The position numbers were made by a program, and so were the translations under genes. This document shows positions 1 to 64,000 of a stretch of DNA of 64,000 nucleotides, in pieces. The stretch lies in contig NW_027191459.1 in the NCBI RefSeq assembly GCF_011745625.1, positions 62,001 through 126,000 on the forward strand, read 5' to 3'. The first letter of the stretch is position 1, and each line of letters starts with the position of its first letter. Below the pieces are notes generated by a model. The model was not told the origin of the DNA and searched no databases. It saw nothing but the letters and a program-made list of their open reading frames with translations. The DNA is from Cladosporium halotolerans (Eukaryota).

Positions 1-716
1 CACCTCCTCCGCCACGGCCAAGGCCACCACCAACTCCCCCCCACCAGCCAAAACCGCCTCCTCCCCGACCCTGCCCTAACCCCCGCCGGCATCACCAAAT
101 GCAAGTCCTTCCACGACCGAATCTTCCCGTACGACCGCATCGCCCTCTCCCTCCTCTGCGCCTCCCCCATGCGCCGCGCAATCCAGACCGCAGCCCTCTG
201 CTTCCCCTCCCCCGCGCCACGCCCTATCATCCTCCTCCCCGACGCGCAGGAAGCGACGGCCCTGCCGTCTGATACTGGGCGGGCCAGGGGCGAGATTGGG
301 AGCGAGTTTGGAGGGGAGGTGGACGCGGGGTTGGTGGGCGAGGGGTGGAATTCGAATGAGGGGGAGTATGCGGAGACGAAGGAGGCGTTGGGGGAGCGGG
401 CGAGGAGGCTGAGGGAGTGGTTTTGGGCGTGCGGAGAAGGGGAGGTGGGCGTCGTGGGGCATGGGATGTTTTGGCATTGGGTTACGGGGGAGGTGGATGA
501 GAGGGGCGAGCAGACTAGTGAGTATCCTTTTCCTTTTTTTTGATTTTGTTTTTTCATGTTGGAATTGGGGAAGGAAAGCCGTGCTGACTTGATCTTTTAG
601 CGCCCCACTGGGAGAACACGGAGTGGCGGACTTATACGCTTGAGAGGGACGCGAAGGGCGAGGTGGTGATGGTTGAGGAGCAAGAGTCGATCGAGAGGCG
701 CCGCCTGCCGAATTGA
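1..716 (+). CDS. Histidine phosphatase / phosphoglycerate mutase-like protein, 5'-truncated by the window edge; intron ~518-600
   Basis: Frame 1 reads HLLRHGQGHH...DPALTPAG...ASPMRRAIQTA...VVGHG, i.e. the RHG, SPxxRA and second-His motifs. Intron GTGAGT...GCTGAC...TAG joins to TPHWENTEWRTY...; stop TGA at 714-716. Confidence 0.85.
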
Positions 717-1001
717 AAATGAGAATGGGTGTGCGTGTGATTATTACGGAGGCATAGTGCCTTGCTACTGGATTTCATTGGGGCGTCAGGAGCCAGCGCG
801 TCGGGCGGTCCTGGGTCTTCTGGCCTGAAAGCCACGAGAATTGTTCGTGTCGGGTTGATGCAATGGCTCCTCTTCGATCGAAGGGATTCTTCTGAATTGA
901 CGCCTTGTTGCGCCTGGCAGCGTCGTCGGGAGCGAATGGTTGCTCTCTGGTATTAGTCTAGATAGCCCTCTAGAATGCGATGACTGCGGTTCACCGGTTT
1001 G

Positions 1002-2122
1002 TCAAAGCCAGCCTCTCTGTCTGCTCGGGGGTCTTTCGCCGCTGTTTCTTCCGTTGCTGAGAGGCCACCCGAGCCCTGCTCTCTGATTGTCCATAGCCAT
1101 GCTCGAGAAGGGGCAGCCGCCGCTTGACCCGGAGTTGTAGGAGAAGTCGTCTAGTGCATCTTTGTTGCGCCCGAGGCTTGTCTTATTGCTGCCCGCGTAT
1201 GACGCAGAGTCTGATACGGTTCGCGAGGCCGATGAGTTGAAGCTCTGTGCGTCAAGGTGTGATGGCTTCAGCTGAGGCGAGCCCGTGTTATGTGCGTGTA
1301 TTACTGGCGACGGGACTGCCGAGGGTGTGTGCAAAGAAGAAGTTTTTGAGCTCGAGCCTATGTTCTCCTCGTTGATGTGCCAGCGCGCAAGGAGATCGTT
1401 TTGGATCCAGATAAGCTTGCCCAGAGCTCGGACGATTGAGATGCGGAGTCGGAGGTCGACGGTTGTGTTGGTCAGGATAGCTTCGGTGAAAGCGTCTTGG
1501 ACAAAGCCCATGCAGATACCAAGGAACATATAGTCGACGTGGAGGGGGTTGCGGCGGCCAGAACCGACATGCATTTCACTGGAAGGAAGTTAGGGCTTAT
1601 CGAGTATGTTCAGGTGTGGACAGGGACGAACCCAACTTTGTCGAGGTACTCCCACTGCGTAAGAATGTCAGTAAGGCTGGACGACAGCTGCGAGGCTGCA
1701 GATACGTACGAATTCTCTCTTGGAAGGATCTTGGTTCAATCTCGTCAAATACCATCGCAAGAAGATCTTGCGGTTCTGAATCGCGGGACTGCCATCTTGA
1801 GGCCAGACAGGAGGATTCTCATCGTCTCGGCTATCGCGGGTGGAGAACACGCGAGCGGTGATGTCGTGTTGCAAGAGCTTGCTGTACACGGCGTTGACGA
1901 TGTCGGGGATGACAAGGCGAACGAGGTCTTGGCCACGCTCGAGAGCGGCGAGGTCACCTGGCCAGCTATGAGTAACGGGAGTGGGTAGCGAGAAACGGTG
2001 GCGCGTCATGGACTACCTGGGCCGAATTCTATGAACTCCTTCAGATAGGCGACCCGAGCGCCGAGATCTGTATAGAGGGCATCGCGGTCGACGTGCTTGA
2101 TCCCGCGGGGCACGAAAGACAT
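1002..2122 (-). CDS. Protoglobin / globin-sensor domain protein with low-complexity C-terminal tail; about 3 introns
   Basis: Spliced reading: MSFVPRGIKHVDRDALYTDLGARVAYLKEFIEFGP | ...IVNAVYSKLLQHDITARVF...RKIFLRWYLTRL...EF | WEYLDKVG | MHVG...LHVDYM...KLIWIQNDLLARW. This is the typical fungal protoglobin pattern with a proximal His in MHVG. Confidence 0.85.
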
Positions 2123-3675
2123 GCTTGCTCCGGCTTTGCTGCTGTGGAAGAGGGTGTTTGACTTTCGAAATGTTCAGAGCATCGGGACGAAAGAAGTGAG
2201 AAAAGGATTCCGAGGCAAATCTCCCTACCTTAGACTAACCATCCCCCCGGATTGCAGTTTGATAGGATCACGCACTTCGTGGACCATGGTGGAAATAGGC
2301 TTCCGCCAGGGATCGAAGGCCAGGACGTGCGTGTACGAGAGGCGGCGAGGCCCGACCGCCGCGACAAGGGTGGTTGTGTCGGATGACGACGGTCCGGATG
2401 TTTGACGGCAGTGGAGTGGATGACAGGCAAGACGACACACTTCTCTCACGCCAGCAAGACGTTGCGGGCCCCGCCGTGTGCTCTTCAGGGATGGACTGCG
2501 TGGGGGTCGTCGGGACGATGCCAGGGTGTGTCTGCAGTCAGCGGCGGCAGGCAGTCGGAGAACTCGCAACCCTGTGCGCTACCCAGATAGCACGTGGCTA
2601 GATGGGCATCGGACGTTGACCAGCGTTTCGGCCTGGCCTCCCTCGCGCCGAGGCGAAGCGAAGACAACGGCCCGCGAACTGCCCATCCCGCCACGCCATC
2701 CAGGAGTCTCGGCGCATTATTCGCGCTGACAACGCGAGTGTGAAACGGTAGTCTGCCCTCACTACTTTTTTGGCCAGAACAGTACCCGCTATACTGTTGC
2801 CATTGAGCCAACAGCTCTGTCGGCGAGCTGCGACATACCAAAGCAAGGGCACTGAAAACCTTTCTGTGGCCCAGCACCAAGGATCTCAGCACGTCCCAAT
2901 GCTTAGGGCAGCCTTACACACAGATGCTGCCATGGCCAGCACGATGGCGCGGCCAATTTGCCACTATCATATCTTTGGGCACGCGCGCGTCGTGCCTGGC
3001 TAAATGGTCAGCGATCTCGCCATTCTGCACCGCAGCTCTGCCAGTCGACCTCATCCACGGTATCGTCGCCGAACCACGCCCGGCGCCCAGGAGTGCCGAT
3101 AGTGCGCGGCTGGCGCGGCAGTCTGAGCGTAGCATGAACGCAGTGCAAGAAGAGCCGTACGCCCGCAAGATGATTACCCAGAGCTGGACCGCAGACACGG
3201 CGCTTTTGCCTCGAGACCTGCAGATGCGAATGCCCTGGCTCTCAAAGGCGATCACTCAGCTGGATCACCTCTCTTCGCAAGCTTGACAGGGCCATGATAG
3301 CTTCCTACCTACTCCGCGTCGTCCGATTCTAGACGCCAGGCGCGGCAGTGCCCGCATACCAACGCCTCTTAAGCATGTGTCTGGGGCCACCATTCCGGAG
3401 GAAATGGGAGTCAGCACACCCTTTCGGTGGCGGTCGCAACGCTCTGTATGCTGCCGCCGTGGCAACGTCCAGATGCCCGGGTCGGTGGCCGACTTGTTGT
3501 AGCTCCTTGCTCCGGCGTGTGGGAAAAACGGTAGGTTTCGCCCACCCGAGTCTTACTTTCGTCGATCATATAAGCCCCTCAACTCAAATCGCGCCTATAC
3601 CTCAGCCGCGCGCCCGCCACTTTCTCGATTTGCTGCAGGTACACTGACCCCAGTCGTCTCACACATGACCCTGCG

Positions 3676-5775
3676 ATGCCTGCTCTCCAGTCGGCGGAGA
3701 GTGGCTACAATACCATACAGGATGCGACGAATCAATTCATGACCCTGGTCCTGCGCTCTGTTGATGCCCTCAACACCGCAGAAGATGACACCGAATTCTT
3801 GCTCGCACGTTCCGACACGGACGGAATGCATCAGCGATCAACGGGACTATGGACTGCCTCGTCGGTCGACGCGGCTGGCATTCTAGCTGCCCAACAGCGA
3901 CGGCAAATCCAAATCGTAGCCGCGTCCATGGCAAGTGTCAGCATAGCAGCGGCGATTTGTGCCATATACTGGTTCTGGATGATGAGGCGAAACTACCGGC
4001 GCGATCTGGTTCTGATGTTGATCCTCGGGGATTTCTACAAAAGTCTGTGGTACCTTATACATGGCTCTGTCAACTTCGCCCGAAGCCAGGTCAAGAGTGA
4101 GGAGCCATTCTGTCAGGTTAGCGGCTTCATGCTTCAAACAGGCCTTCAATCATGCGGTAAGTCAGTTCTGTCAGCGCCCAGTTGACGTTGCTCTAACGTC
4201 AAGCCAGACGTCGCGATCTTGTTCATTAGCATGCACATGGCTTTGCAGATTTTCCCTCCGTCCAATTCCATCTTAGGCCACGATGGCCTGTACAAGGTCC
4301 GACATTGGGTTTTCGGCATCTGGGTCTTGCTACCTTGCTTCACCGCTGCCTTGGCTTTCATAAATCCCGATGGCGCCTATCAAGCCCAAGGCGCTTGGTG
4401 CTGGTTACCGACCCGACCTTTCTGGTACCGCTTGGCCCTTTCCTGGGTGCCTCGCTACCTGATCTGGCTCTACATCATGTGGGTCGCCATCCGCATCTAC
4501 ACTCACGTCGGATACGAGTTCAGGGTGTTCGGCCAAGAGAGGGATCGTTCGTCGAGCGCAGATCTCTCAGCACAAAGTTCTGCTGAGAGAGGTGCAATCG
4601 AGAGACATTTCAAAGAGCGTCGCTCGCAAGTCATCACGAGCGAAAAGAATGTTGGCGTTGGAATCGCCCCCGAAGACATCGTCCCGCCGCAGCCAGCTTT
4701 TACGGTAGCGACCCCGAACGAATCCGACAAGTCCCTACCCCCAAACGCCGGCCGAAGGATGTCTCTCCCCGCCTGGCGCTCCCCCTTCGGAGGCACTTCC
4801 ACTCCAACAGCATCCGCCGACGACACCACCCTCCACCCAAACAGCCGCAGCACCCCAACCTCCCGCCGCGGCAGCCGGCAGATCGCCCCCGGCGTCTTCG
4901 CCGAAGACTTCATCCCCCCGCCCAGCTTCGACGCAACCCACGCCCGCGGCTCCATAACCAGCATCGCCTCCCTCCCCCGCTCCCTCGACCAAGCCGCCCT
5001 GCCCTCGATCTCCGAAACCCGCGCCAGCGCCGCCGCATCCCTCACCTCCTCCGGCGCCGCCACCTCCCTGACAACCCACGCTCTCCGCCAGCGCCGCCGC
5101 GCGATCCAGCGCCAACTCCGCATCCTCTTCATCTACCCCGTCGTCTACATGCTGCTCTGGCTCATCCCTTTCATCGCCCACTGCCTCAGCTACAGCGACT
5201 ACTACGCCCAGCACCCCGTCTTCCCCATCAGCCTGCTCTCCTCCTTCTGCCAGTGCTTCATGGGCTTCGCGGACGTCTGCGTCTTCTGCTGGCGCGAGCG
5301 GCCCTGGCGCCACGTCCCCGGCGGCGACGGGACCTTCCTCGGCAGCTTCGCCTTCTGGCGCGGCGCGCGAGACGAGTGGGCGCACCGGCGGCGGCCGAGC
5401 CGCGCGCCGAACGCGATCACCAGCCAGCCGGCGTCGACGACGGGCCTGCTGGGCTCGCTGAAGCGCTGGAGTCTGTCGAGGAAGGGCTCGAGTCCCGCGA
5501 GCAGCGGGTCGCTGCAGAGGCCTGGGTTGCTGGGCGGGGCGCACAAGAGGACGCCGAGCGGGGGCAGGCAGACGCGGGAGGCGGAGCTGGCGCACGAGAG
5601 GTTGAGGCTGGAGAGGGAGGACTATGAGCGGAATGCGAGGAGTTTGGGCGAGAGGAGGGAGAGTGCTGTCGCGGAGATGCAGGCGCGGGCGCCGAGGAAG
5701 GAGTGGTTTGATGCGTCGTTGAATCTGAGTGCGGAGGAGGTTGGGGAGGGGGATGGGAGGGGGAAGTGGGGGTGA
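3676..5775 (+). CDS. GPR1: Gpr1/Git3-type carbon (glucose)-sensing G protein-coupled receptor; intron ~4157-4207
   Basis: Seven hydrophobic segments with YWFWMMRRNYRRDL, GAWCWLPTRPFWYRLALSWVPRY, a long Ser-rich third loop, and Git3_C-like RRRAIQRQLRILFIYPVVY...FCWRERPW. Confidence 0.9.
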
Positions 5776-5988
5776 CTTTGAAGAGCGCTGTTCGTTGATG
5801 GGGTCTGTTTGTTTCGAACAAGGGATAGAAGATACAGGGAAGGAGAAAAGCCTAATGAGTAATTTTGATACAAGCAGAGAATGCTACTTGGTCATGACTG
5901 CAGTCTCGTTATCCTCGTTCGTTCATTCATTCATCGCAAATCGATTTTCGCTGCCCCTGGCAAGCGGTTCGTGCAGACCTTTTCATCC

Positions 5989-7095
5989 TCACAAGAAATC
6001 TCCATCCCCAAACCCTCCAAACGGATTAGGCGGCCTGCCGCCCATCCCCGCGCCCCTAGGGTGCCCGCCCCTACTGCCCGGCCCAGGGCCCATGGGATCA
6101 AACCGCGCACCAGGCGGCACCTGCGGATCGTACCCGGAGCCCCGCGGCCCTTGCCCAGCGAACATCGGGTCGTCGAACGTCGGGTGCATGCCGCCGCCGC
6201 CCATGCCTCCGAAGCCGGGCCCGCCGCGAAAGGGGTCGTTCGGCCCCAGGCCTTGAGGGTACAGGTCGCGCTCGCCGATGCGTGGGAAGCCGCTGCCGGG
6301 TATGCCGCCGCGGGGCGGTCGGCCAGTCTCGAATTCGTCTTCGAAGCCCGGCATGGGTTCGGGCATGGGACGGCGGGGGTGGGCGAGGGGGTCCGCGAGA
6401 GGGTAGGGTCTGGCGGGAGGGACGCGGTCGTCGCGGAGGGGGTCTTGCTGGGGTGTTCTGTCCGCGCTGCGGGGTTGTTCTTGTGTGGAGGACTGGCTGT
6501 TGTTTGTGTTTGGCGTTTCTTCGTAGCCTGGTTTTGTGAGGCTGGGTGCGAGCTTTTGGATGATGTTCAGGCGCAGCATGCTGCCGAGGTCTGATAGGCG
6601 GCCGACGCTGATGAAGACGTCTGTAATGGCGCGGTCGATGTCGAGGTCCGCGGCGCCCTCGGTTTTGGGTGTTGCGGGCAGGTTACCTTCGGATATGAAT
6701 TCCTGCACTTTGACGTCGAAGCTGCATGTTCGGTCGTCGCCGAGACCCATGCCCATTACCACCGTCTTGTTGCCCATTCTGTTCGCTTTGAGGAGGTATT
6801 CCATGCTTGATTGGTCGTGCTTATAGCGGAAGGCGTAGGAGCCAGCGTGTGCGTTCCATTCTTCGGGAAGTTCGTGGGTCTCGTCGCGATCAGAGGTCGT
6901 TTCGAGCTTGTGGTCTTCGCCTAGGCCGACCATTCGGAAGCCGACCGCGAGCATAGATGCATGCGCTGCTAATGCGATGGCCTCGTGTGAGGACTTGATT
7001 TGTGGTGAGGATCGTTGAGGGAGGCTGCCGCGCATGATGGAAGTGAGGGAGTCCGCAGAGAGGACGTTGCCTCGTGGGCCGGCGAAGGATGCCAT
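5989..7095 (-). CDS. Proteasome inhibitor PI31 (PSMF1/Fub1-like)
   Basis: N-terminal FP domain (AIALAAHASMLAVGFR...LPEEWN...YAFRYKH) and Pro/Gly-rich C-terminus with IGERDLYP, GGMHPTFDDPMF and VPPGARFDPMGP. Confidence 0.9.
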   Translation of the reverse strand: MASFAGPRGNVLSADSLTSIMRGSLPQRSSPQIKSSHEAIALAAHASMLAVGFRMVGLGEDHKLETTSDRDETHELPEEWNAHAGSYAFRYKHDQSSMEYLLKANRMGNKTVVMGMGLGDDRTCSFDVKVQEFISEGNLPATPKTEGAADLDIDRAITDVFISVGRLSDLGSMLRLNIIQKLAPSLTKPGYEETPNTNNSQSSTQEQPRSADRTPQQDPLRDDRVPPARPYPLADPLAHPRRPMPEPMPGFEDEFETGRPPRGGIPGSGFPRIGERDLYPQGLGPNDPFRGGPGFGGMGGGGMHPTFDDPMFAGQGPRGSGYDPQVPPGARFDPMGPGPGSRGGHPRGAGMGGRPPNPFGGFGDGDFL

Positions 7096-7612
7096 GTTGA
7101 CGAGGTGTTGATGTATTCCAGCCAGTGATTGGTTTCTGTTGTTCAGAGGTCAAGTGAAGAGTAGACTAGAGATTTGGTGTTATTTGTGAAAGAAGGCAAG
7201 CCTACCTTACAAATAGCTCGAGTTCGTCTGTCTTCAAGCTGCAGGCAGCTAGACATGACGTGTGACAGGACGCGGGGATCGGATCGGATCTGGCTCGGCA
7301 GCCGTTGCCGACGATTCGCGAAGTGGGCCCTCTTATTACTCTTCTTCACGACTGTCTCTATCTATCAAGTGTTTGAATGTCATCGACGAAGCCTGCTACG
7401 AGGGAAACGGCTCTGCAAAAATTCAGTAAATTCTTGGGGCCAAGCACATTCGAAAAGACACTTCGGCAAGCCAAGTACGCAAGGACCCATGTCAAGATGA
7501 AGGTCTCAGAATAATTCGTCTCAAGATATCAGTAGGTACGCCTAACTAAGATAAAAAGGAATGGACGCATAGAAAGGAAGATGTCGCTGCCATGTCGTCT
7601 CGGAGATACGCA

Positions 7613-8602
7613 TCACTTGCTCTCGACCTCGCCAAGGGAGCCGATCTTGCGCAAAGCATCAACTGCCACCGGCCACGCCTGGTCCTCAGGGTACAACGCA
7701 CTCGTCAGGTAGGCACTAGTCATACGCTGGACAGAAGCCACCCGCTCGATGCTCTCGCCCTTCGTTTCTGCGGCATCGTATCCTGAGATGCCGCTGAGAC
7801 AGTGATCTCCACCGAAGAGGGTGAAGAGACTCTTAGGACCAGTGCTGAGATAGTACGGGTCGGCGTGCCACTTCCAGCCGCGAGTGGTGAGGTGAGTGCT
7901 CGGATCGTCATCGCCGGCCACAACAAGAGTCGGCGCCTTCATCTCCTTGAAATCAACCTCGCGGTGGAATGGGAGGTTCTCGCGGGCCCACTCTGTGAGA
8001 GCATCTCCGCCGTCGCCAATAGCCGCAAGGACAATGCCAGCTTTGATCCTTGGCTCTGCAAGATTGATCATGTCGCCACTATCCAAGTCTCTTGTCTGCA
8101 TGCCAAGCAAGAGACTCGCGGTGTTGCTCCCTAGGGAGTGGCCAACGACGGCCACGCGCTCGTGGTCCAGCCTGCCTTTAATAAATGGGGCCTCATCTTC
8201 GAGCTCCTCTAGCTGATTCAAGATGGTCTTCATGTCTTCCACGCGCTCGCGCCAGAACATTGGAGCTCCGGCGGTCTCCTTGGGCAGGCTGAGTGACTTG
8301 GAGCTTAAATGGGTTGGCTGGATTACCGCGAAGCCGTGACCTGCCCAATGGCTCACTAGTGGACCATAACCATTCAACGATGAGAGATGATTCGACTGGC
8401 CATGACCGTGGGACAGAAGGACGATAGGAAGATTGGTACCCGTTGTCGGAGCCGTGAGACGAAGTTGGAGAGGAACGGGCCTGGACGGCGATGCGAGGGT
8501 AATGGGACTCATGGAGATCGTTGGAGTAGCAGCTGTAGCCGGCAGCTGGGCAGAACTTCCGATCAAGGCGTGATCGGCAATCGTTGTGGTCTTGGACGCC
8601 AT
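7613..8602 (-). CDS. Chlorophyllase / PAF-acetylhydrolase-like alpha/beta hydrolase, intronless; alternative in-frame ATG at 8710
   Basis: LPIVLLSHGHG, HWAGHGFAVIQPTHL, nucleophile elbow GHSLG, acid region VVAGDDD, His region GGDHCLSGISGYD. Confidence 0.85.
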   Translation of the reverse strand: MASKTTTIADHALIGSSAQLPATAATPTISMSPITLASPSRPVPLQLRLTAPTTGTNLPIVLLSHGHGQSNHLSSLNGYGPLVSHWAGHGFAVIQPTHLSSKSLSLPKETAGAPMFWRERVEDMKTILNQLEELEDEAPFIKGRLDHERVAVVGHSLGSNTASLLLGMQTRDLDSGDMINLAEPRIKAGIVLAAIGDGGDALTEWARENLPFHREVDFKEMKAPTLVVAGDDDPSTHLTTRGWKWHADPYYLSTGPKSLFTLFGGDHCLSGISGYDAAETKGESIERVASVQRMTSAYLTSALYPEDQAWPVAVDALRKIGSLGEVESK

Positions 8603-9039
8603 TGCTGATGATCGATCGAAGGTGTTGATGAATCTTAACGAGGTGAACGATGTTCTGAAGAAGATGGTTGATTTGGAGACAGTGCGAGCTTTGTTGATCA
8701 GTGATAGCATGATTTTCTACTCAGATGAACGTCCCCGCCATCTCCTATATAAGTAGTCTATAGAAACACCATGTCAGATGGGAGCAGCATCCGAGCCTAA
8801 CCACGTTGGGGAAGACTTGCGAAAAGTCCGAAGCCCGGCACCATATCTCCCTGATCCTTCCCCGCATGCACTACTCAGCCTCGTATTGTATTACATACAC
8901 ACAGAACCGATTACCAACACCGCGCGTATGCCCGAAATTAGCCAACTCAAGCATAATGCCGCAAGACATATCACCGCTAGATGGAGCTAGGATAGCCGAG
9001 AGGCCCAGCTGTGAAGCAAGGCTCTCCCAGAGAATGCGC

Positions 9040-12000
9040 TCAAACGCGCCGCCGAGTCGGTTGGTACTGGCTCGAGATCCTCTGGCGCTGCGGAGATGGC
9101 TGATCCTCAGGACTTAACGAGCCTGGCCGTTTGTGTGACGCAGAGGACTCATCGGTGGAAGGACCCGGCTGTGGTTGACCACTCCCACTGCTCTTGCTCA
9201 GCTCCGCTCGTTGCTTTTCAATGAGCTCTTTCGGAGCATCATCAAGCATGAACAACATTGACAATTTTCCTGGATCACCCTCAGGTGACCCTGCAGCTGG
9301 TGATGTCCACCATACTCGTCCTCCAAGCAATGTCCTCTGTGCTCCGAAGAGATTGTGATGCTGTATGATCAGCTTCGCAACCGCTACGCCCAGCGGTGTC
9401 CCGATCAAATCTTCGTTGTCGTCTAATTCCCACAGCCTGCCGGGCCAACGATACCAATAACCCTTGAGGTCACCCTTCGCAATCTCAGTCAAGACTGCGA
9501 GGGTATGGGTCTCCGCGATATTGGGCATGACAATGAACTTCAGATTGCTGACCGGTTGCTTGGTCCGCTGGCACTCAGAATGCCAATCAAAGTTCCAGAC
9601 ATCTTGCAGTCGTAAAGGTGTCAGGTCTGCCTCGGCAATATCCTGGCCTTCGTGCTTTTGTAAGCGGACCTTCTTCATTCTGTCTGTCATTTCGTCTTCC
9701 TCCGATCTCGACGGGTAGTCTGACCAGTGTTGGGAGGATCCAGATTCGCCGATGCCAGACCCCGTAGGTGCTCTGTTGGCGGGCCGGGATGCTAGCTGCT
9801 GCCCTTCGGGCTCTTTGGCCAACTTCAGTGGTTCTCGGTGGGACCAGTAGACGATGGCACGGTGCTCTGTGCTATATATATTCTCAAACATGCCACTAGA
9901 GACCTTTGCAACTATTGTCAGTAGCTCTCCAAGAAACGGTCCCTAGGCGTGCTACTACCAACAGCATCAGGATCAAGATATGTGTAACTCACCGGATGGT
10001 GCTTGAAATTCTCATCGTCAATCCATGGCTCAAGGTGTACCCACTTCATCGGTGTCCAGCTTTCGTCTGGCTTCCCACTAGCATCGCGAAACCCCGGAAG
10101 TATGTCCTCCAGTCCGTCAAACTGGGGCAGCGGCCATCTCGCTTTCTTGTACCCGTAGTCACCAGGGCCCTGATCATAGTTCTCGAGGAGCTGCGCTTCG
10201 TCATCCGGACTTATGGTGTCCGACCCCAGCCGTTTCGTCCAATACGTACCTATTTGCGTGGCCTTCTCAACTGTGAACGATTGCCCGCTTGGCCCGCGAT
10301 GCTCTCCGGCTTCTAGGTGACGAAGACTGTCAACATCGTAACCAGTAGCTTGAGAGATCTCGGAGTCCTCAGAGTGCTGTGCAAATGGTAGGAACCCCGG
10401 TCTGGGTCGCAGCTCGGAGGGGTCGACGGCGGGTCGATCATAACGATCCATCCGTTTCATAACCTTCTGTTTGCGCAGCACGCCGCTTGTCTGTGTTACA
10501 CCAGAGGGAACAGTGTTGATTCTAGATGTACAGAGAGACTCCGTCGGTCGATGATCTCCCAGGATTTCATCGGAGTTCTGGCGACGGGCGAGTATAGTAG
10601 CTTGTGGTGCGATCGTGGCCCCTTGAGATGTCGTCGGCTGCGTGCCACCTCCACGAGATGCTGGACCAGAATCACTGCCAGCTCCAGATCTCTGCAGAGT
10701 ATCTTCAAGTCTCGCTCTCGCCATACCTTGTTGAAGAGAATCATCGAACGAACCCGACGCCCCTTCGTTTTGGCCCTGAACTGTCGCACCGGAAGGTTGG
10801 CTCCAACTACCCGCAGGCATATTCGCGCCCGGCCTGCGTCCCTACCGTAGTGCTCTTGCCACTAGACGCTGGCTGCTCAGCTCCAGATGTTTGGTCCGAG
10901 AGCTTGAAGAGCATGTACAGACTTGGGCCATGCTCCTTGATCCAAGGTATATCGTCCGGGAACTGCTTCCAGAGCCGAGCACTTGCAATCTTGCGGTCGT
11001 CACCCATGGAAACCTTTCTCTGCGCCACGAGTCGCCCCAGCGGACTGACAACGGGGGTGCCGAGCACTGCTGCGAATTTCGTATGGTCGTTGTCGTTCGT
11101 AAACTCAATGCCAGGCCAGTCCGGAAGATTGGTCTGCAAGTAGCCTCCAACTGCGTCTCTGACAGCATTGCGGGTATCTTCGTTCACGACATTCGATGCC
11201 AGATAATACTTCAGTGACGAAGGAGCCACCTTTGCTGATTCGCACTGGTTTTCCCAAACTAGATATATGACATCGGACACGTACCTCAGGGGCGTTACCT
11301 GGGAAGGCTGGAGCGATTTGCCCAGCGACGTGTGGGTGGGCCCGCTGAATAGAGACGCAATGATGATTCCGTAACGAGGGCTAACCAACATTGTGACTTT
11401 TGCTTTAGTTGCCTGTCAATGTCGACGTCAGTGCTGTGTCTTTTGAGCAGCTGGTGGAATCACTTACAGGATATTGCTGCTTCTTGTTAACAGCATCAGT
11501 AGTCTCCTCGGAATGCTTGCATTCAACGTATTTCCAGCCTTCAGAATCCTCGAAGTCAAAACCATCTGGTAGCTCCAATTTGTTCAACGTTCCCTCCCAC
11601 GCTGTTTCCCATTCCAATAATGGCACAGGCTTCTCCGTGACCGTCCATCCGTGTTTTGCAAGATCATCATAATTCGTGAAACTTGTCCTCTCGGCCTCCG
11701 GAATCGAAGGCATATCGATCAGACTTTGGATATGGCTGCCGCGCTTGAAGCAAGCGTCCCAATTTGCTCTCCTAGACTCCAGATCGCGCCCTTCGACTCC
11801 GTCGTTGTCTTGGTTTGCATAAGATGCCCCCCGGTACATGCCAGTTGAGCCTTCGCTCTCATCGGAAGAGCCATCACTACTGTTGTCCGATACTGCTTGT
11901 AAATAAAGCGCCAGATCGCTGCGTCTGTCGAAGCGGAGGCCATGGCCAGATAAGCGCGTGCTGCTATTGGCATCTTCGCCCTGCAATCCGAATGTAAAGT

Positions 12001-12121
12001 TGCGTGGATCTTGCTGATGTCTGACGCTGATTCTCCAGAGGTACAAAGTAGCAGCAAAAGCTACGAAAGCTATCAACCTGGTCACGAGACGTGCCCTCAG
12101 TGTCAGGCGTTCTCGAGGCAT
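9040..12121 (-). CDS. Uncharacterised protein (or pair of proteins) with an N-terminal signal anchor and a tandemly duplicated domain; introns 11413-11467, 9904-9992 and possibly 10776-10845
   Basis: Four consecutive minus-strand ORFs. Two junctions are canonical phase-0 introns; the middle junction has only a weak candidate intron (GTAGGG...GCCAAC...CAG). Hydrophobic N-terminus LIAFVAFAATLYLW. Confidence 0.65.
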
Positions 12122-12726
12122 CTTTGTAATTACCCACGCGTGGCTCGACGTGGCAGGGTGATTGAGGTCTGTTTCAGGAGTGTTGAGAAGTTCTGACCCA
12201 AGTAGATGAAGTCCGAGGTTTGAAGAGTGAGATTTGATTTGGGGCCAGGGACGCGGTTTCGCAGCGACTTTATTCCCCCTTCACAAAAATCCAGAAAATT
12301 GTCGAATCGAGTTTCACGAGTCTAGAAAGCGTTGGTTTCCGTCCATAGTCGTCTTCAGAATTTGCATGGAAGAAGCCTGGTCGTTCGTCCGCTCTTCAAG
12401 ATGCGCCGAGAGTAATCTCTGCATTTTATTGAGTCAGACTCTTCTTATCAGGAGCACCTTGCGGGAACATTCAATTGTTAGATTGTGTTTGTGTGTCAGG
12501 TAGAAATGATACTGGGACAAGGGATGACACAAAATGGTAATTCTCCTGTTCATCTGGGTTGAGCGACGCATGCCTTCTCTGGCAGCTACCTATGAAGGCT
12601 ACCAGGCAGAGCTCCATTTTCAATCCTTCCAAAGCAATCACACGCATCTTTCCCAAGTCGAACCGGACACATTGAACGCCGTTGTGTCGCCCCGGAAAGT
12701 CCTTGAGTGACTTAATTATTACTACC

Positions 12727-15700
12727 TTACACGGCTTGGTATTTGCGCAGCTGTTCAAACTCATCAGCAAATGGCTCTCGGAAAGGAATGCATAGCCAGC
12801 AAAAGCGGGAGGAAAACTTACATCCAATGTCAACGCGCGACTCGAATTCACGCCCTGATCCCTCATAACACCAACCAAAGTCTCACTCTCCTGGAACAAG
12901 CCAGCCTTGAGCGAGATGACGACAAACTGCATTCCGGGGCCAGCTTTCTCCCTTACATAGCTCGCCAGGCGGAGTGTGTTCGCAACATCAAGCGCGGCGT
13001 CAACCTCATCAAGGACGAAGAAAGGACTAGGCGCGTATGTATGGATGGCGAAAAGTAGAGCGAGCGCGGCCATGGTCTTCTCACCACCAGACAGGTGCTC
13101 CATGTCACGGAAGCGCTTGCCAGGTGGCGTGGCGTGGTATTTGACGCCGGAGAGGTAGGGCTCGTCTTCCTCCTCGACGTCGAGGTAGGCTTGGCCACCA
13201 AGTGGCCATGAGCTGGACTTGGTAAGGTCTTTGTAGACGGGGGCGATCTGGTCCTTGATGTGGTTGAAGGCTTTGTTAAAGAGCTCCATGCGACGTTGCT
13301 GGATCCTCTGGAACTCGTGGTTGGCCTTCTTGAAGGATTTGCGAGAGTCATTAAACTCGCGCTCGACGGCCTGAAGCTTCTCACTTGTCTGCTCGAGACG
13401 ATCGGCGCTGCGCATGTTCGGTGCCATCTTGTCGAGCTCAGATTGGATGTTAGCAATCTTCTCGGCAAGCGTGTTCTCAGTATCCTCGGAATATTCATCT
13501 GTGAGGTCATCGTCCAGGTCGGCAAAAGAAGGATGGATGCCGTAGTCATTGACCTTTGGAGCGCGCTGGCTGAGTGGCTCGCCATCAACGTCCATTGAGT
13601 CCTCATCTTCATCGCCAAGTACCTGCTCCTCGAGCGGGAGGCTGTCGAGCTTGCGGCTGCCTCGTTCGAGAGGCAGATCGATATTCTCGACTTTGCAGTT
13701 TCGCAACACGCCATATCTCGAAGTTGTAGCCTGCGTGACGTTTGCCTCGAGGGCTGTAACAGCATCAAGGGTCTTCGAAACATTCTTCGACTTTCTCTTG
13801 ACCTCTGCCCGAGCCTCGTTAACGCGCTCGCCTCGTCGTTCGTATTCAGCCTTGAGCTCAGCGAGCTGCTCGTTCAACTGCTCAATCTCAGCGTTCAGAA
13901 TATCAAGCTCGCCACCAACCTCCTCCTTCTCAGCTTCCAGCGCCGCAATCAGATCGCGATCGCGCTGACTGCTGGCGTTGATCATTTGAATTCGAGAGTC
14001 AGTGCTCTTTAGTCGATTCGTCTCGAAGCCGAGCTGAGTCTTCAGGCGCGAAATCTGGGTCTTGAATTGAACCTCCTTCTCCTTTGACTCCTGCTGCAAG
14101 CTGCCCTGCTGACGTTCATAATCGCGAATGTCAGAGTAACCGAGACGCTGACAGAAGCCGCCGAAGATTTCATCCTCAATCTCGGCGATGGACGAAGTGT
14201 ATTCCTCGAGCTGTTGACGAAGGCCTTCCAAACCGCGAGCTTGCTCATTGTACTTTGGCAGCGTTTCGTTGAGCTGTGATCGGGCGAACTCCAACTCTCG
14301 GGTCTTGGAGTCAATGTTGCGTTTCAATGCGTCGAGCTCTTCTTGTGCGTACTGCAGCTTCTGCTGCAGACCAGACAGATCGGAGCGGAGGTGCTCTTCC
14401 TCGATCTGGCGCTTGTGATCGTTAGGCAAAGCATCGAGGTCACCACGAAGCTTCTCGACCAGCGTCCGCAGGTTCTCTACTTCAGCATCTTCCCACACGC
14501 GCTTGCGCTCGCCTGGGTTCTCGCCACCAGAAATGAGATCTCCTTTCGTGATGCTGCGGCCATCGATAGTAACCATCTTGACATCAACCTTGCGGTTCCA
14601 CTTCAGGTCGCGAGCTACACTCCACTCATCACAGATCATAGCATCGCCACAGGCAAAGCTGACAGCTCGCTCGAGAGAGCTGTCGAACTCAACGGCGTCC
14701 ACGGCCAGCCGAGCGCCACGGTGCAAGCCCCGGTAGTTGGCGTTCGGCTGCTTGTGCACAATAGTGTCGAGCGGGACGAAGGCCATGGTACCAAATCGCT
14801 GAGACTTGAGGTAGTCGATGCATTCCTTCGCGGTCTTCTCGGAGTCCGTGACGACGGCGTCCCACCAGCGACCAAGGACGATCGGGAGTGCAGTCTCGTA
14901 CTTCTTCTGCTTGGGTCGAACGAGCTGATGGACCATGCCCTTGACACCAGGGAAGATACGCTTCATTTGTGCCACGGTCTCGCGCTGGCGTGCTTCTTTG
15001 TGAGACTCGCGTTGCTGAGACCGCCCTTCTTGAAGCTTTGACCCAGCTTGTTGAAGCTTTTCTTCCAGCTCCTTGGCCTTTTGACGTGTGCGGGTACGCT
15101 CGCTGTTCAGGTTGTTTATGGCGGCCTGCTTGGCGCGAAGCTCCTTGTTCGTTGCCTTGACCTGCTGCTCGCGTTCTGTTCGTCGTTGTTGGAGCGAATC
15201 AATGTCTTCTTCAAGACCGCCGATTGTACTCTGCGAACGATCCACTGTGGACTTGAGCGAGTTGACCGTTTCCTCATCGGTCTTCAATTGACGGGTGATG
15301 TTGTCAACTTTGACTTGGTCTTCTCCAGACCGTTTGTAGACTTCGCCTCGGAGACGCTGGTACTCTTCCATGTCTTCTGCACTCAGAGCGCGACCAGCCT
15401 GTTGCTGCTGCGCAGTCCACTCTTTCTGCCATCGGTCTTGCGCTTTCTCCGTGGTAGCCAGGTCCTTTTTGAGCTTGTCTGCTAGGGTCTGCTGAGTCTG
15501 ACGCTCTTTGCGGACGTCGTCAATTTGTTTCTCGTACGTCTTCAGTTTCTTGTTCGAAATGCTGAGCTTCTCATCGATTGGCACCAGCGCATTTTCCTTC
15601 TCTTCAACGCTCTTTTCTCGGCGCTTGAGATCGCGCTCGACCTTGCTCACATCCCTGCCGACCTTTGCCTGATCCTGCTGTGCCTTTGCGAGCTGATCCT

Positions 15701-16592
15701 CAAACTTCTGGACATTCCGTCTAAACTCTTTGAGCTCTTCCTGATGCTTCTGGATCTCGGCCGTGCTGTCTTCGATGGTGCGCTGGAAGTGGTACAGCTT
15801 GAAGAGAACGCTGGTGACGACTGCCTGATCCTTCTCGGCGCGCTTCTGCTCAAAAGAGTCCAGCTCGTCTTTTTGCTGCTGGTATGCCCTGATCTCGGAA
15901 TTGATGCCGCGTCGCAGCTCCATCTTCTCCTTCTGAGTGTTCTCGGCCTTCGCGGCCTCAGCTTTGAGTCTGTCGTACTCTTTGGAATATTCGAGCGACC
16001 CACTGATCTGTTCCAGAAGGCGAGTGAGATCCCTGGGTGACTGCGAGGCAACCGCCTCCACGTCACCTTGAAAGACCAGGAAATTGCGCGCTTTGATGAG
16101 AATGTTCTCGGCTTCCAGCGCATCGTTGTACTGTTTCGCATTCACGGGTCGGTTGTTGATTCGGTACTCGCTTTGGCCAGAGGAAGTGATGCTGCGCTTC
16201 CATCGCTGCTCCTCACCCGCGTCGTCTTCGTAGACCGCCATGACCCACGCAGTCTTGGGATCGTTGCGCTGAGTGCTGGTCTGGGTGTCTTGCTCGTCCT
16301 CACCCATCTCCGCAGCTCCATCCGCCTGACCATCTTCCTCCACAACATCGCCATTCGCGTCGATTTTGGAGTGCTTCAGAACACGCCCACGGTAGACCAG
16401 GTCTCTCAGATGGGTGGATCGCAAGTGAGAGGATTTAATGCCGAGCACGAAGGAGATCGCGTCCATGGAATTCGACTTGCCAGATCCATTGGGTCCAATG
16501 ATTGAGGTGAAGTACGAGTCGCCGAACTGCAGGACATGGTGACCTTTGTAAGACTTGAAGTTGAACAGCTCCAAGGCGAGAAGCTTGCCCAT
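12727..16592 (-). CDS. SMC1: Cohesin subunit SMC1; final intron 12751-12821 gives the C-terminus ...LTLDLRKYQAV*
   Basis: Walker A GPNGSGKS, coiled coils, hinge (FPGVKGMVHQL...), signature LSGGE, Walker B FFVLDEVDAALD, SMC1-type RFRDMEHLSGGEKT. Confidence 0.97.
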
Positions 16593-16741
16593 GGTGACGA
16601 TCGGGCTCGCCGGCGGCGAATCGGTTTAGCTCAGGATAGAACGAATGCGCTGATATGCGCGAAGTGCGCTGGGCTCGCTCACGGGTAGACTGCTTCGTCT
16701 GTTGTCGGGTGGTGATTGAAGTCGCCCCGCGTTTGCGATGG

Positions 16742-17030
16742 ACGCGTCTGCGGCTTCGACACGCGCGCGAGGCAGCTCAAGCACGGCAGATCAAGCACGG
16801 GCCATTAGCCCGAGCCGACCTTAACCCTAACCCTAAATCGACAACCAGGCAGCTCCAGGGTTTCGGGCCCTTGTGACGTGATGCGGTCAAGCTGCCACTC
16901 ATCGTCGCGTACCAGCGCACGAGATTCTGCCCTCATATCCTCGTCGGCAACAGCACACACGCGCGCACGCCCTACCCCCTCAGGTGGCGGGTCACGCGAG
17001 TAAAAGCGTCAGAATCTTCAAAACACGCGT
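16742..17030. promoter_or_regulatory. Divergent SMC1/GPC1 promoter with two MCB-type ACGCGT boxes (16742-16747, 17025-17030) and further CGCG cores
   Basis: Exact ACGCGT hexamers are present. MCB control of cohesin genes at G1/S is established in yeasts; function here is inferred. Confidence 0.45.
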
Positions 17031-17293
17031 GTCAGTCAAATGCGCACACTATAAGCACCCGTAAGCCCTCGATCGCGCTTCCCTGCTGTATGTCGTACAA
17101 TAACAACAAACCAAAGACTGGTGGACAAGACTTACGACTCATAATGTTACGACCCTACTAACTCCTCTCCTTCATCAGTAAGATTCCACCAGCTCTCCTT
17201 GACCTCGCCTCACCTTGATCGCCCATATCTTTGGCGGTCACCGCTTTTCATTTCAATAAAGCATCAGACTGCGACGAAGATCAGCATAGCAAC

Positions 17294-19012
17294 ATGGACG
17301 ACGAGCGCCCGAAACCAAGAACCTCAACTTCAAATCCTCCGGAAGAACTAGATCAGATGGCGGCCGCAAAGGAGGAATCGCTTAAGCCGGTCGCGGGTGA
17401 GAGCGCATTCTCTCAAGAGTCGGGCGATTACCTGAACGCTGGGTCTTCCTCAGCGTACGGTGGTAGTACGCCAGGGACGCCTGGTTTGACCACAACGATC
17501 AGCAACTCCGACTCAAGCAGTTTCGATACCTTTGGAAATGACAACTTTCCCCCTCTGGACCGCTTGACCATGTTCGACCTCCTCGAGAACCTTTCACTAC
17601 CGCAACGCCTTGAGAAAATGCAAAATGCGCTTAGCCAGCAAGCCGAAAAAGTCCGCGTGCAAAGACGAAAGATTGCCAGCCGTGCGCAGTCAGGCAAGGA
17701 CAATATTGTGGAAGAATGGAGGAAGCGGGTGCCTATTGGACCGGAAGAGCAGCTTGAGAAGTACCGGAAGCGCATGCGATCGACGGTGGATAAACTGAAT
17801 AAGCGATTCAACGATGCGAAGACCGTCACTCTGGGCGAAAAGATCAGCTTCGTCACGTCTGTGCTGAACATATTCATCAGCGGATGGATCATCGGAGCAT
17901 GGCCAGAGATCTTTCATCTTTGGTACACGGCGCAACTGGCCTATTACATGCCTATTAGATGGTACAGGTACCACAAGATCGGCTACCACTATTTCTTGGC
18001 CGACTTGTGTTATTTCGTCAACCTCCTATTGATTCTCAGCATCTGGTTCTTCCCGCAGTCTAAGAGACTGTTTATCAGCACGTACTGTCTGTGTTTCGGC
18101 AACAACGCAGTGGCCATAGCAATGTGGCGGAATAGTCTCGTCTTCCACAGTCTGGACAAAGTCACGAGGTATACCTTTTCGCAATTGTACCCATAGAGCA
18201 TTTTGCTAACGAATCACAGTCTCTTCATCCACATCATGCCCTGCGCAACCTTGCACGTAATGGTCCACCTCCTCCCACGCGAAATGCAAGAAGCACAATT
18301 CCCGGCCGTCGCAACAATCAAATACTCCCAACCCGGCTCGCCCGAACACTACTCGCTCGGCGCGATGATCATCTGGGTCACGCTTCCCTATGCCATCTGG
18401 CAGCTCAGCTACCACTTCCTGATCACCGTGCGCAAGCGCAGCAAAATTGCCGCCGGCAACCCGACCTCCTTCACCTTCCTGCGCAAGAGCTACGCCAAGA
18501 ATCCGCTCGGCAAATTTGTCCTTTCTTGCCCTGATAGCCTGCAAGAGCCCGTATTCATGTGCATTCAGTACAGTTACGCGCTGCTCACTATGATTCCCTG
18601 TCCGCTATGGTTCTGGTACCGCTGGGCTTCGTCGGCGTTCATGATGGTTGTGCTTGCGTGGGCGAGCTGGAACGGCGCGACTTTCTACATTGATGTTTTC
18701 GGCCGTCGCATGGAGAAGGAGCTCAATGCGTTGAAGAAGGAGGTTCAACAGATGACGAAGTCCCCAAATATCGAAGGCATGTCAAATATTGGCTCGCCTG
18801 TCGGTTCCCCGGCGGGTCCGGCGGGCAAAGATGGCAATGTATCCGGCAGCATGACGAGTGCTCTGGATCTTGGACCGCCTGCCAGCGCAGATTCGAATGA
18901 TTCGACGCAGAAGCGTGGCAAGGGCACAGATACCATGCCTATGATCGATGGCGGTGTGACGGAGGTCAGTGGAGAGAAGGCTGGTGATGCGGAGGATTCG
19001 AAGAAGAAGTGA
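17294..19012 (+). CDS. GPC1: Glycerophosphocholine acyltransferase (Gpc1 / DUF2838); intron ~18169-18219
   Basis: FPPLDRLTMFDLLENL, EKISF, YHYFLADLCYFVN, AMWRNSLVFHSLDKVT|SLFIHIMP, WNGATFYIDVFG. Confidence 0.92.
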
Positions 19013-20571
19013 TCTTGTTTCCCTATCGGATGGGCTCGTTGGGTCGAGGAATCTGTGGCACATTGGAGCAACCTTGCTTTCGCATTCGCTTCCGGTGGGA
19101 GGAGCTCTTGAATCAGCAAGGTGTTTTGGAGCGTTGGAATCTGGGTAATCGAGTCGTCGGATCAGGTGGCATAACACCCTTCGTAGATTGATATAGCTGA
19201 CTTTTTCATCTAAATGATCTTGGCATTATATCCTCTCATCTGATACTGTTGGAACATGCCTGTGACATCGTATAACCCTCAGCCTGATGACCGAAATGAT
19301 TTTCTTGGCCAGGTTGACCACCTGGAGCCTAATCCTGGCGTATTGCCTGTTTCGACCAGGCAGAATGGCCGAACAATCGGAACTTCATCTCACTGGTCAC
19401 GTACGGTCTGGCCGATGCAGGCGAATTTTGAAACCGAATTTCCCCTATCTATATTGCCCTGACCAAGACAGCACAGGTCAAATAGCTCACTAGCTTGCCC
19501 CAGAATCCTATGTCCTCGAATACAGTTCCTTTGCAAAGCATAAGGAAACTCAGCCGAAAGACATATCGGACAAGTCCCAAAGAACGGTTCTTTGGTGTAA
19601 TGGCAATCGAGGCACACACAGAATCACTTTCGGCTGCAGTGCTGATCGCCCGCCGACAAATAGAGAAAATTCACAAGGATGTCACAATCAACTGGCATGG
19701 TGCGCATGGAGAACATGATCGACATGTGTTCTCGAAGCAACCCCTCCAATCGTAGACTGCCGATGCTTCACCGTTCGTGGAGAGACTGGAGCACGAGCCC
19801 GATCAGCCAAGGTCTGCAGTGTGATCGGCGTACACGACTGCACGTGTTGCGCGAGAAAGGACCCGCGATCTTTGTACCTGGTGTAAAATCGCCGTTATCA
19901 AACTTTCAGGTCTGAGCGGGGATTGACAGCACGATTCACATTTGCCATTGGCCTTCGCCTAAGGAAAGTCAAAGAGGAAGGTCGTATTTCATTGACGTTG
20001 GCGTTTGGCCTGTGTGGGAAGGTGAAGTCGAACCTCGGTTCTGAGTTTGGGCCATCGAGAGCCCCACAGGGCGCCAGGAACACACGAGCCGGTGGCGGCA
20101 AGGCGGCAATGCTTATCTCCAACCACATTGCTTCTTATTCACAAGCTCTGTGACACACATGATAAAGTTGTATACGGTATCTGCCATGCCCGCAAGCGAG
20201 GAACTTTCGCTCACTACGCACACTTCAACCAGCCTACTGCAGCCCCGTGCTTTAAGCAGTGAGGTACTACCATGCCACGGTTGATCGCGTGATAACAGGC
20301 CATTAAGATCGTGCTCACACCTTCCTTATCCGGCGCAGGGTCCGAGGTAGTGATATGCGAAATGCAACGCTACTATGCGGCTAAACGATGCCTGCAGATG
20401 CTTGCCCACTGACAAGCCGTCGCCCGGTCCTTCCTTAGCGAAGCTTGGTCGCGAGCTTCGCGCGCGGTAAGTAAATAAATGTCGTCTGTCGCTCCTCAAG
20501 AAGATCGCCTTCAAGTGTTCGTCTGCCACTCCGTCTCTTCTTAGCATCCATAGACGGCCATACACTCCCTA

Positions 20572-22536
20572 ATGGCGGCCCGCACGCTCGCATTCTGCGC
20601 CATTGGCGCCTTCATCGGCGCTGAGGCTCTGCCCACGACCTCATCGTCCAACTACCTCGTCAAGGAGCGCCACGCCGTCCCCAATGCCTGGACGGCCGCT
20701 GGTCGTGCTGACAAAAGGGAGTCGATCAATCTTCAGATCGGTCTCAAGCAGCGCAACGAGGGAGTAGTCGAGCGCCATCTCATTGAGGTCTCGGATCCTG
20801 ACCACGAGCGCTACGGCCAGCACCTCACTGTCGACGAGATCGCGGACATTGTTCGCCCTCACGAGGACAGCGTTTCCCAGGTCCACAGCTGGCTCGTCGA
20901 GCACGGTATTGACGACATCGACTACTCGCCCGCCAAGGACTGGATCTCTCTCGTCATCCCCATCGAGAAGGCCGAGGAACTGCTTCAAACCACCTACAGC
21001 AAGTTCCAGCACCGCAACGGCGAGACCATCTCCCGTGCCCCGGAATGGTCTCTTCCGGCTCACCTACACGAGCACATCGACGTCGTCCAGCCTACCACCT
21101 CTTTCTTCAAGCCTAGAGGCGAGGTCGTGACCAAGTCTTCTGGTCCGGTAATCGATGAGGCGGTTGACCAGACCTGGTGGGAGACCACTGGCAAACACCA
21201 GTACGGCGAGCACCACGCAAAGGGCGACGTCAGCGACCCGTCCTTCTGCAACGTCAGCTTCACCACCCTCGACTGCCTGCGCACTCTGTACGGCACCATC
21301 GACTACGAGGCCAAGGCCGTCGACAAGAACAGCATCGGCATCAACAACTACTTGAACGAGACCAGCCGCCGTGACGACGCTGCCCAGTTCCTGAAGGAGT
21401 TCCGCCCCGAGGCTGCGCAGGCTGCGTACGACTTCGAGTTCGAGATCATCAACAACGGCTCTAACTACCAGGGTCCCAACCTCACCTACGTCCGCGAGCA
21501 AGGCACCGATGTCGAGGGCAACCTTGATGCTCAGCTCGTCATCGGTATGAGCTACCCAACCAAGATGAAGGCTTACAACACCGGTGGAATGCCTCCTTTC
21601 AAGCCCAGCATCAGCACCCCGACGGATACCAACGAGCCGTACCTGACATTCCTGAATTACGTCCTTGCCCAGAAGGAGCTCCCGTATGTCATCAGCAGCT
21701 CCTACGGCGATGACGAGCAGACCGTCCCCTACTCTTACGCCAAGCGTGTCTGCGCCGGGTTCGCTCAGCTCGGTGCTCGTGGTATCTCCTACATGGTTTC
21801 CTCCGGTGACGCCGGTGTTGGCGCCGACGGCACTTGCTACTCCAACGACGGCCTGAACACCACCAAGTTCACTCCTGTAAGTCTCTTGCATTTAGAGGAG
21901 CTTCCCACATTTTCCAGATTGCTAACCTCCAATCAACAGGACTTCCCCACCTCCTGCCCCTGGGTCACCTCCGTCGGCGGCACCGCCAACTTCGCCCCCG
22001 AGACCGCCGTCGAGCGCTTCGCCTCCGGCGCCGGCTTCAGCAACTACTTCGGCGCGCCGGACTACCAGCAGAAGACCGTCAACAAATACGTCAAGAGCCT
22101 CCACGGCCAATTCGACGGCCTCTACAACAAGACCGGCCGCGCGTACCCCGACGTCGCGGCGCAGGGCAACCACGACGTGATCGTCTGGGCGGGCACCGTT
22201 AGGACCGTGGGCGGCACGTCCGCTTCCAGCCCGACGTTTGCGGCGATCATTGCTCTTGTGAACGATGCTCTGCTCGCTGCGGGCAAGAAGCCCCTCGGTT
22301 TCCTCAACCCGTGGCTGTACAGCAAGGCACACAAGACTTTCACTGATGTGACCATCGGGTCGAGCTATGGCTGCAACACCACTGGTTTCCCGGCGCAGAA
22401 GGGCTGGGATGCTGTCACTGGTTTCGGCACTCCTGTAAGTCATGATCGATCTTCTTGGTTAGGTGCTTTTGAACATGTGCTGACAGTTGGATCACAGAAC
22501 TTCCCCGAGCTTGTCAAGGCAGCCTTTAAGAAGTGA
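20572..22536 (+). CDS. Secreted tripeptidyl-peptidase / sedolisin (family S53) with pro-kumamolisin domain; introns ~21877-21939 and ~22435-22497
   Basis: Signal peptide; prodomain VSDPDHERYGQHLT; catalytic EGNLD, SSGDAG, GTSASSP; GRAYPDVAAQG; Ca-binding WDAVTGFGTP. Confidence 0.95.
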   Translation: MAARTLAFCAIGAFIGAEALPTTSSSNYLVKERHAVPNAWTAAGRADKRESINLQIGLKQRNEGVVERHLIEVSDPDHERYGQHLTVDEIADIVRPHEDSVSQVHSWLVEHGIDDIDYSPAKDWISLVIPIEKAEELLQTTYSKFQHRNGETISRAPEWSLPAHLHEHIDVVQPTTSFFKPRGEVVTKSSGPVIDEAVDQTWWETTGKHQYGEHHAKGDVSDPSFCNVSFTTLDCLRTLYGTIDYEAKAVDKNSIGINNYLNETSRRDDAAQFLKEFRPEAAQAAYDFEFEIINNGSNYQGPNLTYVREQGTDVEGNLDAQLVIGMSYPTKMKAYNTGGMPPFKPSISTPTDTNEPYLTFLNYVLAQKELPYVISSSYGDDEQTVPYSYAKRVCAGFAQLGARGISYMVSSGDAGVGADGTCYSNDGLNTTKFTPVSLLHLEELPTFSRLLTSNQQDFPTSCPWVTSVGGTANFAPETAVERFASGAGFSNYFGAPDYQQKTVNKYVKSLHGQFDGLYNKTGRAYPDVAAQGNHDVIVWAGTVRTVGGTSASSPTFAAIIALVNDALLAAGKKPLGFLNPWLYSKAHKTFTDVTIGSSYGCNTTGFPAQKGWDAVTGFGTPVSHDRSSWLGAFEHVLTVGSQNFPELVKAAFKK

Positions 22537-23211
22537 TGGTCGCTTTGAACTTCTCGCACGATGACACGAAAGACGAAGATACATCCTGAGCGGCACTGCC
22601 TGCATTATTTGAAGCGCATTCGCTGAATTGAACGAGCTTGCACGTACTAGCCGCGTAGGAAGCACGACAAAACGAACTATTATGGCAATCAGTCTCTCAA
22701 AAGTACACGGATCCCGTCTCTCAAACCCCCTTTGATCGTCTCGTGCTAGGTGACAAGCCCGCGTGCGAATTGTCGTATTCCAAACTGTCCATCAAATTGC
22801 CTGCTCGTTTGGATGAGTAAGGCGAATGAAAAGGTAAGGATTCATGCTTGTTGGCCGCTCCGTATGGCGAAGCAGATGTGTTGGTTCTGGATTTGTATAG
22901 AAATACACTTATATGGTACACGTCTCCTCCGAGCGCTCGACCTCAGACACTCAAGTCGAAATGTGCCCTTGCCCGGGTCTCGTCCATTCGATGACCGGGT
23001 CCCACAGGTAGCAGCCACGCATGATGACACATGTGAGCTGTGGTAGCTTTGGGAATTTCCAAACCATTTAAATCGCCCGACCAGAAAACGATGCGCTGGC
23101 GTGGAAGTTCGCCAGAAAACCTGTCCATGTCAAGAACGCCTGTGTATATGCTCTTCCTCTTGCTTTTCCTGACCCGCGTCTTCTCCAAACGTTTTCGTCA
23201 TCTTCTCGGTT

Positions 23212-23827
23212 TTACTCTGCCTTCGGCTTCTTCGTACCGTACTTCGATCGGGCAGTCACGCGGTTTCCGACACCACCCTAAGCGTGTCAGTCCGCCATAC
23301 CAAACACATCCAAAGGAAACTGATGCTGGGCAATACTCACCAGATCGAAAGCGCCTCTGACTAAGTGGTACTTCACACCAGGACAATCCTGACTTCTACC
23401 ACCACGCACCAGCACGACCGAATGCTGCTGCACATTGTGACCTGCCATCGCCAATCAGCCTCTCGTTCTCCAACAAACCACTTTATCCTCCCTCCGAGAA
23501 AATCTCACCTTCACCCGGAATATACGCCGTGATAACCTTCCCACTGCTCAACCGAACCCTCGCGACCTTCCTCTCGCCCGAATTGGGCTTCTTCGGCTTC
23601 GTAGTGCCCACGCGCAAACACACGCCTTTCATCTCCGGGCGGTCGACGAGCGCGGGCGAAGTCGGCTTGCGCGCACGCTGCTCGACTCGGCAGCCGCGCA
23701 GGACTTGGTTGTAGGTTGCGCTTAGTGAGGGGGTGGTGGTGAATGTGCGGCGGGCGAGGGGCGAGGCGGATTTTGAGAAGGGTGTGAGCGCAGGGCGCAG
23801 GAGGGTGGCGAGGAGTTTGCTGGCCAT
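23212..23827 (-). CDS. MRPS12: Mitochondrial ribosomal protein uS12; 2 introns
   Basis: Targeting-like N-terminus, then [61 protein letters not shown]...[12 protein letters not shown]. Confidence 0.95.
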
Positions 23828-24243
23828 TTTGGGCGGTGGGAGCGTACGTGGGCGGGTCTGTGGTGCTAGAGGCGGCGGAAGGCGATGAAGTTGGTGAAGT
23901 TGGAGGTTCGGAGCCGATTCGAGATGGTCTGTGCGTGGATGGGACTGGGAGGAGGGCACGTGAAGATCGATTCCGCGAACGATGGAATGATAACTTGATT
24001 TCGCTGGTGCAACATTAACTTGCGAATTGAATGGTTGGTGATGAATTCGATTCGAACGATCCGTGGTATAGTACATTTTCCGCAAGCTATGATAATGCTA
24101 CAGGATCAGAAGCGAAAATTCATCGAGCAACCCCGTCGATAGATAGCCATTCCGCCACAGCCATTAAAAGTTTCATCACCAACAGCGCCGTCGCTAAAAA
24201 TGATCGAGAGCTATAATACCCTTCTACAATCACCTCACCACAA

Positions 24244-27200
24244 CTAGTCCCAAGCTCCATCCTCATCCCCATCCACAGACTTCGACATGCTCCCGTTCCG
24301 CGGCCTCACCTTCTTCCTCGGCGTGTTCTGCGAGCTGCCTCCTGACTTCCTCTTCCTGCTCTTCCCTCCCACAGGCGGCGTCGCGCCATCGCTGTCGCTC
24401 GCATCTCCAGCTCCGCCGGTAACAGCCATTTCGTCCTCGTCCTCAGACGGGATCTTGGCCTCGCTGTCCACGGATGTGACCTCAACAAAGCGCTCGCAGA
24501 GAGCGTGCTGCTGCTCCGAAGTAGCAGTGGCAGCCATGAGGTCTGGAATAGCTTTGAGATAGGCGTCCGTGAGGAACGCTGTGGTATTTGCGCGGGATGG
24601 CGCCTTGCTGTTCTCCTTAATAGCTGCTTTGCTGTTGCGGACGATCTTCTGAAGGTTCCAGAGGCGAAGGAGGTAAGTGCGGGTTTCCCAGATGATGAGC
24701 AGGATCTGCGAGGATATGGCCAGGGTTCGCAGGCGCGCTGGGTTGATCGATGTATCCTGGGACGCGCCAGTCATTGTACCGATGGCCATGGGATCTGGAG
24801 CAAGCATGGCCTCCACGTTGAGTTTCAGTACTTCGCTTTCGATGGCCTGGGCAACTGGGGTGCCAACGCTTGCGAACGACTTCTCAAAAGCGGACAAGAG
24901 CTTGAGCAAATCATCCGTACGGTCATAGTCGAAGAAGGCCAGGTTTTCGCAGACGTAGCGGGCGAGTGTGAGTTCCGGTGGCGTAATAGTACGAACGTCG
25001 AGACGCGCAGGCTCGAACTCAAGCTTCTGACAGATGTTGCTGATGAACTTGTGTCTGACCTTCAATTTGCCGCTTTTCAGCACATCCCAGAAGTAGTGCA
25101 GTTTGGATTGCGGAGGGGAACCTGTGAAGCCGGCAAGACCGCCAGAAATTCTGTGCTGGTAATTGAGCGACCGTTGCACTGAGCGCACATACTCTTTCTC
25201 GATTACCGTCTCGTGCTTTTGATGCATGACGCGGTGTTCGCTGAACGCGATTTGCGCGATTCTGGTATTGGGAGACGTCTCGAGAGCAACAAGAGTCGGG
25301 CCACATTCTTTAGGGTGAGGTAGACCCTGCTGAAGGATACTAGCAATAAGCTTCGTCGCCGTCAATGCCAACTCGTCGCCAGTGCCAGGCGTGGCGGAGG
25401 ATTCCGCAAGGCGGATGATGTCGGGCAAGAACTTTTGTGCAAGGGCTGAAGATGCGCCATCTTGATCAGAAGCAACATAGGTCCTGGCCAAGCGCTCTCT
25501 GCCCGTGACCGGTGCTGCCGCGGCATCTTGTTGAGTCTCGCTGGGAACGCCAAGCATGGCGAAGAATCCCTCCAGACCGGAGACGAAGATTTCTTCCAAA
25601 GAGTGCGCTTTCTCTTTCAAGATCAGATTGAAAGCTCCACCGACATCCTCGCGCAAGAACATGTTAGGCCAGCGTTGAGAGATGGCGCAGATAGCGTCTA
25701 GAGCTGCTTCGCGAATATCGGTCGGCTGTTTAGGGTTCGTGAATGGGCAAACCACTTCGATAGCCAGATCCGCCACTGATCGAGACTTGGACCAGCTGAA
25801 TTTCTGCTGGAAAGTGGTGAATTGACTTTCAAAGTCGCAAGCCTTGCCAAACTGCCCAACGATATTCATCAACTTGGTAACGCGGCTGACTTGCTTGGGA
25901 TCGGACGTGAAATCCGCCTTGCTCATCGAGCGAATGTTAGCCATGGCGGAGGCCATGAGATTGACAAGGCGCTCTGTGTTTTGAAGCTCGCCGTCAATAG
26001 TCCACAAACATGCAGCGACCTCAGTGATTTCTGTCTTGGGCAAGCGACCGATGCTCTTCATGAGAGACGACTGGAGCTTCATCAGGATGTCGTGGCCGAG
26101 ATTGTTCACGTGCGGCATCGCGTATCGCAAGATTGCGAGAACGGATCGGTACACATTGAGGTCGTCACTCTTGTTCAGGTTATTGGTATACGGCTCAAGA
26201 CGCTCAAGTTGCGCCGCGTTCATAAGCGTGGGACAAGCTTTGGCGAAGATGGTCAGGGTCTGGAGAATGATCGCAGCGGAGGGGCTTCCAGGAATGTCCT
26301 CAGGATCAATCATGCCATCGAAAAGGACCTCAATGAGAACTTTGCATACTCTTTCGTTCGCAGGCGCAGTCTTGGACTTGGTGGTCACATCTCGGATCAG
26401 ACGGCCCATCTCGCGATGTAGATCATCTGCATTCTGTTTGTTGTGGTCAACGCATGAGGTGAGCAGCTGCGCCTGTGAGCGATATTTGAGTTTCGTCTGC
26501 ACGGCAGTGTCGCCTTGCAAAGATAAGCCATGGAACGGCGCAAACCAAAGCTCCTCGAGGATGCTGCGAACCAGCTCGAGAACATTTTCTTCCGCGTCTT
26601 TCATACCCTCGATGAGCGCGTTGGCTACACTCAAGCGCACTTTCAGCTGAGATTCGGGAAGCGAGCCGGATTTCATCTGAACTTCAGTGTTCAAATAAAG
26701 GTCTTTCAACACCTTGAAAGCTTTCTTGCGAACACCAGACATTGGATCCATGGCGCGCAGAGCGACGTGAGGGTGAACCTGACCGGCCAGCTCGGGGCGC
26801 AGGGCCAAGCACCTTTGCACCAGACTAAGAGCGGACTCACGCACCAATGCAGACTTGTCTTTCATGCAGTTAAGGATGCGATGAAGGAGATGGACATTAC
26901 GGGCGAGCACTTCAGGATCCTTTTCGATGACCGTCAACATGCTCTTGATGGCTCGACTCTTAACGAGTGTATGCTCGTCTGTGAGCGCGTTGACCAGACC
27001 ACTGAAGAGACGATGGAAAGCCTTGCAAAATGTCGTGTTGATGGTGACGAGCAAAGAAGCGAAGCGTCCAGTGGTAGTCGACGGCGTTTTGAAGTCATAA
27101 TTCTCTTCCAACCATTCCGGGTCGACGATGATATTACGAAGCTTTTCTGAAAGGCTTTTCGACATGTCAGGGGCGTCGCTATTTTCCGAGTCGACCGAAC

Positions 27201-29814
27201 CAGAGCGCGCCCCACACAGCTGCATTGCCCAATGTACCAGCAGATAGCCTTTTGCCGTCTGAACTTGCGCGTCGTTGCCGTTGTCTCGCGCTCTTAGATA
27301 CTCAAGGACAAAGCGGTACGGCCCGTTGAAGTCAAGCAAGTCGCGACTGTCGATGTCCTTGTTGTTGATGTCCGCATTATGAAAGGTAGTCACCAGAGTG
27401 TTCGTGAGCGGTGATTCATCTCTGTCGACGTTCTTGGCCACGCTGCGAGTCTGCATCTGCAGACCAAGAATACCAGACCCCATCATACCCATCAACTCGA
27501 GACCCAGGTTCCGTGCGGGTACGGTAGCCTTTGGGTTTTCTGCCAAGCTGACCAGGTAGTTCAACATGATTTGCAACAACAGCTCTGCGGCAGGCCAGTC
27601 GCTTGACCCCAGTACATTGAGGAAGTCCTCGGTGAAGATGTCGATGAGCTTGCGATAGGGCTCGTCGGAGTTTTTGGCCGTCGTCGAAGCGCGTTGAATC
27701 AGCATACGAACAATGTAGCTGGCGTTGCTCCTGGCTGCGTCGTGAAGCGGGCTGACCAAAGATACCAAGTCGTTGGGTACGCCTTTCTTCTTATTTGAGA
27801 CTTGAATCCCTCCATAGTCGTCGTCATCCGGGTCGTCGTCCTTGACATCCTCGTCAGATCCCTCAGCGTCTTCATCATCTTCATCGTCATCGTCTTCCAC
27901 AGCCTTGCTCCGGAGATGCAGCGCAGTACTGTTCCTGGTAGCACTCGTTTGAACCAGACGCATGAGTAAGGCCGAAACGAGCTGGATGGGCTTCCCGTCG
28001 GGCAAGCGATATTGTCGAGCGCTTTGCTTGGTCGCTGGTAGTTTCTCAAGCGAGACCAATATCTCATCGATGACGAACAGACGCTGGTCGGTGTACCTCG
28101 TGAAAATCCTCCCAAGCACGTCCATAGCGTACTTGCGAGTTGATTCGAAAGGTTGGATTCCGAGGACTGATTCCTTCTCTGTACCAGCATTTTCCGCGAA
28201 GATGAGAGATTTACACATGTAGACGATACTGGAAATCGCGCTTTCGTCCACGTCAACGCGTGACAGCAAGATGGCGAGTAAACGAAGTGACTTGGTGACA
28301 GCGTGCAGAAGCGACTGAAGACCACTTCGGTGGTTGGTAGCGAGCACAAACTTCGGGTTGTACTGGGGCTTGTCGCCACCGCGAACCCTTTCGCCAACGA
28401 ATGACCGTTCCTCGGCAACTGGAACAAGTCCAGTATCAATGATCGTTTTCAACAGGTCCAAGGCGGCGCGAACGTGATCTTCGGACTGCAGTTCCTTCTC
28501 CTGCCGACCAGCATTCATCACACGAAAAAGAGTCCGAGCCGCAAGAAGTGAGCTTTCGGCTTGGTCCAATTTCGTCAACCAGAATTGAACATCATCTTGG
28601 GACCAATCTTCACCGATTTGAAGATTTGTGCTGTTGGCTGCAGAGACAGCGCGCTCGTTGAATTTCTGAACCCTTACCAGATCTTCAACATCCATGCTAT
28701 CGAGGCGGACATACTTTGCAACGGACTGGACGGCAGTATCCAGTTGTTCCTGTGCAGTGCGCTGGAGGATTGGAACACGGCCATCGTCAGAATCTGCCAC
28801 CGTAAGCCATTTGGAATGGCTCATGTCATCCGGGTCAAAATTGTCTTCAGCCGTGAAGATCTCATTGAGCAGAATTTGGAGTGCTGCTACCGCGGCATCC
28901 CCCTTTTGGCGCTGATCCACACTGATGGTCCGCGATCCATTGCTAGCCGTTGGGCGTGATTTGCCAGATTGCCCCTCGCTTGTATCTGCGACGTATTGAA
29001 TGCCAGAGAGTTCAGCGGCCGAGAGTCTGCCTGGGACTACCGCTTGGAGGACCTGGCTTGAAGGTGCTGCGTGACTACTCTGCGGAAGGCCGTCATTTTG
29101 TAAGGGCGGGAAGCCATTTTGCTGGTTGGTTTCGGGTTTCACAGTAGATTGCGGTGTCGGGATTCGCTTCTGGATCTTTGTCGTACTCGGATTGGTACCA
29201 TTCACAGCAGGCCTGTTCTGCGTACCTGGTGACTCCGGGGTCAAGTAGCGGAACGGGACGTCGGCTGAGTCAAGAACCATCCTTGCGAATGGACTTAGCT
29301 CAGGAGCTGGACGTGAAGCTTGACTGCTCGCGCCTTCGCGTGCCTGAAGATTCTTCGGTCTCTTGAACTGGTACTTCGTCAAGCTATCTGAATCCAGCAG
29401 CTTCTGCACGTCTTTTAGGGTCTGTTGGCAGCGCTTTGAAGCAGATTCTGCATTGGTCGCTCCGGCACTGAGTCTCTCGAGAACCCGACGAGATTGCTGG
29501 TGGTCACCGAGTCCAAAGTTGGCGTTATGGTAAGGAGTGGCTAAAGGTGGGGGAATGACTTCTTAAGGACGAGTCAGTTAAAGTCGCATGAAACTGAACG
29601 AAACAGCATGTGATGGATCAAAATTCACAAGCCAGAGATCGGGAATGTACATACCAGGATTGAAGGGAATGATTGAGCTGAAAGGAGTGAAGGGTAGCGC
29701 CTCGCTCACTGTGGGCGTTTGCATCCATTGTTGGTCGGCAGAACCTTGGTGAGGCTGTGACGGCACGCCATTTGTAGGCGGCATATTCCCGCCGCTGTTG
29801 TACGTGTTTTGCAT
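24244..29814 (-). CDS. SCC2: Cohesin loader Scc2/Mis4/NIPBL; intron ~29578-29653
   Basis: VSEALPFTPFSSIIPF N-terminal motif, LEKLPATKQSARQYRL...IQLVSALLMRLVQ, DWPAAELLL, HEAT repeats, QGLPHPKECGPTLVALETS, ENLAFFDY. Confidence 0.95.
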
Positions 29815-30331
29815 GACGGGTGTAACGAGTCCTTCTCTTGCCGCATGGGTGATCTTGATCGTTCAGCTAGCCTCGTTCGTAGCCAGCATCATCCGGCGCA
29901 TTCGAGGACGTGCCGGCTCTCGTCCGTGTCGGAGACCCCGTCGCGAGTCCGGAAGGATCTGATTGCATTCACTGTTGTGGATTCGGCATCGTCAATGCAT
30001 CGCTGCTGCGAGGAGTTATCATGTCGGCGTACAAGCAAACACCCGAGAAGCTGCCAGCAACGCCGTTTGTCGATGTTCACCAGTGAATGCCCATCTCCGC
30101 GCGCTTGCCGCATTTCCATCTCATCGGTCGCGGCTGCCTAATGGGGCGGGCCGAGTTCCCCGCCGCAGAGCCGCAGAGCTTATTTTCCCTCGGCTCCAGC
30201 TAGGAAAAATCCCGACCTTCACTTTTGGCCAGGAATTGAGGATCTCAAGTCTCACGAGCGAATACCTTGCAACCCGCCGCGTTCACGCCAAAGCACACAC
30301 GTGATCAATCTTCTCTCACATTGCGCCAAAC

Positions 30332-30759
30332 ATGGCTGCCATTGGATCCCTCGTCTTCTGCACCGACTGCGGCAACCTGCTTGAAACCAACACCAGCCGC
30401 AAAACCTACCTCACTTGTGATGTCTGCGGCGCGCAAAACAAGGGTATGTTGTAGAGATTTTGCAATGCTTCAATGAAAACGATGTTCTGACAGAGCCAAC
30501 AGATACCTCCAGCAAAACTATCACCACAGCCTCCAAGCCCAGCGCCTTCCCCTCATCACTCCGTACTCGTCTGCGTTCCGACGTGCAAGAGTTCGAAGAG
30601 GGCGACATCCAGACCGACGCGATCATCGACCACCCCTGCGAGAAATGCGGCAACCCTCAGACTCGCTACTACACGCAACAACTGCGCTCGGCCGACGAAG
30701 GCAGCACGGTCTTCTACACATGTCCGAAGTGCTCGCACAAATGGAACGAGAACAACTGA
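30332..30759 (+). CDS. RPA12: RNA polymerase I subunit A12.2; intron ~30444-30502
   Basis: MAAIGSLVFCTDCGNLL...CDVC zinc ribbon; TFIIS-like CEKC...QLRSADEGSTVFYTCPKC. Confidence 0.95.
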
Positions 30760-30928
30760 GCTTGGATTGAATGTTTTGAAATCTGTTCTGAATACTTTTT
30801 GTTGGAGGAAACGCTCTATGTCATGACCTGATGAAAATCGAAATATCCTCCCGCGACATCCGCATCGCCAAACGAAAGAACGCCAAACGTGCGCCTTCTA
30901 AACCCAAGTGCGCGACGACAAGTCAAAT

Positions 30929-31986
30929 TTACGCAGCAGCGGCGGCTGGAATAGTCGCGTACTCCATCTCGCCGTTCTTCTCGAACTCAGCCATGTCCAG
31001 CGCGACGACAATGCTGTCCTTGACGACCTGCTCGGGGTCGTCGACAAACTTCTTCAGCACGGCCTCAACACCCTCCTCCTCGCCCAAGCTACCAAGCGCC
31101 TCGGCCGCCTCGTGGCGCACCATGCTCTCCTCCTTTGTGTTGCTGAGCGTCTCGATCAAGCTGGGAACGGATGCCGGGTGGCACAACTGGCCGAAGACGA
31201 AGGCGATTTCGTGACGGAAAAGCGCGGACGGATCGTTCATGCCACGTGCAAGAGCGTGCACAGCGGGAACTGCGGTCGGAAGATCGGGCGGCGAGGCCAG
31301 GTCACGGAGCGCGAACATGGCCCTGTAGCGCTGGAACAGAGGGAGCTTGGTGTCGAGCAGCGTCTTCTCGAACTCGGCGATCGAAGGCGCATCAGCGGTC
31401 TCAGCAAGAGGAGGCGCAGGGTCAATAGACGCAAAGTCACTTTTCCAATCGTCAGCATATCCCAACCCCCAAATTCCACTCCCCAATCGCAATGTACATA
31501 CCTCGCCCTCAACTTCTCCTTCTTTCCCGCCTCACTAGCCGCCCACTCAATCCTCTCAACCGCCAACTCCGCCGTCTCCCTCACAACCTCCACCTCCTCC
31601 TTATCATCCCTCCTTTCCTTCAGCAGCCCCAACGAACCCTCAAACCCGAGCGCGCCGAGCGCCTCCGCCGCCTCATGCCTGCACATGGCGTCCTCCGCGC
31701 GGTCCTCGACGCATGCTTCCAAGAACGGCACGGCCTCGCGCTTGCCGCTCTGTCCCAGGCAGTACGCGAGCTCGTGCTTCAGCAGTGCGGAGGGCGACAC
31801 GAGGGCAGCGGCGATGGCTTCGAGCGCGGGCGTGGATTGTTCGGTGGGCGGGTTGAGGGCCGCGAGGTGCTTGAGGGAGAAGAGGGCGCGGAAGCGCGCG
31901 GCGAGGGGGGAGGTCTCGCTTGTGAGGGTGGTGCGGAGGGCGAGGACGGTGGGGTCTGTGGGCGTGGGGGTGTTGTAGGTGGACAT
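30929..31986 (-). CDS. LIA1: Deoxyhypusine hydroxylase; intron ~31447-31500
   Basis: Four HE motifs in HEAT repeats: SALLKHELAY, MCRHEAAEALG, ALFRHEIAF, MVRHEAAEALG; also DFASIDPAPP. Confidence 0.95.
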
Positions 31987-32426
31987 TTTGGCGGTGTTAA
32001 TCGGTTTGCTTAGGTGGTGTGTTTCAAGCTCGAGTGAGAGATGTGGATCTTGAAGTGAAAAGAGTGTGGTGACTGTGATTCAGGTGGTGGCCTTGAATTT
32101 GGTGGGAAGATCTGATAAGCTGGGCGATGAATAGATGATGGCTGTAAATTTTGTTGCAGCTTCAGAATCGGCGCTTGGTGCTGCGGGGTCGGACGATCGC
32201 GGTGTGGCTGAGGAAGAGGGTCTCGTTGGCGCTTGTGGCTTTGCTTGATGAGCGAGGGGCAATGCGAGGTCGGACTTTATTTATTACACCTCCAAGTAAG
32301 GTTCCATACCTTCTGTCTTATCATATCGATAGCAATTCTCTCGGCTCAGATCACGCGCACCTCCATTCGACAATAGTTCACTCTCCAAAAACCCTCTCTA
32401 CACACCCACTCTCCGCCCTCCTAACA

Positions 32427-33164
32427 ATGGCCGACGCACCCCTAACCCGCATCCTCCACACCACCGCCCGCGTGCACATCTACGCCATCCCGCCCATAAC
32501 CTCGACCCGCGGCTTCCACGCCGGCCCCTGGACCGCCCCGCCCAAACCCACCGCGCAGCAAATCTTCACCGCGCGCCTGCGAATCCTCGAGACGTCCTCC
32601 GCCTCCTCCTCCCTCTCCGTAAGCATCAACCTCGAAGACCCCACCAGCGGCGACCTCTTCGCCGCCGCGCCCTACACCTCTCCCGCCGCGGTGCAGAGCG
32701 CGCTGGACTCGAGTCGGTTTTTCGCGGTGCGAGTTGTCGGGGACGGAGGGATGAAAGCGACGCTGGGGCTGGGGTTTGAGGACCGCAGCGAGGCGTTTGA
32801 TTTTGGCGTTGCGCTTGCGGAGGCGAGGAAGGTGCTTGGGTGGGAGAAGAAAGAGGCGAGTGCGGTGGGTGGTGGGAAGGGGGCGGAGCCGGTGAGGGAT
32901 TTTAGTTTGAAGGAGGGGGAGAAGATTACGATTTCTGTTGGCGGGAGGGGGAGGAGGGAGGGTGCGGGAGGGGAGAAGAAGGCTGAGGAGGTGGATGGGA
33001 AGGCGTTGTTTTCGATTGCGCCGCCGCCATCAGGGTCGGGTGCTGCCGCTGGGTTCCCGAGCATTGCTCCGCCGCCGTCATCGGCAGGGTCGGGCAATGG
33101 GTTTGACGGAAAGACGGCGCAGGAGCTGGGGTTCGATGATGGAGAGTTTGGAGAGTTCCAATGA
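32427..33164 (+). CDS. NECAP-like adaptin ear-binding coat-associated protein (DUF1681)
   Basis: VHIYAIPP, GDLFAAAPY, DSSRFFAVRV, LGLGFEDRSEAFDFGVAL, DFSLKEGEKITI, C-terminal DGEFGEFQ. Confidence 0.9.
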   Translation: MADAPLTRILHTTARVHIYAIPPITSTRGFHAGPWTAPPKPTAQQIFTARLRILETSSASSSLSVSINLEDPTSGDLFAAAPYTSPAAVQSALDSSRFFAVRVVGDGGMKATLGLGFEDRSEAFDFGVALAEARKVLGWEKKEASAVGGGKGAEPVRDFSLKEGEKITISVGGRGRREGAGGEKKAEEVDGKALFSIAPPPSGSGAAAGFPSIAPPPSSAGSGNGFDGKTAQELGFDDGEFGEFQ

Positions 33165-33228
33165 GGTGGCTAGATGCTGTGAATCGTGATGTAATCTTTT
33201 ACATTGTATTTTTACAGTATGGCTACAT

Positions 33229-34887
33229 TTATTGTGGTCGTAAGAGGAGGAAGAGAAGGCACATCGCCGCTATGCCTGAGGCGGCCCCTTGGAGGGCGAT
33301 GGTGGTCACGTCGACTTGCTTGAGCTGGACGACGCGCTCGCTGAAGAGGTCGTGAAAGGCGGCTTTGGAGATCTCAAGGCGGTCTTCCCACGTTGCTGCT
33401 TTTTGAAGCTGTTCCCACAGCGGTACCGGTGCGGGCTCGGTGATGGGCGTACTCTCCACGGGAGATACTTCCTCCATCACGAGGGGAGGTTCACCGGCCA
33501 TCTCCCTCGTCACATCCTCTGGCGTGATTGCACCGACCGGTTGCTCAATCACCGGCTCAGTCACCGCCTTCACCACGCTCTCGACAGCCTCAACAGCTTC
33601 AACAGGCACGCCCTTGGGCTCCACCACCTCATCAACCTGCTTCTCCACCTCCGAGGCAGCAACAGCGACTTGGTTCTGTACCTGTCCAGGCGCGGCCACA
33701 CCCCTCTCGTCCAAGGCCTCCTTAACCTCTCTTACAATCTTCCTCCTTCTGTACGGCTCAAAGAAAATAATCTGCGCCAGCAACAGGAAGATGTTCACAC
33801 CCATCAGGCCAATCGTCACCCAAGTGCTGTTCCTGCGGATCGTGTCGCTCCAAATTTGCTCCTCATGGTACTGCTTGCGCTCCAACCTCTCCAGCAGCGC
33901 TCGTGAATCCTCCAAATCCCTCTCAGCGGCCGCCAAGTCCTCCTTGGCCTTCTGCACAGCCTGCTCGTCCAAGTGCTCAGAGCGCACGAGCGTCATGTAG
34001 CGCTCGAGGTCGCTCGGCGACCAGCTGCTCTTGCGCTCCAGCAGGCTGACGATCTCCTTCTGGCTGCTGGCCTGCTTGACGTGCGCTTCCATGTGCAGGT
34101 CCTTCTGCGCGGAGACGGCGAGGTGGCCGGCTTTGACGGCTTTCTCTTGCGCGACGATTTCGGTGCGGAGCGCTTCGATGCCGCTGAAGTCGGTGCCGGT
34201 GTAGGTGTTGATTTGCTGCGAGGCGAGAGTCGCTTTCGTGAGGAGGCTGTCCATGAGGGTGGAGAGGCGGCGGGAGAGGTCCCAGCGTTGCTTTTCGATT
34301 GCGGAGGGGAGGGAGGATAGGCGGGATGCGGGAGTTGACAGTGGCTCGTCGTTGGGCTGGGGCTGGCTCGAGGATGCTGCGGGTTCCGGTTGCTCCGTCG
34401 GGGGCACCTCGTTGTTGGTTTCCAAGGGCGGTGTCGTAGGCTCGGCGCTCGCATCGTGCTGGGTCGCGGACGAGGATAGTGTTGACTCAGGGCCAGCGTC
34501 TGGCTGAGGCGATGAAGCTGCCAGGTTCGGCTCGGGTGCAGGAGGGACTATTGTTGTTGGTTCTTCTCGAGGGGGAGGCGGTTGTAGGTGGATCGTAGGA
34601 GACGGTGTATCTTGCTCTTTCCCGTCCTTCTTGTCATTGTCCAATGCCCTCGCCGACGTGGTGAATGACCTCCCCGCCGTCCTGTAAGAGGTATTCCATC
34701 GCGTCAGGCTCCCCTGCCTCTCATCCTTTCTCAAGACCTCCTTCCGACAACCACGGCATGTCCACTCTCCGCCGAACCTCGCACTGCTGCTAGCCCTCAC
34801 GACTTGCTGTATTCCCGTGACTCTTGCGAACACATGTTTCTGCACATCCTTCCTCAGTAACGCTCCATACCGCACGGCCGGGTTCAT
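33229..34887 (-). CDS. SHE9: Mitochondrial inner-membrane protein She9/Mdm33
   Basis: YTGTDFSGIEALR, SQKEIVSLLERKSSWSPSDLERY, QYHEEQIWSDTIRRNSTWVTIGLMGVN, EPYRRRKIV. Confidence 0.92.
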   Translation of the reverse strand: MNPAVRYGALLRKDVQKHVFARVTGIQQVVRASSSARFGGEWTCRGCRKEVLRKDERQGSLTRWNTSYRTAGRSFTTSARALDNDKKDGKEQDTPSPTIHLQPPPPREEPTTIVPPAPEPNLAASSPQPDAGPESTLSSSATQHDASAEPTTPPLETNNEVPPTEQPEPAASSSQPQPNDEPLSTPASRLSSLPSAIEKQRWDLSRRLSTLMDSLLTKATLASQQINTYTGTDFSGIEALRTEIVAQEKAVKAGHLAVSAQKDLHMEAHVKQASSQKEIVSLLERKSSWSPSDLERYMTLVRSEHLDEQAVQKAKEDLAAAERDLEDSRALLERLERKQYHEEQIWSDTIRRNSTWVTIGLMGVNIFLLLAQIIFFEPYRRRKIVREVKEALDERGVAAPGQVQNQVAVAASEVEKQVDEVVEPKGVPVEAVEAVESVVKAVTEPVIEQPVGAITPEDVTREMAGEPPLVMEEVSPVESTPITEPAPVPLWEQLQKAATWEDRLEISKAAFHDLFSERVVQLKQVDVTTIALQGAASGIAAMCLLFLLLRPQ

Positions 34888-35351
34888 GCTCCAGTAAACG
34901 CAAAGAAAGAACGACAGATATGTAAGTGAACAGCAAGAAACGGTCCCTCGGCCCAGTGTTTAGCAGCACAGCACCAGCAAGCTTCGAAGCCGAAGCACCA
35001 GCGACCGCGGAGCGCGGGCGGGCGGCTCTGCGGCGCCAAGAGGCGAGGTCGAGCGGGCTTGGAGACCCTGGCCCAATGACGCCCGGGCTGAATGTTGCGT
35101 TGAGGAAAAAGGGCAGGGCGATTGCTCCGAGGCGCCTCTGAGGCCAGGACGTCACTCTCAATGCGCGCCCGGACGATTTTTTGGTGGCGCCCGCCCCGCC
35201 ACGTGGGGTGTTTTGGTCGCGATTGATAGACAGTCATACATATCGCTGGACCACTCTTTTCTCCAAACAACATCCCCTGTCAGGAATTACGAGGTCTCAT
35301 TTTTATGCAGTTCATACACATTTTCTTTAGACGCATACAAGACCTGCAAAC

Positions 35352-36430
35352 ATGGCCACCACCGATCTCAAGGCTCTCCGTTTCCCTTTCAAGGATCCCA
35401 AGTTCATCTTCTTCACCGACTTCGATGGCACCATCACCCTGAAAGACAGCAATGACTATATGGTGAGGCGATACGGAACCAATGGCCCATTCCTCCCTAG
35501 GAGTGCATCTTGTACTAACAACCCACCAGACCGACACTATCGGCTACGGTGCCGAGAAGCGCAAGCAGGGCAACAAGGATGTCCTTGACGGCAAGAAGAA
35601 CTTCAGGTATATCGCCTTACGCTTCGAAGCATCGGAAGGCTTGAAAAGATTTAACATTTTCCTCACAGAGACGCTTTCCGCGAGATGATGGACTCCATTA
35701 CCCGTCCCTTCCCGCAGTGCGTCGACTACTTGGTCGAGAACATCACCCTCGACCCCCACTTCAACGAGTACTTCCAGTGGGCCCTGGCCAACAACATCCC
35801 GACTGTCGTCGTCTCCTCCGGCATGACGCCCGTCATCCGCGGTATCCTTCAGAAGCTCGTCGGCCCTGACTGCGACAAGATCGACATTGTCTGCAACGAG
35901 GCCGTCCCGCGTGACGGCAAGTCCCTCGACGAGGAGGGCGGCTGGCAGATCCAGTACCACGATGACAGGTGAGTCGGCCTTCATCTTTTAGTCAGCGTTG
36001 TTCCACTTGCTGACCTCTCCCAGCGGCTTCGGCCACGACAAGTCCCTCACTCTCCGCCCCTACGCCCAGCTCCCCGCCGACAAGCGCCCCACCCTCTTCT
36101 ACGCCGGCGACGGTGTTTCCGACCTTTCCGCCGCTCGCGAGACCGACCTCCTCTTCGCCAAGAAGGGCCACGGTAAGTTCCCGTCCAGCGATTGCTGGCC
36201 TTACGCCCCTTTTTCGCTAACTCCCCATCACAGACCTGATCACCTACTGCGCGCGCGAGAACGTCCCCTTCACCGTCTTCGAGGACTGGAGCAGCATCCT
36301 GGCCACTGTCAAGCAGATCGTCGCGGGCGAGCGCAGCGTGCAAGACGCCGCCTCCCAGGGCTTTGCGGACTACAAGGCTGGCAAGGCGGGCGTTGAGCCC
36401 ATCGCTGCCCTGAATGGCAACGCCAAGTAA
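35352..36430 (+). CDS. HAD-superfamily phosphatase (Pyp1/YNL010W-like, MtnX-like); 4 introns
   Basis: Motif I FFTDFDGTIT, VVVSSGM, GFGHDKS, YAGDGVSDLSAARETDLLFAK; stop TAA at 36428-36430. Confidence 0.9.
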
Positions 36431-38079
36431 ATGCATCTTCTTCAATACATTTTACGTACCACACAAAATTCAAAGAGTTCTAGATCAGCTGGTCTGTCAG
36501 TAGACCTTCGGCAAAGTTTACTGGTACTTCCATTGTCCTGAGGGCTCGCAACCAGGCCCCCAGCGTGACCCGTGCGCCCTTTATTACAGCCAAACATTAT
36601 TACCACAGCGCAAGACTTACGAGGACCGTTATGCCTGGCGGCGTCAACGCGCACAACTACCTTCTCAACCTTCTCGATCTGCGCTCCGCGAGGCCATGAC
36701 AACAAAAGCTGAGGTCCCTGACATGTGAAGGGACTCAGTAGCCCTTACCCAACGAGTGGAGACGCATCCCTTGAAAAAGGCGAGGATCCTCCTCTCCTCC
36801 TTGAAGGCTATCTTCACCATCCGTCAAATTTGGGTGCAAGGCTCCTGAATTCATGAAACAGGCGGAAACACTGAATCTAACGTCTACGAAGACTCTCAAT
36901 CCTTTGTGTTCCGCCCCAATGATCTGAAAGACCTGGGAGAACTGCAGGAGTTCCTTAGAATCGCTAACTTCTTGCGTCCATGGAGCCGCTATTGTCGATT
37001 AAGAAACGGTTCCTGCTGTCAAGGGATCTGAACTGCGGCGTAGGTCGGTCTACCTGTGTAGTATTTCCCGATAGTGATCTTGATCTCAGGCCATATATAT
37101 GGATTATCTAACAATCTCAAGGAAGGAGCTTTTGAAACAACAGGATCACCATCTATTTCCTTCTGAAGATCATGATTTGGAAAAGAGAGAGGTCGATTCC
37201 TCCACGGCGGTTTAAGGTACATCATTTACGAGCGTTACACCACCATACTTAGCACACCTGCACCGCTAAGAGGTTCTGAAAAAAGCCCGTGGTGAACGAT
37301 TTTTTTCCAAAAAAAAAAAAAACAGATCTCCTATCTCTTTCGACCTTAACACGAGGTAAAGAGTGGTCTCGAGCTGCTAAATCCTGTCTGATACGGCTGT
37401 GGCCTTTCAAAACGACAACTTCAAGGAAAAGACGATTTTAAGATACCGTGGATCGCGTCGGCCGCTTGCTAAGGTCACGCCCCGGCGCCACAAATATGTC
37501 GATACGCCCGCCGGCCTCAACGACTCGGGACCTGAGCGTATGCGGGTCTAGGCACCAATCACTCCCGGATCAGGAGAAGACATGGCCTACCAAGGACAGT
37601 AGCCTAGGTAGGGAGCTTTTGTTGTGAAGTCGATTCAACGGCCTTGAGGAGACGGTGCCGGACATTCGCCCGCAGTCGTGCGCAGGGGTCAAAGAAATAG
37701 GGGGACTTACCGCCTCACAGACGCCGCGACGACCGGAGGAGCAACGTTCGCAGACATTGTGCGGACGGTTACATGGACTTCCGAGAGCGATCGAGTTCGC
37801 GTGGCGACGGCAACAGTCGTAGTGAATTTCCCGATAAGCCAGGTCCTCGTCCGAAAGAAGGTAGTCCTCAGTTTCAGCCGTTATCTTGCGAAAAGGGGTA
37901 ACTCTGAAGTGTGAGTGAGAATCTCTGTGATACTAATGAGAACGAAATATATGTGAAACCCAGTGTTGATAATAGTCGACCGTTTGCCTTGAACACACTT
38001 GACCTGGCTACATGTAGTTGTTTAAGGGGCTCTTATTGACGCTGGGTTGATACTGACGACGACGTATCCGCAGCCTGAA

Positions 38080-39110
38080 TCTCACGCCCATGGGTCTACT
38101 AGGTACCGTCAGGTATAAAACCGACGACAAAGGGTATATCACCGAGAGAAAACCCGCCCTCAAATACCGTCACATGTCACAGAAAAGGGTCGTGAAGTCG
38201 TTGAATTTCACGTACATAAAGCTGCTACTGTCAAGCGTAGGTTTAAGAACTGGAAATGTACTGCTGAGAGGAAGGGTACAAGACCGGGTCAGAACACAAT
38301 CAAATGTCAAGGAAGGAATTCGAAGAAACGCGGCATCTCAGGTCCATGGAGCTACTACCATCAGGCACCATTCCATTAACCGGGTTTATATTCCTACGTG
38401 AAGGGGTGCAAGTATTCCGTTAAACATCATCACATGCTACAGAAAATGTGGCAAAAACACGCTCTTCCACGCCCCTGGAGCTGCTACTATCGGGCGTAAA
38501 GCCAAACCCGGGGGGTGTTCTCTTGAGAGAAGAAGCCCGAATCCCTCCCTCCGAGAATGGTCGTGGACGTTGTCGACGGGCAAATGGTGATCGCCAAGGG
38601 CTTCTGGCATGCCCTGGACCACAAGCTCCGTGGAAGCTCATGTCTTTTCGACGGTTTTGTCTATAAGATTACGTCGGGCGTATAGTAGTCTCGGAGGACT
38701 CTTAACATACTCTGGATCATAAGCTCCGTGGAAGCTCAGGTCTTTTCGAAGGCTTTGCCGATAAGATTGCGTCGGGCGAATGGTGATCACCGAAAACTTT
38801 TGGCATGCTCTGGACGATCAGCTGCCCATTCCTTCTCAACAGTCTGGTCTCTACAACTTTCTTCAGACACTGTCACATGTCACAAATTATAGTCAAAAAA
38901 AAAAACAGAGGATCTTCACGTCCATGGGGCTGTTGCCATCAGGCACAGGACTAGGAAACAAGGGTGTGCCACTGAGGGAAAGGGTGTGAGATTACCTTCA
39001 AACAGTGTCACATGACACAAATAATGGTCGAAAAAACACGGCATCTCACGTCCATGGAGCTGTTGCCATCAGGCATAGAATTAGAAAACGGGGTGGTGCC
39101 GCTGAGAGGC
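38080..39110. repeat. Diverged tandem array, ~130 bp unit, ~6 copies (cores near 38081, 38208, 38337, 38467, 38917, 39047), interrupted at ~38540-38850
   Basis: Recurrent core TCACGTCCATGGAGCTG(T/C)T(G/A)CCATCAGGCA(T/C)A and a TGTCACATG motif at ~127-130 bp spacing. Confidence 0.8.
38539..38824 (+). pseudogene. Inverted fragment homologous to the neighbouring SUN gene, ~2.5 tandem copies of ~97 bp
   Basis: 38539-38664 translates ESLPPRMVVDVVDGQMVIAKGFWHALDHKLRGSSCLFDGFV, versus SUN EYLPPRMVVDVVDGQMAINDNFWLALNDKLHGTGVIFDGFV. The last partial copy reads MVITENFWHALDDQL. Confidence 0.9.
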
Positions 39111-39179
39111 AGTGATTCATTGGGTATCTTAACTACCAAAACTCCTCGCTCAATGCATGGGTATCATACCAAAAACCTA

Positions 39180-40997
39180 TCAAAACTCCTCTCCAGTCAA
39201 ACGCAATCTGTACGAACAGGTGTGATCGGCACCCCAATTCGACGTAACCCTGTAGTAAAACTTGCTGGCCGCCAGCTCGATGCTCTCCATGTCCACGAAC
39301 ATGGGAAACGATTGCACCCAGTTCTCGCCGTGGATGTCGTATGTGCCGACGCCGACGCAGACAGACGTGTTGGTAGGCGGCGGCTTCGCTGTGTCCATGC
39401 AGCTGGACATGTCGTAGCGGGTGAACAAGTCGCTGATCTTCTGCCGGTAGATGCTGGCTTGCTCTTCGGAGAACGTCTCGGCCCAGAGCTCGATGTCTTG
39501 CGGGGCAGCTGCGATGCCGCGCGTTCCGGTGGCTGGGACGTGCTCAACGACGAAGCGTTTCGGGGCGATCTTGTGCTCTGTCATCACTGCCAGCTGTGCC
39601 TTGCCCTTGTTTGGTGATTCGGCTGCGCACCAGCAGTCACCAGTCTCGTCCCACTTGATCAGTGCCATGGCTGGAGGGTGTTCACGGCGCTTGCGGGTGC
39701 CGAAGAAGCCGACGCTAGGGATCTTCTGGAGGTTCTGTGCAGTCGGAGACGTGCCGTGAGGGTCAACAACAGCTCCAAGGTTCGGAGAGAAGTAGTTGAC
39801 GGAGCTGATGGCGTCGTAGGTGTTGGCAATGAGGTTCGATTTGGCGAGAATGGCGAGCTGAGTCCTGAAATCGGCTGGCGCGTTCTCGGCGACCTCAAGG
39901 GCGACTTGAGTAGCGACCATACGGGCAGCGCTGATCGCCTCTTGTGTTCCTGCTCGCATCATGGCAGCCATCCGTGTTTCAAGGTCTTTTTCGTTCTGCT
40001 GGAGGAGCTCGTAAATGCCTTCGCGGTCCAGTATGCGACGTTCAGCAAAGGCCGATTCCAACCAACGGAAAGTCGCTTCGCGAGAGACCTCTGCCGCGAT
40101 ATGCTCATTTGCAGAGACAAAACCATCAAAAATGACCCCAGTGCCATGGAGTTTGTCGTTGAGAGCAAGCCAGAAGTTGTCGTTGATCGCCATTTGCCCG
40201 TCGACCACATCAACAACCATTCTCGGCGGCAGATACTCGACAAGAGAAGTGTAGTTGGCTTCCATGGCATCGATGCGGCTGAAGTGCATTATGTTGATGA
40301 CATTCTGTGTGACAGGGTCTGTAATTGCAGGGAGCCCGTCTGCGACCAGGGAGGAATTGTACCTGACCATAAGCCATAGTCTCTCGAGCTCGCCAGGCGG
40401 AAGGTCGTATCCCGGTAAGCCAGCTACGATCTTGAGACCTCGGAAAATTTCATCGCGACGTGCTCCTGCCTTCTGCGGCAGTGAGATATTAGCAGCGATG
40501 ACCAGGAGAAGAGCGCCGACGAGGAGAGCCCAAAGGTTGCGCCAGAGGTAGCGCGGGACGGCGAAGAGGACGGCAGAGAGGGACCAGGTCGAGGGAGCAA
40601 GAAGAGACCAGGGCGAGGGGGTCTCGGCGGGGGTGGCGGCGCGCGGAGCCGCGGCCGGCGGTGCTGGTGGCGTGGGCACCCTCTGGTGCCCCTGGGATTG
40701 AGCAGACCCTTCGTAATGGGCCATGCTCTCCACGACAGTCCCCTGTCGTGGCGTCGATGGCTGCTGCGGCAGCTCCTCTTCGTCCCTGTGGGACTCCTCG
40801 AGGACCGGGGAGACCCCGGCACCGGTACGGCCTGTCGCGAAGGCCTGGTTGAAGTTGGTACTCGCCGCAGCGAGTTGAGAACGGAGATTGGCTCTCCCCC
40901 GGGAGCCGTAGTTGTGTGATTGGCGGATATCCACCGCAGGGAGAGGCGCCGGCGTCGTCTGCCGCGACATCGATCTCGTGTGGCGAGGTGTCGCCAT
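39180..40997 (-). CDS. SUN-domain nuclear envelope / spindle pole body protein (Sad1/Mps3-like), intronless
   Basis: N-terminal SHNYGS motif, transmembrane segment LWALLVGALLLVIAA, C-terminal SUN domain VNYFSPNLGAVVDPHGTSPT...ALIKWDETGDCWCA...VVEHVP...APQDIELW...SNWGADHTCSYRLRLTG. TATA-like TATATAAA about 50 bp upstream of the ATG. Confidence 0.9.
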   Translation of the reverse strand: MATPRHTRSMSRQTTPAPLPAVDIRQSHNYGSRGRANLRSQLAAASTNFNQAFATGRTGAGVSPVLEESHRDEEELPQQPSTPRQGTVVESMAHYEGSAQSQGHQRVPTPPAPPAAAPRAATPAETPSPWSLLAPSTWSLSAVLFAVPRYLWRNLWALLVGALLLVIAANISLPQKAGARRDEIFRGLKIVAGLPGYDLPPGELERLWLMVRYNSSLVADGLPAITDPVTQNVINIMHFSRIDAMEANYTSLVEYLPPRMVVDVVDGQMAINDNFWLALNDKLHGTGVIFDGFVSANEHIAAEVSREATFRWLESAFAERRILDREGIYELLQQNEKDLETRMAAMMRAGTQEAISAARMVATQVALEVAENAPADFRTQLAILAKSNLIANTYDAISSVNYFSPNLGAVVDPHGTSPTAQNLQKIPSVGFFGTRKRREHPPAMALIKWDETGDCWCAAESPNKGKAQLAVMTEHKIAPKRFVVEHVPATGTRGIAAAPQDIELWAETFSEEQASIYRQKISDLFTRYDMSSCMDTAKPPPTNTSVCVGVGTYDIHGENWVQSFPMFVDMESIELAASKFYYRVTSNWGADHTCSYRLRLTGEEF

Positions 40998-41149
40998 GGT
41001 TGTGTGTGTGTCTGGGTGGGAGAAAGTTGTGGGCCGAGTAAAGTTGTTTATATATGCAGGCGCGCGCTTTCGCGGCGGGTACCTTGCATTAGCGCGCGGG
41101 AAGCTCCCGGCGGGGTAGCTTGTTTGAACATGTGCACGCGCTACGGCGT

Positions 41150-42180
41150 GGCTCTCTCGCTGGCCGACCCCTCCTGATAGTTCTACGACTGATGGCATGA
41201 GCACAACACGCTGGAGATACGTCTATTTTTTGATGATTGTCTTGACCGTCTGAGAGCAGCTTCTTCACTGGGCCGACCCCTCCTAATGGATCTACGGCTG
41301 ACGGTATAAGCATAACGCGCTGAAAATACGCCTATTTTTTGATGATTTTCTTGACTATCTGAGAGTCGCTTCTTCACTGGGCCGGCCACTCCTAATAGTT
41401 CTACGACTGATAGCATGAGCACAACGCGCTAGAGATACGCCTATTGTTTAACGATTTTCGGAGGCATTTGGCAGCGCCTTCTTCACCGGATCCACCATCC
41501 CGGGTGTTTCTATGCCTGCTAGCAACAGCACCGCGCGCTGGAGATACGCCAATTTCTAATAATTTTATTTGGGGTCTAATAGTACCTTCTTCACTGGACC
41601 CCAACCCCCCAGGTGTTTCTATACCTGCTAGTATGAGTACCGCGCGCTGGAGATACGCCAATTTCTGATGATATTCTTCAGCATTTAACAGTACCTTCTC
41701 CACTGGACCCAAACCCCCTTAGGTATTTCCGTGCCTACTGGCATGAGTACAACGCGGTAGAGATACGCGTATTTCCTTCTCCATATCTCCTCCACACACA
41801 CGCAACACCTCGTCTGCGCACGCGCAAACCTTCCCAGACGCATTACTCGACCATGACGAATCGCAAGGCAGCTGCCAAAAAGGCGGTCGATACACGGCGC
41901 CGCAACAAGGAGCATTGACAAAGCCACACAAAGAAGTTATGTAAGTGAAGTAAACCCACACAAAGCCACTCAAACAAAGCAGCCGCGCAATACTTACGAT
42001 TCCTCCAGCCTCTGACAGCAGTCGGCTCACCGGATCCATCCCTCCGGATATTTCTATGCCTACTAGTACGAGCACAATTCACTGGAGATACGCCCGTTCA
42101 TAATCATTCTCCCAAGCATTTGACAGCACTCGCTTCACTGCTCCCAGCCTCCAAGCGTTTCTACGGCTGACGGTATGGCC
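41150..42180. repeat. Diverged tandem array, ~108-109 bp unit: 6 copies (41150-41775) plus ~1.5 copies (42005-42180)
   Basis: CTTCTTCACTGG...TTCTA(C/T)G(A/C)CTG...GCGCTGGAGATACGCC recurs, with GATACG cores near 41216, 41325, 41434, 41543, 41652, 41762 and 42087. Confidence 0.9.
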
Positions 42181-42858
42181 ATATGTAGCACACCTGTCTT
42201 GCTGGGGAAATTGCGGGGAGCGTGGGCATCGGCGCGCAGACACCCGGGGTACAGTGTCGCCAAGCGAGGTGAGACGCCCTCTACGGGGACTAGTACTAAT
42301 ATCAGTAGATCAAACCTAGTTTTGACACAGCCAAAGAAATTCTCGTAATCGGGACACTCGGAAGGCTTACACCATTCCGCTAGTGTACGCGCAAAGATGA
42401 GTGGCCGAACCCCAGGTCTCACCTCGCTTGATAAGACTGCAGACTCGCAAGCACCAACCGAGCAGTAGCCGGCGAGCATCTCATTCGGGGGTTCGACTGC
42501 TAAGGTCATAAACAATTTCTGGGGAAAATCTCAAAAATTAAGTTGAGCTTCTCTTACATTTAGCTATACATTTTCTGTATTCTGATTGCCCTTATGTCTT
42601 ACGAGTAAGATGTTCAAAAACGTCGTCTCTGTCAGCTGCCGATGGAATTTGGCGCTTTTGATTCTACACCGCGTGGCAGAGGCCTCCGCCGCTTTCCGAG
42701 AAGGGCGAACAATACGCTTACATGCGCTCAGAGATGAACAATTCCACTTCAAACTGCCTTATACAGCATTGACTGTGAGATTGATCTGGCTCTAAGGGCT
42801 ATATACTGACGTCGATTTTCTTAGTTTGCAAGGCGATCCCCATGTACAAGCGTAAATC

Positions 42859-43057
42859 GGCCGTGTACCAGTGTATCTACTGAGGGCAAGTCCCACGACG
42901 GTTTCCTCACCGACTATGGGTACTCGCCCGACCCGCCCGCAATTGTCGCCTGGAGCATCGCTAACGGCGATGACGATTTCGTCGATGATACTGCCTACGT
43001 TACTGGAGACATCATCTGCCATAGGGAGGCTAAGCCTGGTCAAATCGCCCTACCCAC
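42859..43057 (+). pseudogene. N-terminal fragment of an AA9 (GH61) lytic polysaccharide monooxygenase; His1 lost, frameshifted, truncated
   Basis: GRV/TSVSTEGKSHDGFLTDYGYSPDPPAIVAWSIANGDDDFVDDTAYVTGDIICHREAKPGQIALP follows the AA9 pattern HGxV...G..Y.G....Y...PP...AWS......FV....Y...DIICH..A.PG. Not in the ORF track. Confidence 0.8.
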
Positions 43058-43384
43058 AATCGCCAGCCGCAAGGCTGCGAGCAAGAAAGCTGCCGAGACG
43101 TGCGCTGCAACCAGATCGCAAAAGGGGAGCAGCGCCTCCGCGAAGAAGCCGCCACGGCCGGCGAGGACACTGTCTTAGATGACGCTACTGGCAACAACAA
43201 TCCTCCCAGTGCCCTAGGCGCCCACAATAATAACGCTGAGAGACAGGCCCCAACTCAGCCTCGTCCTGAAGCTCCTTCAACTGTAAGAGTCACCCTCCCT
43301 GAGTCTTCTGAGGATGACGACGAGGCGAAGACGATGCAGGTGCTGGACTACGGCGTTGCGCATAAGCCGCTGAAGCCCAGTACC

Positions 43385-43750
43385 GCTCAATTTACGCCTG
43401 CGGGTACTATCTGTTTGTGTTGGAGATACGCTCAATTTTGACAGCCTCACCAGACATGTGACCGCTCTGCTTTCTACGCATGTGACAGCACGCCTTTCAC
43501 TGGACCCATTCTCCCAGGAGTTCCTCTCCCAGGTGTTCCTAAGCCTGCTCATATAAGCACAATGCGCGAGAGGTAGGCGTATTTTCTGGTGAATTTCTCA
43601 AACATTTCGCGACACGTCCTTCATTGGGTCTACCAATCCCAGTATCTTTACGCCTGCGGGTAATACCTCTACGTGTCGTTGAGGGACTCAAACTTGACAG
43701 ACTCTCCAAACATGTGACGGCTCTTCTACGCATGTGACAGCATTTCTTTC
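43385..43750. repeat. About 3 more degenerate copies of the same repeat family as 41150-42180
   Basis: TTGGAGATACGCTC, CTTTCACTGGACCC...CCAGGTGTT, and duplicated TTTACGCCTGCGGGTA and TTCTACGCATGTGACAGCA. Confidence 0.7.
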
Positions 43751-45456
43751 CCCGGAGCCGTCAGGGGACGGACCTCTTCTCGGATTCACTTGACCTTCCG
43801 CTACTTCTACGCACTCTGATCCGAGGTACTTATGCACGTGACAATTCATTCTCACGCCGTGTCGCCGCTCGCGTATTACATCGTCGCTCTTATACTGAAT
43901 CGTCGCTCTCTTACCCACCAGAGGATAGCATGCGTATGGCGATATAGAACGCGAGTGGCAATACGGTAAGCGACACGGTACGCCAGAGGCGATACGGTGC
44001 GCGAGAGGTAGCGAGTTCTACGAGAGGCGGCAAATTCTATCGTAAGAAATTCGAAGGTCGGGTGAATCTGAAGAGAGGTCCGTCGCCTAACAACTCCGCC
44101 TTTTACTAGATCCACCCCTCCTGATGTTCTTCCGCCTGCCGATACCGTCGGAGCAGTGTTCTGTGCGCGCGTCTCGGCGGCCTGAAGCAGCAGCATAGGG
44201 CGCCAGGCGTACCCGCTGGACAACGAGACGCCGATGGAGTACGCTCCCCGATAATACCACACCGCACCCACCCGCCGCTGCATGTGGTGAATGTGATCGC
44301 CGCCTTTACCCGCGGGGTAGGCTACCTAGGTGCCAGGCACTGCTAGGTGGTCCACCGTATTGATTAGTCGCTGGCGGTGCGGTAATGTCTCCGCCGCCGC
44401 GAGCATTTCAGGCGTGAGTGCGTACCACCCGCCTAAGATCTAAGACCCGTTCTTAGGCTGGGTCGGAACTGGATTTACTATGAAGAATACTGGGTCTGGT
44501 CTAATGGCGTTAATACTAGCCACCGGACAAGACCTAGTCGCAAATGCAGCCGGAATTGGTAAAGACTCGAGAATCGATGATGCCGCTGCAACCGACTTTC
44601 GGGAATCTGACCTGGAATGAGCGATGAAGGGGTATTTGCCACGATGAGTGTTTGTCTTCTTGTCGATCGGGAACTGCTCGCCGAAACGGCGGCCGTAGAG
44701 TTTCAACAAATAATCTCTGGCAATCGGAACGCTGCCATAAAAAGCAAATCTGTTGACGCCAGTATAGGTTTCGCGGAACTTTCGGTGCACCGGACAGCAG
44801 TCTTCGTACATCCAGATTAACGCGTGCTAGTATGACCTCCATGCTTTGGAGGGTATGTATTCCCTGATGGGTTTCTGAGGCAAGTGGCACCTCATCGCTT
44901 CACGGACACACTATACCCTTCGCGTTCGTTGGTACAACCTCTACGCCTGGGAGCTTACACTACTTCACTCCGAGTCTTGACACTTGACAAATCCCCTCTC
45001 AATGGGACCAACCCGCTTGATGCTACTCCTGCCGCTGATATGACCTTCGCACTCACTCAAACTTTGGCACGTCGGAGGTTCTCTCCCCATGGGCCGGCCG
45101 CTTCTGGCATTTTACGCATGCTGATATTTACCCTGACGTTCTGAAAATGCAACCAGTGTTCGACCATTCTGCAAAGCATGCGAAACATTGACTCTCAGGT
45201 TGGCGACCTTGTGCTTATCTACCGTAGTCGCGGCAACTTCGACCATCAGCAGTCCATCAAGCTTCAGGCTCTGGATTGGGTCGGGCTGGGCGAACGAGCC
45301 TGAGTCTCAATCCTGGAAAGCGCATGTCAAGGTAGGATCTCCAGAAAAAGTGTGTATATAGCATTCGTGCTTTTTGGTATCTACCACCCATATCCAATGC
45401 TCGTTCGTCATCGTGAGAAAGAAAATAGTCTATGATCTGAACAGCTGTGAGACCGT

Positions 45457-46818
<1,362 letters not shown>

Positions 46819-47369
46819 GGTGTCTTCTTGTATATGCGCGATTGGTACAGCGAAGGAGAGAGAGGCGTAGGCGGAAGCAGCGAGCAAGTCAACAAAAGCA
46901 AGGCTTAAGGGCGGCAGAGGGGGCCAGGTGTTTTATGACAGCAGGGCAGGGTTGCGCGTTTCGCAATGCGACGACGACGACGCATGTGGGGGCGGGGCGC
47001 GGCGGGCAGCGTTCGAGTCCCACCAAAAGTGCCCGGTGCGCGGAATTCATTTAACCTCGCGGGACAATTCACTCGGGGTTTAGCGTCCGCCGTGACGAGC
47101 GGGTAGGGCTGAGACCGACCTCCACTGGGGTCTCTGAGGAAGACAGATGTCGGGAGTAGGTGGAGGAGCATCCCATTGTCAGCATACCACCACCCACATC
47201 CCGGTGCTCTCGACACTCCTCCAACCGATTACCTGATCGGATGCCACGAGCTGTGACGGTGTGAAAGAGCAGGTTGGTGGAAAATAGGCGAAAGCCTCAA
47301 TACCCGGCTCGCGCCATCTCTGAACGCCGGATCTACCTATCTACACCGCTTTCCAACGACCAATTGTCC

Positions 47370-50300
47370 TCACTTGGCAGCATCCAAAGCGGCCTTGATG
47401 GCATCGCAGCTCGCCTTCGCGTCTCCGAACAGCATCTTAGTGTTGGGGGCGTAGAACATCGGGTTCGGGATGTCCGCATATCCACCTTCGATAGTGTCAG
47501 CATTGTTCAACAGCCTAAAAATACTCCGCGGAAGATACTCACTGCCCATGCCGCGCTTCATCACGATCACTTGCTTGCTCTTGTAGGCGTCGATGATCGG
47601 CATGCCTGCGATGGGACTGGAATCGCAGTCAGCAATCTGCACGCTCGAGTTGGTCAGAAGGAGGGATGGATACTAACCTGTCCGGCTCCAAAGCAATGGG
47701 GTTGACTGTGTCGTTCGCGCCAATCACGACGGTAAGGTCCACATCGTCGAATCCCTCCTCGTTGATCTCGTCCATCTCCAGCACAATCTCATACGGCACG
47801 CTCGCCTCAGCAAGCAGCACGTTGCACTGTCCCGGCATACGGCCAGCAACAGGATGAATGGCGAACTTGACCTCGACACCCTGCGCACGAAGTCCAGCAA
47901 CGAACTCCGCGATGGGGTACTGCGCCTTCGCAACCGCCATGCCGTAGCCGACGACGATGACAACCTTCTGTGCGTTGCGGAGCGATTCGACAGTCTCCTC
48001 TATCGTTGTCTTGGTTATCTCGCCCTCGATCTGCTTGGCCTCTTTGTTCGACGGCGCGGGCGCGATGCCGCCAAAGAGCACGTTCGTGAGGCTGCGGTTC
48101 ATCGCCACGCACATGATGTACGACAGGATCGAACCGGAAGTGCCGATTAGCGCGCCGACGGTGGTTAAGATTGGCGAGTTGAGCATGAATCCTTCAGCCA
48201 CGAGGGCAAAACCTGAATAGGCGTTGAGGACTGTGATGACGACTGGCATGTCGGCGCCACCAATAGCGGCTGTTGTGGTGTAGCCTTTCGCAAAGCTGAA
48301 GGCTGTGTTCGCTGCGAGACAGGTTGCGGCGATGGCTGGAGCGCCAGGGGCCATGGTCAAGAACGCTCCCATCGTGGCAACGTTGGCGCCCAGAAGACCC
48401 GTGTTGATCAGATGTCTGCCTGGGAGAATCGTCGGCCTAGAAGACATCTTGCCGGCCAGTTTCATGAAAGCTACAATCGAGCCGGTGAAAGTTACGCCGC
48501 CGATCAGCGTTCCGAGGTATGCTGTGATCATGTGCAGGTTATCCAGGTGTCCCACCGCCGCCATGACGGAGCCGATGCTGGTCAACACTGCAGCTAGACC
48601 GACCACCGAGTGTAGCGCAGCCACTGTCTGCGGCAGGTCTGTAGGCGTGATGCGACGGCCTATCAAGGCTCCGATCAGACTGCCAATACCTGCGACACCA
48701 AGGCACTGGACTAGAGTCTCCGGCGAGAACCCAACAGCGCAAAGTGAAGCCAGCACACCAGATCCGACGCCAAGCATACCAAGCATGTTACCTGCTCTGG
48801 CAGTAGCCTGAGAAGCGAGGCCAGTCAGAGACCCGATGCAAAGCACGCTACTCACCAGATAGCCGGCTTGCACAAGACCAGCCATACCGGTGCTCGCAGC
48901 TGCAACGAAACCGCCACCGAACAGTACAGCCGGCAAAGCGTACAGCCACATGTACTCGGGCGGGTCGGTTGGCCTCCGGAACATGTCCAGCATGCGTTTC
49001 GAGATGACGAAGCCTCCGGAGACGTTGACGAACGCCATCAAGACAGACGCAGCGCCGAGGTATTGTGGGAACGTCTGAGGCAAGTATCCGCCTCCCATAA
49101 TGAAGAAGCCACCAATGCCGACAACGCCTGAAATGGCGTTGGTGACAGACATGAGCGGGCTGTGCAAAGCGGGTGCGACGCCCCAGACGACGCGATAGCC
49201 GATCAAGGAGGCGAGGGAGAAGGTGAAGAAGTTGCTCATGAACAGCGGCCCAGTGAACTTGCCGAGCGCGAGGGCGGCGCCCATGCCACCAGTTACGGTC
49301 GTCACCTCGCGGACTGTTTTCTGCCATGGTGTCACGGCTTTCGGCTCTTCTATAACAACTTCTGCTTTCTTCGCCGCAGGAGGCGCCGGAGGTGCGATTG
49401 GAGGCAGCGCTGGCATCATCTCTCCATTGTACGTGACAATTGACCGGCGGACGACTTCGTCATTTAGGTCGATACCAAAGTGCTTCTCTTTCGGTGACAT
49501 GGACAGCAAGAACTTGGTAATGTTGTTGGAGTAGAGGGTCGATGCTTGGGTGGGCAAGCGCGAGGGAAGGTCGGTGTAGCCGATGACTGTCACACCTTTG
49601 TGCACCGAAAGCTCACCTGGGACAGTGATCTCGCAGTTTCCTCCAGCTTCAGCGGCCAAATCGACAATAACGGATCCAGGTTTCATAGCCGCAACCATCT
49701 CTTCCGTGATCAGGGTCGGCGCTGGGCGGCCCGGAATCAGCGCCGTGGTAATAACCATGTCCACCTCTTTGCACTGCTCCATGAACAGCTTCATCTCCGC
49801 CTCGATGAACTCTTTTGACATCACTTTAGCGTATCCGCCTCCGCCTGAGCCGTCTTCTTTGACATCGACTTCGATGAACTCCGCGCCAAGCGATTGAACT
49901 TGTTCGCGAGCGGCAGATCGCGTGTCAAAGCCTCGAACGATCGCACCCATTCTTCTCGCAGTGGCAATGGCGCTCAGTCCAGCAACGCCAGCTCCAATGA
50001 CCAGAACCTTGCAAGGCGGGATCTTGCCCGCCGCCGTCGTCTGGCCCGTCAAATACCTACCGAAATGATTACTCGCCTCCAGCACCGCCTTGTACCCGGC
50101 AATATTCGCCATGGAGCTGAGCACATCGAACGTCTGCGCGCGCGTGATGCGCGGAATCATGTCCATCGCGAAGCTCGTCAGGCCCTTGCGGCGCATGCTC
50201 TCGACGACGGGCCGGTTCTTCTCCAGCTGCGGCTGCAGCGTGCTGATGATCACGCCGCCCTCGCGGAAGCCCTCGAGGTAGTTGTTGACGCCGATCAGCC

Positions 50301-50736
50301 CGCGCGTCGAGATCCGCGGCGGCCGCACCTTCAGGATGATGTTGCTGTCGTACCACACGCGGCTGGCGTTGACCAGCGTCGCGCCGGCTTCTTCGTACGC
50401 GTGCGCGGGGAATTGCGCGGCGAAGCCCGCGCCGTTCTCGATGAGGACTTGTTTGAAGCCTTTTTTCAGGAGGAGGGCGGCGTTCTGGGGCGTCATGGCT
50501 ACGCGGCGTTCGCCGGAGCGGACTTCGGTTGGCACGCCGATTGTGAGCTCGCTGTAGGGAGTGCATTTTACTGGCTCTGCTTCGGCAGGCGTGGACTGGG
50601 TGGCTCCTTGGGAGCGCTTGGATGCAGTATGAAAAGACCTAGCCGTGGCAAGGCTGGCCGCTCTGGTGATGGTGGAAGGCCATCGTCGAGCTGGTTGGAT
50701 TGCGTGCGACCTCAGAGGTCGCGAACAGGGCCACAT
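47370..50736 (-). CDS. NNT: Mitochondrial proton-translocating NAD(P) transhydrogenase (alpha-beta single chain); 2 introns near the 3' end
   Basis: [86 protein letters not shown]. Confidence 0.96.
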
Positions 50737-51699
50737 GGTGGCCGTTCAAGTGATTATCATGGGCTTTCAGCAAGCTCCTTTCTTCCTCTGACAAGGTCTG
50801 GTTAAGTCTGGCCTGGTCGTGTGCGCGGCCTTGAATGCGTGTCACTGTGAAGAAGGCGTGCAGGACGCAGAAAGCTGCATGCAGCCGCTGTGCAGCAGAT
50901 TATGCACGTACGCGTTCCAGCAAACTGCACGTTCCCGGTGGCCACGGGAAGCAGATCGTCGAGGAAGAAAAGTCGTGGAAGAAAGAGAGGAGTGAGAAGA
51001 GGGAGAGAGTTCAGGTACCAAGTGGCTTGAGGTAACTAGCCGCGCTGCGGCGCGGGACTACGCAATTGCCGGCGAGGCGTGCACAAGACGGTCACATGGC
51101 GCCAATGCTGCGCCGGCTGGTGGTAAACGAGGCTTGGAGAGGGGGAGGTGTGTTGTGTTGGTCGCGCGCGCGGGGTGAGGCGCGTGCTTTGCGGGGGGCG
51201 ATGCGGGGTGTTCGATTTCGGGAAGCCGGCCAGTCTGAGCCTGAGGTGAGAGTGAAGCTGGTTGCGGGAATTGTTGCGGGAATTGTTGCGGGAGGCGATG
51301 TGGTAGTCTTTTACCGCAGTCGTCATCGCATAAGTATGCATGCTTGGAATGGTGGCACTAAGGCTTCTCTTTTTTGCAGTATCGACGGCTGCATCTAGCG
51401 GACAAAGCCCTGTTGGAGCCCAACACACTCCCTCAGAGCCTCTGCGTAGCCACGAGCCCTTCGGTAAGTAAAGCGTCGCCAAAGGTTCCACGGCTGATTG
51501 ATCCGCGACCACATGGCCCGCTCATACCTTTTGTATGATCCGATGAGACCAATCAAGCAAGCTCCGTGTTGCAGGAAGATTTTGTTCGCACCGTATCGGG
51601 GTCGGCACGATGAGTCAATCACTACCCAGAAACCAGCGGCTAGTTCGTAGGAATGCAAAGAACATCTTCATTCAATTGCTCTTAGAACACTCACTCTAT

Positions 51700-52168
51700 T
51701 CATTGCGTCTCCTTGACATCCTCCCCCACCTCCGCAACCCACCCACATGCCTTACTCCTAAACAACTCCAACTTCGGCCTCGGCAACTCAACCTCATCCG
51801 CAAACAGCCCGTACTGCAAACACCACACGTCCGGCGCGTGGCCCTCGATAATCCGCACGGGGCTCCCACAGCGCGAGCACATGCTCCTTTGCATTGGCTT
51901 GCCGGAGCTCGTGTTAGGGTCTGAGTGGTTGACGTGGTTGTCGCCGGTGATGCTCGCGTGTTCCTTGGGCACCATGAAGGCGTAGGATGCTACGCCGCCA
52001 GAACGACGCTTGCAGTTTGCGCAGTGGCAGACGAGGCTGGAGAGGGTTGAAATGGGAGTTGTGATTTGGACCTGAGGTGGGGTTAGGAAGGGGACCTTGA
52101 TGGATGGATTGGCAGGCGATGGGGCGTACTTTGACGTCGCCGCAGAGGCAGCGGCCGTTTGTCGGCAT
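51700..52168 (-). CDS. GFA / CENP-V (Mss4-like) zinc protein; 1 intron
   Basis: GRCLCGDVK|...VCHCANCKRRSG...RSMCSRCGSP cysteine pattern. Confidence 0.9.
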
Positions 52169-53197
52169 TGTGATTTATGTTCTTCTGGATCAAGTCTCTG
52201 CTTCAGTATACAGCTTCCCTAAGATCCCGCTTCTCGAATACTTCAGACACTTTTGTTCTGTCAAGACTTGGGAAATGCAACATTGGAAGGTCGAACGACT
52301 GTTCATCTTGACGTCATGGTCGTAGAGAAACGATTCGAGTTGCGTGTCTGGCAGAAGATGTTCTCTTGAGACGCCAGTCCATATGCTGTGATCAATGAGA
52401 CTACGCCGGGGTAAGAAAGGCTGTCACCGCGTGCCAATTCTCCGATGTGTAACTGAGGTCGAGCATTTTAGCTGACACGTTGAGTTGTCATCGAAGCTTT
52501 GTGATCACATTTGCATCGATGGTTGGCCGTAACGGAATGATCATAGAGGGAGGAAAAATCACATGGAGAGAATGAACAGGTTGACGTGCTTTCTGATATC
52601 GACTCCATGCGCGAGGCTGCGCCCGCGAGAAGGAAAATAAAATAAAATAAGATAAGAAAATCGAGAAGATGGGACTCGAGAAGGACAGATATGCAGCCAG
52701 CCGCTAGCGCCAAAGCTGTCTTGCCCAATCAGCTGCTTCTAAGTGCGCGCGAGGCAAGTGAACGAAACCTCTGGATTATTTATCAAATAAATACAATAAA
52801 AAGGACTCGAGTTCGGGAGAAATGCAGACACCCGTTAGCGCCCGCCCTCGAGTGACCAATCACTCGTCGGCTGCACGCTCCAAGGGCGAATGCCAGGAGC
52901 GCCTCGATCTTGCGTCGCCTACAATGTGCCCGCGTCTCTGCGACAGCAGTATCGCGAGTTCGCCATGCGAGTCGCACAACGAGAAGTCGACCTGACTCGC
53001 CAAAGACCCAAGTGGACCGTGGTTGGAAGTCGGCACTCCTTCGGCGGGCGTTGGACGCTGGGATCTCACTTCTTCTATCCACATGCGGCCGACGCCTGCA
53101 GATGAGTGATCCGTTCCGAGAGCTATATCTAGAAACCAGCGAACCGCACTGGTCGTTTTGAGAGTACATCCCAACGTGTCATCGTTTCAACAGAAAG

Positions 53198-53576
53198 ATG
53201 GAGTTGAACAAGGAGAAAGCAGATGGTATGACGCCTCGCAGAAACCAAGTGCCCCTTACCTTTGCTATTCGCTGACTTCAAGGTAGGCCAGAGACCTTGT
53301 GAGGAACAAAATCAACAAACCACTCTAACCCATCCACGCTTTTGGACGTTGATCATGCCGATCCAACTCGGCCTCATGTCTTCCCTCTTCTATCTAACCA
53401 TCGCTGGCGAGAGCAAATTCGCCGAAACCAAACAGCGTTGCCACACCTACGACCTGCTCGGCAGCACAGTCGCCAAAATCGACTGCACCAAGCACATCAT
53501 CACCTACTCCCTCGCCGCAATCACATCCTTCATCGCCCCCTTCCTCCTCACCCGACACATGTTCTCAAAACCATAA
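53198..53576 (+). CDS. Putative ~106 aa orphan with two transmembrane segments; intron ~53226-53286
   Basis: MELNKEKADG|QRPCEE...FWTLIMPIQLGLMSSLFYLTIAG...C...C...IITYSLAAITSFIAPFLL; intron GTATGA...GCTGAC...TAG. Confidence 0.55.
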
Positions 53577-53602
53577 CCCCCAAGAGCCCAACCCATCTCA
53601 CC

Positions 53603-55692
53603 TCAACTGCCCTCCCCCTCCCTCCGACTCTCCTTCTCCTCCTCCTTAGGCTTCTCCCTCAACGCCTCATCATCCGCCCTCTCCAGCCCAATCTGCGGAA
53701 TCAGCGCGACGGCCAGCACGCACCCGAGCGCCGCCAGCGCCGCGTTGAGGTAGAACATGCGCCGGAACCCCGCCGCGTACGCGCGCACCGTGACGTCTTC
53801 GATCGCCGCGCGGCGCGCCGGGTCAGAGACGCCCTGCAGCGCGGTGACGGGGTCGTCGACGAAGGCGTCGCTCGGCTCGCCGACGGCGGAGAGGGACGAG
53901 CGCAGCGAGGAGTTGAGCAGAGTGGCCGCGACGGCGAGCCCGAGCACGGAGCCGAGGTTGCGGACGAAGTTGCGCGTGCAAGTCACGACCGCCATGTCTG
54001 CGCGCGCGACGCCGGCTTGAATGGCGATGAGGGAGGGTTGGAGAGTCTGGCCGACGCCGAAGCCGGTTAGCAGGCCGTAGCCGATTGCGCGGCCGACGGA
54101 GAAGTGTGCTGCGTCCATGGTGCTGTAGAGCCCGAGGCCGACGGCCCAGGCGATCCAGCCGGTGATGATGCTCTCGCGGTAGCGGCCGGTCCAGTGGACG
54201 ATAAGGCCGGAGAGGGTGCTGGATATGGTTTGGGTTAGCGTGATGGGAAGGAGTAGGGCGCCCGATTTGATGGGCGAGAGGTTGTAGGCGAGCTGGAAGA
54301 AGGAGGGGATGTAGTAGATTTGGGTGACGAAGAGCCAGCCGTTGATGAACATTGTTAGGCAGGCACCGACGACGAGGCCGCTGCGGAAGATGTGTACTGT
54401 TTTGGAGGGTCAATGTTACGGACGGTAGTCGGATTCGGTTGACTTACAAGGCATCAGTGGGAATCTGGGGCCTTTCCATTGCCATAAGAGGAACGCACCG
54501 AGCGTAGCAACGCCCAGTATCAGCGGTGCAATGACTGCAGAGGATTGCCATGGGTAATCCGAGTCGGCCCAAGTGAGCGACAACTATCCAAGTCAGCTAG
54601 GGCAAGATCAGTCAAAACCATTCGACGATATGAACGTACCACGATCAAAGTGGACGCAGCCAAAGTCAACGCGCAACCAAAGAAATCGACAAGCTTGATT
54701 TTCATCAACCACGATCCTTCCACCGGCTTCAATGGCATCGCAAAAAAGATCGCTATTGTCGACAAAGCCGTGAGAGGCAGGTTGAGCCGGAAGATCCATC
54801 TCCTTTGGCAAATCAGCCAACACAATCGACCAGACTCATCGAGAAGCATACGACTCACCAAGACTCCGGCCCATTCGAACTCAAGCTCGCACCAATAATC
54901 GGCCCAATGCCGTTCGAAATCGCCACAACAGCTCCCTGTCACCACAAGTCAGAACAAATCCCCTCCCGCTCAATCGCGACACTCACCAAAATACCCTGAT
55001 ACTTCCCCCTATCCCTCAACGACACCACGTCCGAAACAATCGTCTGCGCCAGCGTCATCAACCCGCCGCCGCCGACGCCCGTCAGCGCGCGGAAAGCGAT
55101 CATCTGCGGCGCGCTCTGCGCCAGCGAAGCGGCCAGCGAGCCGATGAAGAAGATCGCGATGCAAGCCAGCAGCACCGTCTTGCGCGAGAAGATGTCCGAC
55201 AGGCGGCCGTAGAGGAGCTGGAAGGAGGTCGAGGTCCTGTCGACGTCGTTGCGTGTCAGGCTGATTTGGAAGTCGGTACTCTTCGAAGATGGAATGGTCT
55301 TACAGGAAATACGCGCCCGCGATCCACGCGCTCTGGCTGCCAGCGCCGAGCGCGCGGGAGACGATGTTCAGACTCGCGGCGAGGGTCGTCTGGTCCATCA
55401 GCGCGACGAGGTCGACGCTGGAGCACGTGAGGAAGACCTGCGTTGGGTACGTCGGTTAGCGCACGCGCTGTGTGTAGGGCTAGTGAGAGGCCAGGAGTCG
55501 CTTGCAATGCGTCCTGCAAGGTACGCTTACCATGATGATCTTGCTGGGCTTGACGTAGCGGGTTTGGTCGGTCAGCTGCGCGGGAGATGCATCTTTTGAC
55601 GCGGGGGTAGGCGAGCCTGCGTCTGAGGAAGGCGCATTGGATGTTGTTGGTGGCGATGTCGCCGCTGCATCATTACTGATCGCAGGCGCCAT
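53603..55692 (-). CDS. MFS transporter, DHA2 (14-TM drug:H+ antiporter) type; about 7 introns
   Basis: LMDQTTLAASL, FQLLYGRLSDIFSRK, FRALTGVGGGG, IVSDVVSLRDRGKYQGIL, RWIFRLNLP, RNFVRNLGSVLGLAV. Confidence 0.9.
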
Positions 55693-56393
55693 TTTTGGTT
55701 CGAATGGAGGGACGAAATGGGACGAGCGACCGCCGAGAAAGCGGCAGCAGGGCCATGCTGCGTTCTTGAACCATCAGCCATGGCATCTTGGTTGAATTGT
55801 GTTCGATGATGTGAACACAAAGCCACCCCTGCAGTGGATATAGCGGTCTCGCAGCCGTCCAATAAGAGTGGGCTGGTATAGTGATCTACGCTGGCGTTTG
55901 AGCAGGTATTCGACCATAATGGTCAACTCAAAGCGCCGATCACCACCTCACGCGCACGCAAAACACCTCAAATTGAATTCTCGCGCCTGCCATGTGGGCT
56001 TGCGGTCGCGTGTAGATCGCTCTTGGAAATGAAACCGCCTCAACTTTGAGGCAGATGTTGAGAGCGGTGGTTCGTTTTGATGACTGAGAGGCACGGCGCC
56101 AAGGCGCTTTCTACTGGAGATCAGGCCTGTTCTGGTCCAATGCGACAACGTGTTGAAGAGGGCCGTCATATATTGCGCATGTTGAAGCGGCGCCAAGATG
56201 GATTGGAGGAACATTATGGTGGTGCCACGAGTCTGTGGGCCTTGTCAAAGCCGACTCTATGCAGTTCACCTGGGTTGCACCTGCCTTGCTAGAAGTCAGG
56301 CCCGGGAATGCGGTGCTATAAAGATGTCGGTTGCCACCTCAAGCGTCGACGTGTCTCGGCATCTCCTACCTTGTTGTTCCTTACGCCGTAAAG

Positions 56394-57878
56394 ATGAACG
56401 TGTTTTCCGGCCCCGACTCCCTCAAGGACTACTATGATCCCGACAAGAATCCTCCTCTGCCGTTGGTGGAGATTCCTCAGCATCTGAATCCGTTCCACGG
56501 ACAGGGTGTGCGCATCTATGCGAAGATGATGACGATGCTGCCGGCTCACAACGTCAAGGAGTTGCCGGCGTTGTCTATGCTGTCGGCTCCCGGCGCGGTC
56601 GATCCCAAGACGAAGACAGTCATCGAATACTCATCCGGGTCGACGGTGATCTCGATGGGAATCGTCGCTCGCATCTTGCACGGCATCGACGACACAAAAG
56701 CTTACATCAGTAACAAGACAAGTGAAAGCAAGCTGAAGATGTTGCAATTCTTCGGTCTAGACCTTTACCTGTTCGGAGGGCCTTCGCAACCCGAGCCCAC
56801 GGACGATCGAGGCGGCATCCAAAGAGCAAGAAGAGATGCGCAGACTTGCGAGAAGACGACGAATCCGAACCAGTATGAGAACGACCTGAACTGGAACGCC
56901 CACAGGCGTTGGACAGGGCCGCAGATACTGAAGCAGCTTCCGAACATCGACGTCCTCTGTGCAGGGATGGGAACCGCAGGCACCCTAACTGGCACTGCGA
57001 CGTACATGAAAGAGGCCAAGCCTTCAGTCAACTGCATTGGTGTGTGCACGGCGCCCGGTGATCGCGTCCCTGGCCCTCGCAGCCACGCACTGCTCGCTCC
57101 GGTGGAGTTTCCATGGAAGAAGTGCGTAGACAGCATTGTTGAATGCGGATCCGAGGAGTCTTTCACAATGTCGCTTCACCTGACTCGCAACGGTCTCGTC
57201 TGTGGCCCGTCGTCGGGATTCAATCTTGTCGGGCTCCTGCGCTACCTCGAGCAGAGGCAGAGCGACGGCACCTTCGAGGGGCTCCGCAACAGCACCACAG
57301 GCTTGATCGAATGCGCCTTCTTGTGTTGCGACCTACCTTACCAGTACATCTCGGAGTACTTCCAGAAAGTGCCGGCGTCAGAATTCCATCCTATCAAGAA
57401 CCAGAACCTCACCGGCGTGGACGTTCACCGTTACGACGAGGCATGGGAACTGAGGGCTGACAACCTGCACCTGCACTCCTTACTCGACGATCTGGACACA
57501 GTGCTGCTGGACCTTCGCGATGCCAGGAGCTCGGAGGAGTGGAACCCGAAGCCTCAAAACAAGTTGCCCATTCCGCTCTTCACGCTGTCTCCAGACCAAG
57601 AGTCGCCCTTCTACAACAGCCGACTGCTGGAACTGCAGTGGCGCGAGTTGGATCAGGTCTTCGCGGGCACTCTCGATCCGCGCTTATCTGACAAGACAGT
57701 CGTGGCTCTTTGCCATGATGGTGACACAGCACGCATCGCGAGCAGCATCCTGCGGGCCAAGGGTGTCACCTGCTTCTCAGTCAAGGGTGGAGCGCAGGCA
57801 TTGCGGTCATGCAGGGAGGAGAAGAAGGTTGACAGTCCTATGAGAGAGACAGAGGAGGAAGAACTGGGGCGTCGTTAA
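56394..57878 (+). CDS. PLP-dependent cysteine synthase-like (fold II) enzyme fused to a C-terminal rhodanese domain; intronless
   Basis: PLVEI...IYAK...HNVKELPA (PLP Lys), VIEYSSGST, NQYEN, GMGTAGT, CGPSSG. C-terminal LLDLRD...VVALCHDGDTARIASSILRAKG...SVKGG. Confidence 0.88.
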   Translation: MNVFSGPDSLKDYYDPDKNPPLPLVEIPQHLNPFHGQGVRIYAKMMTMLPAHNVKELPALSMLSAPGAVDPKTKTVIEYSSGSTVISMGIVARILHGIDDTKAYISNKTSESKLKMLQFFGLDLYLFGGPSQPEPTDDRGGIQRARRDAQTCEKTTNPNQYENDLNWNAHRRWTGPQILKQLPNIDVLCAGMGTAGTLTGTATYMKEAKPSVNCIGVCTAPGDRVPGPRSHALLAPVEFPWKKCVDSIVECGSEESFTMSLHLTRNGLVCGPSSGFNLVGLLRYLEQRQSDGTFEGLRNSTTGLIECAFLCCDLPYQYISEYFQKVPASEFHPIKNQNLTGVDVHRYDEAWELRADNLHLHSLLDDLDTVLLDLRDARSSEEWNPKPQNKLPIPLFTLSPDQESPFYNSRLLELQWRELDQVFAGTLDPRLSDKTVVALCHDGDTARIASSILRAKGVTCFSVKGGAQALRSCREEKKVDSPMRETEEEELGRR

Positions 57879-59371
57879 AAAGGACTTCCGCTCGGTTGCG
57901 CTAGGGCTTAGGGTTAGGACAAAAAAGAAAAGTGGTGGAAGTCGGCGCGGTTGCCGACGTTCCAGCGGATGTGATAGGTCAAAAGTTGAGTGTGTATGCT
58001 TTGCTAGACAGCCCGTACCGAACAAAATACATGGAGATAGATTGGGATCTGCGAGGTGATGCTGCACTCCTGACGTCGGCTCCAGTGTAGCGTGTTGCTT
58101 GACATCGGTCGAACACGGGGTGAAGACTTGGCGTAAGGGAGCAGCGGAAGGCTGAAGCTGCACGTTTCACAGCAGATGGCGGAGGAGCAAGCAGTGTACG
58201 ATTCGCGTTTCAGAGACGCGCGAGACGGCTGGCCGCAGAGAGATGTGCGAGTGGTGAGGTGCAGGCGGCGGCGGTGTTTACAAGATGGAGCTGGCGCAAC
58301 AAGTGACGTTGGAGCCCCCGCTCCGAGGGGCACGCCGCGTGGGTGCAGGCGTGCGAGCAGCCACGTAACGTCGAGTGCAGCTGTAATATATCGCCGGCCG
58401 GACGAGGGAGCCGTGCGGGATGGCGGGTGGGAGGGCAGAGTGATGGATTGTGAGCTAACGTTAGATCGCTGCGTGCGTGGTTCCAACCGCTCGTCGTCAC
58501 CATCTCCCCCATCACCGCGCCGCGTTTGTTTACAGTGCCGTAAATGCGGCTTTTCGTGGCTGAGGCAAGCAGCGGCGGCCGCGCACGCACCCCAGCCAAA
58601 CTCAGTCTGCACGCCACGCCGCGCCTCGCCCTCATCCTTCCACGCATCCCTACCGAGACCTGCCTCACCTTACCTGACGCACACTGCCAGCCCTCACCGC
58701 GCCTGAAACTCCCTTCGGCCGTGGCTGTCGCTGCGCCTGCTGCTGTTGACTCCCCACTCCACCCTCCACCCGCTGTCCGCCGCGCCCATCAATAATTATC
58801 TGCCTACTTTACCTACCCAACTTCGCCCGCATCGCTTGTTGATATCGCCCGCCTCGCCCCGCGCGCTCTTATCCGCGATCGTCGCCTGGCCCGACTCAGG
58901 CAGCCCGCCGCTCCGCCGCACCTAGTCTGCATCACCAGCGGGGCCTAACGGCTTGCGTGGTGGAGTTCCCTTCCACGCCGCACTGCTTGCCTGCCTGCCT
59001 GCCCTTGTGTCTGTCTGTCCGTCCGTCTCTGCTCTGCCTGGCAACACGGCCCACGACTGAACACTCGCCTGACCTCACTTCCACCGCCCACGTGCCACCC
59101 GCCGCGCTGAAACGCCCGCCTCCTCCTCTTCACGCCCGCATCCCACCCACCGCCTCCGGCCCTCACTAAACGCGACCGCCGTCGTAATTGCGGGTCCAAC
59201 ACATGCCGCACGCTCCGCGTTAGGCGTCGAGCGACTCTCACCACCTCCACCCAAACAACAACACCACCGCGAGCCCGGCCAGCCCACCGCAAAAACAACA
59301 CCTCCAGCGCCGCCGAGGCAACTCGTCCGCCCACCGCCTCCCGCCCCGCCGCGGGCGCCCCTCCCACCACC

Positions 59372-62300
59372 ATGAGCCACAACGACGAGGCCGCCGTGCA
59401 GGAGCTCATCCGCAAAATCGACCGCGAAAATGCCATCATCAACGCCGCCCGCCAGATGTCGCAGGCCACCAACAACCCGGCCGTCAGCTCGCGTGTCGAC
59501 TCGCAGATCCGCGAGGCCACTCGCAACATCAACTACTTCGAGCAGACCCTGCGCGACATCCAGACCCGCCAGATGGGCAACGCCATGGGCAGTCTGAACG
59601 TGGGAGGTAGTTCTGGCGGTCCCATGCCACCTCATCATGGTGTGCCACAAAACGGACAGAGTGGAAGAGGCATGAACAACCAGAGCGGCTACGGCCAGCA
59701 ACAAGCAGACTACGGCGCGCCCGGTCCTGGAGGCTACAGCATGGGCGCCGGAAATGGCATGATGCCTCCAAGAGCGCCGTATGCGCCGCCTGGTCCTGAA
59801 GAAAGATCGCCACGCGCACGCCCCAACTACAGCAAGCTCGGTGAGTTGGTCTTGTCGAAAGCTTTCCACGGTACTGCCAGCTAACATCCAATTTTCTAGA
59901 CTTGATTAAAGCCGACACTCAGCATCTTGGCCCTCGGATTCAACTCATGTTGTCTCAGCTCGAGTTCAAGCTCAGTGTTGAAAAGCAGTACAAAGATGGT
60001 ATCGAGAAGATGGTGAAGCTCTACCAAATGGCGGGTGACCGCAAGAGCCGAGCGGACGCCGAAGGCAAGAGGGTGGAAAGTAATCAGAAGATCCAATTGC
60101 TCAAATTGGCGTTACGAAGATATGAGGATCTCCACGTCGTCGACAATGAGCCAGACTCGCCAGATGATGACAGCACCGATATTCCGACTCAGCGAAAATC
60201 GATCAGCGGACAGATCTCTGTACGGATCAATGCTGTCGCCGACGTCGACCACGCCGCCACCGGAAGATTTCAGCGCGGTCCGGAAACTTTTGTCATCATG
60301 AAGGTTGAAGATGTTTTCAAGGGCCGGACAAAGGCCACTCGCACCGACCGATGGCCAGATGAGGTGCACGACTTCGATGTGGACAAGGCTAACGAAATTG
60401 AGTTTACGGTGTACGACCGCTCTGGCGACAACGCGACGCCTATAGGATTGCTCTGGATCCGACTACAGGACTTGGTGGACGAGCTCAGAAGAAAGAGGGT
60501 GGAGACGGAATTCCAACAGGCCGGCTGGACTACCGCTGATAAAATGGCTGATGGCGGACCTCGGCCTGACATGCAGTTTCAGCCTCCTCCTGGCTCTCAG
60601 GGTGGAGCGGCTGGCCGACCTGATGTCGGACCTGGCGCTGGTGGCCCCGGAATGCAACCCCAGACTGGACCAGTTTTTGTTGATGCATGGTTTACCTTGG
60701 AGCCGGTTGGCCGTATTCAACTCACCATCAGCTTCACGAGGCAAGCGCACGCCAAGAGCAAGTTCGATGTCGGTCTTGGACGTAAAGGTGCCGTTCGTCA
60801 GAAGAAGGAGGATGTTGTCGAACAGTATGGCCACAAATTCTCGGTGCAGACTTTCTACAACATCATGCGCTGCGCGTACTGCGGCGACTTCCTCAAGTAC
60901 ACTGCTGGCATGCAGTGCGCGGACTGCAAGTACACCTGCCACAAGAACTGCTTCTCCAAGGTCGTCACCAAGTGTATCAGCAAATCGAACGCCGAGACCG
61001 ATCCCGACGAGGAGAAGATCAACCACAGAATTCCGCATCGCTTCGACGCCTTCAACAACATGGGTGCAAACTGGTGCTGCCACTGCGGCTACATGCTTCC
61101 GCTCGGCAGGAGCAAGGCGCGACGATGCACGGAGTGCAAGCTTACTTGCCACTCAGGATGCGTTCACCTTGTACCAGATTTCTGCGGTATGAGCATGGAG
61201 AGCGCGAACCAGATCTTGGCCGAGTTGAAGGGCATGAAGGGCAGAATGATGAACAACAGTGCCAGATTAAGGCCACAGTCCACTCCCAACACGAGGCCCA
61301 CGCCCCCACAGCAAAGCCAGAGCTACGCACCTGCGCCTGGTCATCAAGAGAAGCTTCAGGCGGAGGAGCGTTCGCAGGAAAGGCCATTTTCTTATGGCAG
61401 TGGCAAGGAGCGCAACTCTGATCACTACGATCAGCCCCCCAGGACCAGCACGTACGGCCAGCCGAGTGGAACATCGCTGGACGCAGCGAAGGCTTCAATG
61501 ACGGGTGGAAGTGTACCTTCTTCGCCGGAGATGCAGCAGCAACCCAGGCCTCCTCCCGCGAGAGTGCAGTCATCGCAATCTGCTGCTGCCGCCGCTGCCG
61601 CTTCTGCAGCACTTTCTGGCAAGCGAACTTCTGCGGCACAGGATCCCAGAAGCAACTATGGCCGCATGTCTTCCGGTGACTATCAGCAAGGACACCAGTC
61701 TAGGACATCAGGCCCTTACGCCGATGGCTACAAGGAGAGCAAACAGCTGCCCTCGTCCCAGCCACAGCAGCCTGCGTACGATCCCTCAGCGTACGCTGCT
61801 GTCAGCGGATACCCTCAATATCAGCAGCAGCCCCCTATGCACCAGCAGCCGCCGCCCTCCAAGTCTCCGTACCAACAACAAATGCCGCCGCCCCCGCAAG
61901 TGCAAACTCCTCAACACCAGGCCCCTGTGCAGCAGCCTCCGCAGCAGCAAGCACCGCCTTCAGTCACAATGCCGATTGTCGAGCAACGCAAGGCTGCACC
62001 GCCTGCCAACACCCAAGGTACTGGCAAGCGCATTGGCTTGGATCACTTCAACTTCTTGGCTGTGCTTGGTAAGGGTAACTTCGGTAAGGTCATGCTAGCA
62101 GAGACGAAGACAACCAAATCTCTGTACGCCATCAAGGTCCTGAAGAAGGAGTTCATCATTGAGAATGACGAAGTGGAGTCCACTCGCTCCGAAAAGCGCG
62201 TGTTCCTCATCGCCAACAAGGAGAGGCATCCCTTCCTCACGAACCTGCACGCCTGTTTCCAGACCGAAACCCGCGTCTACTTCGTCATGGAGTACATCTC

Positions 62301-63085
62301 CGGTGGTGATCTCATGCTGCACATCCAACGCGGCCAATTCGGCACGAAGCGCGCCCAATTCTACGCCGCCGAAGTCTGCCTCGCCCTCAAGTACTTCCAC
62401 GAGAACGGCGTCATCTACCGCGACCTGAAGCTCGACAACATCCTCCTGACGCTCGACGGCCACATCAAGATCGCCGACTACGGCCTCTGCAAGGAGGACA
62501 TGTGGTACGGCAGCACGACGGGCACCTTTTGCGGCACGCCCGAGTTCATGGCCCCCGAGATCCTGCTCGACAAGAAGTACGGCCGCGCCGTCGACTGGTG
62601 GGCCTTCGGCGTCCTCATCTACCAAATGCTCCTGCAGCAGTCGCCCTTCCGCGGCGAGGACGAGGACGAGATCTACGACGCCATCCTCGCCGACGAGCCC
62701 CTGTACCCCATCCACATGCCGCGCGACTCCGTCTCGATCTTGCAGAAGCTGCTCACGCGCGAGCCCGAGCTGCGTCTTGGCAGCGGCCCGACGGACGCGC
62801 AGGAGATCATGAGCCACGCCTTCTTCCGCGGCGTCGACTGGGACGACGTCTACCACAAGAGGGTTCCGGCGCCCTTCATGCCGACCATCAAGAACCGGGC
62901 GGACACGAGCAATTTCGACAGCGAGTTCACCAGCGTCACGCCGGTTTTGACGCCCGTGCAGTCCGGTAGGTTTCAAGTCTTTTCCACCTGTGGTTATGGA
63001 TCTCTCGCTAACGTATTTCGCAGTGCTCTCCCAAGCTATGCAGGAGGAGTTCAGAGGATTCTCTTACTCGGCGGATTTCGTCTGA
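59372..63085 (+). CDS. PKC1: Protein kinase C; introns ~59841-59899 and ~62967-63023
   Basis: Two HR1 domains, C2, pseudosubstrate RKGAVRQKK, two C1 domains, kinase domain ([27 protein letters not shown]), hydrophobic motif QEEFRGFSY. Confidence 0.97.
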
Positions 63086-63798
63086 GCTGCTCGTTCGGGT
63101 AATTGTATCACTTGAATTACCGACACGGCCCTGCCCTTTCAAGACGGCAGTCTATCTCTCGTTTGACTCCGGTTTCTCTTTCAGGACGCGAGAACGACAC
63201 AACACGGAAGACAAGCCGGAAGAGAAACTTCGAGCCCCGCCGGGCCCCGCGTGAACGATCGCTACACGAAACGGAGGCGGCCGACCCGCGTCTTTCGATC
63301 CTTTTCTTTGCCATGGCGGACGAGACACGAAGGTGGACGATCGCTTCGATTCGAGCCGCGTGGAAGCAAAGCAATTGGGACGCTCTCGCACAATGCACAA
63401 ATTCAACAAATGAGATGAAGACGGGCATTGATTGGTTCTTGCGGGCAGGAAAGCCAAATTGTTCGAAGGGACGTATGCTTGAGCCTTCCATGGTTTTCGG
63501 ACCCACAACGACGGCTTCTCGAAGACTGTGACGGTGAGGCGGTCAATGCATCAGACGCTGAGACGCAAATGTTCAAAATTGCGGAGGGAAGGAAGGACAG
63601 GATAATGTGAAGATATCTCCTCACGGGCGTCAGGAGGAGAAAAGAGAAAGTTAGCGAACGAAGCGAGAAGGAGCAAAGCGGGATGAAAACGAAAAGTTAA
63701 TAGACGCACGCACGTCCTCTCCATAACGGTCTTTTTTTCACGAATCCATAATCAAAAAGAAAAGTTTCTCTTAAATTCGCCCAACCTATCACTTCCCA

Positions 63799-64000
63799 TT
63801 ATCCGAACCTCCCCATCAACCCCTCCCTCACCCGCCCATTGACCACCGCCCCAACCCCATACGCGGGCAGCACCCTCGCCATCCTCGCCACCGACGCCCC
63901 AACCCATCCCTGCCTCACCCGTCCCCACCTCTCCCCATATCCCAACCTCCCCCGCCGCGCGTGCAGGTCCAGCGCGAAGAGGTGCAGCGGCGTCGCGGCC
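63799..64000 (-). CDS. 3' end of a conserved fungal membrane protein (mitochondrial-carrier-like), truncated by the window edge
   Basis: Open frame ATPLHLFALDLHAR...ARMARVLPAYGVGAVVNGRVREGLMGRFG*. Confidence 0.65.
   Translation of the reverse strand, partial: AATPLHLFALDLHARRGRLGYGERWGRVRQGWVGASVARMARVLPAYGVGAVVNGRVREGLMGRFG

Follow-up and report, generated by a model that had tools for sequence, protein, structure and literature searches.

The spacer between the SUN-domain gene of the window (the whole 64-kb stretch of DNA analysed here) and the convergent HAD-like gene contains a short inverted piece of SUN coding sequence. This piece is probably a non-coding relic, in which part of another SUN coding sequence survives as a pseudogene fragment among the debris of an old inverted array and SUN copy. 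Judged by its divergence pattern, which is that of purifying selection, the fragment appears to descend from a gene copy that is no longer here and not from the present neighbour. It would be an ordinary genomic fossil. Its 42 codons suffice to indicate the former existence, and the recent loss, of a second SUN gene or allele that selection had maintained, and they add a small data point on turnover at a gene of the nuclear envelope.

The SUN-derived fragment and the arrays around it

The resident gene lies in a minus-strand open reading frame of 672 codons (39180-41198), which remains open upstream of the ATG at 40997 as far as 41198; this ATG was taken as the likely start because SUN orthologues begin with MATP. 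A Sad1_UNC domain is found in the C-terminal part of the frame (PF07738, E 3.2e-7, 30.9 bits against a Pfam cut-off of 22). The protein has 49 homologues, many of them with PF07738, and only the two closest, P0001 (99%) and P0002 (87%), exceed 54% identity. The product is a SUN-domain (Sad1/UNC-84) protein with a putative role, presumed in the first-pass annotation, as the inner-nuclear-membrane half of a LINC complex. The coordinates of all features are collected in Table 1.

Table 1. Features of the SUN locus and of its downstream spacer, in positions of the window
Feature	Position	Strand	Basis or remark
SUN-derived fragment, copy c1	38539..38664	+	ungapped in-frame match to SUN codons
SUN segment homologous to the fragment	40113..40238	-	direct alignment, repeat search, blastn
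98-nt tandem repeat built from the fragment	38574..38823	+	Tandem Repeats Finder (TRF), repeat families D7/D8
Repeat copies	c1 38574-38671; c2 38672-38769; c3 38770-38823	+	c3 partial, first 54 nt
3' array, three ~130-nt units left of the fragment	38157..38538	+	families D4/D6/D10, alignment A2
3' array, two units right of the fragment	38860..39124	+	TRF and 5'-unit profile
Spacer, 36 nt	38824..38859		between last fragment copy and next array unit
5' array, 109-nt units upstream of SUN	41162..42183	-	TRF; families D1-D5; inverted pairs I2, I5, I6
Resident SUN-domain gene	39180..40997	-	606 codons from likely start ATG at 40997; Pfam match, homologues
Inferred SUN 3' UTR	39089..39179	-	ends at poly(A) site near 39089

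The first-pass annotation had described an ungapped match between the fragment and the minus strand of the gene, and our recount agrees with it: 90/126 nucleotides and 28/42 amino acids are identical to the reverse complement of 40113-40238, in frame. The further tandem copies that it had reported (about 1.5 copies of ~97 bp) are also present, as c2 is full and c3 has 54 nt (2.4 copies in total), but the period has to be corrected to 98 nt. The fragment corresponds to codons 321-362 of the 672-codon frame, or residues 255-296 from the likely start, and thus covers only 42 of the 606 SUN codons; the alignment begins exactly at a SUN codon boundary, and the homology has an abrupt boundary at either end. 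Differences from SUN at codon positions 1, 2 and 3 number 8, 10 and 18, and the differing codons comprise 13 synonymous and 14 non-synonymous ones. An inverted pair at 38538-38633 and 40144-40239 (96 nt, 76%) was found independently by repeat search, and against the whole 64-kb window the match reaches E values of 5.6e-17 in blastn and 2.8e-12 in tblastn, so that the homology is far beyond chance.

The structure is no assembly artefact, because one Logan contig of 121,799 nt from run X1, possibly the very source of the window, spans 37000-43000 with no differences, and because run X5, from another study and a related strain, likewise has contigs in the fragment region, with SNPs inside. Nor is the fragment a gene, and it encodes no parent protein: the frame of c1 has a stop 5 codons upstream and two stops 6 codons downstream, with no ATG at its head, the 98-nt period is not a multiple of three and shifts the reading frame between copies, and c2 contains a stop. 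In-frame homology to a coding gene is thus combined with truncation and a closed frame, as in gene-fragment pseudogenes. Tandem Repeats Finder placed the amplification at 38577-38815 (period 98, 2.4 copies, 74% matches), with 74/98 positions identical between c1 and c2 and 42/54 between c3 and SUN. Over the 56 sites shared by the three copies, which are too few for a codon-position neutrality test after the tandem duplication, c1 has 3 private changes, c2 has 10 and c3 has 1, and the terminal branches of c1 and c3 amount to only 2-5%. The small number of private changes in c1 (3/56) and c3 (1/56) suggests that the neutral phase of the fragment was short.

The fragment sits exactly between two units of a 130-nt array. 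The third unit on the left reaches its normal end precisely where the SUN homology begins, whereas on the right a stretch that aligns to neither SUN nor the array units (38824-38859) precedes the next units (38861-39106 by Tandem Repeats Finder, period 130, 1.9 copies, 81%). Run X5 carries one extra 130-nt unit (joint 39091>38962). Upstream of SUN, the 5' units reach E values down to 1.9e-31 in nhmmer, with further units of this type scattered as far as ~43672 (43527-43622 at E 2.6e-12), and the 5' array is covered by spliced plus-strand RNA-like contigs in runs X2 and X3. A profile of the 5' units in SUN sense matches the plus strand of the right 3' units (39008-39096, E 1.5e-4; 38867-38953, E 2.9e-3) and, more faintly, that of the left ones (38430-38515, E 0.13), and the alignment of array units (A2) has 17 invariant columns. 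The 3' array is an inverted, diverged relative of the 5' array, in the same inverted sense as the fragment relative to the gene.

The convergent spacer from the HAD-like gene to SUN is ~2.76 kb here and ~0.39 kb in the distant relative L001 (48%), in which neither a 3' array nor a second SUN piece was found. Both were also absent from L002 (33%) and L004 (30%), two further loci of the metagenome scan that yielded L001 and in which all loci were distant; the sequence of L003 (55%) covers no more than the initial portion of the SUN gene, so that the comparison comprised the other three loci. Tandem arrays of 88-89-nt units lie upstream of SUN in L001 and L003 as well. Homology of these units to those of the window was considered and rejected: the best match of an L001 profile in the window has E 1.4, a local alignment of the two consensus sequences was equalled by 80 of 500 shuffles, and a shared word noticed by eye (CCAsTGAAGAA) is not significant. 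The window's array units likewise gave no sign of being a known RNA (Rfam, no match in 36500-43000 at E up to 1) or a structured one (RNAalifold, 11 units in the transcribed orientation, 0 pairs), and no tRNAs were found in the window.

Constraint signature and origin of the fragment

By the NG86 method, the fragment differs from SUN with pS 0.61 and pN 0.19, giving a pN/pS of 0.32 (bootstrap 0.15-0.60). The first-pass annotation had argued from a bias towards third codon positions that the fragment comes from a once-functional paralogue or divergent allele and not from a recent copy. As evidence, this bias holds in part: the codon-position counts of the whole fragment are weak when taken alone (chi-square P 0.097), whereas in codons 255-270 it is strong, with 8/9 differences at third positions (P 0.001) and 1 of 32 first and second positions differing. 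The proposed origin itself is borne out by other measures. Four-fold sites are near saturation, as 8/14 differ (JC K 1.08, lower bound 0.36), and yet all 13 residues that are conserved in at least 90% of the family (alignment A1) are kept in the fragment. The probability of keeping all 13 under neutral drift falls from 0.05 at t = 0.1 to 3e-3 at t = 0.2, and to 6e-7 if the drift lasted for half of the four-fold divergence (t = K/2); the test comprises 42 codons and 14 four-fold sites and assumes equal mutation rates for both lineages. Transitions and transversions are equal in number (18 and 18). Because the conserved residues survive despite near-saturated four-fold sites, the results support another, selectively constrained SUN coding sequence as the source of the fragment, and not a decayed copy of today's gene.

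Comparison with the homologues points the same way. The fragment is identical to P0002 at 33/42 residues and to the resident protein at 28/42, and the 9/42 residues at which c1 departs from P0002 include none of the 13 conserved positions. Among the 42 columns, 27 are the same in all three sequences, 6 unite the fragment with P0002, 2 unite the window's protein with P0002, 1 unites the window's protein with the fragment, and in 6 all three differ. When 50 SUN proteins were compared with the 3' flank, P0002 scored best (75.1 bits, in an alignment that overruns the fragment and crosses stop codons), and four distant orthologues (60.5-61.6 bits) scored slightly higher than the window's own SUN protein (59.7 bits). 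The six columns shared with P0002, together with its best score, suggest that the fragment retains ancestral residues that the resident gene has lost. No full-length protein nearer to the fragment than P0002 was found, so that the proposed source gene is unobserved, and a comparison of the 42 amino acids with longer proteins of the collection gave three candidates, none of them significant, which is weak evidence. An acceleration of the resident gene specifically in the duplicated segment, by RIP or conversion, was also considered and rejected, since differences between the window's protein and P0002 are dense over residues 252-345, well past the segment. Polarised changes derived in the window's protein and in P0002 number 7 to 2 inside the segment and 17 to 15 outside, ratios that we judged similar by eye.

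We propose the following history. At an early time, a tail-to-tail, inverted duplicate of the SUN locus and its upstream array would have been placed in the spacer that separates SUN from the convergent HAD-like gene; instead of the SUN locus itself, a homologous locus of the same age may have served as the DNA donor in this first step. The second SUN copy would then have remained under purifying selection while its synonymous sites and the array diverged, and would have been destroyed recently, leaving 42 codons at the junction of two array units. Slippage or unequal exchange would then have amplified these codons to 2.4 copies with a period of 98 nt, and the middle copy, c2, would have gained RIP-like G>A changes. 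Two observations count against this history. Array units flank the fragment on both sides, whereas a simple tail-to-tail duplicate followed by deletions predicts them on the left only, so that an extra rearrangement or an insertion into an existing array is needed. In addition, searches of the 3' spacer, among them tblastn over 36420-39180 at E up to 10, revealed no further SUN-like or SUN-upstream-like remnants besides the fragment and the array cores. The search for a second SUN locus covered the 64-kb window, and a living paralogue elsewhere in the genome is compatible with its outcome.

A different origin, which we regard as possible but clearly less likely, is that break repair at an array-unit junction brought in 126 or more nucleotides, either as filler DNA or through template switching. 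The template would have been a living SUN paralogue, a homeologue, a divergent allele or the genome of a hybridization partner, and the 3' array would be older and unrelated to the origin of the fragment. Such an ectopic patch fits the position of the fragment precisely between two complete units with array on both sides and a spacer that holds no other remnants of a second gene; it fits equally a source that is constrained, distinct from the resident gene and closer to P0002 (33/42) than to the resident protein (28/42). However, the inverted orientation and the comparable divergence that the fragment shares with the 3' array would then be a coincidence, the fragment is no near-copy of P0002 (9/42 residues differ) and no closer full-length protein was found.

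It is very improbable that the fragment is simply a local inverted copy of today's SUN gene that has drifted neutrally ever since. Such a copy could have been made, for instance, when replication switched templates over a distance of 1.5 kb, and its third-position excess would be caused by selection on the gene side only. It would have come from the nearest possible template by the commonest type of event. The codon-position test of the whole fragment gives little contrast (8/10/18, P 0.097), and the pN/pS of 0.5-0.6 that neutral drift of such a copy should produce is just reached by the upper bootstrap bound (0.60). Nevertheless, 13/13 conserved residues and 1/32 first- and second-position changes, alongside 8/14 differing four-fold sites, have a probability of at most 3e-3 for any t of at least 0.2, and the terminal branches of c1 and c3 (2-5%) are short.

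The SUN transcript and the silencing question

An X2 contig covering 39089-40523 carries, before 39089, a loose end of 15 letters, TTTTGTTTTTTTTTT, that does not match the genome there; we read these non-templated letters as the poly(A) tail of the minus-strand SUN mRNA. An RNA-like contig of run X3 stops at 39116. Runs X2 and X3 were taken as RNA because their contigs contain GT..AG joints that are missing from the X1 DNA contig; the RNA evidence thus consists of contigs assembled from these two runs, which belong to a single study. As the RNA-like contigs over SUN are colinear with the DNA, the gene appears to be without introns. Its mRNA ends within the last 130-nt unit of the 3' array, and because the poly(A) site lies there, the two complementary arms would normally not be present on one RNA. 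According to the proposed history, the fragment would today be without effect on SUN, whose message is polyadenylated ~265 nt short of it. The X2 and X3 contigs do not cover 37000-39088, which we counted as no evidence, and rare, low-level or stage-specific read-through is invisible to data of this kind. Other loose ends of X2 and X3 contigs, at 42495, 42532, 41540 and 40777, match nowhere in the window, and the positions next to two of them, 42496 and 42533, lack a GT donor as judged by eye.

These data bear on the suggestion of the first-pass annotation that the fragment forms a self-targeting hairpin and leads to siRNA production or meiotic silencing, which we now disfavour. Under this model, a SUN read-through transcript or a plus-strand RNA of the fragment would pair with SUN codons 321-362 and feed Dicer, resulting in siRNA/milRNA-type or meiotic silencing of SUN; the locus would then be the fungal counterpart of small-RNA loci that arose recently by inverted duplication. 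The capacity to fold back that had been claimed for the arms is real: if both are placed on one RNA, the folding energy is -155.4 kcal/mol against -78.5 +/- 4.1 for shuffled sequences (n=200, z = -18.9), and 103 intermolecular pairs form between the arms. In addition, passages of a paper on plant loci of the same architecture describe small RNAs arising from them (PMC1790633), and strain X5 has kept the fragment as well, although this is expected anyway at 95-99% overall identity. The annotation had reasoned that SUN transcripts ending before ~38830, with no RNA mapping to the fragment, would speak against silencing; the poly(A)-type end of the X2 contig, at 39089, indeed falls between the two arms. 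It had also worried that ~71% identity may be too low; overall identity is 71-76%, no helix exceeds 18 bp, and the longest stretches in full agreement with SUN measure 16, 11 and 10 nt, too little for a perfectly matched 21-nt siRNA. Furthermore, G>A changes and a stop have eroded c2, and neither a consensus structure nor an Rfam family was found in the region. The arms could thus form a stable foldback, whereas the X2 and X3 contigs do not have both arms on one transcript and there is no stretch of ~21 nt with near-perfect complementarity to the target mRNA. On balance, we regard the hairpin as very doubtful.

Also very improbable is a combination in which two tail-to-tail SUN genes with their arrays were kept for a long time in this Dothideomycete lineage and their debris now makes a conditional read-through foldback, 126 bp long and imperfect, that acts on SUN mRNA in cis. 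If this were true, read-through past 39089, as in sexual development, under stress or upon weak 3'-end processing, would join arms and arrays on one RNA, and the locus would be a fungal proto-milRNA/hpRNA locus caught early. It is hardly credible that an unannotated plus-strand gene uses the fragment as an exon or small ORF, with a peptide still under selection. Although c1 keeps all the conserved residues, stops lie 5 codons before and 6 codons after it and it does not begin with an ATG; the reading frame is also lost from copy to copy through the 98-nt period, and a stop interrupts c2.

Relation to known systems

Among known systems, duplicated (non-processed) pseudogene fragments and relics of inverted segmental duplications are closest. 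The fragment shares with them a short, sharply bounded coding piece inverted near its relative, the lack of a usable ORF, the embedding in repeats, secondary tandem amplification and a copy number that varies between strains. Unlike such relics, it seems to have experienced purifying selection during most of the period after its separation from the neighbouring gene. As a caution, a third-position bias in a gene fragment can be put to a formal test instead of being judged by eye.

Among fungi, a silencing hairpin would have stood out, but the RNA data at hand speak for the opposite. In the relevant passages of Fahlgren et al. (2007; PMC1790633), plant small-RNA loci derived from inverted duplication have both arms within a single transcription unit close to a promoter, and small RNAs were observed. 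The present locus resembles them in having an inverted partial gene copy nearby and arms that are able to fold back. It differs in that the arms lie 1.5 kb apart with a poly(A) site between them, are 71-76% identical and belong to a fungus; moreover, the plant loci rest on observed small RNAs, whereas this one is known from sequence and contigs. Pseudogene-derived siRNAs have been found in mouse oocytes. Endogenous siRNAs of this kind are also the subject of a rice survey (PMC2708354) and of a report on human psiPPM1K (PMC3616710). The idea is shared, in that a pseudogene placed antisense or inverted to its founder gene might regulate the latter by way of dsRNA, but those systems rest on mapped small RNAs and pseudogene transcription and the present one on a relation between sequences. 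A more open question than the fragment is posed by the arrays that bracket SUN in inverted orientation, the upstream one being transcribed.

RIP is a process of point mutation in filamentous ascomycetes that acts on duplicated DNA and causes C>T/G>A changes in a CpA/TpG context; it is usually said to need repeats longer than 98 nt. Unlike what RIP would be expected to leave, only one of the three copies is affected (a tiny sample) and the resident gene segment is without matching damage. The likeness lies in c2, whose 10 private changes comprise 5 G>A and 1 C>T, with 4 of the G>A changes being TpG>TpA and all on one strand. Over 37500-38499, the RIP indices are 0.95-1.10 for TpA/ApT and 0.81-0.92 for (CpA+TpG)/(ApC+GpT).

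Inverted and tandemly repeated SUN fragment

Positions 38539-38664 (+) match the reverse complement of 40113-40238 without gaps, confirming the ungapped alignment of the first-pass annotation (90/126 nucleotides and 28/42 residues identical). The alignment begins at a codon boundary of the minus-strand ORF 39180-41198, which encodes a protein with a SUN domain (Pfam Sad1_UNC, E 3.2e-7) and probably starts at the ATG at 40997, as orthologues start with MATP; similarity is lost abruptly at both edges of the fragment. When the entire 64-kb window was searched, the match had an E value of 5.6e-17 by blastn and 2.8e-12 by tblastn, and a repeat finder recovered it independently (pair I1, 96 nt, 76%). 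Misassembly does not explain the arrangement, because a 121,799-nt Logan contig of the DNA run X1, which may be the source of the window itself, covers 37000-43000 with 0 differences, and contigs with SNPs within the fragment region are present in X5, a run of a related strain from a different study.

The tandem copies noted earlier after the fragment are also present (38577-38815, 2.4 copies, 74% matches; Tandem Repeats Finder), with a period of 98 and not ~97. As 98 cannot be divided by three and the second copy, c2, contains a stop, the tandem copies were never coding. Within the part common to the three copies, c2 carries 10 private changes, 5 of them G>A and 4 of these in TpG>TpA context, all on one strand; they look like repeat-induced point mutation (RIP), in numbers too small for a claim.

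Features of the SUN locus and its surroundings (L001, the SUN locus of a relative)
Feature	Position	Strand	Remarks
Gene past HAD-like gene	33235-34935	-	Also syntenic with L001
HAD-type phosphatase-like gene	35352-36420	+	Convergent with SUN
3' array, left part	38157-38538		Downstream of SUN; three ~130-nt units
Copy c1	38574-38671		
Copy c2	38672-38769		
Copy c3	38770-38823		Initial 54 nt of unit
3' array, right part	38860-39124		Downstream of SUN; two ~130-nt units
5' array	41162-42183		Upstream of SUN; 109-nt units
Scattered further 5' units	43393-43438, 43527-43622, 43630-43672		Upstream of SUN
ORF	45457-46900	-	Upstream of SUN; presumably UDP-glucose-4-epimerase-like, from reading of its translation
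ORF	47629-50745	-	Upstream of SUN; presumably transhydrogenase-like, from reading of its translation

Selective history of the fragment

Over the whole fragment, the excess of differences at third positions is weak (8/10/18 at codon positions 1/2/3; chi-square P 0.097), and the 27 codons that differ from SUN comprise 13 synonymous and 14 non-synonymous ones. Formal testing strengthens the signal considerably. Nei-Gojobori estimates are 0.61 for pS and 0.19 for pN, with a pN/pS of 0.32 (bootstrap 95% 0.15-0.60) and a dN/dS of 0.18. In codons 255-270, third positions hold 8/9 differences (binomial P 0.001), and only 1/32 first and second positions differ. The constrained positions, fixed in advance, were the 13 columns with ≥90% conservation in a 16-sequence alignment of SUN family proteins (A1). 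The fragment retains 13/13 of these residues despite differing from SUN at 8/14 fourfold sites (JC distance 1.08, lower 95% bound 0.36), and the proposal that it derives from a once-functional paralogue or divergent allele was therefore a correct guess. Under neutral drift since leaving today's gene, the probability of retaining the 13 residues is 6e-7 at half the JC distance; for t = 0.2 it rises to 3e-3, and for t = 0.1 to 0.05. This retention in the face of fourfold divergence means that the neutral phase of the fragment was short, and the few private changes at shared sites of c1 (3/56) and c3 (1/56) are consistent with this. Most of the divergence between the fragment and SUN arose with purifying selection still acting on both.

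Comparison with P0002, a related SUN protein (87% identity), points in a similar direction. Across 42 columns, the resident protein, the fragment and P0002 are all the same in 27 and all different in 6; the fragment agrees with P0002 in 6, the resident with P0002 in 2 and the resident with the fragment in 1. To judge from these alignments, the fragment preserves ancestral residues that are now gone from the resident SUN. When 50 SUN proteins were compared with the 3' flank, the top score went to P0002 (75.1 bits, partly due to an alignment that continues beyond the fragment across stop codons), and four distant orthologues (60.5-61.6 bits) scored slightly above the window's own SUN protein (59.7 bits). 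The fragment differs from P0002 at 9/42 residues, 0 of them at conserved positions; it does not closely copy P0002 either, and its source would thus be a third, constrained SUN lineage. Protein searches found no full-length protein of this lineage.

A special acceleration of the resident SUN within the duplicated segment was considered and rejected, as differences from P0002 are dense over residues 252-345, well past the segment. The resident SUN and its 99%-identical relative P0001 lack 7 residues that P0002 shares with each of the 12 other orthologues in the alignment (40239-40260, minus strand; A1 columns 407-413), four residues ahead of the fragment-matching segment.

Tandem arrays and the origin of the fragment

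The only large tandem repeats of the 64-kb window are those that bracket SUN, and no other SUN-like pieces or copies of array units were found elsewhere in it. A profile of six 5' units in SUN-sense orientation matches the plus strand of the 3' array at 39008-39096 (E 1.5e-4), 38867-38953 (E 2.9e-3) and 38430-38515 (E 0.13); the inverted pairs I2, I5 and I6 and the alignment of array units (A2) likewise link the two arrays. The arrays are thus related and mutually inverted, and the fragment stands in this same inverted relation to the SUN gene. In A2, the third left-hand 3' unit reaches its normal end exactly at the start of SUN homology and the next unit begins 36 nt past the last fragment copy, so that the fragment block lies at the junction of two complete units. 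Copy number of both arrays varies, because contig joints of X5 imply one additional 130-nt unit in the 3' array (39091>38962) and extra repeat sequence in the 5' array (95 nt back at 41196-41290). The open frame 40998-41198 of the SUN ORF extends into the 5' array.

In L001 (48% protein identity), the HAD-like gene is likewise convergent with SUN on its downstream side, the spacer being ~0.39 kb as against ~2.76 kb in the window, and neither a 3' array nor a second SUN piece was found there. Two distant relatives, L001 (2705-3823) and L003 (55% identity; 3-1264), have arrays of 88-89-nt units in about 12-14 copies directly upstream of SUN. Units of the two loci are clear homologues of one another (E as low as 1.5e-17) and do not significantly resemble those of the window, so that the shared upstream placement is either positional conservation or coincidence. 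Contigs of X5 break at 37871/37872 with unlike sequence on either side (loose ends 255 and 18 letters long), a structural difference between strains in the spacer. The non-coding flanks on either side of the SUN locus, 37500-38499 and 43500-44499, have RIP-like dinucleotide ratios (TpA/ApT 0.95-1.27 and (CpA+TpG)/(ApC+GpT) 0.81-0.92; whole window 0.58 and 1.23).

We consider it probable that the fragment is debris of an inverted second SUN locus. Such a locus, array and gene, would have occupied the interval from SUN to the HAD-like gene, or been copied into it, in inverted orientation, and would have remained functional for a long time. Its recent destruction would have left 42 codons at the junction of two array units, and these would later have been amplified into 2.4 copies. 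This reading is weakened by three points: array units flank the fragment on either side, no other remnants were found, and no source gene was observed. Its main rival is a repair patch, copied from a paralogue, homeologue or divergent allele at another site into an array already in place; this is possible and clearly the less likely. A plain neutral copy of today's SUN gene is improbable, because the constraint test, with 13/13 residues retained, disfavours it.

Transcripts and the silencing hypothesis

We infer that X2 and X3 are RNA runs, since their contigs cover the region partially and carry GT..AG joints, such as 41940>42009, that are absent from the X1 DNA contig. Over the 5' array their contigs cover 41346-42532 and contain a 68-nt plus-strand GT..AG intron (41941-42008), which indicates that a spliced transcript divergent from SUN traverses the array; no convincing ORF, Rfam match or consensus structure was found in this array. 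X3 contigs have a second joint, 41630>41682. Plus-strand contigs of X2 and X3 also run past 42495 and 42532 into 29-30 letters absent from the whole window. Neither break has a GT donor, and the extra letters could stem from a distant exon, from chimeric contigs or from a difference between strains.

SUN contigs end at 39089 in X2 and at 39116 in X3. The X2 contig carries 15 additional letters, TTTTGTTTTTTTTTT, that mismatch the genome at that place and are a poly(A) tail when read on the minus strand, which places the 3' end of the SUN mRNA at 39089, ~91 nt past the stop codon and ~265 nt short of the fragment, on the basis of assembled contigs from one study in which rare read-through would not be visible. 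The site falls within the last 3' array unit (39089-39124), so repeat DNA now appears to provide the 3'-end signals of SUN.

The first-pass annotation had proposed a self-targeting hairpin or silencing of SUN, and had named SUN transcripts stopping before the fragment as evidence to the contrary; the X2 contig, read as RNA, ends in just this way. If both were on one RNA, the fragment and SUN arms could pair, as their predicted cofolding energy is -155.4 kcal/mol compared with -78.5 +/- 4.1 in 200 shuffled controls; the predicted duplex has 103 pairs, and its longest helix without interruption is 18 bp. The longest runs identical to SUN are 16, 11 and 10 nt, so no 21-mer of the fragment perfectly matches the SUN mRNA. 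Also against the mechanism, stops close the reading frame of the fragment at both sides, and neither Rfam families in the region nor a consensus structure of the array units was found. The architecture of the fragment and SUN is like the inverted-duplication model for the origin of MIRNA genes in plants (Fahlgren et al. 2007, PMC1790633, who cite Allen et al. 2004), and like the pseudogene-derived endogenous siRNAs of PMC2708354 and PMC3616710. The fragment differs from plant MIRNA and endogenous siRNA loci in two tested features of hairpin small-RNA loci, having neither two arms on one transcript, to judge from the assembled contigs, nor ~21-nt complementarity. The fragment is thus real and its origin as first guessed, whereas the proposed silencing function is unsupported and, as an explanation of the locus, improbable. 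An unannotated exon is scarcely credible; by kind, the fragment is a duplicated pseudogene fragment.
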